A stretch of 62,334 nt of DNA, counting the filler, from Choristocarpus tenellus KU-1152 (taxonomy: Eukaryota > Protista > Phaeophyceae): the NCBI GenBank assembly GCA_964200185.2. It is 10 parts of 10 records of this genome, joined end to end, with 100 filler letters (N's around TTAATTAATTAA, not from the genome) between each part and the next. Parts side by side here need not be neighbours in the genome. Positions count along the whole stretch, not along the records: positions 37,566 to 44,562 come from CAXNAD020006899.1; 9 more parts are not named here. One strand, 5' to 3'. Numbering within the stretch: the first letter of the stretch is position 1; the number at the start of each line of letters is the position of its first letter. Below the pieces are notes generated by a model. That model was not told the DNA's origin and ran no database searches. It saw nothing but the letters and a program-made list of their open reading frames with translations. Below are positions 1 to 62,334 of this stretch, in pieces. Position numbers and translations under genes: made by a program.

Positions 1-341
1 CTCAAACCGTTCCCCCTCCCCCTCCCCCTCCCACTCACCGAAAGGAAAATAGGCCCCACAATAGTAGCATATCCCCAATCCCCCTCCCCTGAGTCATCTG
101 CAGGCACAAACACAGACGAACAAAGGGTGAAGAGACCCCACCATAGAAGTAGCTCCCCAAAGTAGTTGGGGTGTCGAGACCATCCCCAGAGTCCTGCATC
201 ACAAAAGCTCCCCTTGTTTTCCATCTAATACCGAGCAGCAATGGCAGAGAGATTGAACATACAGAGATTGACAGGGGGAAGGATGGAGGGGAACCTCTCC
301 TACTTAAAGCAGTATCCCAAAAAATACTTGACACTCCCAAT

Positions 342-518
342 GGGTCAAAGTATCTGGGGGGGGTGGCGGCTGTCCATTTGGAGCTAAATTTTTTATGTCG
401 CGATTTTCGGGTGATTTGGTTCCATACGTTGGATGGATAATGAAAGCGCACTTTTCCTGGTGTCGGTACAAATGGACACTTTAGTGAAGATCGCCCCCCC
501 CCCCCAGATACTTTGGGT
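342..518 (+). mobile_element. MITE family A (Sola2-like), complete intronic copy
   Basis: TIRs CAAAGTATCTGGGGGGG...CCCCCCCAGATACTTTG; CAAT on both sides is a candidate 4-bp TSD. Related ends at 4396, 9899-9938, 17762, 37365, 50316 and 52480. Confidence 0.8.
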
Positions 519-621
519 CAATTGCTGTGACAATTACTCACCTACAAGCCCAGCACATCAGCATCGTTTTCATTGTCTCCACCCCTAAATCCTCCTGATG
601 CTCCTCCTTTTTCTCTCTCAC

Positions 622-3185
622 CTTGAAGTTGAACTTTTGCTGATCGGCGACAGCCTCACAGAGCAGGCCAATGACAAACATCAACAGACCCACAACATCC
701 CTGGCGTCGAGAGAAGGGTTCACGCTCGTGGAGTTCAGGAAGGTCACAGGCAAGCTCACTGTCCAGACCCAAATCATCTGAGTGTCGACATGGTTGGAGT
801 TGGCGCATATTAATAATATTGTTATTAACTATGAATATCTATTCGGAGTTAAGGTCAGGGTTAGGGCTGCTAGAGGTACACAGAAAAACAGTTAGGGCAA
901 TATGCGGACTTGCATAAGTGGAGGATGTACTAGTGCAATGGCATAAATGTGAACTTTGTGCCATATGGGGTAAGGGGTGCACTGTTCTAGGCCCTACAAT
1001 GATCATCTGTGGTGTGATTGTTAGGACACTTGTTGATGCATGGCAAGCAGTATACATCAAACATACAAGGGAAGATTGTGAAGAGGATTGCTACTGTTGT
1101 GATACTTCATTTCCTATTTGGCTTCTAGTGAAGTAATAGAATTGTGAGCTAGTGCTCAACTTAACTCTGTAAACCTTACGCTATTAACAATGTACTCAGA
1201 CATTCACAGACCACAAGAGAGGCGTGCTATGACAGCATACATCATACCCCCCTCCTCCCCCTGATAAAGACACACACAGCCATGTTACAAACTCGAACAA
1301 AGTCCCAGCATGAACACCCACCAAACCACCACCTGCTAGACCTCCTTCGAGCACAATCAACACTCATATGCCCTGTAGCACACAGGCAAGCATGCACTGA
1401 TACTGACATGCATAGGATAAAGGTCATTCCACTTGTTGGTCCTCCCCCCCAGGGATGTTTCCATCTTTCCACAATTTCGAAAATGTGCCTATGCATCATA
1501 AAGAAGGCGTCTATATTCACAGCAGTGCATATTAACAAGCCTCTATTCTTACAGTTGGTACAACTAGTATATAAATATGTGTGTGTGTGCCATATCACCT
1601 GAAAGATCCAGAAGCCAAGGAACTTGAGAAAATTCTCCCTGGTCTCGTCAAACCGGTCATCCTTTCCAATTTTGATAATTCGGTAAAGGAGGAACCCCGC
1701 AAGGCGCACCCCCCACACCACGACAGCTACAGTTGCAACCACCTGGCGCAAATGGTAGTCCCCTCCCAACACAAGGGTGAGGATGGCTAAAACCACGAAG
1801 TTGCTCCCGCCTGCAAAATCTGTCACCTGCCAAGTTAGATGGGGCCATGCAAGAGATAAGTGGAAGGGGAAGGGATTGAAGGGGTGAGGATAGAAACTGA
1901 GAAGAGCCGTGGTTTGGGTGTTTTAGGGAGGTTTATCATAAAATAGGGGAGTACTGCACCAAGTACAAATAAGGACCATCAGGATTATTTGGTAAGGAAT
2001 GCACTGCCTGTTAGGATGAGAAAAATCGCAATGGAAAAATGGGTACAGATCCCATCAAAAAGGAAACTCTCAGATTGAGACTCTTGTTGCTGCTGTCACT
2101 AGGAGGAAAATTATGATCAGGTTCAAAAGTGACAAGAAAAACACCCCACCTTGCAACCTCCCCCCCTCTGCAAAGAAACCAAACCCCTACAGTAGTACTT
2201 TGACGATGGCTATTCTTATTGCCGAGTATAAATATGACAGCAACAATAGTTCCCACTCTAGCAGTGTGAGGCTCAGACTAGCACTCTACCAACAATACCT
2301 TTTCCCCATATCCCTTTAGCTGAACGGGAAAAATACGATGGCTATTCTTATTGCCGAGTATAAATATGACAGCAACAATAGTTCCCACTCTAGCAGCGTG
2401 AGGCTCAGACTAGCACTCTACCAACAATACCTTTTCCCCATATCCCTTTAACTGAACGGGAAAAACGTGCAATTACTCAACTGGATGCACCTCGCCACAC
2501 AGAGGGTGGAATTTGATCGGCAAACTAAGTTGGCATTACAACGAGAGGGACTCTAGGACCAACGGTGAAATCAAGTGTCTCAAGGGCGAACATGATTTGG
2601 TAGCTGAAACTATCGTACTCAATAAGGCAAAGGAAAAGAAGCTGAACTGGGGCCTTCTAGAAAAAAGATAAATTACCTCATCTGCGCCTTGGCTGTGGAG
2701 TATTCTGACCTCGTGTTACAGGGTATTCAACTTCAACAGCAGATCAACATCGGGGTCCACTAATGCCAACGATATCGATTGTGCATTCTGGGGTGAAGCC
2801 TACAGGCCTACAAGCCTAAAGAAAGGATCAGCACACATGCAATCATTTTTACTTGAATTTTTTTAGTGGCTAGTGCATAGCATTGCCTCGATCAATTCAC
2901 CATCACTCCACTTCTTGCCAGGTCTCCATACACGCCCTATTGTTGTACTTGAACCTCTGACATTAGAGGCTGGCTTGCCTCAACGAAAGAAAGGGTGTAG
3001 ATCATTCTAGAACCTCGTCTTTCTATAGTTGAGCACGCCTGACCTTGAATGCTTCGATTCAAATTTGGGCACACCTTGTCGAACTTGAAAGTGGCAGCGA
3101 CAGCAAAGAAGGTTAGCTGCATCACCACCGTCACGACCAGAGTGATGATCAGGAAGTGATCGTCATCTGAGAAGGGGGAACCCAT
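622..3185 (-). CDS. DUF1295 / 3-oxo-5-alpha-steroid 4-dehydrogenase-like membrane protein, first three exons (3185-3075, 1826-1599, 777-622); 3' part runs off the contig
   Basis: Phase-0 GT-AG junctions join MGSPFSDDDHFLIITLVVTVVMQLTFFAVAATFKFDK | VTDFAGGSNFVVLA...WGVRLAGFLLYRIIKIGKDDRFDETRENFLKFLGFWIFQ | MIWVWTVSLPV...EAVADQQKFNFK. The DKVTDFAG, WGxRL, D.RFD, FW.FQ and E..AD.QK motifs are typical of DUF1295. Confidence 0.92.
1990..2820 (+). mobile_element. degenerate copia-type gag remnant in intron 1
   Basis: Interrupted frame containing KINYLICALAVEYSDLV, resembling the copia gag (UBN2-type) motif. Confidence 0.4.
2203..2465. repeat. 132-bp tandem duplication
   Basis: Copies start at 2203 and 2335 and differ by about 2 substitutions. 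Confidence 0.95.
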
Positions 3186-3879
3186 CGAAATTGTGCAGGG
3201 AAATCAAATTTGTTGAGGTTCAGATCCAACAAGTTGGCTAGTACACTCACTCCCCTCCCCCTTTACGTTGATTCTGTTACTTCAATCAATTGTATCACCA
3301 ACAACATCGCCTATATATAGATGAGTCATCTTCGACGGAGAAATTATATGCACTATATTTTCCACCTTGTCATAAAATGGGAAAATACTATCTATTTAAG
3401 TCATTACTATACCAAAAATTATATTACACATTTTGTCACATAGTATTAGTAAGATAGATCTATTTGTAAGGAGAGATCGACGAAATATCGAAACATCACG
3501 TTGCGAATCGTACGTAGTTGTACGGACCGATTCGACTAGTTACCATGATCAGTTCAATCGGAAATGTTGGGATGGATTCTTGCCATACGTTTTTCTTCTT
3601 CTGTACGTATGAGAGGGAGATAATCGATTGGGAAACAATTAACCATATAAATATGCATATTATTGACCTCCAGCATTTTGTAGAGGTGCAAAAAAAGGCA
3701 AACCAGTATCACAAGGACCCCTGTAAGATAACAGTTGTCGTACATGCGAACCACGCAAAAACCATGAACACCTTGAGGGATGCATCAAGTATGAGTGTGC
3801 CCAGGTACTCTGAAAACCGTTAGGGTGGGGTCCTGCATGAGTATGACGTTGCCTCATGTGCCAGATGCGGCCTTTAGAG

Positions 3880-4395
3880 TGTGAAGGATAATGGCCAGCA
3901 AAGACGATGTGAGGCAGACTGTAAAAGATCAATTGTGAACTGGAGTCACTTGCTGATGGAAGACCATCATAGTACGACCCATCGCTGCATAGGTGGGTTT
4001 ATGGCTGGTGTAGCCTCCAATGGGGCAGGGATGATGTATGCCATGAAATCAGCACAGGCACTGTTGAGGCCTATTTCAAGTCCAGTCAGTGCAGGATATA
4101 CTTGGAAGAGATGTGCAAGGATGTCAAAGATCAAACTCGATATAATCATGTAGGATGTTCCAACTCGTTGGTGGTTCACCTATTCGATGGTGAACCCTTC
4201 CTCTTCCTCAATTTTGGTATCGTTCTTCACAAGAACATTCATGGTCACCCACCAAACATGTCGACATTCAAGAGGGAGGAGAATAATTGGAATATGAAGG
4301 TAACACAGAAATTGAAAGTAATTGTAAGGAGAATGAAGTGAAGAATCACCTGTCAATCTTTTCACAGATATTATGCAATAAACATCTTTCGATGG
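3880..4395 (+). mobile_element. hAT transposase pseudogene fragment
   Basis: Reads ...KIKLDIIM*DVPTRWWFTYSM..., matching the hAT DVxTRWNSTYxM motif; the frame has stops. Confidence 0.7.
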
Positions 4396-4558
4396 ACTCA
4401 AAATATCTGGGGGGGGGGATGTGGTCTACACCAGGGTGTCTGTTCAGGTCCTGACCAGGAGAAGTGCACTTATATTATCCATCCGACGCATGCAACCAAA
4501 TCATCCAAAAATCACTACATGGAAAATGGGCCCTGAATGGGCAGCCGCCACCTCCCCC
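4396..4558 (-). mobile_element. MITE family A, degenerate copy
   Basis: Reverse-complement similarity to 342-518, including the TIR and the CAGCCGCCACC motif. Confidence 0.7.
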
Positions 4559-4581
4559 TATGCAATACACTCTATTTAGTC

Positions 4582-4693
4582 TGAAAGTATCTTAGAGGGT
4601 ACGATTTTTGCCCTGTTTGTCCGTTTGGGGCTTGGATTCCCCACGTTTTTTTTAAATGGCATTTTATCTACTCCAAAATGTTTCGGAGTAGGT
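4582..4693 (+). mobile_element. MITE family B, truncated copy
   Basis: TGAAAGTATCTTAGAGGGTACGA..TTTGCCCTGTTTGTCC matches the start of 30741-30999. Confidence 0.8.
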
Positions 4694-4938
4694 CGATCAT
4701 CAAAATTGAGGATGGAGCTTTTTATTGAGGATTAGTGAGACGCGGATTGGTGTGCGGAAAGTGCACATATGTTTTTTTTTATGTTGCGGCACTTTTGGAA
4801 GGCCCCGCTACGAATTGGAATCCATCCCGACAAAGGTGGTAGTAGGACAGTGTGTGGGGGGTGGCAACGATTTCATTTGATCGTCGTGTACATGTGTGCC
4901 CTGCGTTGGCTTGCTTGCCTGAATAATTAGAGCGGTCG

Positions 4939-5038
4939 NNNNNNNNNNNNNNNNNNNNNNNNNNNNNNNNNNNNNNNNNNNNTTAATTAATTAANNNNNN
5001 NNNNNNNNNNNNNNNNNNNNNNNNNNNNNNNNNNNNNN
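4939..5038. other. artificial contig linker
   Basis: 100 nt of N with central TTAATTAATTAA (stops in all six frames). Confidence 0.99.
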
Positions 5039-7053
5039 GGGTGACAGAGGGGGTGACAGAGGACCCGGGGTAGGCTTGTTGGATTTGTGATGTTAGGGTT
5101 AGGGTTAAAGGAGGACTTTGTAGTCGGGGAGGCAACCGGCAATGATCGTGTTTTTGTTTTTGTGGGTGGGGGTGGGGGTGGATTTGGTTGGTGGGTCTCG
5201 GGTATTTTTTGTTTTAAGATTAGAAAAGAGAAGGGGGGGGGGGGGGGTGGGTTTTTTTTTTCTTCCCCCCTGGCATTTTTTGGTTTTTTTTTTTTTTTTT
5301 TTTGTTTTTGTCAATGTGGGAGGGTGGGGGGGGGGGGGGGGGGGGGGGGGTCAGTGTCTTTTTGACTCAGCCCTCTGCATCATTGGATGTATCTTATATT
5401 GTCATTCGATTTGTGCAATGTGTGAGATGCTATCTTTAGTGTGAATGGTATAATACCATAGCGTGTGATGATTTGTGAGGATTGGGAAAGCCTCCATGAC
5501 AGGTGTAGCACCAGACGGAAAAATCAATAGTAAAGTAGTAGGTAATGAGGGAGGGGCGACGGATGATCAATGATACCTTTTCCATTGCTTTTTTTATTAG
5601 AATGAGGTTACTCGATTGGTTGATGAGCTGCACAAGAGCAGGCTGTTGGGAAGGCTTTGTCCAGGTTGAGATATACACGCCTTGTTTTGGTGGCGAAAAC
5701 CTCGTACTCTTGGTTGACCTTTTCTGTCCTGTTGTGTCACTTTTCTGACGCCTTGTGCCGCTCTGCTGTTGCACCTTGTTTTTTTTTTGTCATCCATACC
5801 TTCTGTATGGCGATTGGTTGTATTGTACGTTGAAATATTTGATAGGTCTAGGGGATTTGTTAGTTTTGATATTTTGACAATGATAGGTGGTGTCTTGTTG
5901 CTTGTATTCTGTCACTAATTAAGCATGTTGGAAACAAAGAGGTGACTGACTACATACGATTTGACTGACTATTATTATGTATTACATACGTTGAGCCTAT
6001 TGGGAAGCACCTCGAAAATGGAAGGCGTATTTGTTCATTCATTTTTTTTCTTTTTTGGCTCTTGCGGTGGTTTACTTGGTGCATCCTTTTCAATCAATTC
6101 CAGTGTGAAATGCATCTCTTTGAGGAGTATCGCATCCACCAACAATATTAGTAATAATAATAATAATAACAAAAGAATTGTCTGAAAGGAGGCCTTGACC
6201 GTGTTAATGAGTCAGCTGCATTGGTGTGTATATATGCATTTATTTTATTTATTTGCCTTGATCTGATTGGACTGTCTTGGCCGCTGCTATGGCTCATAGT
6301 GTCTGGGATCTCAAAACTGTCAGGGAAAGGCAGTGAGTCAGTCAAAGGAGAGGGATACACAGAGCTTGAGAAGAGTGCAACGTACAATGAAAAAATAGAA
6401 TAAAAAAATAAAAGAGAAGGAGAAAAAACTACTCTATTAATTGATGAGTATTTGTTGTACCACGACTATCTGTTGTGCTGCCTCTCTGCCTCCTGCCTAG
6501 CTTCCATGCGTTGGGTTCAGGATTATCGCTGCTCATCTCTCTGTTTCATCCCTCAAATCCTGTCCTGGATGGACCCACCTCGATGTCCCCTTTGTGATCT
6601 TGGTACGGCATTTTTACGGTATAGCAACAGAGGATAGTAGAGTGTACAATTATTGATGAATAGCAAAAGTTATGTAGACGGGGTTAAAATACTTAATGGG
6701 CAAAACCTGGGTACCTCTCACTTCGGCTCACAGTCCCCACCAGCTTTCCCAGACACGCACTCCTCATAGAGAGTACATAGCTTGCCCCTTTGAGTCCTGG
6801 TGCTGCTGGAGCAATGTGGCTGATTAGTGGTTGATGATCCCCTCCTCCTCTTTTTCCTCCAGCACACCCCCCATCTATTCCTTTCCTTCTGAAACACCTT
6901 GGATGCATTGAGTACAAATTGGTTGAGCTTCCACTCCCCTTCTTATTGTCTCACCCAGAGCAGACCCCCCGTTACCATGCATAGCATTGCGCCCTATAGT
7001 GCCCCTTCCTGACCATAAAAGGTCGGTAGATTATCACCATAAGACCCACCTCA

Positions 7054-7123
7054 CCGTCTATCTACCTGTAGTGATGTATTTCCATACCGTCTGTCTACCT
7101 GTAGTAATGTATTTCCATACCGC
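7054..7123. repeat. 33-bp tandem repeat (2+ copies)
   Basis: CCGTCTRTCTACCTGTAGTRATGTATTTCCATA repeated. Confidence 0.85.
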
Positions 7124-7424
7124 CCCTCTCTAAAAAAATAAGTCTGCCATCGAAGAGGATCGAAACCACAAATTTGATGCAATAAAAGGAAAAGGGCTCG
7201 GAAGCTGGCTCTATTCTGCCGCCTATTGATATTTACTTCACATTTTGGAGGTTTGTTAGGGAAAACCAAACACCAAAACTATGCTACAAGGTCTACACCA
7301 ATACGAGGGTAGTTGTCGTCAATGCTCAGACGCCTCCCTAAAATATTAACTACCTGAAAACTATACAACCATGTCCCCCCCCTTCAAACTTGTGAACTAC
7401 CAAGTAATGTGTACACTCCTATAT

Positions 7425-8120
7425 ATTATTATTATTACACCCTCTGGCCCTCTGACATTTTGCACATGTGCCAGGAGAAAAGCCAATGAAAACCCATTCA
7501 AATGTCAGAACAATCCCTAAAAAAGTAACAGTTGTCGTAAATGTGAAAGATGTATCATATCATCTATTCACTTTTTTACTATCAGCTATGCTACACCACT
7601 GCACTCCTTTGCCTCCAACCTAGTTTAGTCCTGGACCCCAGGGTGAGGAGCTAGGGAAGCATCTTAGGAATCTAACAAGTCCCTCCTTGCCCATCTCCCT
7701 GGTGACTCCAGCTTAAAATGCATGACACGTCTAGATAGACCTATTTGTGTTGTGACAGACACTGTCGTACACGGGATTTGATAGCCCCTTCCTGCTATAA
7801 CCTCCTGCCCCTCTCCCCCCTACCGCATCCATAACCAACTCATCCAGGAAGCATTCCGCTTGCTTGCTGTGGCACCCAAAACTTTCCACCGCGAAGGTGT
7901 TGAGGTTATAACTATAAGGGTCAAAAGAGCCCTCATAGTGGGCGCGCTTTCGCGCATCAGCTGCGGCAGCAGCTACATCATTGCTGGTGGATGAGTGGGG
8001 GTAGGTGGGATGCTGCTTGCACTCCTGCAAAGGTGACATTTAGAAGGGGGCCTTTGTCCCGGTAGAGAGCTGATCCGGCACCCGCAAGTGCCCCAGCATG
8101 GAAGACCAAATCCATGCGGA
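7425..8120 (-). mobile_element. 5'-truncated non-LTR retrotransposon with restriction-like endonuclease (CRE/R2-type), 3' end
   Basis: Encodes AAAADARKRAHYEGSFDP..FAVESFG..KQAECFLDEL; homologous to 46045-47340 and 57280-57590; ends in a (TAA)n-like tail. Confidence 0.75.
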
Positions 8121-8259
8121 AATACTCCTATCATACTAACCTACTAGTAGCCCTACCAAGGTGGCCGATAATATACTACTACAATAGTACAAAAAAAAAT
8201 AACAGGTTTTTGTCTGTTATTTTACCGTTATTGTTGTATACCATATACCGTCATAGTGT

Positions 8260-9200
8260 TTGAGGTTCCTCATCAAGAATCCTGGATTCCACGGGAGGGT
8301 CCTCAGTGACACGGAGCCCACATGAAATCTTTTTAAGAGATCAGTCCCACACGTGGATTATCTTCCTTCAGATCCCTTTGTGTCACCATCTGTCACTCTG
8401 ATGATCCACTCCCTTCTATCCTCTCTTGACTATGCTCTTCACACGTGCCTTTGTCCAACTTCACCTTGTCCTTTCGGTTATGGTTCGTCTTGGTCCGTCA
8501 ACTGACTTTCTTCAATCTTCCAATCAGATCTATCCAAACTCTCATACAACTGAAAGTAGTGTCGTTGTTGTTCCCATGACAATTCCAAAGAAACGTTCCT
8601 TTATTACCATCAACTATTTCCGAAGATACTTTAAGAGATCTTAAATTATATCAAACCCTTGTCATTCCCCAGGTCTACTGCATCGCCAAGGAGTGGGATC
8701 CAATCTAACCGAGTCAAACATTCTTCTCCTGCCATCTTTCTTGCCCTATCAGCAAATTGATCCTCATATGACAAAATTCCACCGCCTGGCCTCCAAAGGC
8801 TGCTGATATCCAAGGGGAGGGACATAAAGGAGGGGGTCTTCTTATACCTCGACCGCAGTATGAGGACAAAAAAGACCGCTGACTCTCCTGAGGGTCGCCG
8901 TCTTCGCTCTCACACATGCCCCATACCACCCACAACACGAGAACCTCCTTTCTATATAGGAAGCCCATTTTTTCCTCTACAGGTTTGTCTCCCAATCAAA
9001 TAAATACGTACCCTTTGGCCTCTGCAACGTAAGACCGGTCTGCCTCCCATTCTTCTCCTTCTGCCTTGACACTGGAGGTGATACCTACCACGAATATACC
9101 CAAGATGGACGAAACACAACCCCACACCCAAATGAATCAATTGGGTATCACCAGATGTAGCAAGGGGAGAGGGCGGGGTAACTTGCATACAGAAAAATGA
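8260..9200 (-). mobile_element. degenerate LTR retrotransposon 3' region with LTR-like repeat
   Basis: 8450-8530 resembles 47570-47650 and the reverse complement of 36750-36860; the adjacent coding-like sequence is broken. Confidence 0.4.
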
Positions 9201-9265
9201 CATTATAATTGGTGGAGGAAACCAACATGCCTAGACAGTATACCAGTCAGAAAATTGAGAAGAGA

Positions 9266-9522
9266 CACATTATCTTAGAGGGTAGGGACGCGTCCATTTG
9301 AGGGCCAAATCCAATGTTGCAATTTGATGTAATTTTGGTTATTGTGTTTGTTACGAAGTATCAATATCCTTGTTCCGAACAAACCTATTCATAACGTATA
9401 CATGTTACCTAGTCCGAAACATTTTGGAGTAGTAGGAAAATGTCTTAAAAATAACATGGGAAGACACCCACAAATAATGGACAAAAAGGGAAAAAATCTT
9501 ACCCTCTAAGATACTTTCACCC
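9266..9522 (-). mobile_element. MITE family B copy
   Basis: Both TIRs present (TATCTTAGAGGGTAG...TACCCTCTAAGATACTTTCACCC). Confidence 0.85.
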
Positions 9523-9562
9523 AGAACATCAAGAATATAGAATATAGACGATCCAAATTTCA

Positions 9563-9798
9563 GAGTGAAAGTATCTTAGAGGGTACGAGTTTTGCCCTGT
9601 TTGTCCATTTGGGACTTGGCTTCCCACAGGTGTTTTATGAATTTTTCCTACTCCGATATGTTTAAGAGTAAGTAAAATTTGCACGTTATGAAGAGGTGTG
9701 TCCGGAACAAGGATATTGACACTTCCTCAAAAACATGATAGTCAAAATTACATCAAAATCGGAATATTGGAATTTGACCCCGAAATGGACGCGGTTCT
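9563..9798 (+). mobile_element. MITE family B copy, cut by contig end
   Basis: Starts GAGTGAAAGTATCTTAGAGGGTACGAG; collinear with 30741-30999. Confidence 0.88.
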
Positions 9799-9898
9799 NN
9801 NNNNNNNNNNNNNNNNNNNNNNNNNNNNNNNNNNNNNNNNNNTTAATTAATTAANNNNNNNNNNNNNNNNNNNNNNNNNNNNNNNNNNNNNNNNNNNN
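9799..9898. other. artificial contig linker
   Basis: N/TTAATTAATTAA spacer. Confidence 0.99.
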
Positions 9899-9949
9899 CC
9901 AAATGGACAGCCGCCACCCCCTCCCAGATACTTTGAGCCAGATGAGAAA

Positions 9950-12186
9950 TGGTAGAGCCAGTTACGCATTTCTATTTATTTCTAATTTACCTCCACATTT
10001 GGATCAATTATTGTAGGGACCTGGTATTGGATTATCCATTCATCTATCACACTTTTCGTCTTACCCAGTGATTGCGTTCTTTTCTCGTTATCCAAGTGGA
10101 TATTGTAAATCCCACATAATAGCCTAACCCTGTGTCACCCCAATTGCTTCAGTCAATGGAACTGAGACCACAAGCGCCCGGCAACACTGACGCTATATAC
10201 ACACCAAAGCTAGATAATGTCCCATGTCAAAAGCACATCATAGATGAACTCAACGGCAGGTCAAGACTGGGATACTTCAACACACAATAGTGGAATAATT
10301 ATTCCTTGGATACTGCGCTGTCGAGGTATAGTAAGAGTGCAACGTATCCACCAGTACTAATTATATCACCAACCTCCCCACCCTCACTGGAAAGTAGGGA
10401 GATGATTTTTTTTTTCTCAGTTTTGCAATTCACGCCGAGGCCACCCTACCTAATCATAGCTGAGCTTGCGATTCATGCCCCCAACACCATCTGCGGGGGC
10501 TCAATTTGGTCGTGGAGTCAAGGCAGGCATCTGAACCACTAAGTTTGACGTTTAGATCCGCGGCATATCCAGCAAGTTTAATGGAGAGTGCATAAGAAAG
10601 TACTCCAGCACACACAGTAACACCAGGAGATGGGGTGGCAACTACATCAGCACCAAACCCTCCAATCGTGGACTTCAATGAAGAACGAGTGGTCAGATCT
10701 TGGTTGGAGGGAGGGCAAGTAGTATAGCTGGAAGGGGAGAGGAAGGGCCGTGTCATTTGTTTCATGTGTGGCAAAGATGGCCGTATCAATTACAACCACC
10801 CGGACCTGGAAAGGACAATGCATACTAGTGCTGGGCACGAAAATAGGTGAGAACAAAAGTAATACTGTAAGCGCGACAATGTACAGGACCGGGCGAGAGA
10901 GGCAAAGAAGAGCTTCAGGGAGGGGGGTTACGAAGGTAGCGCATCTGGAATCTACAGGAACTCCACCTCAACCATTTGAATCCCAAGAGGTGGAACACAT
11001 TAACTTGAGATGTACAGGACTGGGTTATGAAGAGAGCGAGTTTCCCCTGATAATTCGAGCTAGGGATGGGACAAGAAGAGCTTTAGGCAGGGGCGTTATG
11101 AAGGGAGCACATTTGGCATCTGAATTGGACTCACTCTTCCCCAACTGAACCCTAAGAGGTAAATTGCATCAACTTGTGATTAGAGAGGTGAGAGTGCTTC
11201 ATCTAGACTTATTTCAGTGATGTAGAACATCACACCCATTAACTGTTAGTTGAATTTCTCGTGTTTCTGCATTTTAAAATATTTGATGAACATGTCTTAC
11301 GTATTTTTGTGCACACCACAGAAGTCATGCAACAGGTGCAATATAGTGTGTAGACTGGCTATATTTAGAGGAGCTGTTGAAGCCAGGGAGTGTTTATAAT
11401 TTGGTAGGACACCTGGTTGAGAGGAAGCAAAAAAGTTCTGATCTATTCCCACGATTCACTCTAGGTGTTACGGTAGGGAAATTTCTTAGGACTAGAAGAG
11501 GCACAACTGACAGCCTCATCATTATTCTGCATTCCAGTGATTTGTAGTGATGTACTAGGGAGATTTTGTTGATTGTAGGAGAACCAACGTGGCACTGCCA
11601 AAGACCTACAGGAGAAAGGATCCAAGATCGTTGCCACAGATACCACAATAGGAAAGTACAAGAATGACTGATTCTAAGGATTCACACAGATCCAAAACAA
11701 ACATGATGTAGGGATATTAGCACATTGTTTGAGAGTGTTGCAAGAAGAGGTCTTCTTGTTCTTGGATAAAGAGGATTTTGGTGTGTATAGCATCTGCGCA
11801 GCAAGGGAGTGTTGTTGGATAGTGCTGCTGAAGTACCACAGATGCCAGTGGCAGAGTAGATAAGGAATGGTAGAGCCAGTTGCGTGCTTCTATTTATTTC
11901 CAGTATAGCTCTACATTTGAATCAATTACGGAAGTTAATTGTATTGGATTCTCCATGCTTCTATCACATGTTTATTGTGACCCAGTGATAGAAATCTTTC
12001 CTGGTTATCCATGGGACGTTGCAGATCCGATATGGTAGGTTACCTTGTCTCATCCTATCTCCTTTAGTCGATGGAATTGAGACCACAAGCCCCATGTCAC
12101 ACAATACTACAAATTAACACCAAGTCAGATATTGTCCTCGCACATCATAGATAGCTTAACTGCAGGTACAGAGTGGGATACTTCAA
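9950..12186 (+). mobile_element. old copia-like LTR element: ~330-bp direct repeats (9950-10282, 11868-12186) flanking a gag remnant
   Basis: Diverged direct repeats begin TGGTAGAGCCAG and end GGGATACTTCAA(CA). An internal KGRVICFMCGKDGRI zinc-knuckle remnant near 10745 is homologous to the one in 23469-24161. Confidence 0.6.
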
Positions 12187-12199
12187 GAGGATCCTGTTT

Positions 12200-12800
12200 T
12201 GCTATTTCAAGATAAGGCGTCAACGCCAGGAACTAAACAACCGATAAACTATTTCAACTTCATGTACCCCTGGGATCAGATTGATGAGATGGTGGCATCA
12301 ATGAACATCACCTTGAGAAACAGTAGGCATCCTGCAAGTGCCTTGACATGTAGTGCACGTTTGGTGCTCTGCTTGCCAAGAAAGTTCATCAAGAGTGTGA
12401 ATGGGTTGGGTTGGAATGTGGGGGAGTCTGGGTTGGGATTTCACCAGGAGTATTGAATATTTGATGCTCACATGGCAAGGCAACAGTGGGACCAAGAGTA
12501 ACAGCTGGAGCAGGAGAGAGATCCCTAACCCTGGACATCAAGACAACTATTTTGCAATATTTAGGAGACCATAAATACCAATGTACAACTGCGTCTAAGG
12601 GTGCTTCCAGTCAGGGTGGGAGCAAGAAGTGGGGATTGCTGAAATGCCCTGAGTGTGGGAGTAACACTCACATCACTACTGTAGTCCATGGTGTACGCTC
12701 TAATTGGGCAGTGCATAGCAAAGCACCGTGCAGGTTGATGTATGTAAGATGTCTAATGATACATGTTTGAGTGGATCTCAAAAAGAGCATGACTTGGGGT
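12200..12800 (+). mobile_element. piggyBac-like transposase remnant, internally deleted
   Basis: YFNFMYPWDQIDEMVASMN resembles the piggyBac F..F.P..LI..IV..TN motif; a Cys-rich segment KCPECG...YCSPWC follows. Confidence 0.5.
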
Positions 12801-13638
12801 TGCTTGGGCATTGATTTCCGCTCAGCTTCATGCCAACCTGATGTGCAGTTTTTGGGGTGATTTTCGTGTCTTATCACTCAATTGCTGGAACAGTACGTGG
12901 CAGTGCATAGTAGACCAAAATAATTTCTATATTTCAAAGATATCTTTTGGGTCATGAGGGGTTGCCTCAGTCAGAACTGTAGGAAGATCACAACCTGAAA
13001 TTGGGTTTCCATACTGTTTTGAGCGTGGGGTTTAAACTTTCGCTGTGACACCTTAGGACGGTGTGGACAAGGCAGTGAAACGTGATGAATATTATACCAG
13101 TCTGTATCCATCTTAGTGGATGGAAGATGTCCTTTGGGATGTATTATAGTGTGTCTGTGAGAAGGCAATGAATGGACTAGGGTGAGGAGGCGTGGGCACG
13201 GATTTCTGGAACTCCCATATCGTGCACTTTTCGAGTAACGTGCGATATCATCCAGGACTACACAATTTACACAGAATGAATTTGTAGCTGTCGTGTAAGT
13301 CAGCGCTGTCTACATTGTTAAGTCAAAACAGAATAAAGCAATATATTGCAGTAACTTCACAAAAGTATAATGCCATGCCACTGGTACCTGGAATCATCCA
13401 CGTTTGACATTTCAGGTATTGAGGAGCACAGCTACAATATCTCTTGGGTTGGGGTTAGGGATAAGGAGTATATTTATTCAGTTCATCCTTCCCTCCCCCT
13501 TGAAGTGACTGTCCTCACCACTTACGCTATCATAGCCATGCACGACTGTAACCCCTTGTGTGTGGAAGTAGTGGGTCAGCATAGGGTCAAATAATGTGCC
13601 ATGAGACAACTGCCAGTCCAATGATTGACTGTGGCTGA

Positions 13639-13872
13639 GAATGAAGTATCCTAGAGGGTAGGAGTTTTTCCCTGGTTCTCCGTTTAGGGCTTGGATTCCC
13701 AGAGGTTTTAAAAGACATTTTTCTACTCCAAAATATTTCGGAGTAGGTAAAATGTATGCGTTATGAAAATGCGCGTCCAGAACAAGAATATTGACACTCC
13801 CTAACAAACACAATAGCCAAAATTACATCAAAATCGCAACATTGGACGGACGCAACTCTACCCTCTAACATC
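13639..13872 (+). mobile_element. MITE family B copy
   Basis: Collinear with 30741-30999; TIRs degenerate. Confidence 0.85.
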
Positions 13873-14479
13873 AATTCTGAGGCAAGTATCTATCCTAGGA
13901 AAACCTTGCTGAGTCAGTTCCCACTCACATACAAAGCTTGAAATGTAAGGAAGACATAAACATGTATCAAGAGGCGACTGGCTCTGATGCTGCCAATATG
14001 GGTGTTTGTTTGCCAATGGGGACAGGTATTGGGATTGCATTGTAGCAGATTAAGTACTTTGCATTCGCAATGAAGATTCTTTTAGGATCAGAACCCATAC
14101 ACGACCATCTACCACAAAAACAGGAATGTCTGATGAAAGATCGCTGTGGCTGTCACTAAAAACAAAGCTGTGGAGAGAGTCAATGAAAGCTTGCAATTGT
14201 GCGAGATTAACACCAGAACTTCACACCTACAAGTCTACAGGTCTCACAATAAAAATGACTAGGGTCGCTATCATATCTTTAAAATGCTAACAGAGCAGCT
14301 GGGCCTGACAGGGGAGGGGCAATCAGATTTTAAAGCAAGCTTCGCTTTGCTTAAACCTTCTGGTCAAAAATATCACGGCTGGAAAGTATAGGAGCACAAG
14401 TTGGGGCTGTTCTTGTTGGTAATAGGTGCTGGGAAACACATGAGCACTATCAGTGGAGTTGCAAATGCAGTTTGGAGAA

Positions 14480-15440
14480 GCTAACCAATCATGTAACAGG
14501 GATCCAGTGGTGGTATTGAGTGATCAACAAGTACCTCATTCATACATATCATTATCCCACTGGGATGTGTGTTAGTGCCTCTATTGGGGATATCCTCTAG
14601 GTATACGAGAGTGAGAATAAGTACAATGGTTGACTTGCATTCCCCCCACCTATATGCTTGGTAACCAGTCTCTCCATACTGTCGTGCAGAGACCAAACAC
14701 CTATGCTGGTGTGCACACTCCTAGTCTAATAATATCTTCAGATGAAACATACTCTCATTAGATAGTATCATCCATAGACTCTCAAAACATGCTCAATATA
14801 GCAAACGCAGGGTTACTGTGGTGGTACGGTGTCATAATGGCCAGGACCGGAGTACCTGAGGTGAGATTAGAGTTTTGAGTTGTAGTCATGGGACCATCTA
14901 GTACAAGAGCCGAGATATCACACCTTGGGGAGAGCCGAAAGTTGTTTACTTTGATGAGTCTGGGGATGCAATCCAGTTCTACCAAGCTGAAGCACAACTC
15001 AGGATCGGGGGCCACACTTCTTGAACTGTGCATAGGTTCAAGGAGGACAATGAGGCCCAATGCTTGAATCAATTCCAATGGTGGATACTCAGCAAGTGGG
15101 AGGTATAAATCTCCTACAGGAGAGTCCTCTAGTAATCACGGGTGACAAGGAATCCAAGTGAAACAAGACCTCAATCAAAAGTCCGGCAAGTGCTATAGAC
15201 GCAGAAAGACTACCACAAGAGTCTAGTGGTGGTCTCTCTTGTCCATGATGTTGCTGGACTGCCGTGCAGGGAATTAACACTTCTGCCTGCTGAGTATTTA
15301 CCACAGCAAACAATGAAGCATTGTGCCTCACCGTCCTTCTTCAACCTGTGCACAGTCCAAGAGCCCTTGCCCTGCAGTGAATCCGTGGACTATACAACAC
15401 TTCAGCAGAGTCCTTCATCCCGAGGTGCATTTTTGACTCG
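14480..15440 (-). mobile_element. LINE reverse transcriptase remnant
   Basis: KVNNFRLSP (cf. NYRPIS) and RGYPQ (cf. RGVPQG) occur in broken frames. Confidence 0.5.
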
Positions 15441-17661
15441 GTAGAAGAATTGGAGTACAACTCCAGACTCATTGAAGGGAACTTGTAGCTCTCCTTCAGA
15501 TCTGGTATCTACACTAATTAAATAGTTAATGAATATAACTCGAAACACCCATTTCACATCAGGAACGCCTGTCCTGGCCAGGAAGACACCACATCATAAC
15601 AGAATCTTGGGATGAACATGGCACATTCAATTAACCACGCACAATAAATATCTATGAAGAGTATAATCTCTCTGGTGATAATAATAGATTAGGAGAATGA
15701 ATACCAGCATCGGTGTTTGGCCTCTGCAATAAAATATCAACATACTGGTTGCCAGGCATAAAGGTGGGGGAATGCACATCAACCACAGTACATGTGTGTA
15801 CGTATCCATTCACTCTCGTACACCTAGAGGATACCTTCAACGGAGGCAACAAGACATATAGAAGCACGGCATTTAGACTCTTCACAACCATTGCCAGAGA
15901 ATGAACCAAACCTAGAAACACCTGGACCCTGTCCCGATCCTCCTTCCTGCCTAGAAAGCTGTTCTACTCTCCTAGTCAGGGGACACCTGTGCAGGGATTG
16001 TCCGACCACTCTATCTACTCCCCAATCATTCTTAGATCCATGCTTCAAAAGACATACATCGACACTTGTGATGGTTGAACGAACATTCTGCATTGAGTAA
16101 CAATATTTGCCCAAAAGTTGGTTTGATAAACTACAGCACTCTAGAGAAACAAAGATCGGTACAACTGGTGATTTTTTGTTTGTTTGTGAAGGAAGTTACT
16201 AATAATCTGCGAGATATGGAAATCTCTTCAACAAAGCTCAAGAAACATGATTATGCTCTAGAGCACATACTATCTATCATTCGTACAAACAACTTTCACA
16301 CAATAAGAACTACAGAGCACATGCATCACAACTCTCTTACGGTGTTACACAGTGGACCCATTTCTCGACCACGCTACTGTTGACTGTGAATGATTGTACT
16401 TTCTTTTCTTCCTTTTTTGTTTTTTTCTCTCTTCTTCCCTCACACATGAACCAAGACAATTAATACACCTTAGATAACCCTTGATGGAAATAGAGCATTG
16501 GTGTTGTGCATTCCAGCTTGAAAAAAAAAAATCCATTACACGACAAAACACAACAATGGGGTCAAATACACACCAGCCAAATTAAGATCTCTGCTGTGTT
16601 GAGCATCAAATCCTCAACTCTTTTCAGCAAGAAAAAAAAGAATAATATTGTCATTATGATAATATTTTCAGCCACATCCACCATACAATGTTGGCATCAG
16701 TCAACTCTGATCTTCCCCTCAAACTTCAGTCTAGATAACACCGTTATTCTGCAGTGAGTGAAACAGGGGTCATACTACATCACCCTGAAATTGGAATGCA
16801 TGTAGCACTCTCTGCAGCTGGAAGAGCAAGTTTGCCTCAGCGTATGTACTTCAAAGTAACCAGGAGAACATTTTACAGTTCTGGACTTTACACCCGAAAT
16901 TTGTAATGTGGACCACGCATTGACTTAAAATTGGCTTGGTGCTAACTGATATGGATAAAATTATAACACCTTGTTGAGTAGAGCGTGTGCACAATGAATA
17001 GCGAATAATACATGGTCCTAATAATACAACAATACCACTACTGTGGAGGTGTAGAGTGGCCCAAATTATCACATTGAAATTAGTTCTCGCTAAAAGAATA
17101 CTATTAAAAATTGAACTGTGTGTTTGAATGTGTTTGTGTGTGATATGTCTGTACGTTGTATAGTTTATCCTAACCAACGCATACAAGAAAAGCATGCGCA
17201 CAACAAACATCATTCTCATAGGAGAGATGGATATCGAGAGAGGGGAGAGGAGGATCTGGCAATAGGGGTGTGGTTAGGTAGAAGGGCTTCAAAAACACCG
17301 TTGACAACACTACCATCCTCAATTGGCTTGTTGTCCCCCAAGACAACACTAGTCACATGCAGCCAAAGTTACCATGAAAGGCATTTACATCTAACCAAGC
17401 ATCACTTCAGATGCTCACTCACATATACTGATGCCCATGTATGTTTCCCTGTTAGTGTACACACACCTGGTTCAGCTTTACAGTGACACGGACACCAGGG
17501 TTGAGATGTCGATCGATCCGCGCCTCCTATAAATCCATCGGATCATGCATCCATCCAATCCATGTTAAATGATCATTTGATTTAATCCACATCCCATCCC
17601 CCCCCCCCCCACACCCCCCGCAAAAAAAAACAAATAAAAAAAGAACAAAATAACACACAAA

Positions 17662-17761
17662 NNNNNNNNNNNNNNNNNNNNNNNNNNNNNNNNNNNNNNN
17701 NNNNNTTAATTAATTAANNNNNNNNNNNNNNNNNNNNNNNNNNNNNNNNNNNNNNNNNNNN
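17662..17761. other. artificial contig linker
   Basis: N/TTAATTAATTAA spacer. Confidence 0.99.
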
Positions 17762-18159
17762 CCCCAGATACTTTGACCCAGAAGGGACTACATGTGGGAC
17801 CTTTACTCTCTGATCCAGAGACTCCAAAGATGGATGATGAGATGGCAGATGATAAGGATCCTGATTGGACTTGGGAGGCAGTCTACAGTTTGATGAAGTG
17901 GAGGAAACCTCGAGTGATGGAGAACTCAAGGACACACGGGTGGTGATTACACTGTGGGATTTGATACGGAATTCAATACACAAATGGGGGATGTGGATCT
18001 ATCCACATCACAGCAGGGGAGTGATGGAAGGTTGTTGCTGAGACTAGCGGACCATAACCACAACCCCCCACCTTAACCTGGTCAACCACCTTAACCTGGT
18101 CAACCATCGGAACATGCATTACAGTATGAGTGGAGACTGCTTGGTCTGCTTGTTTGTGG

Positions 18160-18651
18160 GAAATATAGACTCCTCTCAACAGAACTTAAGACAATGCAAG
18201 CAGCGAAGGAGTCAGAGGAGTGGCCCTTGTGGAGAGGAGCTATTAATGAGGAAGTAGATGATTTAGACAGCCGGGGAGTGTGGATTCAAGTACCTCGCCC
18301 CACTGATGGCCACAAGGTACTTGGCACTGAGATGGTTTTCACCAAAGCAGATGGATGGGAAAGGGAGAGTGCCGAGGTCCAAGGCGGGACTAGGACTGCT
18401 GGAAGGACAGAGGGTGGAGCAGAACGGGACTGTTCCAGACGACTACAGATATATGGTTGGTCGTATACAATGTGCTGCTATCATGACTAGACCTGATGTA
18501 TGTTTTGCAGTTAGAGAGTTGGCTTCTTGCGCGGAGAATCCAAGTTGATCTGATTGGTGTGATGCTAGGAGAGTGATTGGGTACCTGTTGGGTACTAAAG
18601 AGCATGGAATTACCTTTGGAGACTTTGGATTGTATGGGAATGGACCAAGGG
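18160..18651 (+). mobile_element. Ty1/copia reverse transcriptase remnant
   Basis: W..AINEEVDDLDSRGVW..VPRP..KVLGT..VF and YRYMVGRIQCAAIMTRPDVCFAVRELAS...RRVIGYLLGTKEHGITFG are canonical copia RT motifs. Confidence 0.9.
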
Positions 18652-18890
18652 TTCACAATCATGATAACTGATCCCTTGGTCCATTCCCATACAATCCAAA
18701 ATCTTCGAAGGTAAAGCCATGCCCTTTAGTGTTCCTAACAGATACCCAATTACCCTCTTAGCATTCATCCAGTCAGATCAACTTGGTTTCTCCACACTAA
18801 TTGCCAACTCTCTAACCGCAAAAGACAAATATGGTCTCATTATAGCAGCCCATTGTATACCACCATCCATAGAGCTGTAGTCAACAACAG
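18430..18890. repeat. foldback inverted repeat, ~220-bp arms, ~20-nt loop
   Basis: 18673-18890 is the diverged reverse complement of 18430-18651; the innermost 28 bp pair perfectly. Confidence 0.92.
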
Positions 18891-20003
18891 CTTCTTGAAC
18901 ACAGAGTATCCTCAAAATGGGCATTTTCAAGCATCTCCCCTCCACTGAGTTTCAAAGGTCAGGCACATCTTTGGTTCACTTTCTCAGAACGTTCAAAAAT
19001 GTGATTTTTTTATTTTTTTATTTTTTTGGTTTTGATGGTCATTCAACTTGTTCCAAGATTGTAGGCAGATAACAATAATAGTAAAAAATATTAAAAATTA
19101 CCATTTCTAACAACATCAAATCCCAATAGTACCAACAATAACAAGCAAGAAAGGTGCACCTGTTACTAGAAGCAAATAAAAAGCACTTCATAGTTGTAGG
19201 TGCCTTCAATGCAAAAAACTTACCTTAAAAACCCTAAGCTCACAACCTTTAGCTAGTAGGAGGAACACCAAATACTACTGATTTTGAAAGGGACAAATCT
19301 CGGATCTATTTCTCTTCTTCTGGAGGTGCAATTTCAGAGCAATGATGATGTCACGATTTGAAAAAAAAAAAAGTGAAAAAAGAAAGGCTGGAAAAACAGG
19401 AATTTGGGGGTGCCTTCTACTCCACGTCTGGAAGGCATTAAAAAAATACAAAAAAGAGCACTCTGCTTTACATCATCCACAACAGAAGGGGTCATGTCTG
19501 CAGATAGAAAGAGCTCTTCATCGATACTACGGAGGGATACATAAAAATACACACACATAGCGCTAGTGGCACACGATAGCATACTATGGGGATCCCAATA
19601 AGGGTTATGTTTTACTTTTTGAAAAAAAAAATAAGAGTATATTTTCCTCTTACACACCCTCGAGCTCATTCAGGGGTTACTTTACAGAAATTCGTTTGAG
19701 AGCAGAACACACTACAGAAGTGTCATACCTCACAATCAACAGGAGTTAGAGCTAGGATAATATCAGTCACTCTTAAAAATAAATTAAATCAATGATAAGA
19801 ATAAGAATAGTAATTAAGGGTCAGGCAACCATCAACGGTTAGGGCAGCAACTGAGTAAAGAGCTGGAACAACAAGGAAAAAGGGGTTAGGGCAACAGTGG
19901 AGTTGAGGGTTGGAGCAACTTTTGAGGGGGAAACTAAGAAAACCTTGACAAAACACACTCACAACGACATTAAAAACCAACACAAACGGCATTACCTACA
20001 TAC

Positions 20004-20642
20004 CTGTGGATATAGCACTTTTGAAACTGAATTCGACGAGGCAGCAGCATCAATTCCTTCGCTAACGCCTGCCATACCCCCTCCCACTCCCGATCCATCA
20101 TAGGACGCTGCCCCCAACCCCAACCCCAATCCCAACCCCAACCCCAATCCTTCCACTTCCCCTTCCCAAGGCATCATCGCCTTCATTTCTGGTAACTCCA
20201 CTGCTGCAGCCCTTGAATCCATCAACACAGGAAGGGGGACAGTATCCAACATGCCAGCACTCAATGACGGCATGGCGCTTAGTGTTATTGAACCAGATTG
20301 CACGATCCCACCTTTCGATTCTTCAACACTTACTTGGACACCAATACCACCCCCCCCCCATTGGGTAGTATCTCCTGACAACCCCATACTCATCACACTG
20401 GTCACTGGCAACGAAGACCCATCAGAGAGCCCACTTGAGTACTTGGCGTCGAGGGGCGTCAAGTTGACAGGTGCTGTATCCCCCAGCCCCCGACTCTTTT
20501 GACTGCGCACATAACCTTGGCATTCATCTTTTCCAACTCGATGCTGCCTCCCCTGCTTCTCTGTCAGCATTTCACTTCCCATCTGTTTCTCCCTCAAAAT
20601 GCCTTGCCTCGAAGACAGGTGTGTGTCCACAACAACAACACT
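20004..20642 (-). CDS. internal exon (213 codons) of an unknown low-complexity S/G-rich protein
   Basis: Open frame bounded by CAG acceptor (20645-20643) and GTATGT donor; contains a GLGLGLG tract. Probable upstream exons near 20700-20940 and 22030-22190 are unresolved. Confidence 0.6.
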
Positions 20643-21528
20643 CTGGGGGTGCAGAGAGATTGGGGTAAGTAAGGGAGCGGTCGGGTGACAGGGTAGGCAC
20701 CCTTCCTCTGCTAAAAAAAAGCGAGCACTGAACATTACTGTTTAAAAAATACTGTTCTGCTTTATGGTGACCCGAGGCTGAGCCTCGTATAACATTTTCT
20801 TCGTACACAGGAAACAAGGGGAGGAATGTTCAAGCACCCAAAGGGTTTCCAAAACCTTGGAAAGCATCATCTCTTTCTCTTTCACCATGAATCAGATCTT
20901 GTCGAGACAGATATGTACGCAAGATAGGAACATGCGCTAAAACAAAAAAGAACTGGGATACAGGGAAAGAAAGGTGGTGACATTATAGAAGTAGGCTTTT
21001 CCCAAAGAGTCGAGGAGCTTAAACGTGCGCTGTATGGTTCACTATTACAAGCCAGTTACAATTCCCCTGATATCCCACAGCCCTTCCCCAGTACTGTACT
21101 GGTGACAACACTGAATTCACTTTGATTACCACTTTTAACGACTCAATTTTTTTTTATCACATGAACCGCAGCTATTCTACTGCCTCCTTTGGCCAACAAA
21201 CATAATATTTCTGTACCTAATTCTATATTATTGATTGTTATCACTTTCATACTAAAGCAAATTATTATAAAGGCAATAATGTACTTAAATACTTCTTCAA
21301 CACAAGAAAAACATATTCAAAGATCAAGACTGATGATCTTGACTCCACCAAATCTAACTTGTTCCCCATTCCAGGATTAAATGCCCCAAGCTCAGGGACC
21401 AGAAACAACTTTAGGCAACTAAGGAAAAGAGACCTAGGTTTTGGAGAAATGAGTAGAAGATCTGGATCTTACAATTCATAGAAACATTACCACATTCTAG
21501 GCTTTTCGGGTCATAACAGATTCACTAG

Positions 21529-21583
21529 TTCCGTGACAGTTCCGTGACAGTTCCATGACGGTTCCATGACAGTGTTGGGACAG
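21529..21583. repeat. 11-bp tandem repeat (TTCCRTGACRG, ~4 copies)
   Basis: Directly visible. Confidence 0.85.
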
Positions 21584-22993
21584 TTCAAATCAATGATGTT
21601 ACAGCACAAAATGTGTTTCCTTGCACGCAGGAAAAGCTATCCAGAAACCTTTTGCATGTTGTTGTTTTTTTGTTTTTTTTCTTTCTTGCAAAATCTTACA
21701 AAGTGAAGTAAGTTGTTGCGCAAATTTTCGTGAAGCCAACTTGTACTGGAAATATCAACTATCCACAAGCATGGTTAGAGCTGCCACACTACGATTAACT
21801 TGAAAAAACCTAACACAGGTGTGAAACAAAAAATGGATAGAAAAAATTGCAAAAAGAGATTACACCTGGAACACAACTCAAGAGGGAATGCATACGTACA
21901 ACTGGAGTATAGAATGCCACCATAAGGGCAGGGATTGATAGGGGTAAATGGGAAAAGGAAACGTACTTTAGGTTTCTTGAGACAAAGGATATGTATACTT
22001 CATAAAACTTTCACTTTTGACACCCTCACATTTGAAAGACCGGGTGCATTTCTGGAAGCCCCACTGACTGGGACAAAATCTGATGCTGTCCCCAGTGACC
22101 CTGGACAGCAGATCCGGTCATAAGAGTATTGCTGTTGGGACTGGAGAGACGGTCCTGGGGCCTGTGAAGGAATCTGCCCAGTACCACTGCTGTCAGGACA
22201 GGGTGAGGGTATCTTGTTGTGAGTATTAATGTGCACACATAATCCCTGAAAATCTAGGAGAATGTCTACCCCAATAGTGCAATAAACACTATTAGTCCTG
22301 TCTTGGGCTCTTTCTCTACCATAGTTGTATGGTACTTAAACATGAAGTAAGATTATTGCTCATTGAGCTTCTTGATCATAGTTGCACCTCAATGAGACAC
22401 AAGTTACACTGGGGGACTTTTCAATAGAGGAAATTCACCAAGACAACAGTGATCCAATTATCACTTCAATGCAATACATCATACTGCAGCACCCAAATCG
22501 TCACAGGAGTGTCCATAAATGTTAGACCTCAAAAAAATATATCTCTCATTTGTTCTCACAATTGGTAAGATCGACTTGCTAGGATGCAGTCCTCCACAGG
22601 AAATATCATATACTGTCACAGATGCCATATTGTGGATCAATATTGCCCAAGGGTGAAAACAAATGCGGAGTGCATTTCCTGTGTTGCCAAGGATTCATCA
22701 ACTAGAAGATATTTCCTGTGAAGGACTGCCTCCTAGCAAGTCCATCGTAAAATTATGAGAACAAACGAGAGATAATTTTTTTCGAGGTCTGACATGGATT
22801 GAATCCTTGGCAACACAGGAAACACACCGCGCATTTGTTTTCGCCCTTGGGCAGTATGGAGATGCTTGGCCACCATTGCCACCCTCTTCTCTAGTAAAAA
22901 TTCGAGCCACCTTGTGGCATTTGTCACACAACAACCACACGTCCGACCTGCTTGCCACATAGATGTGGCATCCAAGAAGCTGTACATCACCCC

Positions 22994-23033
<40 letters not shown>

Positions 23034-23054
23034 ACCACCAACCCACCCCCCAAC

Positions 23055-23154
23055 NNNNNNNNNNNNNNNNNNNNNNNNNNNNNNNNNNNNNNNNNNNNTT
23101 AATTAATTAANNNNNNNNNNNNNNNNNNNNNNNNNNNNNNNNNNNNNNNNNNNN
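23055..23154. other. artificial contig linker
   Basis: N/TTAATTAATTAA spacer. Confidence 0.99.
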
Positions 23155-23468
23155 ATGTCCCATTGCGTCTCCCACAATCCATGAAATGGCAGGGTCCTTA
23201 GCAATACATCCAGCGTCTCCCACGATCCTGGAAATATCCCTAGTGTCACGCCTAAAGTGAATCTTTTGAAAAAGTAGTACTAAACAATTGACGTATCACT
23301 GAAATACCATACACACAAACACGAGGAAAACCTCTCCCTGACTAAAGTCAGTCTGCATAAAACATCACAGCTGTCACTTGACTACTGTGGGTATGCACTA
23401 AAATACACAAGAGATGGGGGACAAAATCAAATTAAAACATTTAGAAGGACAAACACAAAAGAAGACAG

Positions 23469-24161
23469 TCATGGGGAATAACGATCAGATTCACCAAAAT
23501 AGGAGCCGATGAACCCTTCTAACCTTTCCATCCTATCAGCAAGGTCCTCTTGGTTGGATGACGGAGGTGAAGCTGTCGACACCATATTGGCATACTTTTC
23601 CCCTCTTCTTGGGGGTTTTCTGGTTTTCTCCCTTGCCCGAAGGGTCAGGGAATATTCATCATAGTCATGTCCTATCCCCCGGCACCTTGGGTATCTTCCA
23701 TCTCTATCTTCATCTTCCCCCATTCTTGCAGAGGCACCTGCGTGTCGTCCCCTGTCCAGGTTGGGGCAGTCACCTCTCACGTGGCCAACGCTGCCACACA
23801 AGTAACAGACTATGCGCCCCTTCCCGCGACCCTTTCTGCCTGAAGATTTCTTTCCTGCACTAGCAATCAAAGCATGGCTATTACCAGTGGTCTTGCCCAT
23901 GTTAATCGCCTGCAGGTCTTTAAATCTCGCCACCACCATTTTCTCCACATCCTGCACCGTCTTGGTCTCCCCATAGTCTATGAAGCTCTTGACTTGGGAG
24001 TAATTCTCCCCCAGCTTGTTGAGGATAGTAGCTACCTTCTTCTCTTCTGTGATGACCTCGCCCATTTTTCCGGAAAACGTGGGGAGTGATGTGATCTTGG
24101 CAGCATTCATGGCAGATGTCTTATACACAATGCTCACTATCAGTCTTGTCGCTTCGCACAA
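23469..24161 (-). mobile_element. gag: copia-type gag, internally deleted
   Basis: LPTFSGK N-terminal motif, KVATILNKLGENY, and the CCHC knuckle CYLCGSVGHVRGDC. Confidence 0.85.
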
Positions 24162-24824
24162 CGTTCCAGGAATATTCGGTCTGCTACGTAGCGTGTTGAA
24201 CTATCCCACACTGGACCCGCAGCTTTTATGGTGCTTTAATGAAGGACAAAGAACAGCTTGATATAGATGAACAATGTTAGTATTACAAGGGCCTTTGTAT
24301 CTCGATTCCGCTGACTGAGCTCGTGGGTGAGACTCTAGCCTTAATTACCATCATTTCTCTATAGTGTGGGGTTTGTAACCGTCCACACTATTTTACTGTG
24401 AATTACTTATTTACTTATCTTAAGTATAGGAAGTGTATCTTGAACATGATCTAAAACCAATCAACACTATGAGTCAGTACATATAATATATCTGTTACTG
24501 GCTTCTCCATCCTATTGTCTAATCCACCGGTGGTGTCTACGTGTATCAGCAGCACTATCTACGAACATTGACTGCCGTGAGGGGTTTGCAACGTCCACAT
24601 GGATAATCAGAAAAGAATACTGCAATCAGAAAAGAATACTATCACTGCATCATACATACGTTGTGCAGACCATCAACTAAGATATACCGAAACATGTATC
24701 TGTCTCTACTTTTCCTCCATTACTCCATTACTCCACTGGTGGTGTTTACCTTTCCTATCTTCTCCACCGATGATGTTGTGTATAAGTGTATCAGCAGCAC
24801 TATCTACGAACAGGTGTCCCTATA

Positions 24825-25300
24825 TATTAATGAGGATTTCTCTAATGCTCTTGACGCTCTGCACCTCAAAGCCGGCGGAAAACCGTCTCAGGCCTCCATC
24901 AACACAGCAAGAGCATGGATCGGTATGAAAGACAACGATGAAGTGTGGCCAATGCGATACTAGAGGATATGAAAGACCAGCTGCTCGAGAAATTGTTGCA
25001 GCAGTCAGACAATGAAAGCTTGGGTGACGAGGATGACGATGGTTGATGGGAGTGGGCAGCGCATCGGGGGCCATGAGGAAAGGAGCAGCCTCTTCGGTGT
25101 TCTTGATTCCTCCATCGCCGTGCTCTCAAGTAGCTGATGAGGTTGCAAGCTTTTAAACAACTGTCTGAAGAGTGCAGCGCATGAACGATGTTTCGTACCA
25201 TCTCCGGAAAGCAAAGCTGGCATGGCTCAGCACAATCAGGGCAAGGGCAATCAAACAAGTGGGGATTCGAGATTTTTTGGCAGTCGCGATTTTTTATCAA
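24825..25300 (+). mobile_element. pogo/Tigger-like transposase C-terminal remnant
   Basis: Acidic tract (DNESLGDEDDDG) followed by ...RARAIKQVGIRDFL, like the KQxxIxDFF tail of pogo-type transposases. Confidence 0.45.
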
Positions 25301-25629
25301 CGAATTAAGTTGTTTTACTCAGTGCGTGCGATGGGAGGAGCATGGTCGTGCAGCTACATTTGATCTGCAGTGGTAGTTTTGATGCTCTACTGCATATTAT
25401 CCTTGTAGAGTGCAATTGAATACGTAGGGCAGGGCATTGAAGGGAGATTGGCTTCGAACATTGATTTGATTTGAACTGCAAGTCGTCTGTCCAGCAATCC
25501 AACGACTTGCGGATGCTTTTCTTGGGAAGGTGTACTATTCAAATGAGTGAATACATTGTAATGAGTGTAATTTACCCCAAGATACAGTACAGTATACGTA
25601 TGACACTTGTATACTGTGGAGGGGTGGTG

Positions 25630-26840
25630 TGTTAAAGTATTGCCCAAATCATCAAAGAGGACAAAGGTGATAAACCTGGCGAGACTGATTCCTCCCCTGT
25701 GGTGAGCTGCTACCAACCAAAGCGTGCCTGTTCTTGTGTCTTGAGTCCTTCCCCTCATTAAGGGAAGCATATCACTCTCTAGCAGTTTTCTCTACGTCTG
25801 CTCGACATAGTGTCCTCTGCGAGGTCATCATGCGTAGCTCGGTATCGTAATCTGATGTGAGAGCACTCAGGAACTGTAGGAGCAGCAGCTTGTCTGAGAT
25901 GACCAGGTCCATTGATAGCATCCTCTCCCGTAGCTCTTCTAAGTGGTTTAAGGTCAGGGTCGGATTCACCCCCTTCTCCACTTTTGAAGTGAAAAACTCA
26001 TGGAACAAATCTTGGCAATTACCCACTGTATTAGGCATGAACCGATCACCTATTGCTTGGAAAAGCTCGCTTGGGCTTTGGTGTGTATAGCACAGCACCC
26101 TGGTGGTGGGTGCGATGAGAGCAACAGTAAGTGTATGGTAGGCCTCTTCGGCAATCCAGACATCATTCACACTGAAGCCATTCAAGAGAAGTTCCTCGTA
26201 GGAGCGTTCTTGGTTGACTGTTCTTTCACTTGTCAACGTACCCAAACGGTGGGTATATCGGCAATGCATGATGAAACGCCTCTGCCAGCCCTGGTAGTCC
26301 GAGTCATCCAATAGTTTTGGTTGTTGGGTCCTTGATCTCTTTGTCTTAGGGCGAACAATATGTGCGCCTGGCCCCAAGCTCTCCGAAGAACGGACCTCCA
26401 GCTCGCCCCACTTCTGACGCTCACAGCATCCATACACTGTTTTCTCTCTCTGGGGAATTTTCCCTCAACATGGGTTCCATAGGACCCACTTCAATCGGTA
26501 TGTGCCCAGCCAGAGGCCGTGTGCTGGGCACAGCGGCCTGGATGACAGAATGATTTCCGTCGCCGACTCTATCAGACCTCATTATGAGATTGCCAACGTT
26601 TCTTTACAGATCCGCTACCGTCGCCATAAGCTGTCTAAATTCTTGGACAGATGGACCCTCAGCAAGAACAGGTTCCAGCAATTCTTGAATAGACGGGCCC
26701 ACGGCAGGAACAGGTAGAATCGCGTCTCCTCGGGTAGACATGATGAAATGATGGGCTAGAAACCTAAGGTTCAATATATTGTGTTAAAGTATCGCCCAAA
26801 TCATCAAAGAGGATAAAGGTGATAAACCCAGCGAGATTGA
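25630..26840 (-). mobile_element. deleted copia-like element: gag remnant (25772-26437) between two ~60-bp LTR-end repeats (25630, 26782)
   Basis: Gag-like ...ISDKLLLLQFLSALTSDYD...; repeats TGTTAAAGTATYSCCMAAATCATCAAAGAGG also occur at 37566-37628 (reverse) and 57660. Confidence 0.7.
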
Positions 26841-27449
26841 TGTCTATAGAGTGATTAAAGCTATGCGGGGCATGCAGCACCCCATAAAATCAGAAATATT
26901 TCCTTTAAGATGAGAACTTTCTCATAAAGCTAATCACTAGTAAAAGGTTCTGATAACTCAACCACTAATGATAGAGTTGGAAGAGTCTAATCAAACATGA
27001 TGTAGATGTGGTGCTTGCTGCACCACCACAGCTCAATCAAAATGGACTCACCGAGGGAAATGTTCAATACATGTCTACGTGTAACTACTCTTGAAGGCAC
27101 ATGGGAAGCACATACAGCAAGGGCGTCGCTCTGTCATCGTTCGGGGACAAGAATAAAAGTGCCTACGACCACTTTTGTTGATATAAAATATGTTCCTTAT
27201 CATGATCCCTCGATTTAAGAGAAAATTCCTCTTATATACAATAAGAGAGGATCGGGATATAAGAGAGGGATTTTTTGTTGCTCTACCCTCTCTTACATAG
27301 GTACACGAACTACATATAATCACCAAAAAGTTAGGAAGACATGACGAGAATGTTGAAGAGGAGGTCATCCAGATTATTGGTTTGGAGGTATTTGGAACAC
27401 CTCTATCACACAGAAATCACACGTTTAGAAGTTCAGCAAGCTAATGATC

Positions 27450-28900
27450 TAGTCGTCAACGGCTTCACCAGGTTCAATTAGTGGGATTGGACCAGTTCTT
27501 CTGGGAGTGGGCCAAAAACTGCATACAAGACAAACGATTGAAGTTAGGGTGTTGATGGGGAGAGGGAGGGTGCACCCTGCAAAGGGAGAATGGAAACAAA
27601 AAATAGACACGGATGGGAATGAGTGCGCGATCAAGCACACATGGATTCTATGTAGCCATCGTCTAAAGCTCACGTCAACAATTGTTGTGAGTCATAAGGG
27701 ACTAGTTCCAAAGCCTACATTTTGGCACTGAACGTCGAGTAGCACGACGGGCTGGGTAGAGACGAATTCAAAATGTTGACTGGCATAAGGAGGAAAAGAT
27801 AACTTCTCGTAAGAAGAGTCAGGGGACTGATCTTACCGTGGCAGACCCTCTTAGCCATGCGATTGTTCGAGAGACTCTCTGTATGAGAGAAGATCGGTCT
27901 AAGACTCTCGGCATGGAAGCTTTTGTCGGTTCTATAGAGAAGGTGAATGGACTGTTGTACCCAATAAAAGTAATGTCAAGTGGAGTTTTGTGCGTGCTGT
28001 TGATAGTCTGGAGCTCGTTCTACCGATACAAAGAGGATGTGAGGGTCAGGTCTACCACTTAATTGTTATCTGCTCGCGTGACTCTCGTTTCTGCGGGATG
28101 ACTGGTCGATAGAGGTGTTGTAAACCAAGGGTTTGACGATTCATTTTTGTGACTTGTGCACTGCTTTAGAGTATATGTGCCAAGGACTTCGAGATATACA
28201 GCTGGAGGGTGACACTGCCATTTATGCAATGGTTGGAAAGGAACACATCGTGATAACACCAATTTATGGTTTCAACTTCAACATTTGGTGCACTATTTGG
28301 AGGTTAGATAGCACACACTTGCCAAATACTTGCCGTGTTTGGGCTGACCCTCCCTAACCTATCCTTACCGACAGGAATGGATATCAACCAGCGCTGAAGA
28401 TGACCAAACAACATACTTAGGAAAATGTGGGTTACAATGCATTCCAGGCAATCCTGACAGCAGCAGTGGGTACAGGTGGATAGACTTCTTCAACCGATCC
28501 CGATGGCTGTTGCAGTGCCTACTGCAAAGAGAGAGATCAAATAACTTCATAGGGATTAGAGGGCAGGGAATCTAAAATGAAACCTGCTATTGGCTAAGGC
28601 ACTAGAAGAGGACCTCGGGAGGTATGTGGTGCACAAGGAATGGTGTGATGCAATACCTATTGGCCTGAGACACTAATGCAGGATTGTTCGCATGATGAAG
28701 TGATGCGTGTGAGTGGAACCTCTGGTGATAGGGACATGTGACATGTGAATAAATCACCAACCGAGAAGCACCCCAAACAGACACTGGTACTAGAGGGTGG
28801 GGAAGAAGATGTCTGTAGTTGTTCTTGAGAACGGCGAAGTGTTTGGAGTGGAAGCGAACACAGTGGTGGGGTGAGATATGAATGGGATGAGATTAGGATT
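27450..28900 (+). mobile_element. Ty3/gypsy pol remnant
   Basis: VVSHKGLVPKP (cf. RT G.VVS..G..P.P) and GTDLTVADPLSH (cf. RNase H N.VADALSR). Confidence 0.5.
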
Positions 28901-29949
28901 TTTTGAGCCTACATCTATTTCTTGTGAACCTCGATTTGGCACACTGCAGCAATCTACTACAGCATTTTTCCATGTTTCCTGTTTGGCAAGAAGGTGAAGA
29001 GTTTTTTCCGTGTGCATACTGATTCCATACTGAGTTCAAGTTCGATCCGAGTACACTTCACGCTGTGATGAAGCAGCAGCGGAGGAGGGGCAACTTCATC
29101 AGGGGACAACAGCAGGTCCAGGAGCAGGGAGAGTAAAAGGGGTAGTAGTAGCAGGTGCTGGGGGAGGAAGAGCATCAGCAGATACATGAGCAGCAGCAAC
29201 AAGTGCAGCAGTATGAAAGACTGGAGGGGCAACAGCATAGGCAGCAACAGCAGGAGCACCTGCAATTTTCTTCCTCTCCTAGCCCCAGCTGCAGTAAATG
29301 CCGAGCAGTCAATCAGAGCTGTGACCGAGTTGACGGTAGATTTGAAAACCAGGCAACCTTCTACAATGCTGCCTTGCACTCAAACGTGTAGCTTCTTGCA
29401 GATGGTCCTGAAATAGGCGATTTGCTTTCCCTTGAGAGGAGGCTGCCACAAGGCCATGGGGGGGGACTCACATGCACAAGGATGGTCAAGGATAACTGGA
29501 GGAGTGGCTACACAATAGGGTGGTTAAGTTAAAGTCTGCTGATGGTCAAGTTGAGCTGGTTGTGAGGGAAAGAGAGGTTGGTACGGCTGAAAGTGAGGCT
29601 GATCGACATGGGATTCAAGGACACGATCAGAATGTCAGGGAAAGAGTGGGTCAACGAGGAAGAGGGTTGGACGTAGGGGTCTGAGGGGCGATGAGCTCAA
29701 AGTTGAGTAGAACTCAACGTCTATGCCTCTTCCTGCCTCTACAAGTTTTTCCGGGAGCAGAATGACAGTTGTTGTGCAAACGAGGAGGATTTCATGTTCC
29801 AGTATGACGCAGCTTGGAGTAATCTAGAGAGGCTTGTGGAGGATGGTAAGATGATGTGATCGTGTGACACCAGTCTTGTTTCGGGATGTAGAAAAGAGTG
29901 GAACCGAGGCAATTTTCTGGAGGTGTTGTTCAAAATGTACAGACGGTTT

Positions 29950-31140
29950 GGTTGAAATTGTACACAGGAAGAGACATGCAAATCAAACATTACACATCAC
30001 ATCGCAGGACAACAACTGGGAGAAGGAGAATAAGGCCACCGTATCTAGAGCAACTGTCATGGTGTTTTCGGGCAACAGGCGGCGGTCTTTGGCAGTGAGA
30101 AGGTCTAGGAGTGAACTGAATTCGAAGCCGGGCGTATGAACGATGTTTGACCTTCGGGCGATCCATGGGACCACCCTGTGATCCATGATCTGGAAAATAC
30201 GTGCATTAGGGTTTTTAGAAGTTGTAAATCCGATAATATCCATACTTACAATCTTTAAAAATACAAAGCACATACTCAATTGATCTTGTATGTTTCCAAT
30301 GTTCCCAAACCAAAAGGTAAAAAAAAACTGACACCCTCTAATTGTTTTACGTACAAAATCTTAAATTGTTCGACATTGTATTCAAAAAAATACTAGAGTC
30401 GACAAAAAGTGGCTCCTGAGGTTCGGGTGATCTGTCGGACCACCCGAAACCGTTGAACCGTCAAAACACGTGCATTGGGATTTTTAGAAATTGTAAATCC
30501 GATTATAACCATTCTTACAATTTTTGAAATACAAAGCATGTACTTTATAGGTCTCACACGTTTCCAATGTTCAGAAACTAAAAGGTCACTTTCAACTGGT
30601 ACCCTACAATTTATTTAAATACTAAAACCGCTTTTTGTCGACTTTATGATTTAAAAAAATACTAGAGTCGACAAAAAGTGGCTCTTGAGTTTCGGGTGAT
30701 CCATCGGATCACCCTAAACCCTTGAACAGTCAAAACACGTTAGTGAAAGTATCTTGGACGGTACGAGTTTTGCCCTGTTTGTCCATTTGGAGCTTGGCTT
30801 TCCATGGGGTTTTTGTGATATTTTTCCTACTCCGAAACATTTCGGAGTAGGAAATATGTATATGTTATGAAATGGTGTGTCCGGAACAAGGATACTGACA
30901 CTTCCTAACAAATACGACGGATAAAATTACATGGAAATCGCAACATTGGATTTCGGCCCCCGAATGGACACGGCCCTACCCTCTAAGATACTTTGACTCA
31001 CGTGCATTAGGGTTTTTACGAAATAATAATATTCTAATCTTTATATCAACAAATAAAAATACAAACCACATACTTCATTGATCTAACACGTTTGAAACGT
31101 ACTGAAACGAAAAGGTCACAGAAAAAATGATACGGGTCTA
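29950..31140 (+). mobile_element. probable hAT element 3' end with ~269-bp subterminal tandem repeats
   Basis: RATVMVFSGNRRRSLAVRRSR resembles the hAT dimerisation motif (ERVFS..G.....RR.RL). About 3 repeat units; anchor GTCGACAAAAAGTGGCTC at ~30398 and ~30667. Confidence 0.5.
30741..30999 (+). mobile_element. MITE family B (Sola2-like), complete, 4-bp TSD ACGT
   Basis: Interrupts AAAACACGTGCATT, which is intact in the neighbouring repeat units; ACGT is duplicated at 30737-30740 and 31000-31003. Confidence 0.92.
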
Positions 31141-31581
31141 CATCGAGTTCAACCAAGCAGAAGAGAGGCTATTTGCCAATGGTGGGTGATGGAGTGTTGT
31201 CGTTGTTCCATGATCGCCTGACTCTTCTGATCAACAAAGCAACTAAGTAAGTTGAGTGTTGTTGTTCCATGATCGCCTGTTGACTCTTCTGATTTACCAA
31301 GTTGGTGCCGTGTTTCCTTTGTTTGGTTCATCGTCGGTCAGCCCGTTGTTGATCTTTTTGTTGTTGATCTTTTTTATCCCTCGTGGTCTTTCTGTCGACA
31401 GCAACATATGTTGTTCACTACTGCCTGCCGCGTGTGTCCCGCGACCGCTTCCCACCTACCCCTTGCCCCGTTCGCCCACTGCGATGTGTTTCAAGTTCAA
31501 CAACTTGCCCGAGAAAATAGATAAATGCAGATAGGCGTATCTGACAGGGTGGGGGGGGGGGGGGCAGATCACAATAAACGA

Positions 31582-31681
31582 NNNNNNNNNNNNNNNNNNN
31601 NNNNNNNNNNNNNNNNNNNNNNNNNTTAATTAATTAANNNNNNNNNNNNNNNNNNNNNNNNNNNNNNNNNNNNNNNNNNNN
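31582..31681. other. artificial contig linker
   Basis: N/TTAATTAATTAA spacer. Confidence 0.99.
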
Positions 31682-32339
31682 GGAGGCCTTCAATATGAGC
31701 CTAGTGAATCTTTCGGATGAGGTGGGGGGCCATTACAACAGTGCGAAGCAGTCAGATGAATACCCTAGGATGCCTGGCAACAGTGGGTTGGGGTGGGGAG
31801 TGGGGGGCTCAAGCTTGAGTGGATTTGGAGGGGGCGAGGGGAGGAGAGAATTTGAGGGTTAAGAGGGTACAGATGGGGAGAGGGATGAAGAACTGGGTGT
31901 GTGAACCTGACTTGTCAGAAAGGCTCTCAATGGATAAGAGCAAGGAGCATAGCACAGGACAGGCTTTAGCATTCACAGATGAGACCTATTCAGTGGGCCT
32001 TGGTAAGCTCACTCTGGAGATGATTTTCAGTACAGCAACTGACAGGTGAGTTTGTATATGGGGGCACAGCAGGCTCTATGAAACTAAAATCCCTCCCAAT
32101 CTGGTAGATGTCAGTATGTTCACACATTGCTGTAAATTTAATTGATATCTAGGAATCAGATCTTATTTGCTTTCAAAGTATAACTTTGACTCATAAATTT
32201 GTTATGCAATTCAATTATAAGATGCAATTTGAACTTTTTTATCAAAATATTTTGCTTCTTACTTGGGCGGGTTCAATAATTCTTGCCATGATGGATTGTG
32301 TTTTTCTGCCATTAGTAATTATGACCCAGAGTTTTTAAT

Positions 32340-32560
32340 TTAGCCAAAATAACTATCTTACAAAGCACATCCTCATTAAGGAGATTCAAATTTTCCTTTA
32401 TGCTTGATAGGAAGTAGTAATGACTATCGTTCATGCCATGTCCCAAAGGTTCAATGCAATATTATTAGTAAGGTTACAGCCTTTCATATCTTGCATTTAT
32501 TGTTAAGACAAATTATCCCTGTGAAAGACGTCCAGGGTAAACCTTAATTGTACTTGAGTT
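32340..32560 (-). pseudogene. bacterial ISNCY-like transposase fragment within an AT-rich insert (~32135-32615)
   Basis: GIICLNNK...LGHGMNDSHYYFLSSIKENLNLLNEDVLCKI resembles the recalled ISNCY motif GTIRLNCNWDY...MLGHG..D..Y.LQT.KDN.SLLTPEVLDKI; frameshifted. Confidence 0.6.
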
Positions 32561-32699
32561 GGAGTATCTTCTCTTTGGATAGACGAAGCTCATCAAAAAT
32601 AGTTGTTTAGAGTTTACAGTTGGTTTGGTCTGGTGCGTGGGTATACAGGGAGACTAGGGTGTTGAGAACACATTAAGAAATGACTGCTGGGTGAAGTTA

Positions 32700-33280
32700 T
32701 ACCAAACAGTTGGGTTGGTGATCGTGCATGTAGAGGGGAAGGGTTTGGTTATGTTTGGTTATGTTTGGTTATGTTGCATGCCAAGATGAATGGTTTGGGG
32801 ATGGGGTGCACAGAGAAGGTTGTGTTGGTATTGGGACATGCAGAGATGACTGGTGAGGTGAGGGGGCGGGCAGAAATGTTTGTGGTTTTAATGGGTTGTG
32901 TAGAGGTGGATGGTGTGGTGATATTGCATCCAGAAATGACTGGGTGGATGATCGTGAACATAGAGGTGACTGATGTGGTGAAGGTTTGTTCAGAGAGGGT
33001 TGGGATGGTGATGATACATGTAGGGATGACGGTTGTTGAGATTTTTGTTGTGAGATGATTGGTATGGTGATGGCAAGGGTAGAAATTAATGGAGGCCTTG
33101 ATGTTGTCTGTAGAAATGGATGAGAGTGGTGGTGCAGTGTACTTGTACTGAGATGAATGTGGAAGGTTCATGCATGGTTGATTGGGAGGGGATGGCACAC
33201 ACACAGATGAATGGAGCAATGAAGTTGTGTGTGGAGAGGATTGGGCTATTGGTAATGGTGGTGCAAGTAGAGATTAGTGA
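32700..33280. repeat. degenerate ~30-bp minisatellite
   Basis: Units like TGGTGATRTTGCATGCAGARATGACTGG; the minus strand gives PVISACNIT-like 10-aa repeats. Confidence 0.7.
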
Positions 33281-34302
33281 ACCAATACCTGCTTCATACC
33301 CTATTTGGCATGTAAAGTGAATTAAATTGATAGGCATGGTGGCAATTACTTGAGTTACAGTGAATTTGTGACTGAACAGACCAGAAACAGAGGGAGAAGG
33401 AACAGGTGATGAGGAGAGGTGATGAGGAGAGGTGATACTCTCTCTGTTGTGGTGCGTGTCTGGACCCCGAGCAGATTGCTGATGAGGGTGTTGGCATAGC
33501 TTGAGGTGGAAGGGGGTTAGTGTCTCATGGCAAAATACATCCCAGGAAAGAAAGATGAATTGGCTGGTGGTATCTCTCAGGAGGTTGTGAGAACACAGTA
33601 ACACAGTTGGACCCCTTGATAAAGATAAAATATTGGCAGGATCAGGATATGGTAGTAAAGAGGGGAGTGTTCCTCTTGGATTTTGGAAGACAGCTTGCTG
33701 GACGGTCCAATGGACCAAGTTTGTTGACAATTTTTTGAGGAGCAGATGGAATGGGTAGCTTCATGGCGTGTTTGCAACAAGGGATGCTGGGTTTTGCTTT
33801 TGAATATAATTTATTTTGTAGTGGTCTGTTGTGGAGATGTGGAGGGTGGGGGGGGATGTCAACTGTGATGGCTCTGGCGGTCAATTCTTGAGATATCACA
33901 ATGGGGGAAGGAGTAGTGTTGGACACATTCGTGTTCATGGGGTCAGGGTCAGAGACAGACACAAGGAGAAGGAGACCCAACATTGGGAAGAAAGAATGGA
34001 GAAGAGGAGGACAGTCTAAGAAGGCTTTGATTGGGGCTGGGGAGGTCCTCTCCGCTATAACCAAGTTAGGAGGACTTGAAGGCAGGGGAATAGACTTATG
34101 GTTCTTGATAGGCAGTGGTGTGTGACACAATGATTGGTCTTGACTTGGTAACATAAATCCATAATTCTTGACCTGAAACAAAACTTTAGAGCTGAGGGGT
34201 TGACTTGCTACAAAAGCACAGCAGGTGGCTCCTTCAAGGCAGGTGTAGATAAGGCGGCAGCTTTGACATGGATATCATTCTCAATTAGGTGCTAATGAAA
34301 TT

Positions 34303-34372
34303 GATGTCATTACGGCTCAGTGGGTAAGGCAGGAGTTCCTTGATTAATTTCATGGGTTCAAATCCCTTCAGC
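34303..34372 (+). pseudogene. tRNA-like relic or SINE head
   Basis: A-box-like GGCTCAGTGGGTAAGGC and B-box GGTTCAAATCCC at tRNA spacing; no intact acceptor or anticodon stem. Confidence 0.55.
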
Positions 34373-34769
34373 TCTGTACGTAATTTCTCAGAAAACTGTT
34401 TTCAATGATACAATATATTACAATTACATGCGTCAACCATAAAGGATTACGTACTTCTACTATCCTGTCCATGGCTGTATCGCAAGAACGTTGTTCCAAG
34501 ATCAAAGTGGAAAGCATCTAAAGTGGAAAATATCTAAACACCTAAAGTGGAAAATTTAAGCGCAAGGAAATTTGAGGCAGGAGACAGAGCGTTGAGCTGT
34601 GGGAGTACTGAACTCAATGCACAAGAAGTAAAAGAGGAACAGGGTCAGGACAATAAGTCATGATGCAACAGTCAGTATTTATGTCTTGGTAGGGGATACA
34701 TTCCAGCGTGTCATGCCTCCTCTGACCACTGATCCACTGGTCAAGATATTTCCTAGACGATGTAAACAA

Positions 34770-35640
34770 TAGCAAGAGGGGTTACAATGGTATATTCCAC
34801 GATTTCTGAGAAGCAATCTGTACAAAGTCTTTCTTTCAGGCAGAACTATTGCTGCTCACCATATATATATATGGAACTTGCAAAACCAAGTGATTTCTGT
34901 CTATTCATCAATCTCTCTGTCAGTTCCTTAGGTACCTGTACTCACTCTCATCATGGCATATCTCCTCAAAGCTATACTTTGCTTGTGAGCAGATTTCTCT
35001 TTTGTTGAACTTTTGTGTTTCAAGTCACATCCCACAGAGCGAGAGCCAGCTCAATAACCGACTCTTGCTCATCACCCCTGGTGGTTCTCCATATCATGTT
35101 TCTGCTTGCCATCTTATTGGGGGATACCAAGAAACAACAGTTATCTATTCTAACATTCAATCATTCCAGCTGTTATGTTACATCAGAAGTACAACATTAT
35201 GAAGAGCTAACTAAGATTGGATGGTCATTGTGAGATTAAAATTTGGTCCAGGATTATTATTACAAGTTTCGAGGAGTACTGGAATTGACAGTAAATAAGC
35301 TAGATAGCATGCTTGATTCTGGAAGTGACAGGTTAAATTAGTAATAATATGCTAGAGTAAGGAGGGCAGCGGTCATGGGATGGTAAGAGTGGTATGGATC
35401 TGATTTATTCAAGCCACAAGCGTTATCCTGGGCAAAGTAAGCTATGCATTTAATGGGCTGAAGAATTTGCCAAACAATAGACCTTACAGAACAAATGTGT
35501 ATGTATGTCCCCAAGCAAGTTCTGTCCTTGACAGCTGAAATTATACTACACTTGGGCCCTAGTGTTATCCACCATGAATACGGTGGACACATATTGCAAT
35601 CTTTGCATTATATCTTATTTTACTTTTCTTCTGTGAAGTA
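34770..35640 (+). mobile_element. highly degenerate LINE (RTE-like) RT remnant
   Basis: LGKVSYAFNGLK resembles the RTE RI.KA..AF..L motif. Confidence 0.35.
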
Positions 35641-36719
35641 CTCCAGGTAGGTGAATTTCATTTATCGCTTTCTCTTGTTTATTGTACTATATATTTTAGT
35701 ACTAGTATAGTAGGATACTGTATACTTCTACTCTCTTGCAGCACAATTCTGGATTATCACAATAAGCTTTGCTCTACCTTCCTCCATTCTCCTTGAGACC
35801 ATTGCCAACAATTATGTTATGTATCCCATTATCATCCCCAATACTCAAACCATATCTTGCTTTCCTTTGCTTCACCAAAACACTAGAAGGACTTCTTACC
35901 TTCTTGGGTGGTTGGTCGCTGGAACTGTGCCACCCCATGCCTTCTAACTTCTATCCTTACTTCCCAATAACAAATTGCCACACCCAATTCCTATTTGTGC
36001 CACTTCAATAATAATTCCTACCAAGTTATTGCTCACTAAAATACATCCTGACCTTCTCGATACAAAGATGTCTCCACCCCGCCAAAACATACCTCAAGCT
36101 CCCTCTCACCTGTCCCCTTCACATACGCAAGCAAACATGAGGTTAAGTAGGCCGGGAAAGATTGCTTGGGCTTGTCTCCCCCTTGTCTTCCCCTGATCTC
36201 TTTAATATTTTGTAACATTTTATTTTTTATTCTTTTTGTGCCCCTCTTAACTGGACAGTCATCAACTGAATCAGGTCGTTCTGCCTATTCTCTTCGTCAA
36301 ATCCTAATAATCCTAGATTCCTTTTGCTTCTTTCACTTCTTACCAATATACCCCACACCTTTCTTGTCATACCAAAATGAAGCCACCCTTAACTACCCTT
36401 CACTAATACTTTTCTTCTTGTCTTACCAACAAGTTCCTTCCCTTCTTTCATTTTCATATCTATTTCACTTGTCCATTGCTATGAGGGGAGAATTTTGTCG
36501 TTCCACAAGACCTCAAATGGTCCTAATCCTCCTCATAAAGTGTGAATAGTATTATTTAAGCCGATCCTTCACACATTCTTAATGCATCAAACAGCCACAA
36601 ACGTTGTTCTGGACAATGGATATTGCAGAGGAAAGGGCTCTGAACATTACCCTGACAACAGATGTTGCGTGCTGACCTTGGTTATGCTATCAATTGACAT
36701 TCTTGAGCTGAATGAACTC

Positions 36720-36722
<3 letters not shown>

Positions 36723-36750
<28 letters not shown>
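36723..36750. repeat. (TAT)n microsatellite
   Basis: Directly visible. Confidence 0.95.
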
Positions 36751-37040
36751 GTGAACCGTGTGGTTTGCCCAGGTGAGGTTGGTGAGAGAATCACCGGATA
36801 AGACAGATCAAGATTAATCTTAACCGAGAGGTCAAGGTTAAGGAAGGACAAGTGTAGTGTCCAAAGTGGCGAGAGGGGAGAATAATGACTCGGGTAGGAG
36901 AGCTCTCAAAGGACTCCTTAGTGATGGAGTGCCCTCTTAATGCTCCTCCCCCAGGGTTGTCACCACAGTTTTTGGAAAGAACATCAAACAGTCTGAAGGT
37001 ATAGGCAGTGACGATATGATAAGAGACACCCGTGCTTTCT
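36750..37040 (+). mobile_element. solo-LTR-like repeat
   Basis: Starts TGTGAA; similar to the reverse complement of 47395-47693. Confidence 0.5.
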
Positions 37041-37465
37041 ACAATATTGTTATTGCTACTATTATTATTATTTTTTCCTCATAGCGGCCCTGACAATCTT
37101 TTGGGCTCCACTCACATATGAGATGTCCAAAACCAATTCCTGCCCATCCATCAGTCTATCTGCCTTATAAAACCAAGTAATTCCAGCGCTTACTAACCTT
37201 CGGGCTCTGTAGACCTGTCCTCTTTCTAGCTTGTTTGAGGTTTGAGTTCTACGGTATGTTTTATACATTTCTTCACCACATTTGTCTAGGGACTATCCCA
37301 ACCTGTGGTCGGAGGCATTGTACAATGTATCACTCCTCACACCATTAATAACTGCAGCAACTACCTCAAAGTATCTGGGGGGGGGGGGGGGGCCTCGGCC
37401 GGGTTTCCATTTGGGGGGGGGCCAAGGAAAAGGGCCCTAACCTTTTCCCTCCGACCCATGCAAAC

Positions 37466-37565
37466 NNNNNNNNNNNNNNNNNNNNNNNNNNNNNNNNNNN
37501 NNNNNNNNNTTAATTAATTAANNNNNNNNNNNNNNNNNNNNNNNNNNNNNNNNNNNNNNNNNNNN
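37466..37565. other. artificial contig linker
   Basis: N/TTAATTAATTAA spacer. Confidence 0.99.
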
Positions 37566-38949
37566 CCAAGCAATCTCGCCGGGTTTATCACCTTTATCCT
37601 CTTTGATGATTTTGGGGATACTTTAACAGCTCTACCCTCTAAGATACTTTTGAATCTTTTCTCGCATCTAAATATTCTTCTAGGGCCACATCCTCCTGAT
37701 GAGGGTTGATCACATTTCAGGGATGGGGATGGTGTATATAAAACTCAATAAGGGTCAAAATCGACCCTGTTTTTGATGGTTTCATTCTTTCATCAATGTG
37801 TCTGTGTGCAGTATGAGATCTCTGCTGCACAGATATTTCCCTCTCCCACCCTTGGAATGCACCGATTCTCCATCTTCAACTACTTTAAGCGGAAGAGAAG
37901 CAAGAAGTTGTGGGTCCACTAGACAGAAATGCGGACCAGTACAGCAAATGGGATGCTGACAGCATGAATAAGTGCAGTCCAATCATGGAGAACCTTGATG
38001 GAGAACCTTGATGGAGAATCTTCTGCCCGTTGAATTTTGTGACGGTAAAACGGTAGTACTGAGCTGATTTCGTCATGGTGTACTCTTTCGTGCTGGCTAG
38101 ACAGAGTTGATGAAGAGCAATCACATGGAGAGAAGCGACTCACCAATGGCACTGACGCTATTTGGTAACTAAAATGGTACGCCCATTGGGCACCAGCTCC
38201 TTCAAAGATCTATTTCAGTACAAAGGGCGTAATAGAGGGAGGTTCTATCGCTCAATTAACCAGGTCAGATCATAACTTGTCCTCAACAGGTCTAGGGGTA
38301 CGAGGCGAACGTTGAGATGAACCTTGCATCGACCACGACCGATGCCATCGAAATATCATGGTAGGCAGGAGGATTGTAAATTCTTGCCATACTTAGCTGA
38401 GGGCTGAAGGCGATCAAGAACTATTGTGGTTGAATATCCAGAGAGAAAAGTGACCAATGCGGAAATCAAAAAGGTTCAAGTGATACCTGATGAGTTCTAG
38501 GCTCGAGTATATAGTGGTCACGGCCAGTCCAAGGCCACCCAATTTCTCTCTCGCAAGACTCTTGTACTCGGTTGGCGTCTTCGTCTGGTAGGGACTCAGG
38601 CGGTGACGGAGACGAAGCAAAAACAAAGGGTACAATGTGCCCCTGTAAGGTGTAAGGACATGAACGGTGCACTCGCTTAATCATGGAAGTCCAGGTGGCA
38701 CAAACCTATTTGCCTCTCTGCGCACAATTGTCTTGTCGAGAGCTGTAACCACATGAATCGAACCTCTTTGTTCTTATCTTGCTCCAGCAGGTGGTGGTTT
38801 CATTCTGCAGCCAGTATTGTCAAGGTGATACAATATCTTAGTGTGTAGAAACAAACAAACACACGATTTAATTTGTTTCATGCATGGACTAGGAACCACC
38901 CTCCGATCCCTCATTGTACCCTTGGAAGCTTAAGATAAACTGCTGCCTA

Positions 38950-40200
38950 CTCCCATTATATATTTTCAGGATATGTTGTGTGATTCAAGAGCACGCAAGT
39001 GTCCTGTTCATGTGTGTCGTTGGTCAGTGAGGTACCAAATCAAACGGCTCAGCCCTAACCCTGAAACAGATATCATACTGGCTGGTTGGTGGCGTGTGAC
39101 AGGTTCCCACCCAGGGCAGACACAAATACCTTGTCCCGAGCGTTATTCCCTCCAACCTTAGCTTGGTCCCACTTTGACGCCACTAATACGACGTAGGTGA
39201 CATTCCAGGCAGTCGAATTTGCAGAATCGGACGAGGCTGTCCGTATCGGGTTAGGGAATGGCTGCCACGCGTGAGTTGCTGAGCGAATCGTCCTACTTAT
39301 GGAGTCACCTTGTGATAGCAGTCCTCTTGCAATTGAGTAGATAGTGACTCAGTGGCTTTAGCTCATCTTCAACTAGTGTTGTGTTGCTAATGTGGGCTTG
39401 TTTCTGGAACGCGTTGGAGGAAAACACTTGAGGTCAGTAAGCTACATACCTGCACCCTGAATGTCCTCGTTTGAATGTTTTCGTTTCTCTGCAGCTGCGC
39501 CTGTGAGCGGTGCTGATCTAAGCTCAATGGAACCATCTGGATCTTCAGATCTCTCCAAGTCGGACTCCGGTGAGCTCAAATATGCATAGAAGGGGATTGA
39601 GGGAGAAATGTGCGGGGCAAGAGAAAGCTGGGGTTGAGGTTCATCCTCTTTCGGATTCCATGTCACCGGCAGGCCCCTGGGCTCTGCTCGTACCTCTTAC
39701 TAAATCCAAGTGTGTATAGTTGCAGGAGAAGAGATGCCACCCTGCTGAAACGGCGCACCTGAACTTGTGGAGCGTTCCTTACCACTGGCCCTGTTTGATC
39801 ATGACCCTTGAAGCCAGCCGACGATCTTTAAAGCTTATGAGCACTCTGCCTCTCGAGTTGAAACTATTTGGATGCAGACGACTATATGGGATATGCGAAT
39901 GTACATCCCTTCTGATTAACGGGCGAGTTGCAAGGAAGTACTCATCAACGAAGTGTTGCTTACAACGTTTTCGCACTTGTTGATTTCTGACCATCAACCT
40001 GTTCTCATGTTTATCTCAATAGGAGCATCGAACTACTCTAGTTGTCATGGCTTAACCCCATCCTCCCTCCCTTTCCTGATCTCCAAATCCCAGCCTCTCC
40101 TTTACCTTCAACTTTTGCTAAGCTCATTGACATACTTGGGGAAGTTTCCAGTGAAAGGTCGAGTTTGCATCACCAAGGTGGTGCTACAGGTATGGACAAC
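38950..40200 (-). mobile_element. APE-type LINE remnant (ORF1-like segment plus endonuclease start)
   Basis: GRVLISFKDRRLASRVMIKQGQW is an RRM-like ORF1 segment; downstream TAWNV resembles the APE N-terminal (A/S)WNV motif. Confidence 0.4.
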
Positions 40201-40273
40201 AGAACTCAGTTTCGTCCACTGAATCACTCCCCCTCTCTTTCTATCCTTGCTTGATGCCCCCAAAAATGCTGTC

Positions 40274-43200
40274 ATGATCAACAAAGGGCTGGTGCCAGAG
40301 AATGGTCCCACTCCTGCTCTCACTCAGGACCATGGGACAGTTCAGGGTCAAGGTCAAGTACCAGTGCCAGGACAGGGACAGGGGCACATGAATACTTACA
40401 CTGGGTACGGTGGAGGGGTAGGGATGGGATATAATGGAGTGGGCACTGGAGGTTACAGGCAGCAACAAGGTGGGGGGTATCGTGGGCACCCACAGCAGCA
40501 GCAGCAGCAACAAGGGTATGGCTACCAGTATCCATATGGTGGGATGAACATGGTGAGGCGCAGGTAGCTTATCATCCTTGTTTGGTTTTAATTAAATCCC
40601 CACCTTTATCAACACTAAGTTTAGCATAGGTCTGTTGTGCACAATGAAAGTGCAAATACTTCTTGAGTTTAGAGCTCTTTATTGCTGTGGGGCTTGTATT
40701 TAAGTCTCCTAAGAATTGATGTCACTTGAGGATTGAGGTGATGCTGTTGAACTTTGGACTGAGGGGAAGTGCTGCTGAGCTATTGCATAGCAGGTATATG
40801 AGGCAGAATTACTTCTCTATTTGATCTTTCCACCCTCACTCTAGTTGTTAGTGAAGCTGGAGAGCATACAGGTCGCAATGTTGAGTCTGCCTCTTCTCCC
40901 TAAAATGGTTTGCCTGCTAACTTGGTCTTCTCACTTTGCTTCTGCCAGTATGGTCAGGCCTACCAGCAGCAATACTCAGGGGATATGTCTCAGTTCCACA
41001 AGGGCCACCATCAGCACCAACACTACCAGCAGTTCTACCCTCAGTCCAATGGATACACAACCATGCAAGAGGGCTTCCAGCAGCCCAATGCATATGTCCA
41101 GATGCAACAGGTTCTGGGGCAGGGGCAAGGGCAGGAGGGAAAGCACACAGGGGAGGTGGGGCAGGGGCAGCAGGTCCCTAAGGCTGCTGCACCTGTTGAT
41201 GCAGCTCTGGGGGTGGTCAGGACTGGCTGGTCGAATGGCGGGGCTAGGGACAAGGGGGATGGGGGGTTCTCAGGCCTGTCGGCAGATGCCAATGGGTTTG
41301 TCCCTGCACAGGTTGGAGGACCTGAATGGGATTCAAGAGTCAAAATTGCATTCGAAGAAAAGGACGGTTCAAGAGGGGAAAGGCTGTGAATTGAGTTGGT
41401 TGTGCAGTTGTACGGCAATCAGGTCATGATGTGATGTTGTCCCCTTTTCTGGTTGTTCCTTCGATTGAAATATACTTCTCTTGCTATGGTCATCTGTTTA
41501 ATGTTACTTGCTGTTCTGGTACTCTTGAATCCCTCCCCACGCAACACACACTTTCTCAGATGCCTCCCACAGTTACGACATCTGGCAGGGATGCCTCCTC
41601 TGAGGCTCAGTCCCATGCAATCCTTGGCACTGAGGTCAAGGTGAGCTACCTTTTATTAAAACCCTTATCGAGACAGTAATTATGAAGAATGTTACCTAAA
41701 TTTTCAATCAAAAATTTAAACTTATAAGGCAATAAGATCTAATAAAGTTTTTATTTTCAAGAATATTGCTAAAATTATGTTGTAGTTTTTATGCTTGATC
41801 TTTTTTATTTATAGGATTTCAATCCTGTCTAAGCATTAATACTAATTATTTAAAACTTATATCCATAATCTTACCACTATTTTTGACTCTGGCCATCCCA
41901 AAGTGCGTTTGGAGTCCATAGAAATCAAAAATAAAGCAGATTAGTTGATTTATGCAACGGAGCAGAATTGAAAAGATCATGCTGAAAAAATTTCTGATAA
42001 ACATAAGCAAGCGATTGAAACTGCAATTATGAAACTTAAATCTACTGTTGAATCAGCCGGAGATGATATTGAACAAATCAATAAAAAATAGAGTCTTTGG
42101 CGTCTGCTGGTATAAAAATAGGAGAAGCAATGTATGGAAAAGGAAAAAATCAATCTAAAGAAATGCATTAAAATCAATGGCTGAATTGGTTGTATTAAAT
42201 GACAGTTTAGAGCATTTTTTTCAAGGGAGTTGACTCTAGCATCACTAAATTTTATAAACAAGATAGTTTAACTTTGAAAAGCTTAAAGAATTTAGCTTTG
42301 GTCTTTAGAAGTTTCCATAATTATGCCCAATATTTCTCTTCTTGAGGCCCGCATACCCCAGCTACGAACTTGACTACTTGTTGCTGTTTTATCACTGCTA
42401 GGTCTTTGTGTTGTCCTGGCAGTCCACTACATCCAATCACGTTCATAGAGATCTTGTAGAACAACCAATTGTTACACCTTAACTAGGTGCTCATGGTAAG
42501 AGCAGAAAAATCACCCCAAAGAACCAGCGATGCAACAATGAGGTGTGCAGGAGGACAAAGGCCCCAGGTCTTGAGGAACTGTCATCCATGTCTAATGACT
42601 GCTGAATCAGATGTGTGGATCTTGCCCCAGCCCTGCTCCTATGTGACACAGAGCACACTCTACCATTGTAAAAACCTGGCATGATGGATGCACCATAAGT
42701 GATTGTAAAACTGTTTATTGGTCCTAGGTTTTTCTTACAGGCAGTAATTATGTGATCCTCTTGTCTATAAGGTGTTTTGCAAGTGATGTGTCTCGTGGTG
42801 GAATGACTTCTGGCGACCCATAATATGTCTTGAATTTAATATGCTTATTTTTGAATTTTCGTCCTAACATTAACATGATTCTCTTCTCTTGCCCAACAAA
42901 TTTTGTGCAGCAGTAGTGACACTTTAAAAAGAAAGAGTTTGTTCAGGTCTTGTTGCATTTTTTAAAGGTCTTCGGACTGAGACCTTCACCCTTCGTGGTT
43001 GGACTCAAAATTTTGTCCTTGGTGTTATTCAATGTAAATGCATTTTAAAACAAGTTGCCTGTTGGGAACTGTGAAAGCACAAAAAACCTTTTTTTTGTAG
43101 CAAGGAGCTGTATTTCCAGAAGAAATGGTTCCAATTGTTCCCAGCAGCAGTGCCCACCTCAGTGAGATTGGCCACACAATGGTGATGTGAAGGTATGCCA

Positions 43201-44562
43201 TCCATTGGAAAATTCTTGAGTGCAATAGGAGTCAGATTTGAGCTGATTAGAAGCACGTGCAACAAGTTGCCAGTGGAGACTCTTATTTTCCACGTTTCTA
43301 CTGCACTGAGTCAAATGCTTTTATAAGGTGACTTTCTGTGCATCAGTGGGTATTTTTTTCTTCCTTGTTAAGGCTCCTTAGCAAAATACAATTTTGGCAC
43401 AGCAGTATCTTTCCACAAATCGTTGAACTGTTGGCAATTTATCAGATTTCCTGCATGAGGTTACGCTGAGAAAATACTTCGCAGGCTTGTTTCAAGGTTG
43501 AACACTGCAGCTGTATCAAATAAATCACAAACATCCCCCGATTCTCCTCCTATTTTCCACTCATCCAGTCCCCTCTGTATCGGTCTACTTCAATACAGGA
43601 GGTTGAGGCGAACGGAGCTGCCCCACCTGAGAAGAAAACCTCCAGCTGGGCTGACATTGTTCGCCCAGAGGGATCACGGCAGGTAGCAGGGGAGACTTCT
43701 GCAGGGCAGGGGCAGGCCCCGGCCCAGGGTGCTACATCCTCCAAGCCTGGCCGGTTGCCGCTGGCGGGAGACAATGGAAAGGGAACCAACCGGCAGGTAA
43801 TTGATTGTGTAGTGCCAGGAAAACAAATGTCAACTCTGGCGTTGTTTTGATTTACTCCAGTATTGCACTTTCTGTCTTTGTTTGCGTAAAAATTAGGGGA
43901 GGGGAAGGGGGGAGGGGTTTGCTTGTGTTGGGATATGTTTTGAACTCTGGTTGGAAGCAGTTAATTTGTTTATTCTCTTCTATTTGATATGTCAGGGATG
44001 AAGGAGTGCAGCTTGTAGGGATAGAAGAAGAGCCACGTGGTAGATTATTGCCATTGCGTAAGCTCTTTACCATTACAATCTGTCTTGCCTCTCCTGTCTT
44101 CTGATTTCTTGGTTTGTTTTCCTCACCATATCGCTCCTGGGTAAAGCTTGTTGTGGCCCCTAGCGCCGCAGGACGTCCAACAGCTGCCACCAATATTGAG
44201 GGGGGCACTTCCGGGGCTTCCAATGACATGAGTTATGCCCCCAATGACTACAACAATGCTTATGCCAACAATTACCCAGTTGCCGGGATGAACAACAACA
44301 TTGCTGGTGGTATTGGCAGTGGTAACAGCAATGGAGGCGTGTTTGCCAATGGTTTCGCGAATGGTATGGGTGTTCCTGTTAGCAATGGCACAGGAGGTAA
44401 TGTCAACAATGCAGCTGGTGTTGTTAATAGCCATGGAGTGATGAACAGTGGCTACAATGCTGGTGGAGCTACCAATGGTGGGGGCTACAGTGGGCATGGC
44501 AACCAACAGTTGAGCAATGGCTATGGTGGGGGGGGCAGCGGTGGTGGGTACCAGGGAGGTGG
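40274..44562 (+). CDS. low-complexity prion-like protein with PAM2-like motif; exons ~40274-40552, 40949-41311, 41560-41640, 43599-43796, 44147->44562
   Basis: All inferred junctions are GT-AG, phase 0 and keep the frame open. G/Q/Y-rich start, SGLSADANGFVP, KKTSSWADIV, N/G/Y-rich last exon. The 5' start is uncertain and the 3' end runs off the contig. Confidence 0.8.
41918..42162 (+). pseudogene. dnaK: alphaproteobacterial-type DnaK (Hsp70) C-terminal lid fragment inside an intron
   Basis: IEIKNKAD*LIYATEQN*KDHAEKISDKHKQAIETAIMKLKSTVESAGDDIEQINKK, then after a 1-nt frameshift ESLASAGIKIGEAMYGKG; strongly AT-rich codons. Confidence 0.85.
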
Positions 44563-44662
44563 NNNNNNNNNNNNNNNNNNNNNNNNNNNNNNNNNNNNNN
44601 NNNNNNTTAATTAATTAANNNNNNNNNNNNNNNNNNNNNNNNNNNNNNNNNNNNNNNNNNNN
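44563..44662. other. artificial contig linker
   Basis: N/TTAATTAATTAA spacer. Confidence 0.99.
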
Positions 44663-45180
44663 ACTAGGGCCTGCTGCAACTGTTGACTACTAAGATATTC
44701 TACACCTGGGTTTTCGCTTAGGCATTTCCTGAGCGCAATGTCACGCAGTCGCACTGCTCTCTTCCCCAACCTTCCCTTCAGGCGCCCACCCCGGCTCTCC
44801 CTTCGCCTGCCGTGACCGTGCTTCTCCACAGACGTCGTCACTCTACCACCTGGTGATGGACTCGCTGCTTTCTTTTTGCTTTCCCGAGGCAGCAGAGACT
44901 GCAGAGCAGAGCTCCGACGTTGTTGAAGATCCAACCATGTTTGTGTGGTAATGCGTTCCATGCATCTTCTCTCAGTGTCAGTGTCGCGACTGCGTGATTC
45001 ATTGCGCGATTTGATCTTGCTGCTGCGCCACACCACTCGCACGTTCTCGTCACCTAAAATCGCACTGAGTCTCACACGATACCTGCTTTTCCATCGCTTC
45101 TCAACAGAGAAGGTGCCGAGGGTAGATCCAGGGGGCAGAGTGGCCTCGGCGGCTCTCCTTGTCTCGCCGTCGTGGTTCAT
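44663..45180 (-). CDS. 5' part of an unknown basic protein, possibly transposon-encoded
   Basis: Open frame of ~172 codons from ATG (MNHDGETRR...) to the contig end; no recognised domain. Confidence 0.35.
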
Positions 45181-45931
45181 GTTGCTGTGTGGGTCACGGG
45201 TGTGTGTGCTCACAGAAAGTCTGCAAATGGCGCCAAAAATATGTCTGCAAATCTTGGGGGCTTTTTCGGTATTGCCACAGACGCCAAACTTGGGCAGCGA
45301 TCTACCCTGCATCAGTTTTTTGCGGGGAGCTCAGCTAACCACTTCATTTTTCTCCGTTTTGAAGTCGTGACCTTCAAAATTGCGCCGGAGATGCTCCCCC
45401 GTATTTTTCCTATTATTTGATCGTAACATATAGGTCCCGTTCCCCTAAGTCTGGACATTCATGGATACAAAACTTTAAAAACTCTTGTCACACTCTTTCA
45501 TTTGATACGTCACACAGCACAATAATATATATATATATAAGAAAAATCCCTAAACAAGTAAATGTGTAAGGCAGGGTCTAATCAGTTGTGGGGGGTGTTC
45601 AGAATCACCAGTGTGTCATGGTGGGGTGCTACCCAGCAAACCCAAAGCTCTCTCAGCCATCAAATCTTAGGAGAAGTTTTAAGAGAATCCCAGATCCACC
45701 AGATGGCGTCACATCTTGGTGATCGTCACTGGTAGGAAGTCTGAGAATTCTCAAGAGTTCTCTGTGTTTGATGTTGGTGGGAACGTCACCAATGACAAAG
45801 AAATGTGCGCGCAATGCACTTGTGTGTGCGCGCGGATGTGTACCTGGACTGAGATCAGCTCCCAAAGGAACCTGTCCGTCACATAAAAGACAAATGTGAA
45901 AAACATTTATCTATTTGATACTTCACTATAT

Positions 45932-45934
<3 letters not shown>

Positions 45935-45971
<37 letters not shown>
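45935..45971. repeat. (TA)n microsatellite
   Basis: Directly visible. Confidence 0.95.
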
Positions 45972-45974
<3 letters not shown>

Positions 45975-46044
45975 ATGGAGATGTGTTAGAAGAGAATCAA
46001 GGAAAACTATATAAAAATTAATGAAAGCTATTCACATATATTTT

Positions 46045-47340
46045 TTTTGTTTTGCCCTCTGACATTTTTCAGATTTGTCAGGAGGGAAACCAACGAAAAC
46101 TATAGACATGCGAGTGTAAGGCCTAAGGAAATAAAATGTAATAAATGTTAAAGACACTAATCTATTTGTTACTTCACTATCTATGTTGTACTACTACTGC
46201 CTTCCTGTGTCTCCGATCTACCTATACCTGTAACGCTATGGGAGGAGCTAGGGAGGCATCCTAAGAATCCAGTAAACCCCTCCATGCCCATCTCGCTGGT
46301 GACTTCAGCTTAAAGCGCATGACACGTCTAGACAGTGCCACTTGCGTAGTTACCGAGACAATTTGGCGTGGGCGGGATTTGACTACTCCTTTCCTGCTAT
46401 ATCCTCCCGCTCCTCTCCCCCCTACCATGTGAGTAGCCAGCTCACCTAGAAAACATCCCGCTTGCTTGCCAAGGTGCCCAAAACTTTCCACCACGAAGGT
46501 GTTGGGGTTGTAACTATGAGGATCAAAGGAGCCCTTGTAATGGGTGCGCTTTCGTGCCTCGAACAGCCGATTTCAAAAATTAAGGATGGAACTTTTCATT
46601 GAGGATGGGCTTGACCCAAAATTGACTGAGATAAAGTGTGGATATATTCTTGTTTGTATTTAAAAAAAAATCATATCGACACTTTATCCCAGTCAATTTT
46701 GGGTCAAGCCCATCCTCAATGAAAAGCTCCATCCTCAATTTTTGAAATCGGCTGTTCTCGGCTGCAGCAGCAACTACACCATTGCTGGCGGATGAGTGTG
46801 TGAGGTGGGAGGTTGCCTGTACCTCTGCGAATATGTGACATCTAGCAGGAGGTCTTTGTCCCTGTAGGGGGCTGTTCCAGCGTCTGCCAGTGGTGCCCCT
46901 GCATGGAAAACTAGATCCATGCAGAGATTCCTGTCAACTGTGAAGGGGCTGCCATCCTCCATAGTGCAAGGGATGCCCACCCCCATGCATAGTTCGTGTA
47001 GGTGTTTCACCATTGGCGTGTGCTATCAAACCTATCCTCCTGCCCTGGGGCAGGTACGGGCATGTGCAGTATCAACATTTTGCCTCCTGCACCCTGCCAC
47101 TGGGCACCTGTTGGATAGGGCCTCCTCCCTCGCTAGGGATCTGCTGACTGTTAGCTTAAATTCTAGAAGAAGGGGGATCGGGCATGCCGGTTCCAGAGGT
47201 TGAGTCGAGGCCCAGGCGTTTGCCCCTTGTCCACACTGGCTCCGGTGGCGCGCTAGGGCCAATGAGGAGCTTTCCCTCCCTTGGTGAGTTTCGCTTGGTA
47301 GGCCAGCCAGTTGTGTCCTGAAGGAGTCAAAACGGATTTG
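46045..47340 (-). mobile_element. RLE-type (CRE/R2-like) non-LTR retrotransposon, 3' part
   Basis: CCHC finger CPVAGC-x8-HARTC, then MDLV...LLLDVT...EARKRTHY...VESFG: the restriction-like endonuclease layout. 3' UTR shared with the 7425 and 57280 copies. Confidence 0.8.
46562..46756. mobile_element. foldback MITE with ~80-bp TIRs and 4-bp TSD CTCG
   Basis: AACAGCCGATTTCAAAAATT...AATTTTTGAAATCGGCTGTT; the empty site is visible in the paralogous LINE copy at ~7950-7965. Confidence 0.92.
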
Positions 47341-47394
47341 TTTATTATACCGTAATTGCAGTATACAATATACTATCATACCGATTGAGTTTTT

Positions 47395-47693
47395 GATTCC
47401 AGCGGAGGATCTTCCATGGAATCTGTTCAGGAGACCAGTTCGACAGATATGTGTCTACTCTTCATTAAGAGTTCTCAAACATGAAAAATCCACTTCTTGA
47501 TTTTTATGACATTCCTTTCTCGCTAGATCCTCATTTTGTGAATCCTCATAGTTTTTGTACAAGCTGTCATACACTTCTCCAACCTTAACCTCGTCCTCTC
47601 CGCTGAGGTTCGTCTTGATTCGTCTGGTCCGTCTTGCCTGGTGATTCTATTCACCACCCTTGGCTCATTGAACCATGTCACCATAGATTCACA
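47395..47693 (-). mobile_element. solo-LTR-like repeat
   Basis: Homologous to 36750-36860 and 8450-8530. Confidence 0.5.
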
Positions 47694-48571
47694 TGATTCT
47701 TTTCTCCTCTTGTATTTTTATTATTATTGCCCTCTGATATTTTACAGATGTGTCAGGGTTAATCAAGGATTCCTCATCACAAATCCCATACTTTTATAGT
47801 AATATCACACCAAAGGAATATAGCATGAGAATATACTCTTCCTTGCAAAACATTTGATTTATCCTCTCATTTTCATATATAGAAGCATATAATGTTCTTC
47901 TGGATTAGTGGAGGGTAGTTAGGTTGTGTTATGTTTATGTCTAAGATGGTGTATTTTCTTCTCCAAATATATTACCTTTTCTTTGAAAAAGCTTCTACAA
48001 ATGTAAACACCGATAGGAATTAGATTGATCTGAAAATTGGTGTTAACATATTTTGTATAGAACATTCTTGTGGATTAGTAACAGTAGTGAAGTTGCGGTA
48101 TGTTTTTGTTGAAGATAATGTATTTTCCTATCCACATATAGAACCGTTTCTTTGAAGAAGGGCTTTCTATAAAAGTATACACCGATACGAACTTGATTGG
48201 TCAATTTTTTTTTTTATTATGTATATATGTAGTATACCACCAATATCAGTATATATGTAGTATGCCACCAACGAGAGAGAAGTCGCTCTTCTCCAAACCC
48301 GACCCGGAGGCATCGTAATCACATTCACCGCCCTCGGGGACAACCTCGATCCGGATCGTATCCAACTCCTCATGGACGAACTCTCCACCTTCCGCAATTT
48401 TGCACTGGTGAAGACACCGGTAGCTGGTGGCGTATCCACGCCTATACCTTGTGGAAGACCCAACCCACAGGTGATGAAGAGGAACGAGATAACCCATCGC
48501 CTAGCCCTGCACTAGGTACGGGAAGCAGGACTCTACAAGGGGGAAGGCATACAATCACACCCTCGGAACAC

Positions 48572-49215
48572 GACTCTGAAGGCGATGGGTACCAACCCGA
48601 TTGTGATGCTTGGTCAGGTCCAGAGGAACGTGCACAGGAGGACATGAGAGGGAGGCTAGACAGGGACCAGAGTCTACGCCTTTCAGGAGTGACCCTGGAA
48701 TGTCCCCAAACGCCCGTTCAGTGGGCAGCGGCAGCAACGAGTCCAAGATGCCAGGAAATACCTGTCACGATACTGTGGGGTGAAGTGAGAACCGCGCCCA
48801 TGCTCATCCTACCGCAACCCCGAGTGACTAGACTTCCGTGGGAGGTAACGGAAAGAGGAAAAGGACCATAATTGGGAAGAAGGGGTTGAGAGGAGACTCT
48901 GAAGGAGATGGGGACCGACCCGATTGTGATGCTTTGTCAGGTCCAGTGGAACATGTACAGGAAGACGTTGGTGGTCGTTCAGGTACGGACTCAGAGTCCA
49001 CGCCTGTCGGGAGTGACCCCGGAATGTCCACAAACGCCCATTCGGTGGGCAGCGGCGGCGACGAATCACAAGTGCCAGGAACACCTACGACCATACTGTA
49101 AGGCGAAGTGAGAACCGTGTCCATGCCAATCCTACCCCAACCCTGAGTGACAAGCCTTCCAAGAAGGGTAAAGGAAAGGGGAAAAATACACTACTTAGGA
49201 AGAAGGGGGTGAGAG
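48572..49215 (+). repeat. 323-bp diverged tandem duplication in a decayed ORF
   Basis: GACTCTGAAGGMGATGGG..CCCGATTGTGATGCT at 48572 and 48895. Confidence 0.85.
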
Positions 49216-50316
49216 AATGTGCTGGACGGATGAGACCCTTCAAACAGCCTCGTGGTCCTGATGGCAGCGCTTTAGAACCTAGCGTCTATGCAGACGTCTT
49301 CACTTCTGCCAAAATGGGCAGATAAGTAGTAAATCCGTGTTCATCTACCTCGAGGTACAACGATGACGACGAAAGGTCATCGTATGGTGATGACGATTGT
49401 GTCACACAGGACGCGGCAAACTCCGGCGATGCATCTGATGTGGGGATCACCGAAGCCTTCATGGAGTCGTGTGTTACCGAGCTCCTACGATCGGCATCGA
49501 TACCTGCCTCTTCATAGTATCGAGTGCAGACTCAAATCCTCAACCAAGTCATATACGACCATGGGTTCAGGATCATCAAGGCCGGTAAAGGGGCCTTTTC
49601 TCTTGTTTTCGAGGATGAATGCTACGTCCACGAGCCCGCACAGGTTAGATTCAGTGATCGTGGAAGGAAGCCAGGCGACACGTTGCGTCACAAGCGACAA
49701 CCGTGTCTGTTTACATACTTAATCCGACACATGCACGCAAATAAACGACGTACTACATTTAAAACAGTACATGATATATGTTTTGGTTCCTTGTACACAC
49801 AACGGGAGAAAAGGCCCTAACTAACAGTCCTCTTTGTGCACATACCAGACACAACTCATGCAAGCAAACAAACGAAAACACCAACCTCGCAACAGCCCAT
49901 AGTCTTTTTGTCAATTCCTCATCCTAACAGTGGGAAAAAACACCCTAACCGAAAGCCCTCTTTACGTGCTAACCAAATCCCACTCATGCAACCAAACAAA
50001 CCTATATCCAGCCTTGGAACAACCTAACCCATATCTCTTATTCTTCATCGTATCTGCACGACCAACATGCATAAACCAATAATCCAGTTTGAACAGACTC
50101 AAAATCCGACACATGAAAAACGTCGAAAATCCTAACCAAACCCAAATAAATGGTGGCATATATTCCCATTCCTCTTGCGTACACAAGGACAGAAAGGAAC
50201 CTAACCAACCATCTTCTTTTTTGCTGACATTTCATATCCGATACGCGCGACCAAATCACACCAAAACGTGAAAATCGAAAAAAGGTTGAAAACCGACCCC
50301 CCAGATACTTTGACCC

Positions 50317-52262
50317 CTCTACGTTAACCTTTCCAACCACCCCACCAGACTTTTCCCGCTCAAGAAAATACTCTGGGATCACCCACTTCCCGAGGAGCCA
50401 CGGGTCTGATGTACCTTCAGTCATCCCCGTCCCAACTTCACACTAACTCACCACCCAATGAGTTGCCTTTCCAACTTCACCTCCAGCCTCTGCAAGTTCC
50501 ATTCCATCTCCCCCAACATTGATACCTCTACCCCCATCTATCATCTTTCCGTCCACATCTACCGCAGGACCATTATCTGCTGGGTGATGGAGCCCTGATT
50601 CAATATAATCCTCAGTGACTATTGGACTGGACTCTCCCTGTGGTGACTGAGGCATGCCCATTCCCGATAAGGACAGCATGTCTTCGTACATGGTGTGGGA
50701 GGAAATTTCTTCCTCTTCCTCTTCCTCTTCCCGTTCCTCTTCCCCTTCCTGTTCCTCTTCTGCAAACTTAGCCATCTCGTCCATACCAACAGGCCTTTGC
50801 CACTCAGGAATATACTCCGGAATCACCCACCTACCAAGGGGCCACAGATCTGATACCCCTCCAGGCATCCCCAACCCAATTCCACTCTCACACTCCGCCT
50901 CATCTGTTACACTCTCGACTTCACCCCCACCTTCTGCAAGGTCTCTACCATCTCCCCGAACTTTGGTTCCCTTACACCCATCCATCATCTCTTCCTCACC
51001 ATCTACCGAAGGCACGTAAACTGTGGAGAGAAGGAGACCTGTCGCAAAAATCATCAGAGAAAATTCCATCCTCATTCTCTTCCTCTTCCTCTTTATCTTC
51101 CTCTTCTGCAAACTTGGCCTCCCCCCCCATACCAACAGGCCTTTGCCACTCAGGAATATACTCCGGAATCACCCACCTCCCAAGGGGTCACAAATCTGAT
51201 ACCCCTCCAGGCATCCCCATCCCAATTCCACACTCACACTCCGCTCATCCGTTGCACTCTCGACTTCACCTCCGACCTCTGCAAGGTCTCTACCATCTCC
51301 CCGAACTTTGGTTCCCCTGTCCTCATCTATCATCCCTTCCTCACCATCTACCGAAGGCACATATACAGTAGAGTTCGAGGATCTGCCCCAAAGTCATCAG
51401 AGAAAATTCCACCCTCATTCTCTTCCTCATTCTCTTCCTCTTCTTCCAACTTGGCCTCCCCCTTCATACCAACAGGCCTTTGCCACTCAGGAATATACTC
51501 CGGAATCACCCACCTCCCAAGGGGTCACAGATCTGATACCCCTTCAGGCATCCCCATCCCAATTCCACACTCACACTCCGCATCATCCGTTGCACTCTCG
51601 ACTTCACCTCTGGCCTCTGTATGTTCTCTACCATCTCCTCAAACTCTGCTTCCCCTGTCCTCATCCATCATCCCTTCCTCACGACCTACCCAAGGCACAT
51701 GTACTGCTGAAGTGTGGAGCCCTGCCCCAAAGTCATCAGAGAAAATTCCACCCTCATTCTCTTCCTTATTCTCTTCCTCTTCCTCCAACTTGGTCTCCCC
51801 CTCCATACCAACAGGCCTCAGCCACTCAGGAATATACTCCGGAATCACCCACCTCTCAAGGGGTCACAGACCTGATACCCCTTCAGGTATCCCCATCCCA
51901 ATTCCACACTCACACTCCGCCTCATCCGTTGCACTTCCAACCTCGCCTCCAGCCTCTCCATGGTCAACCCCATATCCTCCAACAGTGCTGCTTCGACCCT
52001 CATCCATCATCTCTCCCTTACCGTCCTCTGAAGGCACATATTCTGCTGAGGTATGGAGCCCTGCCCCAGTATCATCCTCAACAAGTACTGAACCGGAATC
52101 CCCCTGTAGTGGCTTGAGTGTGACCAGATGAGCAGAGGAAGGCACATCTTTCCATATGATGTCAGAGGAAATGCCCTCTTCTTCTTCTTCCCCGTCCTCT
52201 TCCTCTTCCTCTTCCCCAACCTCAAACTTGGTCTCCCTTTCCACACAACTAGGCCCCAAACT
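50317..52262 (-). repeat. ~340-bp tandem array (~5 units) encoding acidic peptide repeats
   Basis: Anchor CATACCAACAGGCC at 50782, 51128, 51465, 51804; the minus strand repeats GIGMGMPEGVSDLWPLGRWVIPEYIPEW plus poly-E. Confidence 0.9.
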
Positions 52263-52555
52263 CAAAACACAACCGTGGTCTTCATGCCTGTGGACTATGT
52301 TTGGTGAGGTCCTGCTCCAGTACCATCTAGGTGACGAAGGATATCCACGCCTTTCTGTGGCAGCACAAGTGTGGCGGTCTCATGCAGGAAAGGATATGTG
52401 ACACACCTGTGGGTGTTGTTGTGAAGAGATGTACTTAGATGGACCTCTGGAGGCAAAGGAAGGACGAGTGTATTTGGCTAAGAGTATCTGAGTGGGGTGG
52501 CGGCTGTCCATTTGGGGTCAATTTATTCATGTCGACAATTTTGGGTGATATAGTT

Positions 52556-52655
52556 NNNNNNNNNNNNNNNNNNNNNNNNNNNNNNNNNNNNNNNNNNNNT
52601 TAATTAATTAANNNNNNNNNNNNNNNNNNNNNNNNNNNNNNNNNNNNNNNNNNNN
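52556..52655. other. artificial contig linker
   Basis: N/TTAATTAATTAA spacer. Confidence 0.99.
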
Positions 52656-54217
52656 CAGCAGACGCCGCAGACTCCACCCCCCCCCCCCCCAACCTCTCCG
52701 CGGCACCGGAGGTACTGGTTCCCCCTGCATTGCAGTTGCACCTCCCCCACCTCTGCTTGTCTCATCCCACACAGTCTGATCCACATTTGAACTCTTGATG
52801 TCCTTCCCCTCCCGCCTCAGGTACACAATACCAAACCCTGTTAAGCAGCAGAGCGCTAGCACCAAAGTCACCAAAACAACTGCAAGCCCCATTTCATCAA
52901 GCCCCAGCACAAAGTCGCCCCCACCATCTCCCCCCCCCGAATCAGTCGTTTCAGTTGAGATCCCTGAAGCAGAGAGTTCAAGGCACGCTGAATTCCAAAC
53001 CTCAGAAACTGAAGCACCCCGACTGAGGTCATTATAGAGGGGAGTCCAGCACCGAGGTTCAGACATAGCCTCCTTCGGAGTAACAGAATCTATCTCTGTC
53101 ACCTCGCCCGAGGTCTGGGAGGCGTAGTATGTTGTCCTGGTGTCCAATGCATCACTTACTGGTTCTACAACAAAAATAGTGTGAACCGTGTGTGTGGTCG
53201 AGGCACGAAAGGGCAGAAAAAGTAATAATTTATCAATACGGGAAAAGCTCTTTGGGGGGGGGAGGGCACACAACCCTACAGTGACCCTACTACTTAACTG
53301 TGAGGTACTAAACAATCCTTGTCCTTGCTTGCTGTGATTCGCGCTCCGAAGCGTATCATAACCCTAACCCTTGAAAAACAAACAAGCCTCTGGACCCTCA
53401 CGAATTTAGCATTTCGAAGATGACACAGATGTACTTTTTGAAGAACCAACCTGTGAGGAAGTAGTGGTAGGAGTCATCCCCACTATACCGTGCCGCAACA
53501 AGGCTGGTCACAAAACCGGTGCTTGCATCTACCACAGGATCAAACGCCTCTAGACCCTCCAGGGTACGGAACCTCGGGCCCAGTAGACCCCAGTGCAACA
53601 CCTGCAAACAACATTGGTATAGGGAGGGAAGAAGGGGAGAGTTGAGGATAAGATATGCAAGCGATACTGTATCATAGTGTCCCGCAAACTGTTTCAGAAC
53701 AGCACTATCCGCGTAAGAAGCAGCACCCACACACAGACGTCAATTTTGACATGGCCTCCTGTGATTACATTGTATGACCTCTCTATATTGCAAAGGCTGC
53801 TTGCTGTGAACAAATATCACAGGTCATGAGTTACGACAAGTTTGACCCTAGAAACTGACAACAACGTAAGTAGCAAATGAAAATAAAATAAAGGTGTGTA
53901 TGTGTGTGTGTATGTATGTATATATGTATGTATGTATGTATTATGTCAACCACAGCGTTGATCCTGACGAAAACCATGGCACTCAGAAGGCATACAACAA
54001 AATATGGTTCAAAGGAGATGAGCAGTTACTCTGATCATCAGCAGGTTTACCTAAACATCCCTCATCACACCTTCTCTGTCCTCAGGGTCACGATACCGAA
54101 GTCCTCATCTCCTGTCAAGAGGGTAGATGTCAGGCCATACATTTCCATCATGCAATAATAGTCTGGGTCACCTCCTTCACCAAAGTACACCAATGTCATT
54201 GTACTATTGAAAGTGAC
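52656..54217 (-). CDS. single-pass membrane protein of unknown function, exons 54217-54071, 53601-53451, 53164-<52656
   Basis: GT-AG junctions (phase 0, then phase 1) join VTFNSTM...RTEK | VLHWG...YFLT-E | PVSDALD...; TM helix LAVVLVTLVLALCCLTGFGIVYL followed by RR. Confidence 0.8.
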
Positions 54218-54467
54218 CTTGCAATCGAAAGGGAAGGGCGGGACGTGGCAGAGGAGGGGGCTGGGTGGGTGGGAGGGTTACAACATCATAGAATAATCAC
54301 TAGGGTCAAGTTCTGTGTTTCAGGCGAATCGTGAGAGCATCAAAGACCACAAAACTTGGAGATTCCTGCATCGACGAAGACTGAAGTTTTGGGGGTACTG
54401 CTACTTTTATGCCACGATACTGGGAAAGATCACACCACCGATTGTTTTACCTGACTAGACTTCCGAT

Positions 54468-54612
54468 TTCAACAGATATAGTGGCTGAGCTATAAAAAGG
54501 AACATAATGCTCCTGTTTTCAACAGATATAGTGACTAAGTTATAAGAAGGAACATAATACACCTGTTTTCAACTGATATAGTGACAAAGTTATAAAAAAA
54601 GAACATAATAAT
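54468..54612. repeat. 50-bp tandem repeat, 3 copies
   Basis: TTCAACAGATATAGTGRC...GAACATAAT repeated. Confidence 0.9.
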
Positions 54613-55219
54613 CCCACTCCAAAACTTGCAAAAGGTTCCGTATCCTGGTGATTTGTTCCAATTTGGTCTTCTGTCCCAAGACTCCACCTGTACTATACTA
54701 AACACATATACTACTGTAGAAGTTAAAACAAATTGCTGCTGGTCTTTGGTATGGCAGGGACTAGTAAAATCAAGCTGTGAATATAGCTACCAGTGTTTCA
54801 TCTAAAAATGTTGAGTTGCACACCTCGCACAACAACAACAAAAACTCAAATTCATTGCATGCATCAAAATTGGTGAAACTTAATCTGCCAGACTGACACC
54901 AATGCAGGTAGTCACATCAGAGAGTTGATGAAAAGGGGCAGCAGGGTCTGAGCATCATGGGCGATATCATCAGCCATGAGATGTTCAGCACCAAATAGAC
55001 TAAACTAATCGGACCAAGCATGCTAGATTCTCATGTCTCTCTCATCTCCTTCTTACATGCACATGCCACAGATGGACTGGTCACTCCCAGAGGAGCTAAT
55101 TCTCTCATATCAATAATGTATGTTATTGTTAAAGTGTTGACATCAGTCGGGAGTGAGCTTGCTGGTTCCCTCCTTCATTCATCAAACTGACCTATTGCAT
55201 AATATCCTGTATAGCCTGA

Positions 55220-56100
55220 CTTATGTATGCCAGAGTGTAAAACCGATATGTACTTTCAAGTCGAATTGATTATTTATGTCAAAAAGCAACCATACGGATG
55301 GGTGGAAGAAATCAATGTCGAAACGATCATGAAAAAAATCAGACCGTTTGCTGTTTCTTGATTTGAAAAAGCAGCTCTCAACGCCAACACAAAAAAAACA
55401 CGAATGGCCGTCTACATCAACTTCGCTACCATCACCAATGAGCATTAGCCCTCGAAAGACAGTACGCGATGGATACGCATGCCAACATGACTGCCTGAAA
55501 CATAAAGATTTGAACTCTCCAAAGACGGAATGTCAGAAACTCAATTGGCACAGTCCAATGGTGTTCTTACAACACGACATATTTCACCAGGAAGTACTTT
55601 AGGAGCTTGACCATGCTATATAACAACGATGTGTGAATTGCTGTACACCGTTGTACTCTTTTGTTATACTGTTCTTGAGGTTTGGAGCATATCAACTTGG
55701 CGCGCCTTCTTCAACTGTCCCTGCTCGAAATTCAAACCTTCCGGCTTTCAACCCAACACCTCACACCTGCCACTTACCTCGACCTCTCCAATCCATGTTC
55801 CGCCATGCCAGGGGTTTCTGAAATAAGGTAGATCCTTCTTGTAGAGAGTGCCAATGGCAATCCGATCCTCGACGAGACGGGTGTAGGTGCTCTGGAAGAG
55901 ATCAAGGAGGTTCGGACGAGTTGCTTTATGAAGGTTGGTTTTGGTTTAGTTCGTGCGAAGACGTTGTGCCAAGATAAGTTTCTAAATGTCTTACTGGCAG
56001 CAGCTCTCCACTAGGCTCAAGCCATAGAAGGGGGTAAGAACATGGTACTGAGTGTGCTGGATCAAGCATTATCATGAATGCAGAGAGCTCACGGACACAG
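55220..56100. mobile_element. degenerate DNA-transposase remnants (hAT-like on +, Tc1/IS630-like on -)
   Basis: IMKKIR...STRW on plus; VLTPFYGLSLVESCC (cf. LPPYSPELNPIE) on minus. Weak matches. Confidence 0.3.
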
Positions 56101-57279
56101 TCAATAGATATTCATGTGCTAAGGTGACAAATATAACGTGCCAAACCTTTTAACTAATTCCACCAGTGAATTTTTAGTACTATCCACGACGTACAAACCT
56201 CGCTAGCGACGAGCCGCCTGTCGATTGCAGCAGCTACTGCCTCAGTTGCCTTGTCATTCCGAGGCGTTTCCAAAAGCAGCTCTGAAGTGCCCAGAAGGGA
56301 CCTTGTTGAACAATCCACCGCAGCAACCTTCGCCAAGGAACACAGTCCTGCTCCCAAAGTGAGCCAAGTAAATCGTCTCGACCTAGTTCCTCCCTTTTCC
56401 CCTTGGCGCTTCAAGGATTGACGACCGTTCAACAATCCTGGACACCGTTGCCTAAAACATCTTGTTGACCAGTGAGCCATGGTCGTGCTTTTCGAATAGG
56501 TACCTCCCCTTCGCACACAGTGGTAGTGGTTTGAAGTATCTTCCTTGTTTCCCACCATGTATCCACTCCTACCCACACTCTCTTCGGTGTGTAACTGTTA
56601 CTCTACCCCCTGTCTCTAACACAATCCATCCCACCACAACACCCACAAACCAAATTTTCTCCTAACAATTTCATGTATACATGCCATAGTAGATATTCAC
56701 ACCGCATATACTTAGAAGTTGATCTATTATACTCTTCCATTCTATAATATGTTCGATTATTCGGACTGAGTTCAGAATGTAGAAAGCAAAATGTTGGTCC
56801 CACTCATGCCTCTCCACAAGATCTTTTTACTAAACTGATTTTTTTTAATGTCTGTATCTGAGAGTGTGTTCGTTGACAAATATCAAACGATACTAAAAAT
56901 GGGTCCTTTACACGCCATATGTATTTATATATTCTTTAGATTCTTCATCTCCATTTTCATCACAAAACCATATTTTGAATATTCATCTCCTTGTAATTTT
57001 GAGGACATTCCCAACTTATAACCAGAACCACTACGTCATAAACAAACAGGTTTTTTATAAAGGATCAACTTGATACCAACCTCCATGAAATCCATGGTTC
57101 GAACCCCTTTAAAACCAGACTTCTTTTCACCTAAATCTGGTTTCAATGATATTATTCCACATGACAACTACAATAAACATATTATATACCCCCTATATAT
57201 GTGTATCTATATAATAGTTCTCCCGTCTGTATATTCCTCATATTATTATTATTGTTATAATGTTCATTCCAATTATTTT

Positions 57280-57590
57280 ATTATTATGTCATCTGATATT
57301 TTGAAGATGTATTAGGGGAAAAACCAATGAAAACTATTCACATCTTAGAAAAATCCAGAAGAAATTCATAGTTGTGATAAATGTGAAAACATTGATCTCT
57401 TAACTATTTTACTATTATGCTATGTACCACTACTTGTGTCTCCAACTTAGCTTATTCCTGTACTGGAGGGGGAGGACCTAGGGAAGCATCCCAAGAATCC
57501 AACAAGCCCCTCCTTGCCTATCTCCATATCGTCTCCAGCTTAAAACGCATGACACGTCTAGACAGGGCCACCTGCGTTTTATTTCCAACA
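57280..57590 (-). mobile_element. short 3' fragment of the RLE LINE family
   Basis: CAGCTTAAAACGCATGACACGTCTAGACAG shared with ~7710 and ~46305. Confidence 0.75.
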
Positions 57591-57689
57591 CGCTTAACTA
57601 TCGTAAAATACTCTACCTAGAGGAGGAGCAGCTAGGACTGGAGTAGCTGGAAAGGTAGATGTTAAAGTATCCCCAAAATCATCAAAGAG

Positions 57690-57789
57690 NNNNNNNNNNN
57701 NNNNNNNNNNNNNNNNNNNNNNNNNNNNNNNNNTTAATTAATTAANNNNNNNNNNNNNNNNNNNNNNNNNNNNNNNNNNNNNNNNNNNN
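57690..57789. other. artificial contig linker
   Basis: N/TTAATTAATTAA spacer. Confidence 0.99.
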
Positions 57790-57832
57790 GGGCAAAAAAA
57801 ATACTCCGCTGTTATCAACGCATGTACAGTTT

Positions 57833-60800
57833 AAAAGGTACCCATGGTGAGAGTGGTGATGGTTGGGGGCATTGACCTTCTCTAAATGACAGTTCACTCT
57901 AGTGTTGTCTACAAAATGTTGTTCCTAAAAATATCTTCGTACGCCAGCCCCACCATTATCCTAAAGGCCATATGGCGCACTTTTTCCTCTGGGGAAAACG
58001 CTATTGGAAATTTGCATGACCTTAATACCAGCATTGGTGGAATATTGCACCCTCTAGGCGTTGCTGCATGTAAGGTACTTTTGCCTGCCATGTTGAGCTG
58101 TGGTAAGCAATTTTCACAAAAAAAATAGATGAGACCTGCACCTGTGTCAAGGAGTACCTGGACAAGCATTCTCGAGTGGACTCTGCATGGGTGACAAAGC
58201 AGGGCAAATGTCAATACTTGACTAGTACCATAGGCCGGTGTCATGGTGAATATTATCGAAGTGGAAATGAATGTCTAAATGTCTATAGTTGGAATGACAT
58301 GACTGGAAACTCAGACTCTACAGTGTAACTTTAAGACGACTCTGCAGCGTCCGAATCGGTTGGGCTTCTCGAGGATAGTGGAGGGAGTTTCGAGTCTTGC
58401 ATTGCTGCTAGGTATCGTAGATGCGTTTCTATTAAGGCTACCATCGCACGAGACTTTGCTGTAGATTGAGTACCCAGAGGTCCTCAGTAGGTTCCCGAAA
58501 GGTATGAGAGGGTTCCCCTGGGAAAGAACGAGTCTTATATATACCTGCACTCGTCAGTATGGTCGGAAAGGGTCTCAGATATATGCCAGTATTTGTAAAC
58601 CCGAATAAACCCCAAACGGTAAATGATGATTAGAGTTCCTAAAAATGGCTCAAAGCGGCTCAGTTCTTCTGACCTATTAAGACCCACATAGCTCACTCTC
58701 AATCTGATACCAAACTATGTACATTTCTTACACTGATCGATTCGTTTGAGAGTACCCCTGTCTGCTGAGCTGACGTTCGATAATCTGTGAAATGGACTTG
58801 ACTTGTAAATCCTGTGGAGGTGAGCATCGAGGGGCGCCTGTAACATGGGTGTCCTACCGAAACTGCAACATGGAGGTCCTACCGCCTCTCTTCAAACTGG
58901 AGGGATTACTCCTTGTTCACCCCAGCACATTGTATTGCTTTCTTGTTCCACCTGGGTTTGTGGTCTTCATTCGTCGTCTACAGGATTCCCTCCCTGGACT
59001 CGTCGTCTTCATGGGTCTTAGGGCTTATTTGGCTCTGAGGGAATCGGCCCTCTCTAGCCGTATAACGAGTGGCCTCTGATCGCCACATCACTCGCCTATA
59101 GTAATAAAATTAGTGGTGTTTGACCGCCATGGTATAGACGTTGCCTAGGTAATTCTTCCTCGCCATTCGTACACCCACATTCCCGATCTGTTTTTCGTGT
59201 ATCATACTGATCTTTATTTCACAGGTTCCACTGGGAATCAGTGATTCGGAGATGTTCCTGCCCAAGGCCAGACTTTGAGAGAACTCTTGCAACAGTCGTG
59301 ACGGCTCAACGTGTTTAAGCAAATCGTCCACACATCAATAACTTCACACCCCTTTCCACATCGAGCTCGTCGAAGACTCTTGTCCGACTTTCTTAGGACA
59401 CACTGCGGTCCTTTCAGATGCTTCGTCTGCAAGCAACGTCCCACACACCAAAGGGAAGCTCTTACAGGTCCGTTGAGACGACGTTACGGCAACTGAGTGG
59501 TTCATATTTCGGTGAGAGAATACACCCCTTTTGCATGGCCAGCCGAAAATCGTTGTAAAGGTTGCCATGTGTTATTTTTTTTTAAGAGAGAGAAAGGTGT
59601 GACGCGGAAGGCTACAGCCATAGCCTATTTTTCCACTATTGAGCGTATACCGTAGACTTGCAGATGCCTCATATGTAAAGCTCGTTTGGGGGGGGATATA
59701 TAGGCGAAGGCCAACTCGTTGATTTGTACGAACGAGCCCAACTCTCCTGCCTATCTATACCAAATTATCCTCTGTTCTCTATTATATATATTATATTTTT
59801 TCTCTACAGATTAGAAGCCAAATTCACCCACTAGGATTTTCGCAGAGTAATCCTTTGGGGAACGAGATATTAAACCGTGTTATTAAACTATAACAAATTA
59901 TTCATGTTATTCAATCGAAGCGACTGATTTATCCCAGCCAATCAAAAAAATGCGACAAAACCTACACTGTACAAGGAGGTGGCTTCATCGTTTTGGCTAG
60001 GTGGTAGAGATGCTTGTTTGCTAGCATGTCACACCCTTGCGCTGCCTCAGTCAAAACCCTGATCGCAGGAAGAAACAGGGACTATATCACCACAACAGGA
60101 CTTCCATGCACGAACAGGTATCAAGCCAAAATTCACTTTTATACAGAGAGATTGTCAGCCATGTACTAGCAGCCCTTGCACCGATGCTTCAACCTGTTTT
60201 AACCCAGAACCCCTCGCCTGCTGTCTGTGCGGCCTTAAATACCGAACCCTCTTCCGTTCCCAGCAAACACAGTACCTCATTCGTTGCCAAAAAGCAAGGC
60301 ATCAAAAACCGTTCGACAAGTCACATCCATTCCCCAGCCTGTGCTTTGATCCCCACCTGCTTTAGCCACAAACAGGACGAACGATAGAAGTCGGCACGAT
60401 TTGGGCAAAGGATTACCTCCATCTTCTACATCCACAAGCCAAAGTCGACATATGGCTAAAGGCACACCAAGTTTGCTTTCATTATGCCTGTAGTCAAGAC
60501 TGCTTCATGTCTATTACTGACGAGTGCGGGTATACGAAATGCCACTCGTTAGTTCCCAGAGGAATCCACTCATACCTTTCGGGAAACCACCGAGGACCTC
60601 AGGTTAATCAATCGACTGTAGAGTTTCGTACGATGGTAGCCTTAATAGAAACGCATCTACGATACCTAGCAGCGATGCAATACTCGAAACTCCCTCCACT
60701 GTTCGCCAGAAACCCAACCGATTCGGACGCTGCAGAGTCGTCTTGAAGTTACACTGTGGAGTCTGAGTTTCCAGTCATGTCATTCCATCTATAGACATTT

Positions 60801-61241
60801 AGACTTTAATTTTCACCTTGATAATATTTACCATGACACCTGTCTATGCTACTACCCAAGTATCGACATATGCCCTTCCATGTCACCCATGCAGAGTCCA
60901 CTCGAGAATGCTTGTCCAGGTACTCCTTGACACTGGTGCAGGTCTCATCTATTTTTGTGAAAATTGCTTACCACAGCTCAACATGGCAGGCAAAGGAATC
61001 TGAAATGCAGCAAACCCCAGAGGGTGCAATATTCTACCTGTGCTGGTACCGAGGTCATGCAAACTTCCAATAGCGTTTTCTCCAGAGGAAAAAGTGCATA
61101 ATATGGCTTTTAGGATAGTGGTGGGGCTGCCATACGAAATTATTTTTAGGAGCAACATTTTGTAGACAACACTAGAGTGAACTGTCATTTAGAGAAGGTC
61201 AATGCTCCCAACCATCGCCACTGTCACCATGGGTACCTTTT
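57833..61241. mobile_element. 3.4-kb element with ~725-bp terminal inverted repeats (57833-58559 and 60515-61241)
   Basis: The arms align in reverse complement along their length (ORFs 57886+ and 60949- are near-identical peptides); termini AAAAGGTACCCATGG...CCATGGGTACCTTTT. Confidence 0.85.
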
Positions 61242-62334
61242 GTCAACATTCCAACACTCGGATCGAGCAGTAACAATGTGCCCTTGTCAGACCTTAGCAA
61301 CTGGCATTGTAATACAAAGGAAAGGTCTAAGATGGACTGTTGTCAGACCAGGTAACTAAACAGAAGAAATGAACAGCTTTACCTTACCACAGTTGGATGT
61401 TTCTCACGTCTTCTAGGACCTTCACAACCCTAACACAAGATCATGCCCAACTAATGTTCCCACCCAAGAACAACTCTTGCCCTGATAGGATGTGGTCCGT
61501 CTCTTCCCTATTGATACTAGTGTCAAATATTGTGGAAGGATGAAGCGGAAGAGACAGGTAGAATAAAGGGTCCAGTTTTTGAGTTCAAGTCACTCTATTG
61601 GAGGGTACGGTTGAAGGATCGAGGGAAGGAGGAATTCAGCAGGAGAGAGACGAGTGCCTCCTCCAGAAAACCTCCCAGCAGGTAACAACTGTATGCCTGA
61701 AGGACAAGGTGAGGTTCAGCTGGTATATGCTAGAACAAGAGATTAAAGCAGTGATAATCATAGTCACTGAAAGGAGTGTGAGACAGCAGAAGTTGGAATG
61801 AAGAAGCTGCCCACATTAGAGCACACAGTAATATACATCAGTTGTATAGGCTGAAGTTCTCAGAAAATATAAACACTGGACTCACTACTTTTTTATTTTT
61901 ATTTATTGATTTTCCTCTCTTCTATGTCGTAACAACTCTCTGTGATCTTGAATCCTCTATTTTTTTGTGTCTTCTATATCTCACTTCTGTTTTTCTAATG
62001 ATTATTTATTTTTAGTTCTCATCCCATCATCCCCTGATTTTTAATTTCATTTTTTTTCATAGTTACTCTCCTTATTTACCAACTCTTTTCTTTTCTTTTT
62101 TTTCTTCTTACTTTTTGTGATTTTAGTTCTTTTATTTTTTATTCAGTTTCCACTTTGTTACTCTCATCATCCATATATTATTCTTTTATTTATTATTAGT
62201 ACTATTTGTTGCTCTCATTAGCCCTTCTTTATTTATTGATTGGAGGGATAGGAACTGGGGGACCCATTCATTTTAGGCCATGTCAGAGATACATACTTTG
62301 TAAATTTTGAAGGTGTGTTTCAGAAAGAGCAAAT

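Follow-up and report, generated by a model that had tools for sequence, protein, structure and literature searches.

Rickettsial DNA in Host Nuclei and a Probable Case in a Brown Alga

Nuclear transfers from Wolbachia and Rickettsia occur in arthropods and nematodes, where DNA of the endosymbiont lies in the chromosomes of the host, mostly as fragments that decay neutrally and carry stops and frameshifts. The Megaira group of the Rickettsiales is increasingly found as common, poorly understood symbionts of algae and protists. In 2015, ~9 kb of rickettsial DNA was described from the nucleus of Volvox carteri (PMC4324946). This insert comprises four syntenic genes (16S rRNA, murB, ddlB and ftsQ); its DNA is 88% identical to that of a known symbiont, and PCR confirmed it in several strains (PMC4324946). 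The brown alga Nemacystus decipiens has also yielded a Megaira-like symbiont (PMC10132079). The literature searched records rickettsial traces of transfer from bacterium to nucleus in Volvox and in animals, and none in brown algae.

The locus described here lies in a contig assigned to the brown alga Choristocarpus tenellus. It belongs to a class of defunct remnants with precedents in other hosts, and it holds a shard of dnaK that is likely to be a fossil, devoid of function, of Megaira-like endosymbiont DNA within the nuclear non-coding DNA of this alga. Like the Volvox insert, it consists of Rickettsiaceae (Megaira/'hydra group') DNA in an algal nuclear assembly, is incomplete or non-functional, has host sequence both interrupting and flanking it, and can be read as the trace of a former endosymbiont. 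Unlike the Volvox insert, it amounts to one gene piece of ~240 nt with at most 73% DNA identity to sampled bacteria, its host is a stramenopile, and it is known from sequence alone. With the Wolbachia and Rickettsia transfers of animals it would share a place in host chromosomes as well as decay through stops and frameshifts, whereas those transfers involve another host kingdom and donor genus, and usually many fragments of high identity to a co-resident symbiont. A further parallel is provided by organelle-derived inserts (NUPTs and NUMTs), which are likewise short, often mosaic, non-functional and AT-rich pieces of endosymbiont origin in introns or intergenic DNA, presumably placed there by end joining. 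The recognisable part of the shard, however, is of the Rickettsiaceae type and not of the plastid (cyanobacterial) type, and mitochondrial genomes are not known to carry dnaK.

The Contig and Its Putative Exons

The window, that is, the whole stretch of DNA analysed (62,334 nucleotides, filler included), joins ten parts of ten records of the C. tenellus KU-1152 assembly (GCA_964200185.2), and all positions count along it. The source contig of the locus, CAXNAD020006899.1, is included in its entirety (6,997 bp, positions 37566-44562) and is labelled as C. tenellus, whose assembly is among the long-read species of the source paper (bioRxiv 10.1101/2024.02.19.579948). Its gene features are as follows.

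39461 to 41389, + strand: the sole annotated gene of the contig (public annotation), with three coding exons at 39461-39571, 40289-40552 and 40949-41386, followed by a TGA stop
41560 to 41640, + strand: putative exon, 81 nt, phase 0, from sequence reading, absent from the public annotation
41641 to 43598, + strand: putative GT-AG intron, 1,958 nt, enclosing the AT-rich block, from splice sites and phase
43599 to 43796, + strand: putative exon, 198 nt, phase 0, GC 0.65, from sequence reading, absent from the public annotation
44147 to 44562, + strand: putative exon, an N/G/Y-rich frame still open at the contig end, from sequence reading, unannotated

The annotated gene ends 260 nt upstream of the AT-rich block. 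Its product, a Q/G/Y-rich protein of 271 aa listed as 'unnamed protein product [Choristocarpus tenellus]', has no relative besides itself among 5.8 billion proteins. Pfam likewise contains no family for the open frames of the putative exons, searched exon by exon, or for those in the remainder of the putative intron.

The first-pass annotation had placed the block in a spliceosomal intron between two phase-consistent host exons, and the splice signals speak for this placement. A pyrimidine tract and AG lie just before the 81-nt exon, and CAG|gtaatt follows the 198-nt exon. Between them, the putative intron has strong GT-AG borders (AAG|gtgagc...caatacag|GAG) and a polypyrimidine tract. Both exons are in phase 0, and their frame carries on from the one at 41311 upstream and into the one from 44147 downstream. 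The public annotation, on the other hand, lends no support to the intron and contains neither exon; its only gene stops at 41389, which makes 41641-43598 DNA downstream of a gene. A location of the AT-rich block within a spliceosomal intron is thus plausible but unproven.

An AT-Rich Block with Sharp Borders

41650 (approximately) to 42345, no strand assigned: AT-rich block, GC 0.19-0.34, with Rickettsiales-like oligonucleotide composition
41650 to 41884, no strand assigned: left AT-rich segment, ~235 nt, GC ~0.19-0.28, defined by composition
41900 to 42138, + strand: dnaK pseudogene shard, colinear with residues ~522-600 of a DnaK of ~635 aa
41942 to 41944, + strand: in-frame TAG, at a position occupied by Ala, Ser or Thr in relatives
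41969 to 41971, + strand: in-frame TGA, at a position that is Leu in relatives (TTA/TTG/CTG), or Met in two of them
42083 to 42088, + strand: A6 run with a 1-nt gap against all relatives, resulting in a frameshift
42172 to 42345, no strand assigned: right AT-rich segment, ~175 nt, GC ~0.28-0.31, defined by composition

The block had been described as abrupt, and its borders bear this out. Neighbouring non-coding DNA has a GC of 0.40-0.50, from which the block falls to the values given above, and third-order Markov log-odds (Rickettsiales loci against the remaining contig) rise above zero in the block only, with sharp edges at both ends. No terminal inverted or direct repeats above chance level are found at the edges, and the whole block is without a match by blastn among plasmid and phage records. 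The two segments that flank the shard have yielded nothing in Pfam, Rfam, tRNA or tandem-repeat scans. When 41641-41905 and 42136-42420 were compared with all retrieved loci, including those of Rickettsiales, by tblastx and blastn, nothing reached E <0.05. Local alignment of the flanks with the dnaK shard, or with each other, scores no higher than alignment of shuffled sequence, and a 20-nt repeat (D2) was therefore dismissed as chance. The foreign origin of the flanks is suggested by their composition, and the 'mosaic' nature ascribed to the insertion would follow from composition as well.

A Decayed Piece of the DnaK Lid

The shard corresponds to the lid helices of the DnaK substrate-binding domain (~240 nt, GC 0.33). 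From 41900, the frame reads K V R L E S I E I K N K A D and then meets the TAG; it continues with L I Y A T E Q N up to the TGA, after which 39 codons are open as far as the frameshift. Following a shift of one base, the sequence ...S L A S A G I K I G E A M Y G... remains open until a TAA at 42169-71. Re-reading thus gave the same count that had been made initially, ~80 codons of the lid with two stops and one frameshift, and an intact open reading frame is absent. The frameshift lies in a homopolymer, and it may for this reason be a sequencing error. Of the interval 41678-42370 that had been attributed to dnaK, only the stretch from 41900, or perhaps 41885, where weak similarity may begin, to ~42140 retains this attribution.

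Searches of the whole contig with eight full-length Rickettsiales DnaK proteins (tblastn) returned residues 517/522-606 only, and neither the nucleotide-binding domain nor the beta-sandwich was found. The conserved acidic C-terminal tail (VVDGEFKDVSD) is missing from the shard, as are the N-terminal 520 residues. The shard shares with the DnaK of 'Ca. Megaira'-like Rickettsiaceae the pattern KNKAD...LIY...KISD..K...E.AI..LK....ES.D.IEQIN.K.E.LA.A..KIGEAMYG, but whereas the latter is a gene, the shard is not. Lacking the ATPase domain, the beta-sandwich and the tail, and interrupted by two stops and a frameshift, it can encode nothing and has no function.

The lesions affect how the similarity can be detected. 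Read through with an X at each break (the X-joined reading), the shard scores 83-94 bits against Rickettsiaceae DnaK, while the maximum among 200 shuffles was 34.7 bits. Masking the two motifs that were used to fetch loci, at a database size of 596 Gb, leaves an E of 2e-11. The claim of DnaK similarity does not extend to the pieces taken singly (32, 39 and 28 aa). These have no match in Pfam or NCBIfam, reach a best E of 0.38 in PDB (to the lid of yeast SSA1, out of register), give E 2.4 or no match with E. coli DnaK, and retrieve an unrelated repeat protein as the sole match among 1.84 billion representative proteins. Each piece alone is too short, and the DnaK signal emerges only from the X-joined reading.

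Nearest Relatives

A search pattern (KNKAD...GEAMY) was back-translated from the shard. It matched 13 of 185,579 species genomes, 11 of these 13 being MAGs of Rickettsiaceae or Rickettsiales, and it occurred in 12 JGI metagenome contigs and in no viral contig. One of the matches (RXKF01, L021) belongs to a 'Ca. Megaira'-related lineage (PMC10132079). Identity of the X-joined shard to the best loci is 55-62% over 77-86 aa (E ~1e-23 to 1e-25), and it rises to 64% among 120 further DnaK proteins. For uncultured Rickettsiaceae and Rickettsiales MAGs, the protein values are 57-64% over 76-86 aa (E 1e-23 to 1e-26), and a clean blastn alignment with their genes shows 70-73% DNA identity over ~225 nt (E 1e-26 to 1e-31). 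The ceiling among sampled bacteria is thus ~64% for protein and 73% for DNA. Identity is lower for the Nitrospiraceae and Myxococcota that matched the pattern (40-42%), for the free-living alphaproteobacteria Shinella and Sphingomonas (36% each) and for E. coli (27%). In a tree, the shard joins a group of Rickettsiaceae (L010, L020, L035 and P0013) with an SH-aLRT of 83, calculated from 78 columns only, and its terminal branch is long (0.49).

The first-pass annotation had attributed the shard to a decayed dnaK of a Rickettsiales-type endosymbiont, and these comparisons uphold that attribution. Judged by sequence similarity, Rickettsiales, and among them Megaira-like Rickettsiaceae, appear nearest, clearly above the other bacteria compared. 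One argument used in its favour needs a caveat, as KIGEAMY alone is not an alphaproteobacterial signature; it is also present in MAGs of Nitrospiraceae and Myxococcota, and it is absent from the DnaK of Shinella and Sphingomonas. The case for Rickettsiales rests on the whole lid. A viral vector is not supported: KIGEAMY alone is found in eight viral contigs, of which only L003 has a DnaK, and this is 28% identical to the shard.

Alternative Origins of the Block

It is very improbable that the shard stems from a gene of the host itself, either as a fragment of plastid dnaK (a NUPT) or as a pseudogene of nuclear mitochondrial-type Hsp70. Such an origin has some appeal on general grounds, as red-lineage algae have AT-rich plastid genomes that include dnaK, and mtHsp70 goes back to an alphaproteobacterial ancestor. 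Cyanobacterial DnaK, the plastid-ancestor type, was used as a proxy for the plastid protein, and this proxy comparison favours Rickettsiaceae: the best of 111 cyanobacterial proteins has 31% identity and 46 bits, far below the protein identities and bit scores of Rickettsiaceae, and cyanobacteria are missing altogether from the matches of the pattern scan. The DNA identity to AT-rich Rickettsiaceae genes, and the GC of the shard, also speak against both origins, and especially against a copied nuclear gene, the exons of this genome having a GC of 0.50-0.65. PDB, which includes mitochondrial Hsp70 chains beside those of DnaK, has no significant match to the pieces of the shard.

An unlikely reading, though a less remote one, is that the assembly is at fault, and that reads of a Rickettsiales symbiont or contaminant were misjoined into a host contig, leaving the block outside of the nuclear genome. 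The source pipeline had to strip bacterial reads and contigs from these algal cultures (bioRxiv 10.1101/2024.02.19.579948); the contig is short and carries one orphan gene, and the frameshift falls in an A6 run, a typical site of long-read error. A chimera would, however, require two false joins just 700 nt apart. The dnaK part is, moreover, truncated at both ends within the gene and has two stops of the substitution type, unlike the essential chaperone gene of a living symbiont, and the host open frames are intact over 137-146 codons, which indicates good base quality. At the level of the deposited contig, the bacterial segment does lie between host-like sequence on both sides. It is about equally doubtful, if anything slightly more so, that the DNA is nuclear and real but is one copy of a repeat or mobile element of the host which captured bacterial DNA, or belongs to another eukaryote of the culture, such as a Megaira-hosting protist. 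The flanks are AT-rich DNA without any match, and with a sole gene that has no relatives the assignment to the alga depends on the label of the record; against this, the block lacks the terminal repeats of an element, and gene structure and composition fit an intron-rich genome of moderate GC, as labelled.

A fossil of Megaira-like endosymbiont DNA thus remains the favoured account, and the following course of events may be proposed. A short chromosome piece of an intracellular bacterium of Rickettsiaceae (Megaira-like) type would have been joined into the nuclear DNA of a brown alga, most likely during the repair of a double-strand break. The landing site would be non-coding and probably an intron, 10 nt past its 5' splice site. 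Some 240 nt of the inserted piece would be dnaK sequence from the 3' part of the gene, where the chaperone lid is encoded, and the left ~235 nt and right ~175 nt, sharing the same extreme AT-richness, may have arrived with it.

Implications for Brown Algae

The fragment alone has no function, and its sole effect is a longer non-coding region. It serves solely as a molecular fossil that records an association, past or still existing, between alga and rickettsial bacterium, which means that the C. tenellus lineage probably once carried a bacterium of the Rickettsia family. Such nuclear traces offer one of the few means of recognising earlier associations where a strain is now free of the bacteria. 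With rather less assurance than attaches to the fossil itself, we lean towards a wider reading, in which an early-diverging brown alga (Discosporangiales) hosted an unsampled marine lineage of Megaira-like Rickettsiaceae, and in which more fragments may be scattered through the assembly. If confirmed, the finding would extend DNA transfer from bacterium to nucleus to a basal lineage of brown algae. A genome-wide screen would then be warranted, covering the Phaeoexplorer assemblies as well as the bacterial reads removed from them. If true, it would also mean that DNA passes from Megaira-like symbionts into stramenopile nuclei and, should more fragments be found, these would form a record from which rickettsial symbiosis in brown algae could be dated.

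A decayed dnaK fragment in a brown-algal contig

By its record label the host is Choristocarpus tenellus, a brown alga of an early-diverging lineage sequenced in the Phaeoexplorer project. Contig CAXNAD020006899.1 of assembly GCA_964200185.2 (6,997 bp, spanning 37566-44562 in full) is eukaryotic and GC-moderate, with a GC content of 0.50-0.68 in exon-like stretches and mostly 0.40-0.50 in non-coding ones. It probably holds, in nuclear non-coding DNA, a decayed dnaK fragment of Rickettsiaceae type.

Features of the contig (positions along the window)
37985-38022, 2.9 copies of a 13-nt tandem repeat, ATGGAGAACCTTG, within the 1.9 kb before the gene, which has no other features
39461-41389, sole deposited gene of the contig (public annotation), stop codon TGA, 260 nt short of the block
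41560-41640, putative exon, 81 nt, pyrimidine tract and AG before, AAG/gtgagc after
~41650-42345, AT-rich block, GC 0.19-0.34
Left flank of the dnaK fragment, 235 nt, more AT-rich than the fragment
41900-42138, plus strand, dnaK fragment
Right flank of the fragment, 175 nt, more AT-rich than the fragment
43599-43796, putative exon, 198 nt, pyrimidine tract and AG before, CAG/gtaatt after

The frame from 41900 reads KVRLESIEIKNKAD up to a TAG (41942-44), continues as LIYATEQN to a TGA (41969-71), and is then open for 39 codons, KDHAEKISDKHKQAIETAIMKLKSTVESAGDDIEQINKK. Similarity to DnaK resumes one base out of frame at an A6 run (42083-88; ...IESLASAGIKIGEAMYGKGKNQSKEMH) and stops at a TAA (42169-71), so that the two stops and one frameshift counted in the first-pass annotation proved exact. 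Relatives have Ala, Ser or Thr at the TAG site and, in nearly all cases, Leu at the TGA site. The frameshift is a 1-nt gap inside or adjoining the A6 run and could be a homopolymer sequencing error, since the source paper counts C. tenellus among its long-read species (bioRxiv 10.1101/2024.02.19.579948); the stops and the truncation are independent of its being genuine. When eight full-length Rickettsiales DnaK proteins were compared with the entire contig by tblastn, only residues ~522-600 (the lid) were found (start 517 in one case), with no ATPase domain, beta-sandwich or acidic tail. The recognisable fragment therefore runs from 41900 (perhaps 41885) to ~42140, and the DnaK homology covers this interval and not the whole span 41678-42370 listed in the first-pass annotation.

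Homology to rickettsial DnaK

Searched singly, the pieces matched nothing in Pfam or NCBIfam and nothing convincing in PDB, and with E. coli DnaK their E was no better than 2.4; they were therefore read jointly, with an X at each break. With the 39-aa piece as query, phmmer run over all 1.84 billion representatives had an unrelated repeat protein as its sole match. Back-translated motifs KNKAD and GEAMY, 165-195 nt apart, were sought across 185,579 prokaryotic species, each represented by a single genome; 13 contigs matched, 11 of them Rickettsiaceae or Rickettsiales metagenome-assembled genomes (MAGs), one Nitrospiraceae and one 'Deltaproteobacteria'. The pattern was also present in 12 JGI metagenome contigs and in no IMG/VR viral contig. 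Across 77-86 residues, the joined fragment and the DnaK of the top Rickettsiales loci are 55-62% identical (E ~1e-23 to 1e-25). A further 120 DnaK proteins came from a word search that used the lid of the closest MAG as seed; the best are 60-64% identical, and the top scorer lies on a TARA Oceans scaffold with dnaK-dnaJ in ordinary bacterial surroundings. As DNA, the fragment gave 70-73% identity over ~225 nt by blastn (E 1e-26 to 1e-31), in a clean alignment whose two gaps are of 3 nt and 1 nt. Because the loci had been fetched with the two motifs, their ten residues were masked and the database size set to 596 Gb, and E was still 2e-11 to 1e-8; the highest score among 200 shuffles was 34.7 bits, compared with 83-94 for the actual fragment. 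On these alignments, homology to DnaK is not in doubt.

The two non-alphaproteobacterial pattern matches are only 40-42% identical to the fragment. Among comparators taken from plasmid and chromid records and a word search, the free-living alphaproteobacteria Shinella and Sphingomonas each stand at 36%, and E. coli at 27%. In a maximum-likelihood tree of 78 lid columns, the fragment joins an uncultured Rickettsiaceae group (loci L010, L020, L035 and protein P0013) with modest support (SH-aLRT 83), on a long terminal branch (0.49 vs median 0.04). The Rickettsiales type proposed in the first-pass annotation thus stands, on the whole lid and not on the KIGEAMY motif; taking K(I/L)GEAMY as a mark of alphaproteobacteria was too simple, as MAGs of Nitrospiraceae and Myxococcota have it, while Shinella and Sphingomonas lack it. 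One pattern match, RXKF01, belongs to a 'Ca. Megaira'-related lineage, and a Megaira-like genome has been recovered from the brown alga Nemacystus decipiens (PMC10132079).

Two loci, L011 (Myxococcota MAG) and L016 (Nitrospiraceae MAG), share both KNKAD and KIGEAMY with the Rickettsiales DnaK group and have closely similar lids (starred pair in the tree), which could reflect convergence or dnaK transfer between phyla. A 155,688-bp contig classed as viral (L003, IMGVR_UViG_3300032753_001573) encodes at 9245-11125 a full-length 613-aa DnaK ending ...MKIGEAMY, only ~28% identical to the fragment's lid; it may be a chaperone of a giant virus or jumbo phage, or the contig may be bacterial and mis-binned.

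Third codon positions account for 50-56% of the differences between the fragment and its nearest relatives, with a dN/dS of ~0.1-0.2, so most of the 25-30% DNA divergence arose in bacteria under selection. The pattern is like that of intact MAG gene pairs of equal divergence, with dN only slightly raised, and the GC content of 0.33 is still in the relatives' range (0.31-0.38). The donor lineage is not among the sampled bacteria, and decay after the putative transfer has been moderate.

The AT-rich block and the host gene

Third-order Markov models, one trained on 16 Rickettsiales loci and the other on the remaining contig, were compared by log-odds, which are positive in the block interval only and change sign within ~50 nt of either end; together with the GC drop, this confirms the abrupt ~700-bp AT-rich block described earlier. 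Neither flank matched plasmid and phage records, the fetched Rickettsiales loci, Pfam or the other flank, and scans with Rfam and for tRNAs and tandem repeats gave nothing. Composition alone marks the flanks as putatively foreign; they could be decayed donor genes, donor intergenic DNA or organelle DNA.

A 271-aa 'unnamed protein product [Choristocarpus tenellus]' matches the open frame at 40910-41386 with 100% identity. The two putative exons, which gave no Pfam match one by one, keep phase 0 with this upstream frame, provided that its exon ends at 41311, and with a long frame, rich in N and G, that extends from 44147 to the end of the contig. The host exons earlier proposed around an intron thus have strong splice signals and a consistent phase, but are absent from the deposited annotation. 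From these signals we lean towards placing the block inside a putative spliceosomal intron; if not intronic, it is just downstream of the deposited gene, and under both readings it is in non-coding DNA.

The deposited model (P0129) reads through a possible donor (41311/GTTGGA) to the TGA at 41387, and 3' of it are three splice-flanked, phase-0 open segments (41560-41640, 43599-43796, 44147 to contig end) all similarly rich in Q, G, N and Y. Possible readings are a truncated model or a second gene, missing from the annotation, that begins with the ATG at 41560. Without the block, the putative intron is still ~1.25 kb, several-fold longer than the gene's other intron-like gaps (~250-720 nt), and its remainder (42350-43598) is host-like in composition, with no recognisable content. 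The peptide LSADANGFVPAQ of the annotated protein (41283-41311) resembles a PAM2 (PABP-binding) motif, a lead only, as Pfam reported no PAM2 there at an E of 1 or better.

Integration and its alternatives

The argument for integration is internal to the contig. A false joining of bacterial sequence into a host contig seems unlikely: it would require two false joins within 700 nt, and the bacterial part comes from the middle of a gene and bears substitution-type stops, which sets it apart from the essential gene of a living symbiont. Base quality is good, as judged by host frames of this contig that stay open for 137-146 codons. The Phaeoexplorer pipeline stripped bacterial reads and contigs out of its non-axenic cultures (bioRxiv 10.1101/2024.02.19.579948). 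A secondary origin, from a host repeat or from another eukaryote in the culture, is likewise improbable. For an organellar or host-gene origin the comparator set beside the Rickettsiaceae grouping was cyanobacterial DnaK, the type ancestral to plastid DnaK, of which the best of 111 matches reached 31% identity (46 bits), and we hold this origin to be very improbable.

Genomes of arthropods and nematodes commonly carry fragments of Wolbachia and Rickettsia DNA. Our literature search found no paper connecting Choristocarpus with Rickettsiales and no report of rickettsial-to-nucleus transfer in brown algae. For algae, nuclear rickettsial DNA is documented in Volvox carteri, as a PCR-confirmed ~9 kb with 16S rRNA, murB, ddlB and ftsQ (PMC4324946). 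The Choristocarpus fragment is small and without function, of historical value as a fossil, and it would add one further case to the rickettsial DNA already documented in algal nuclei.
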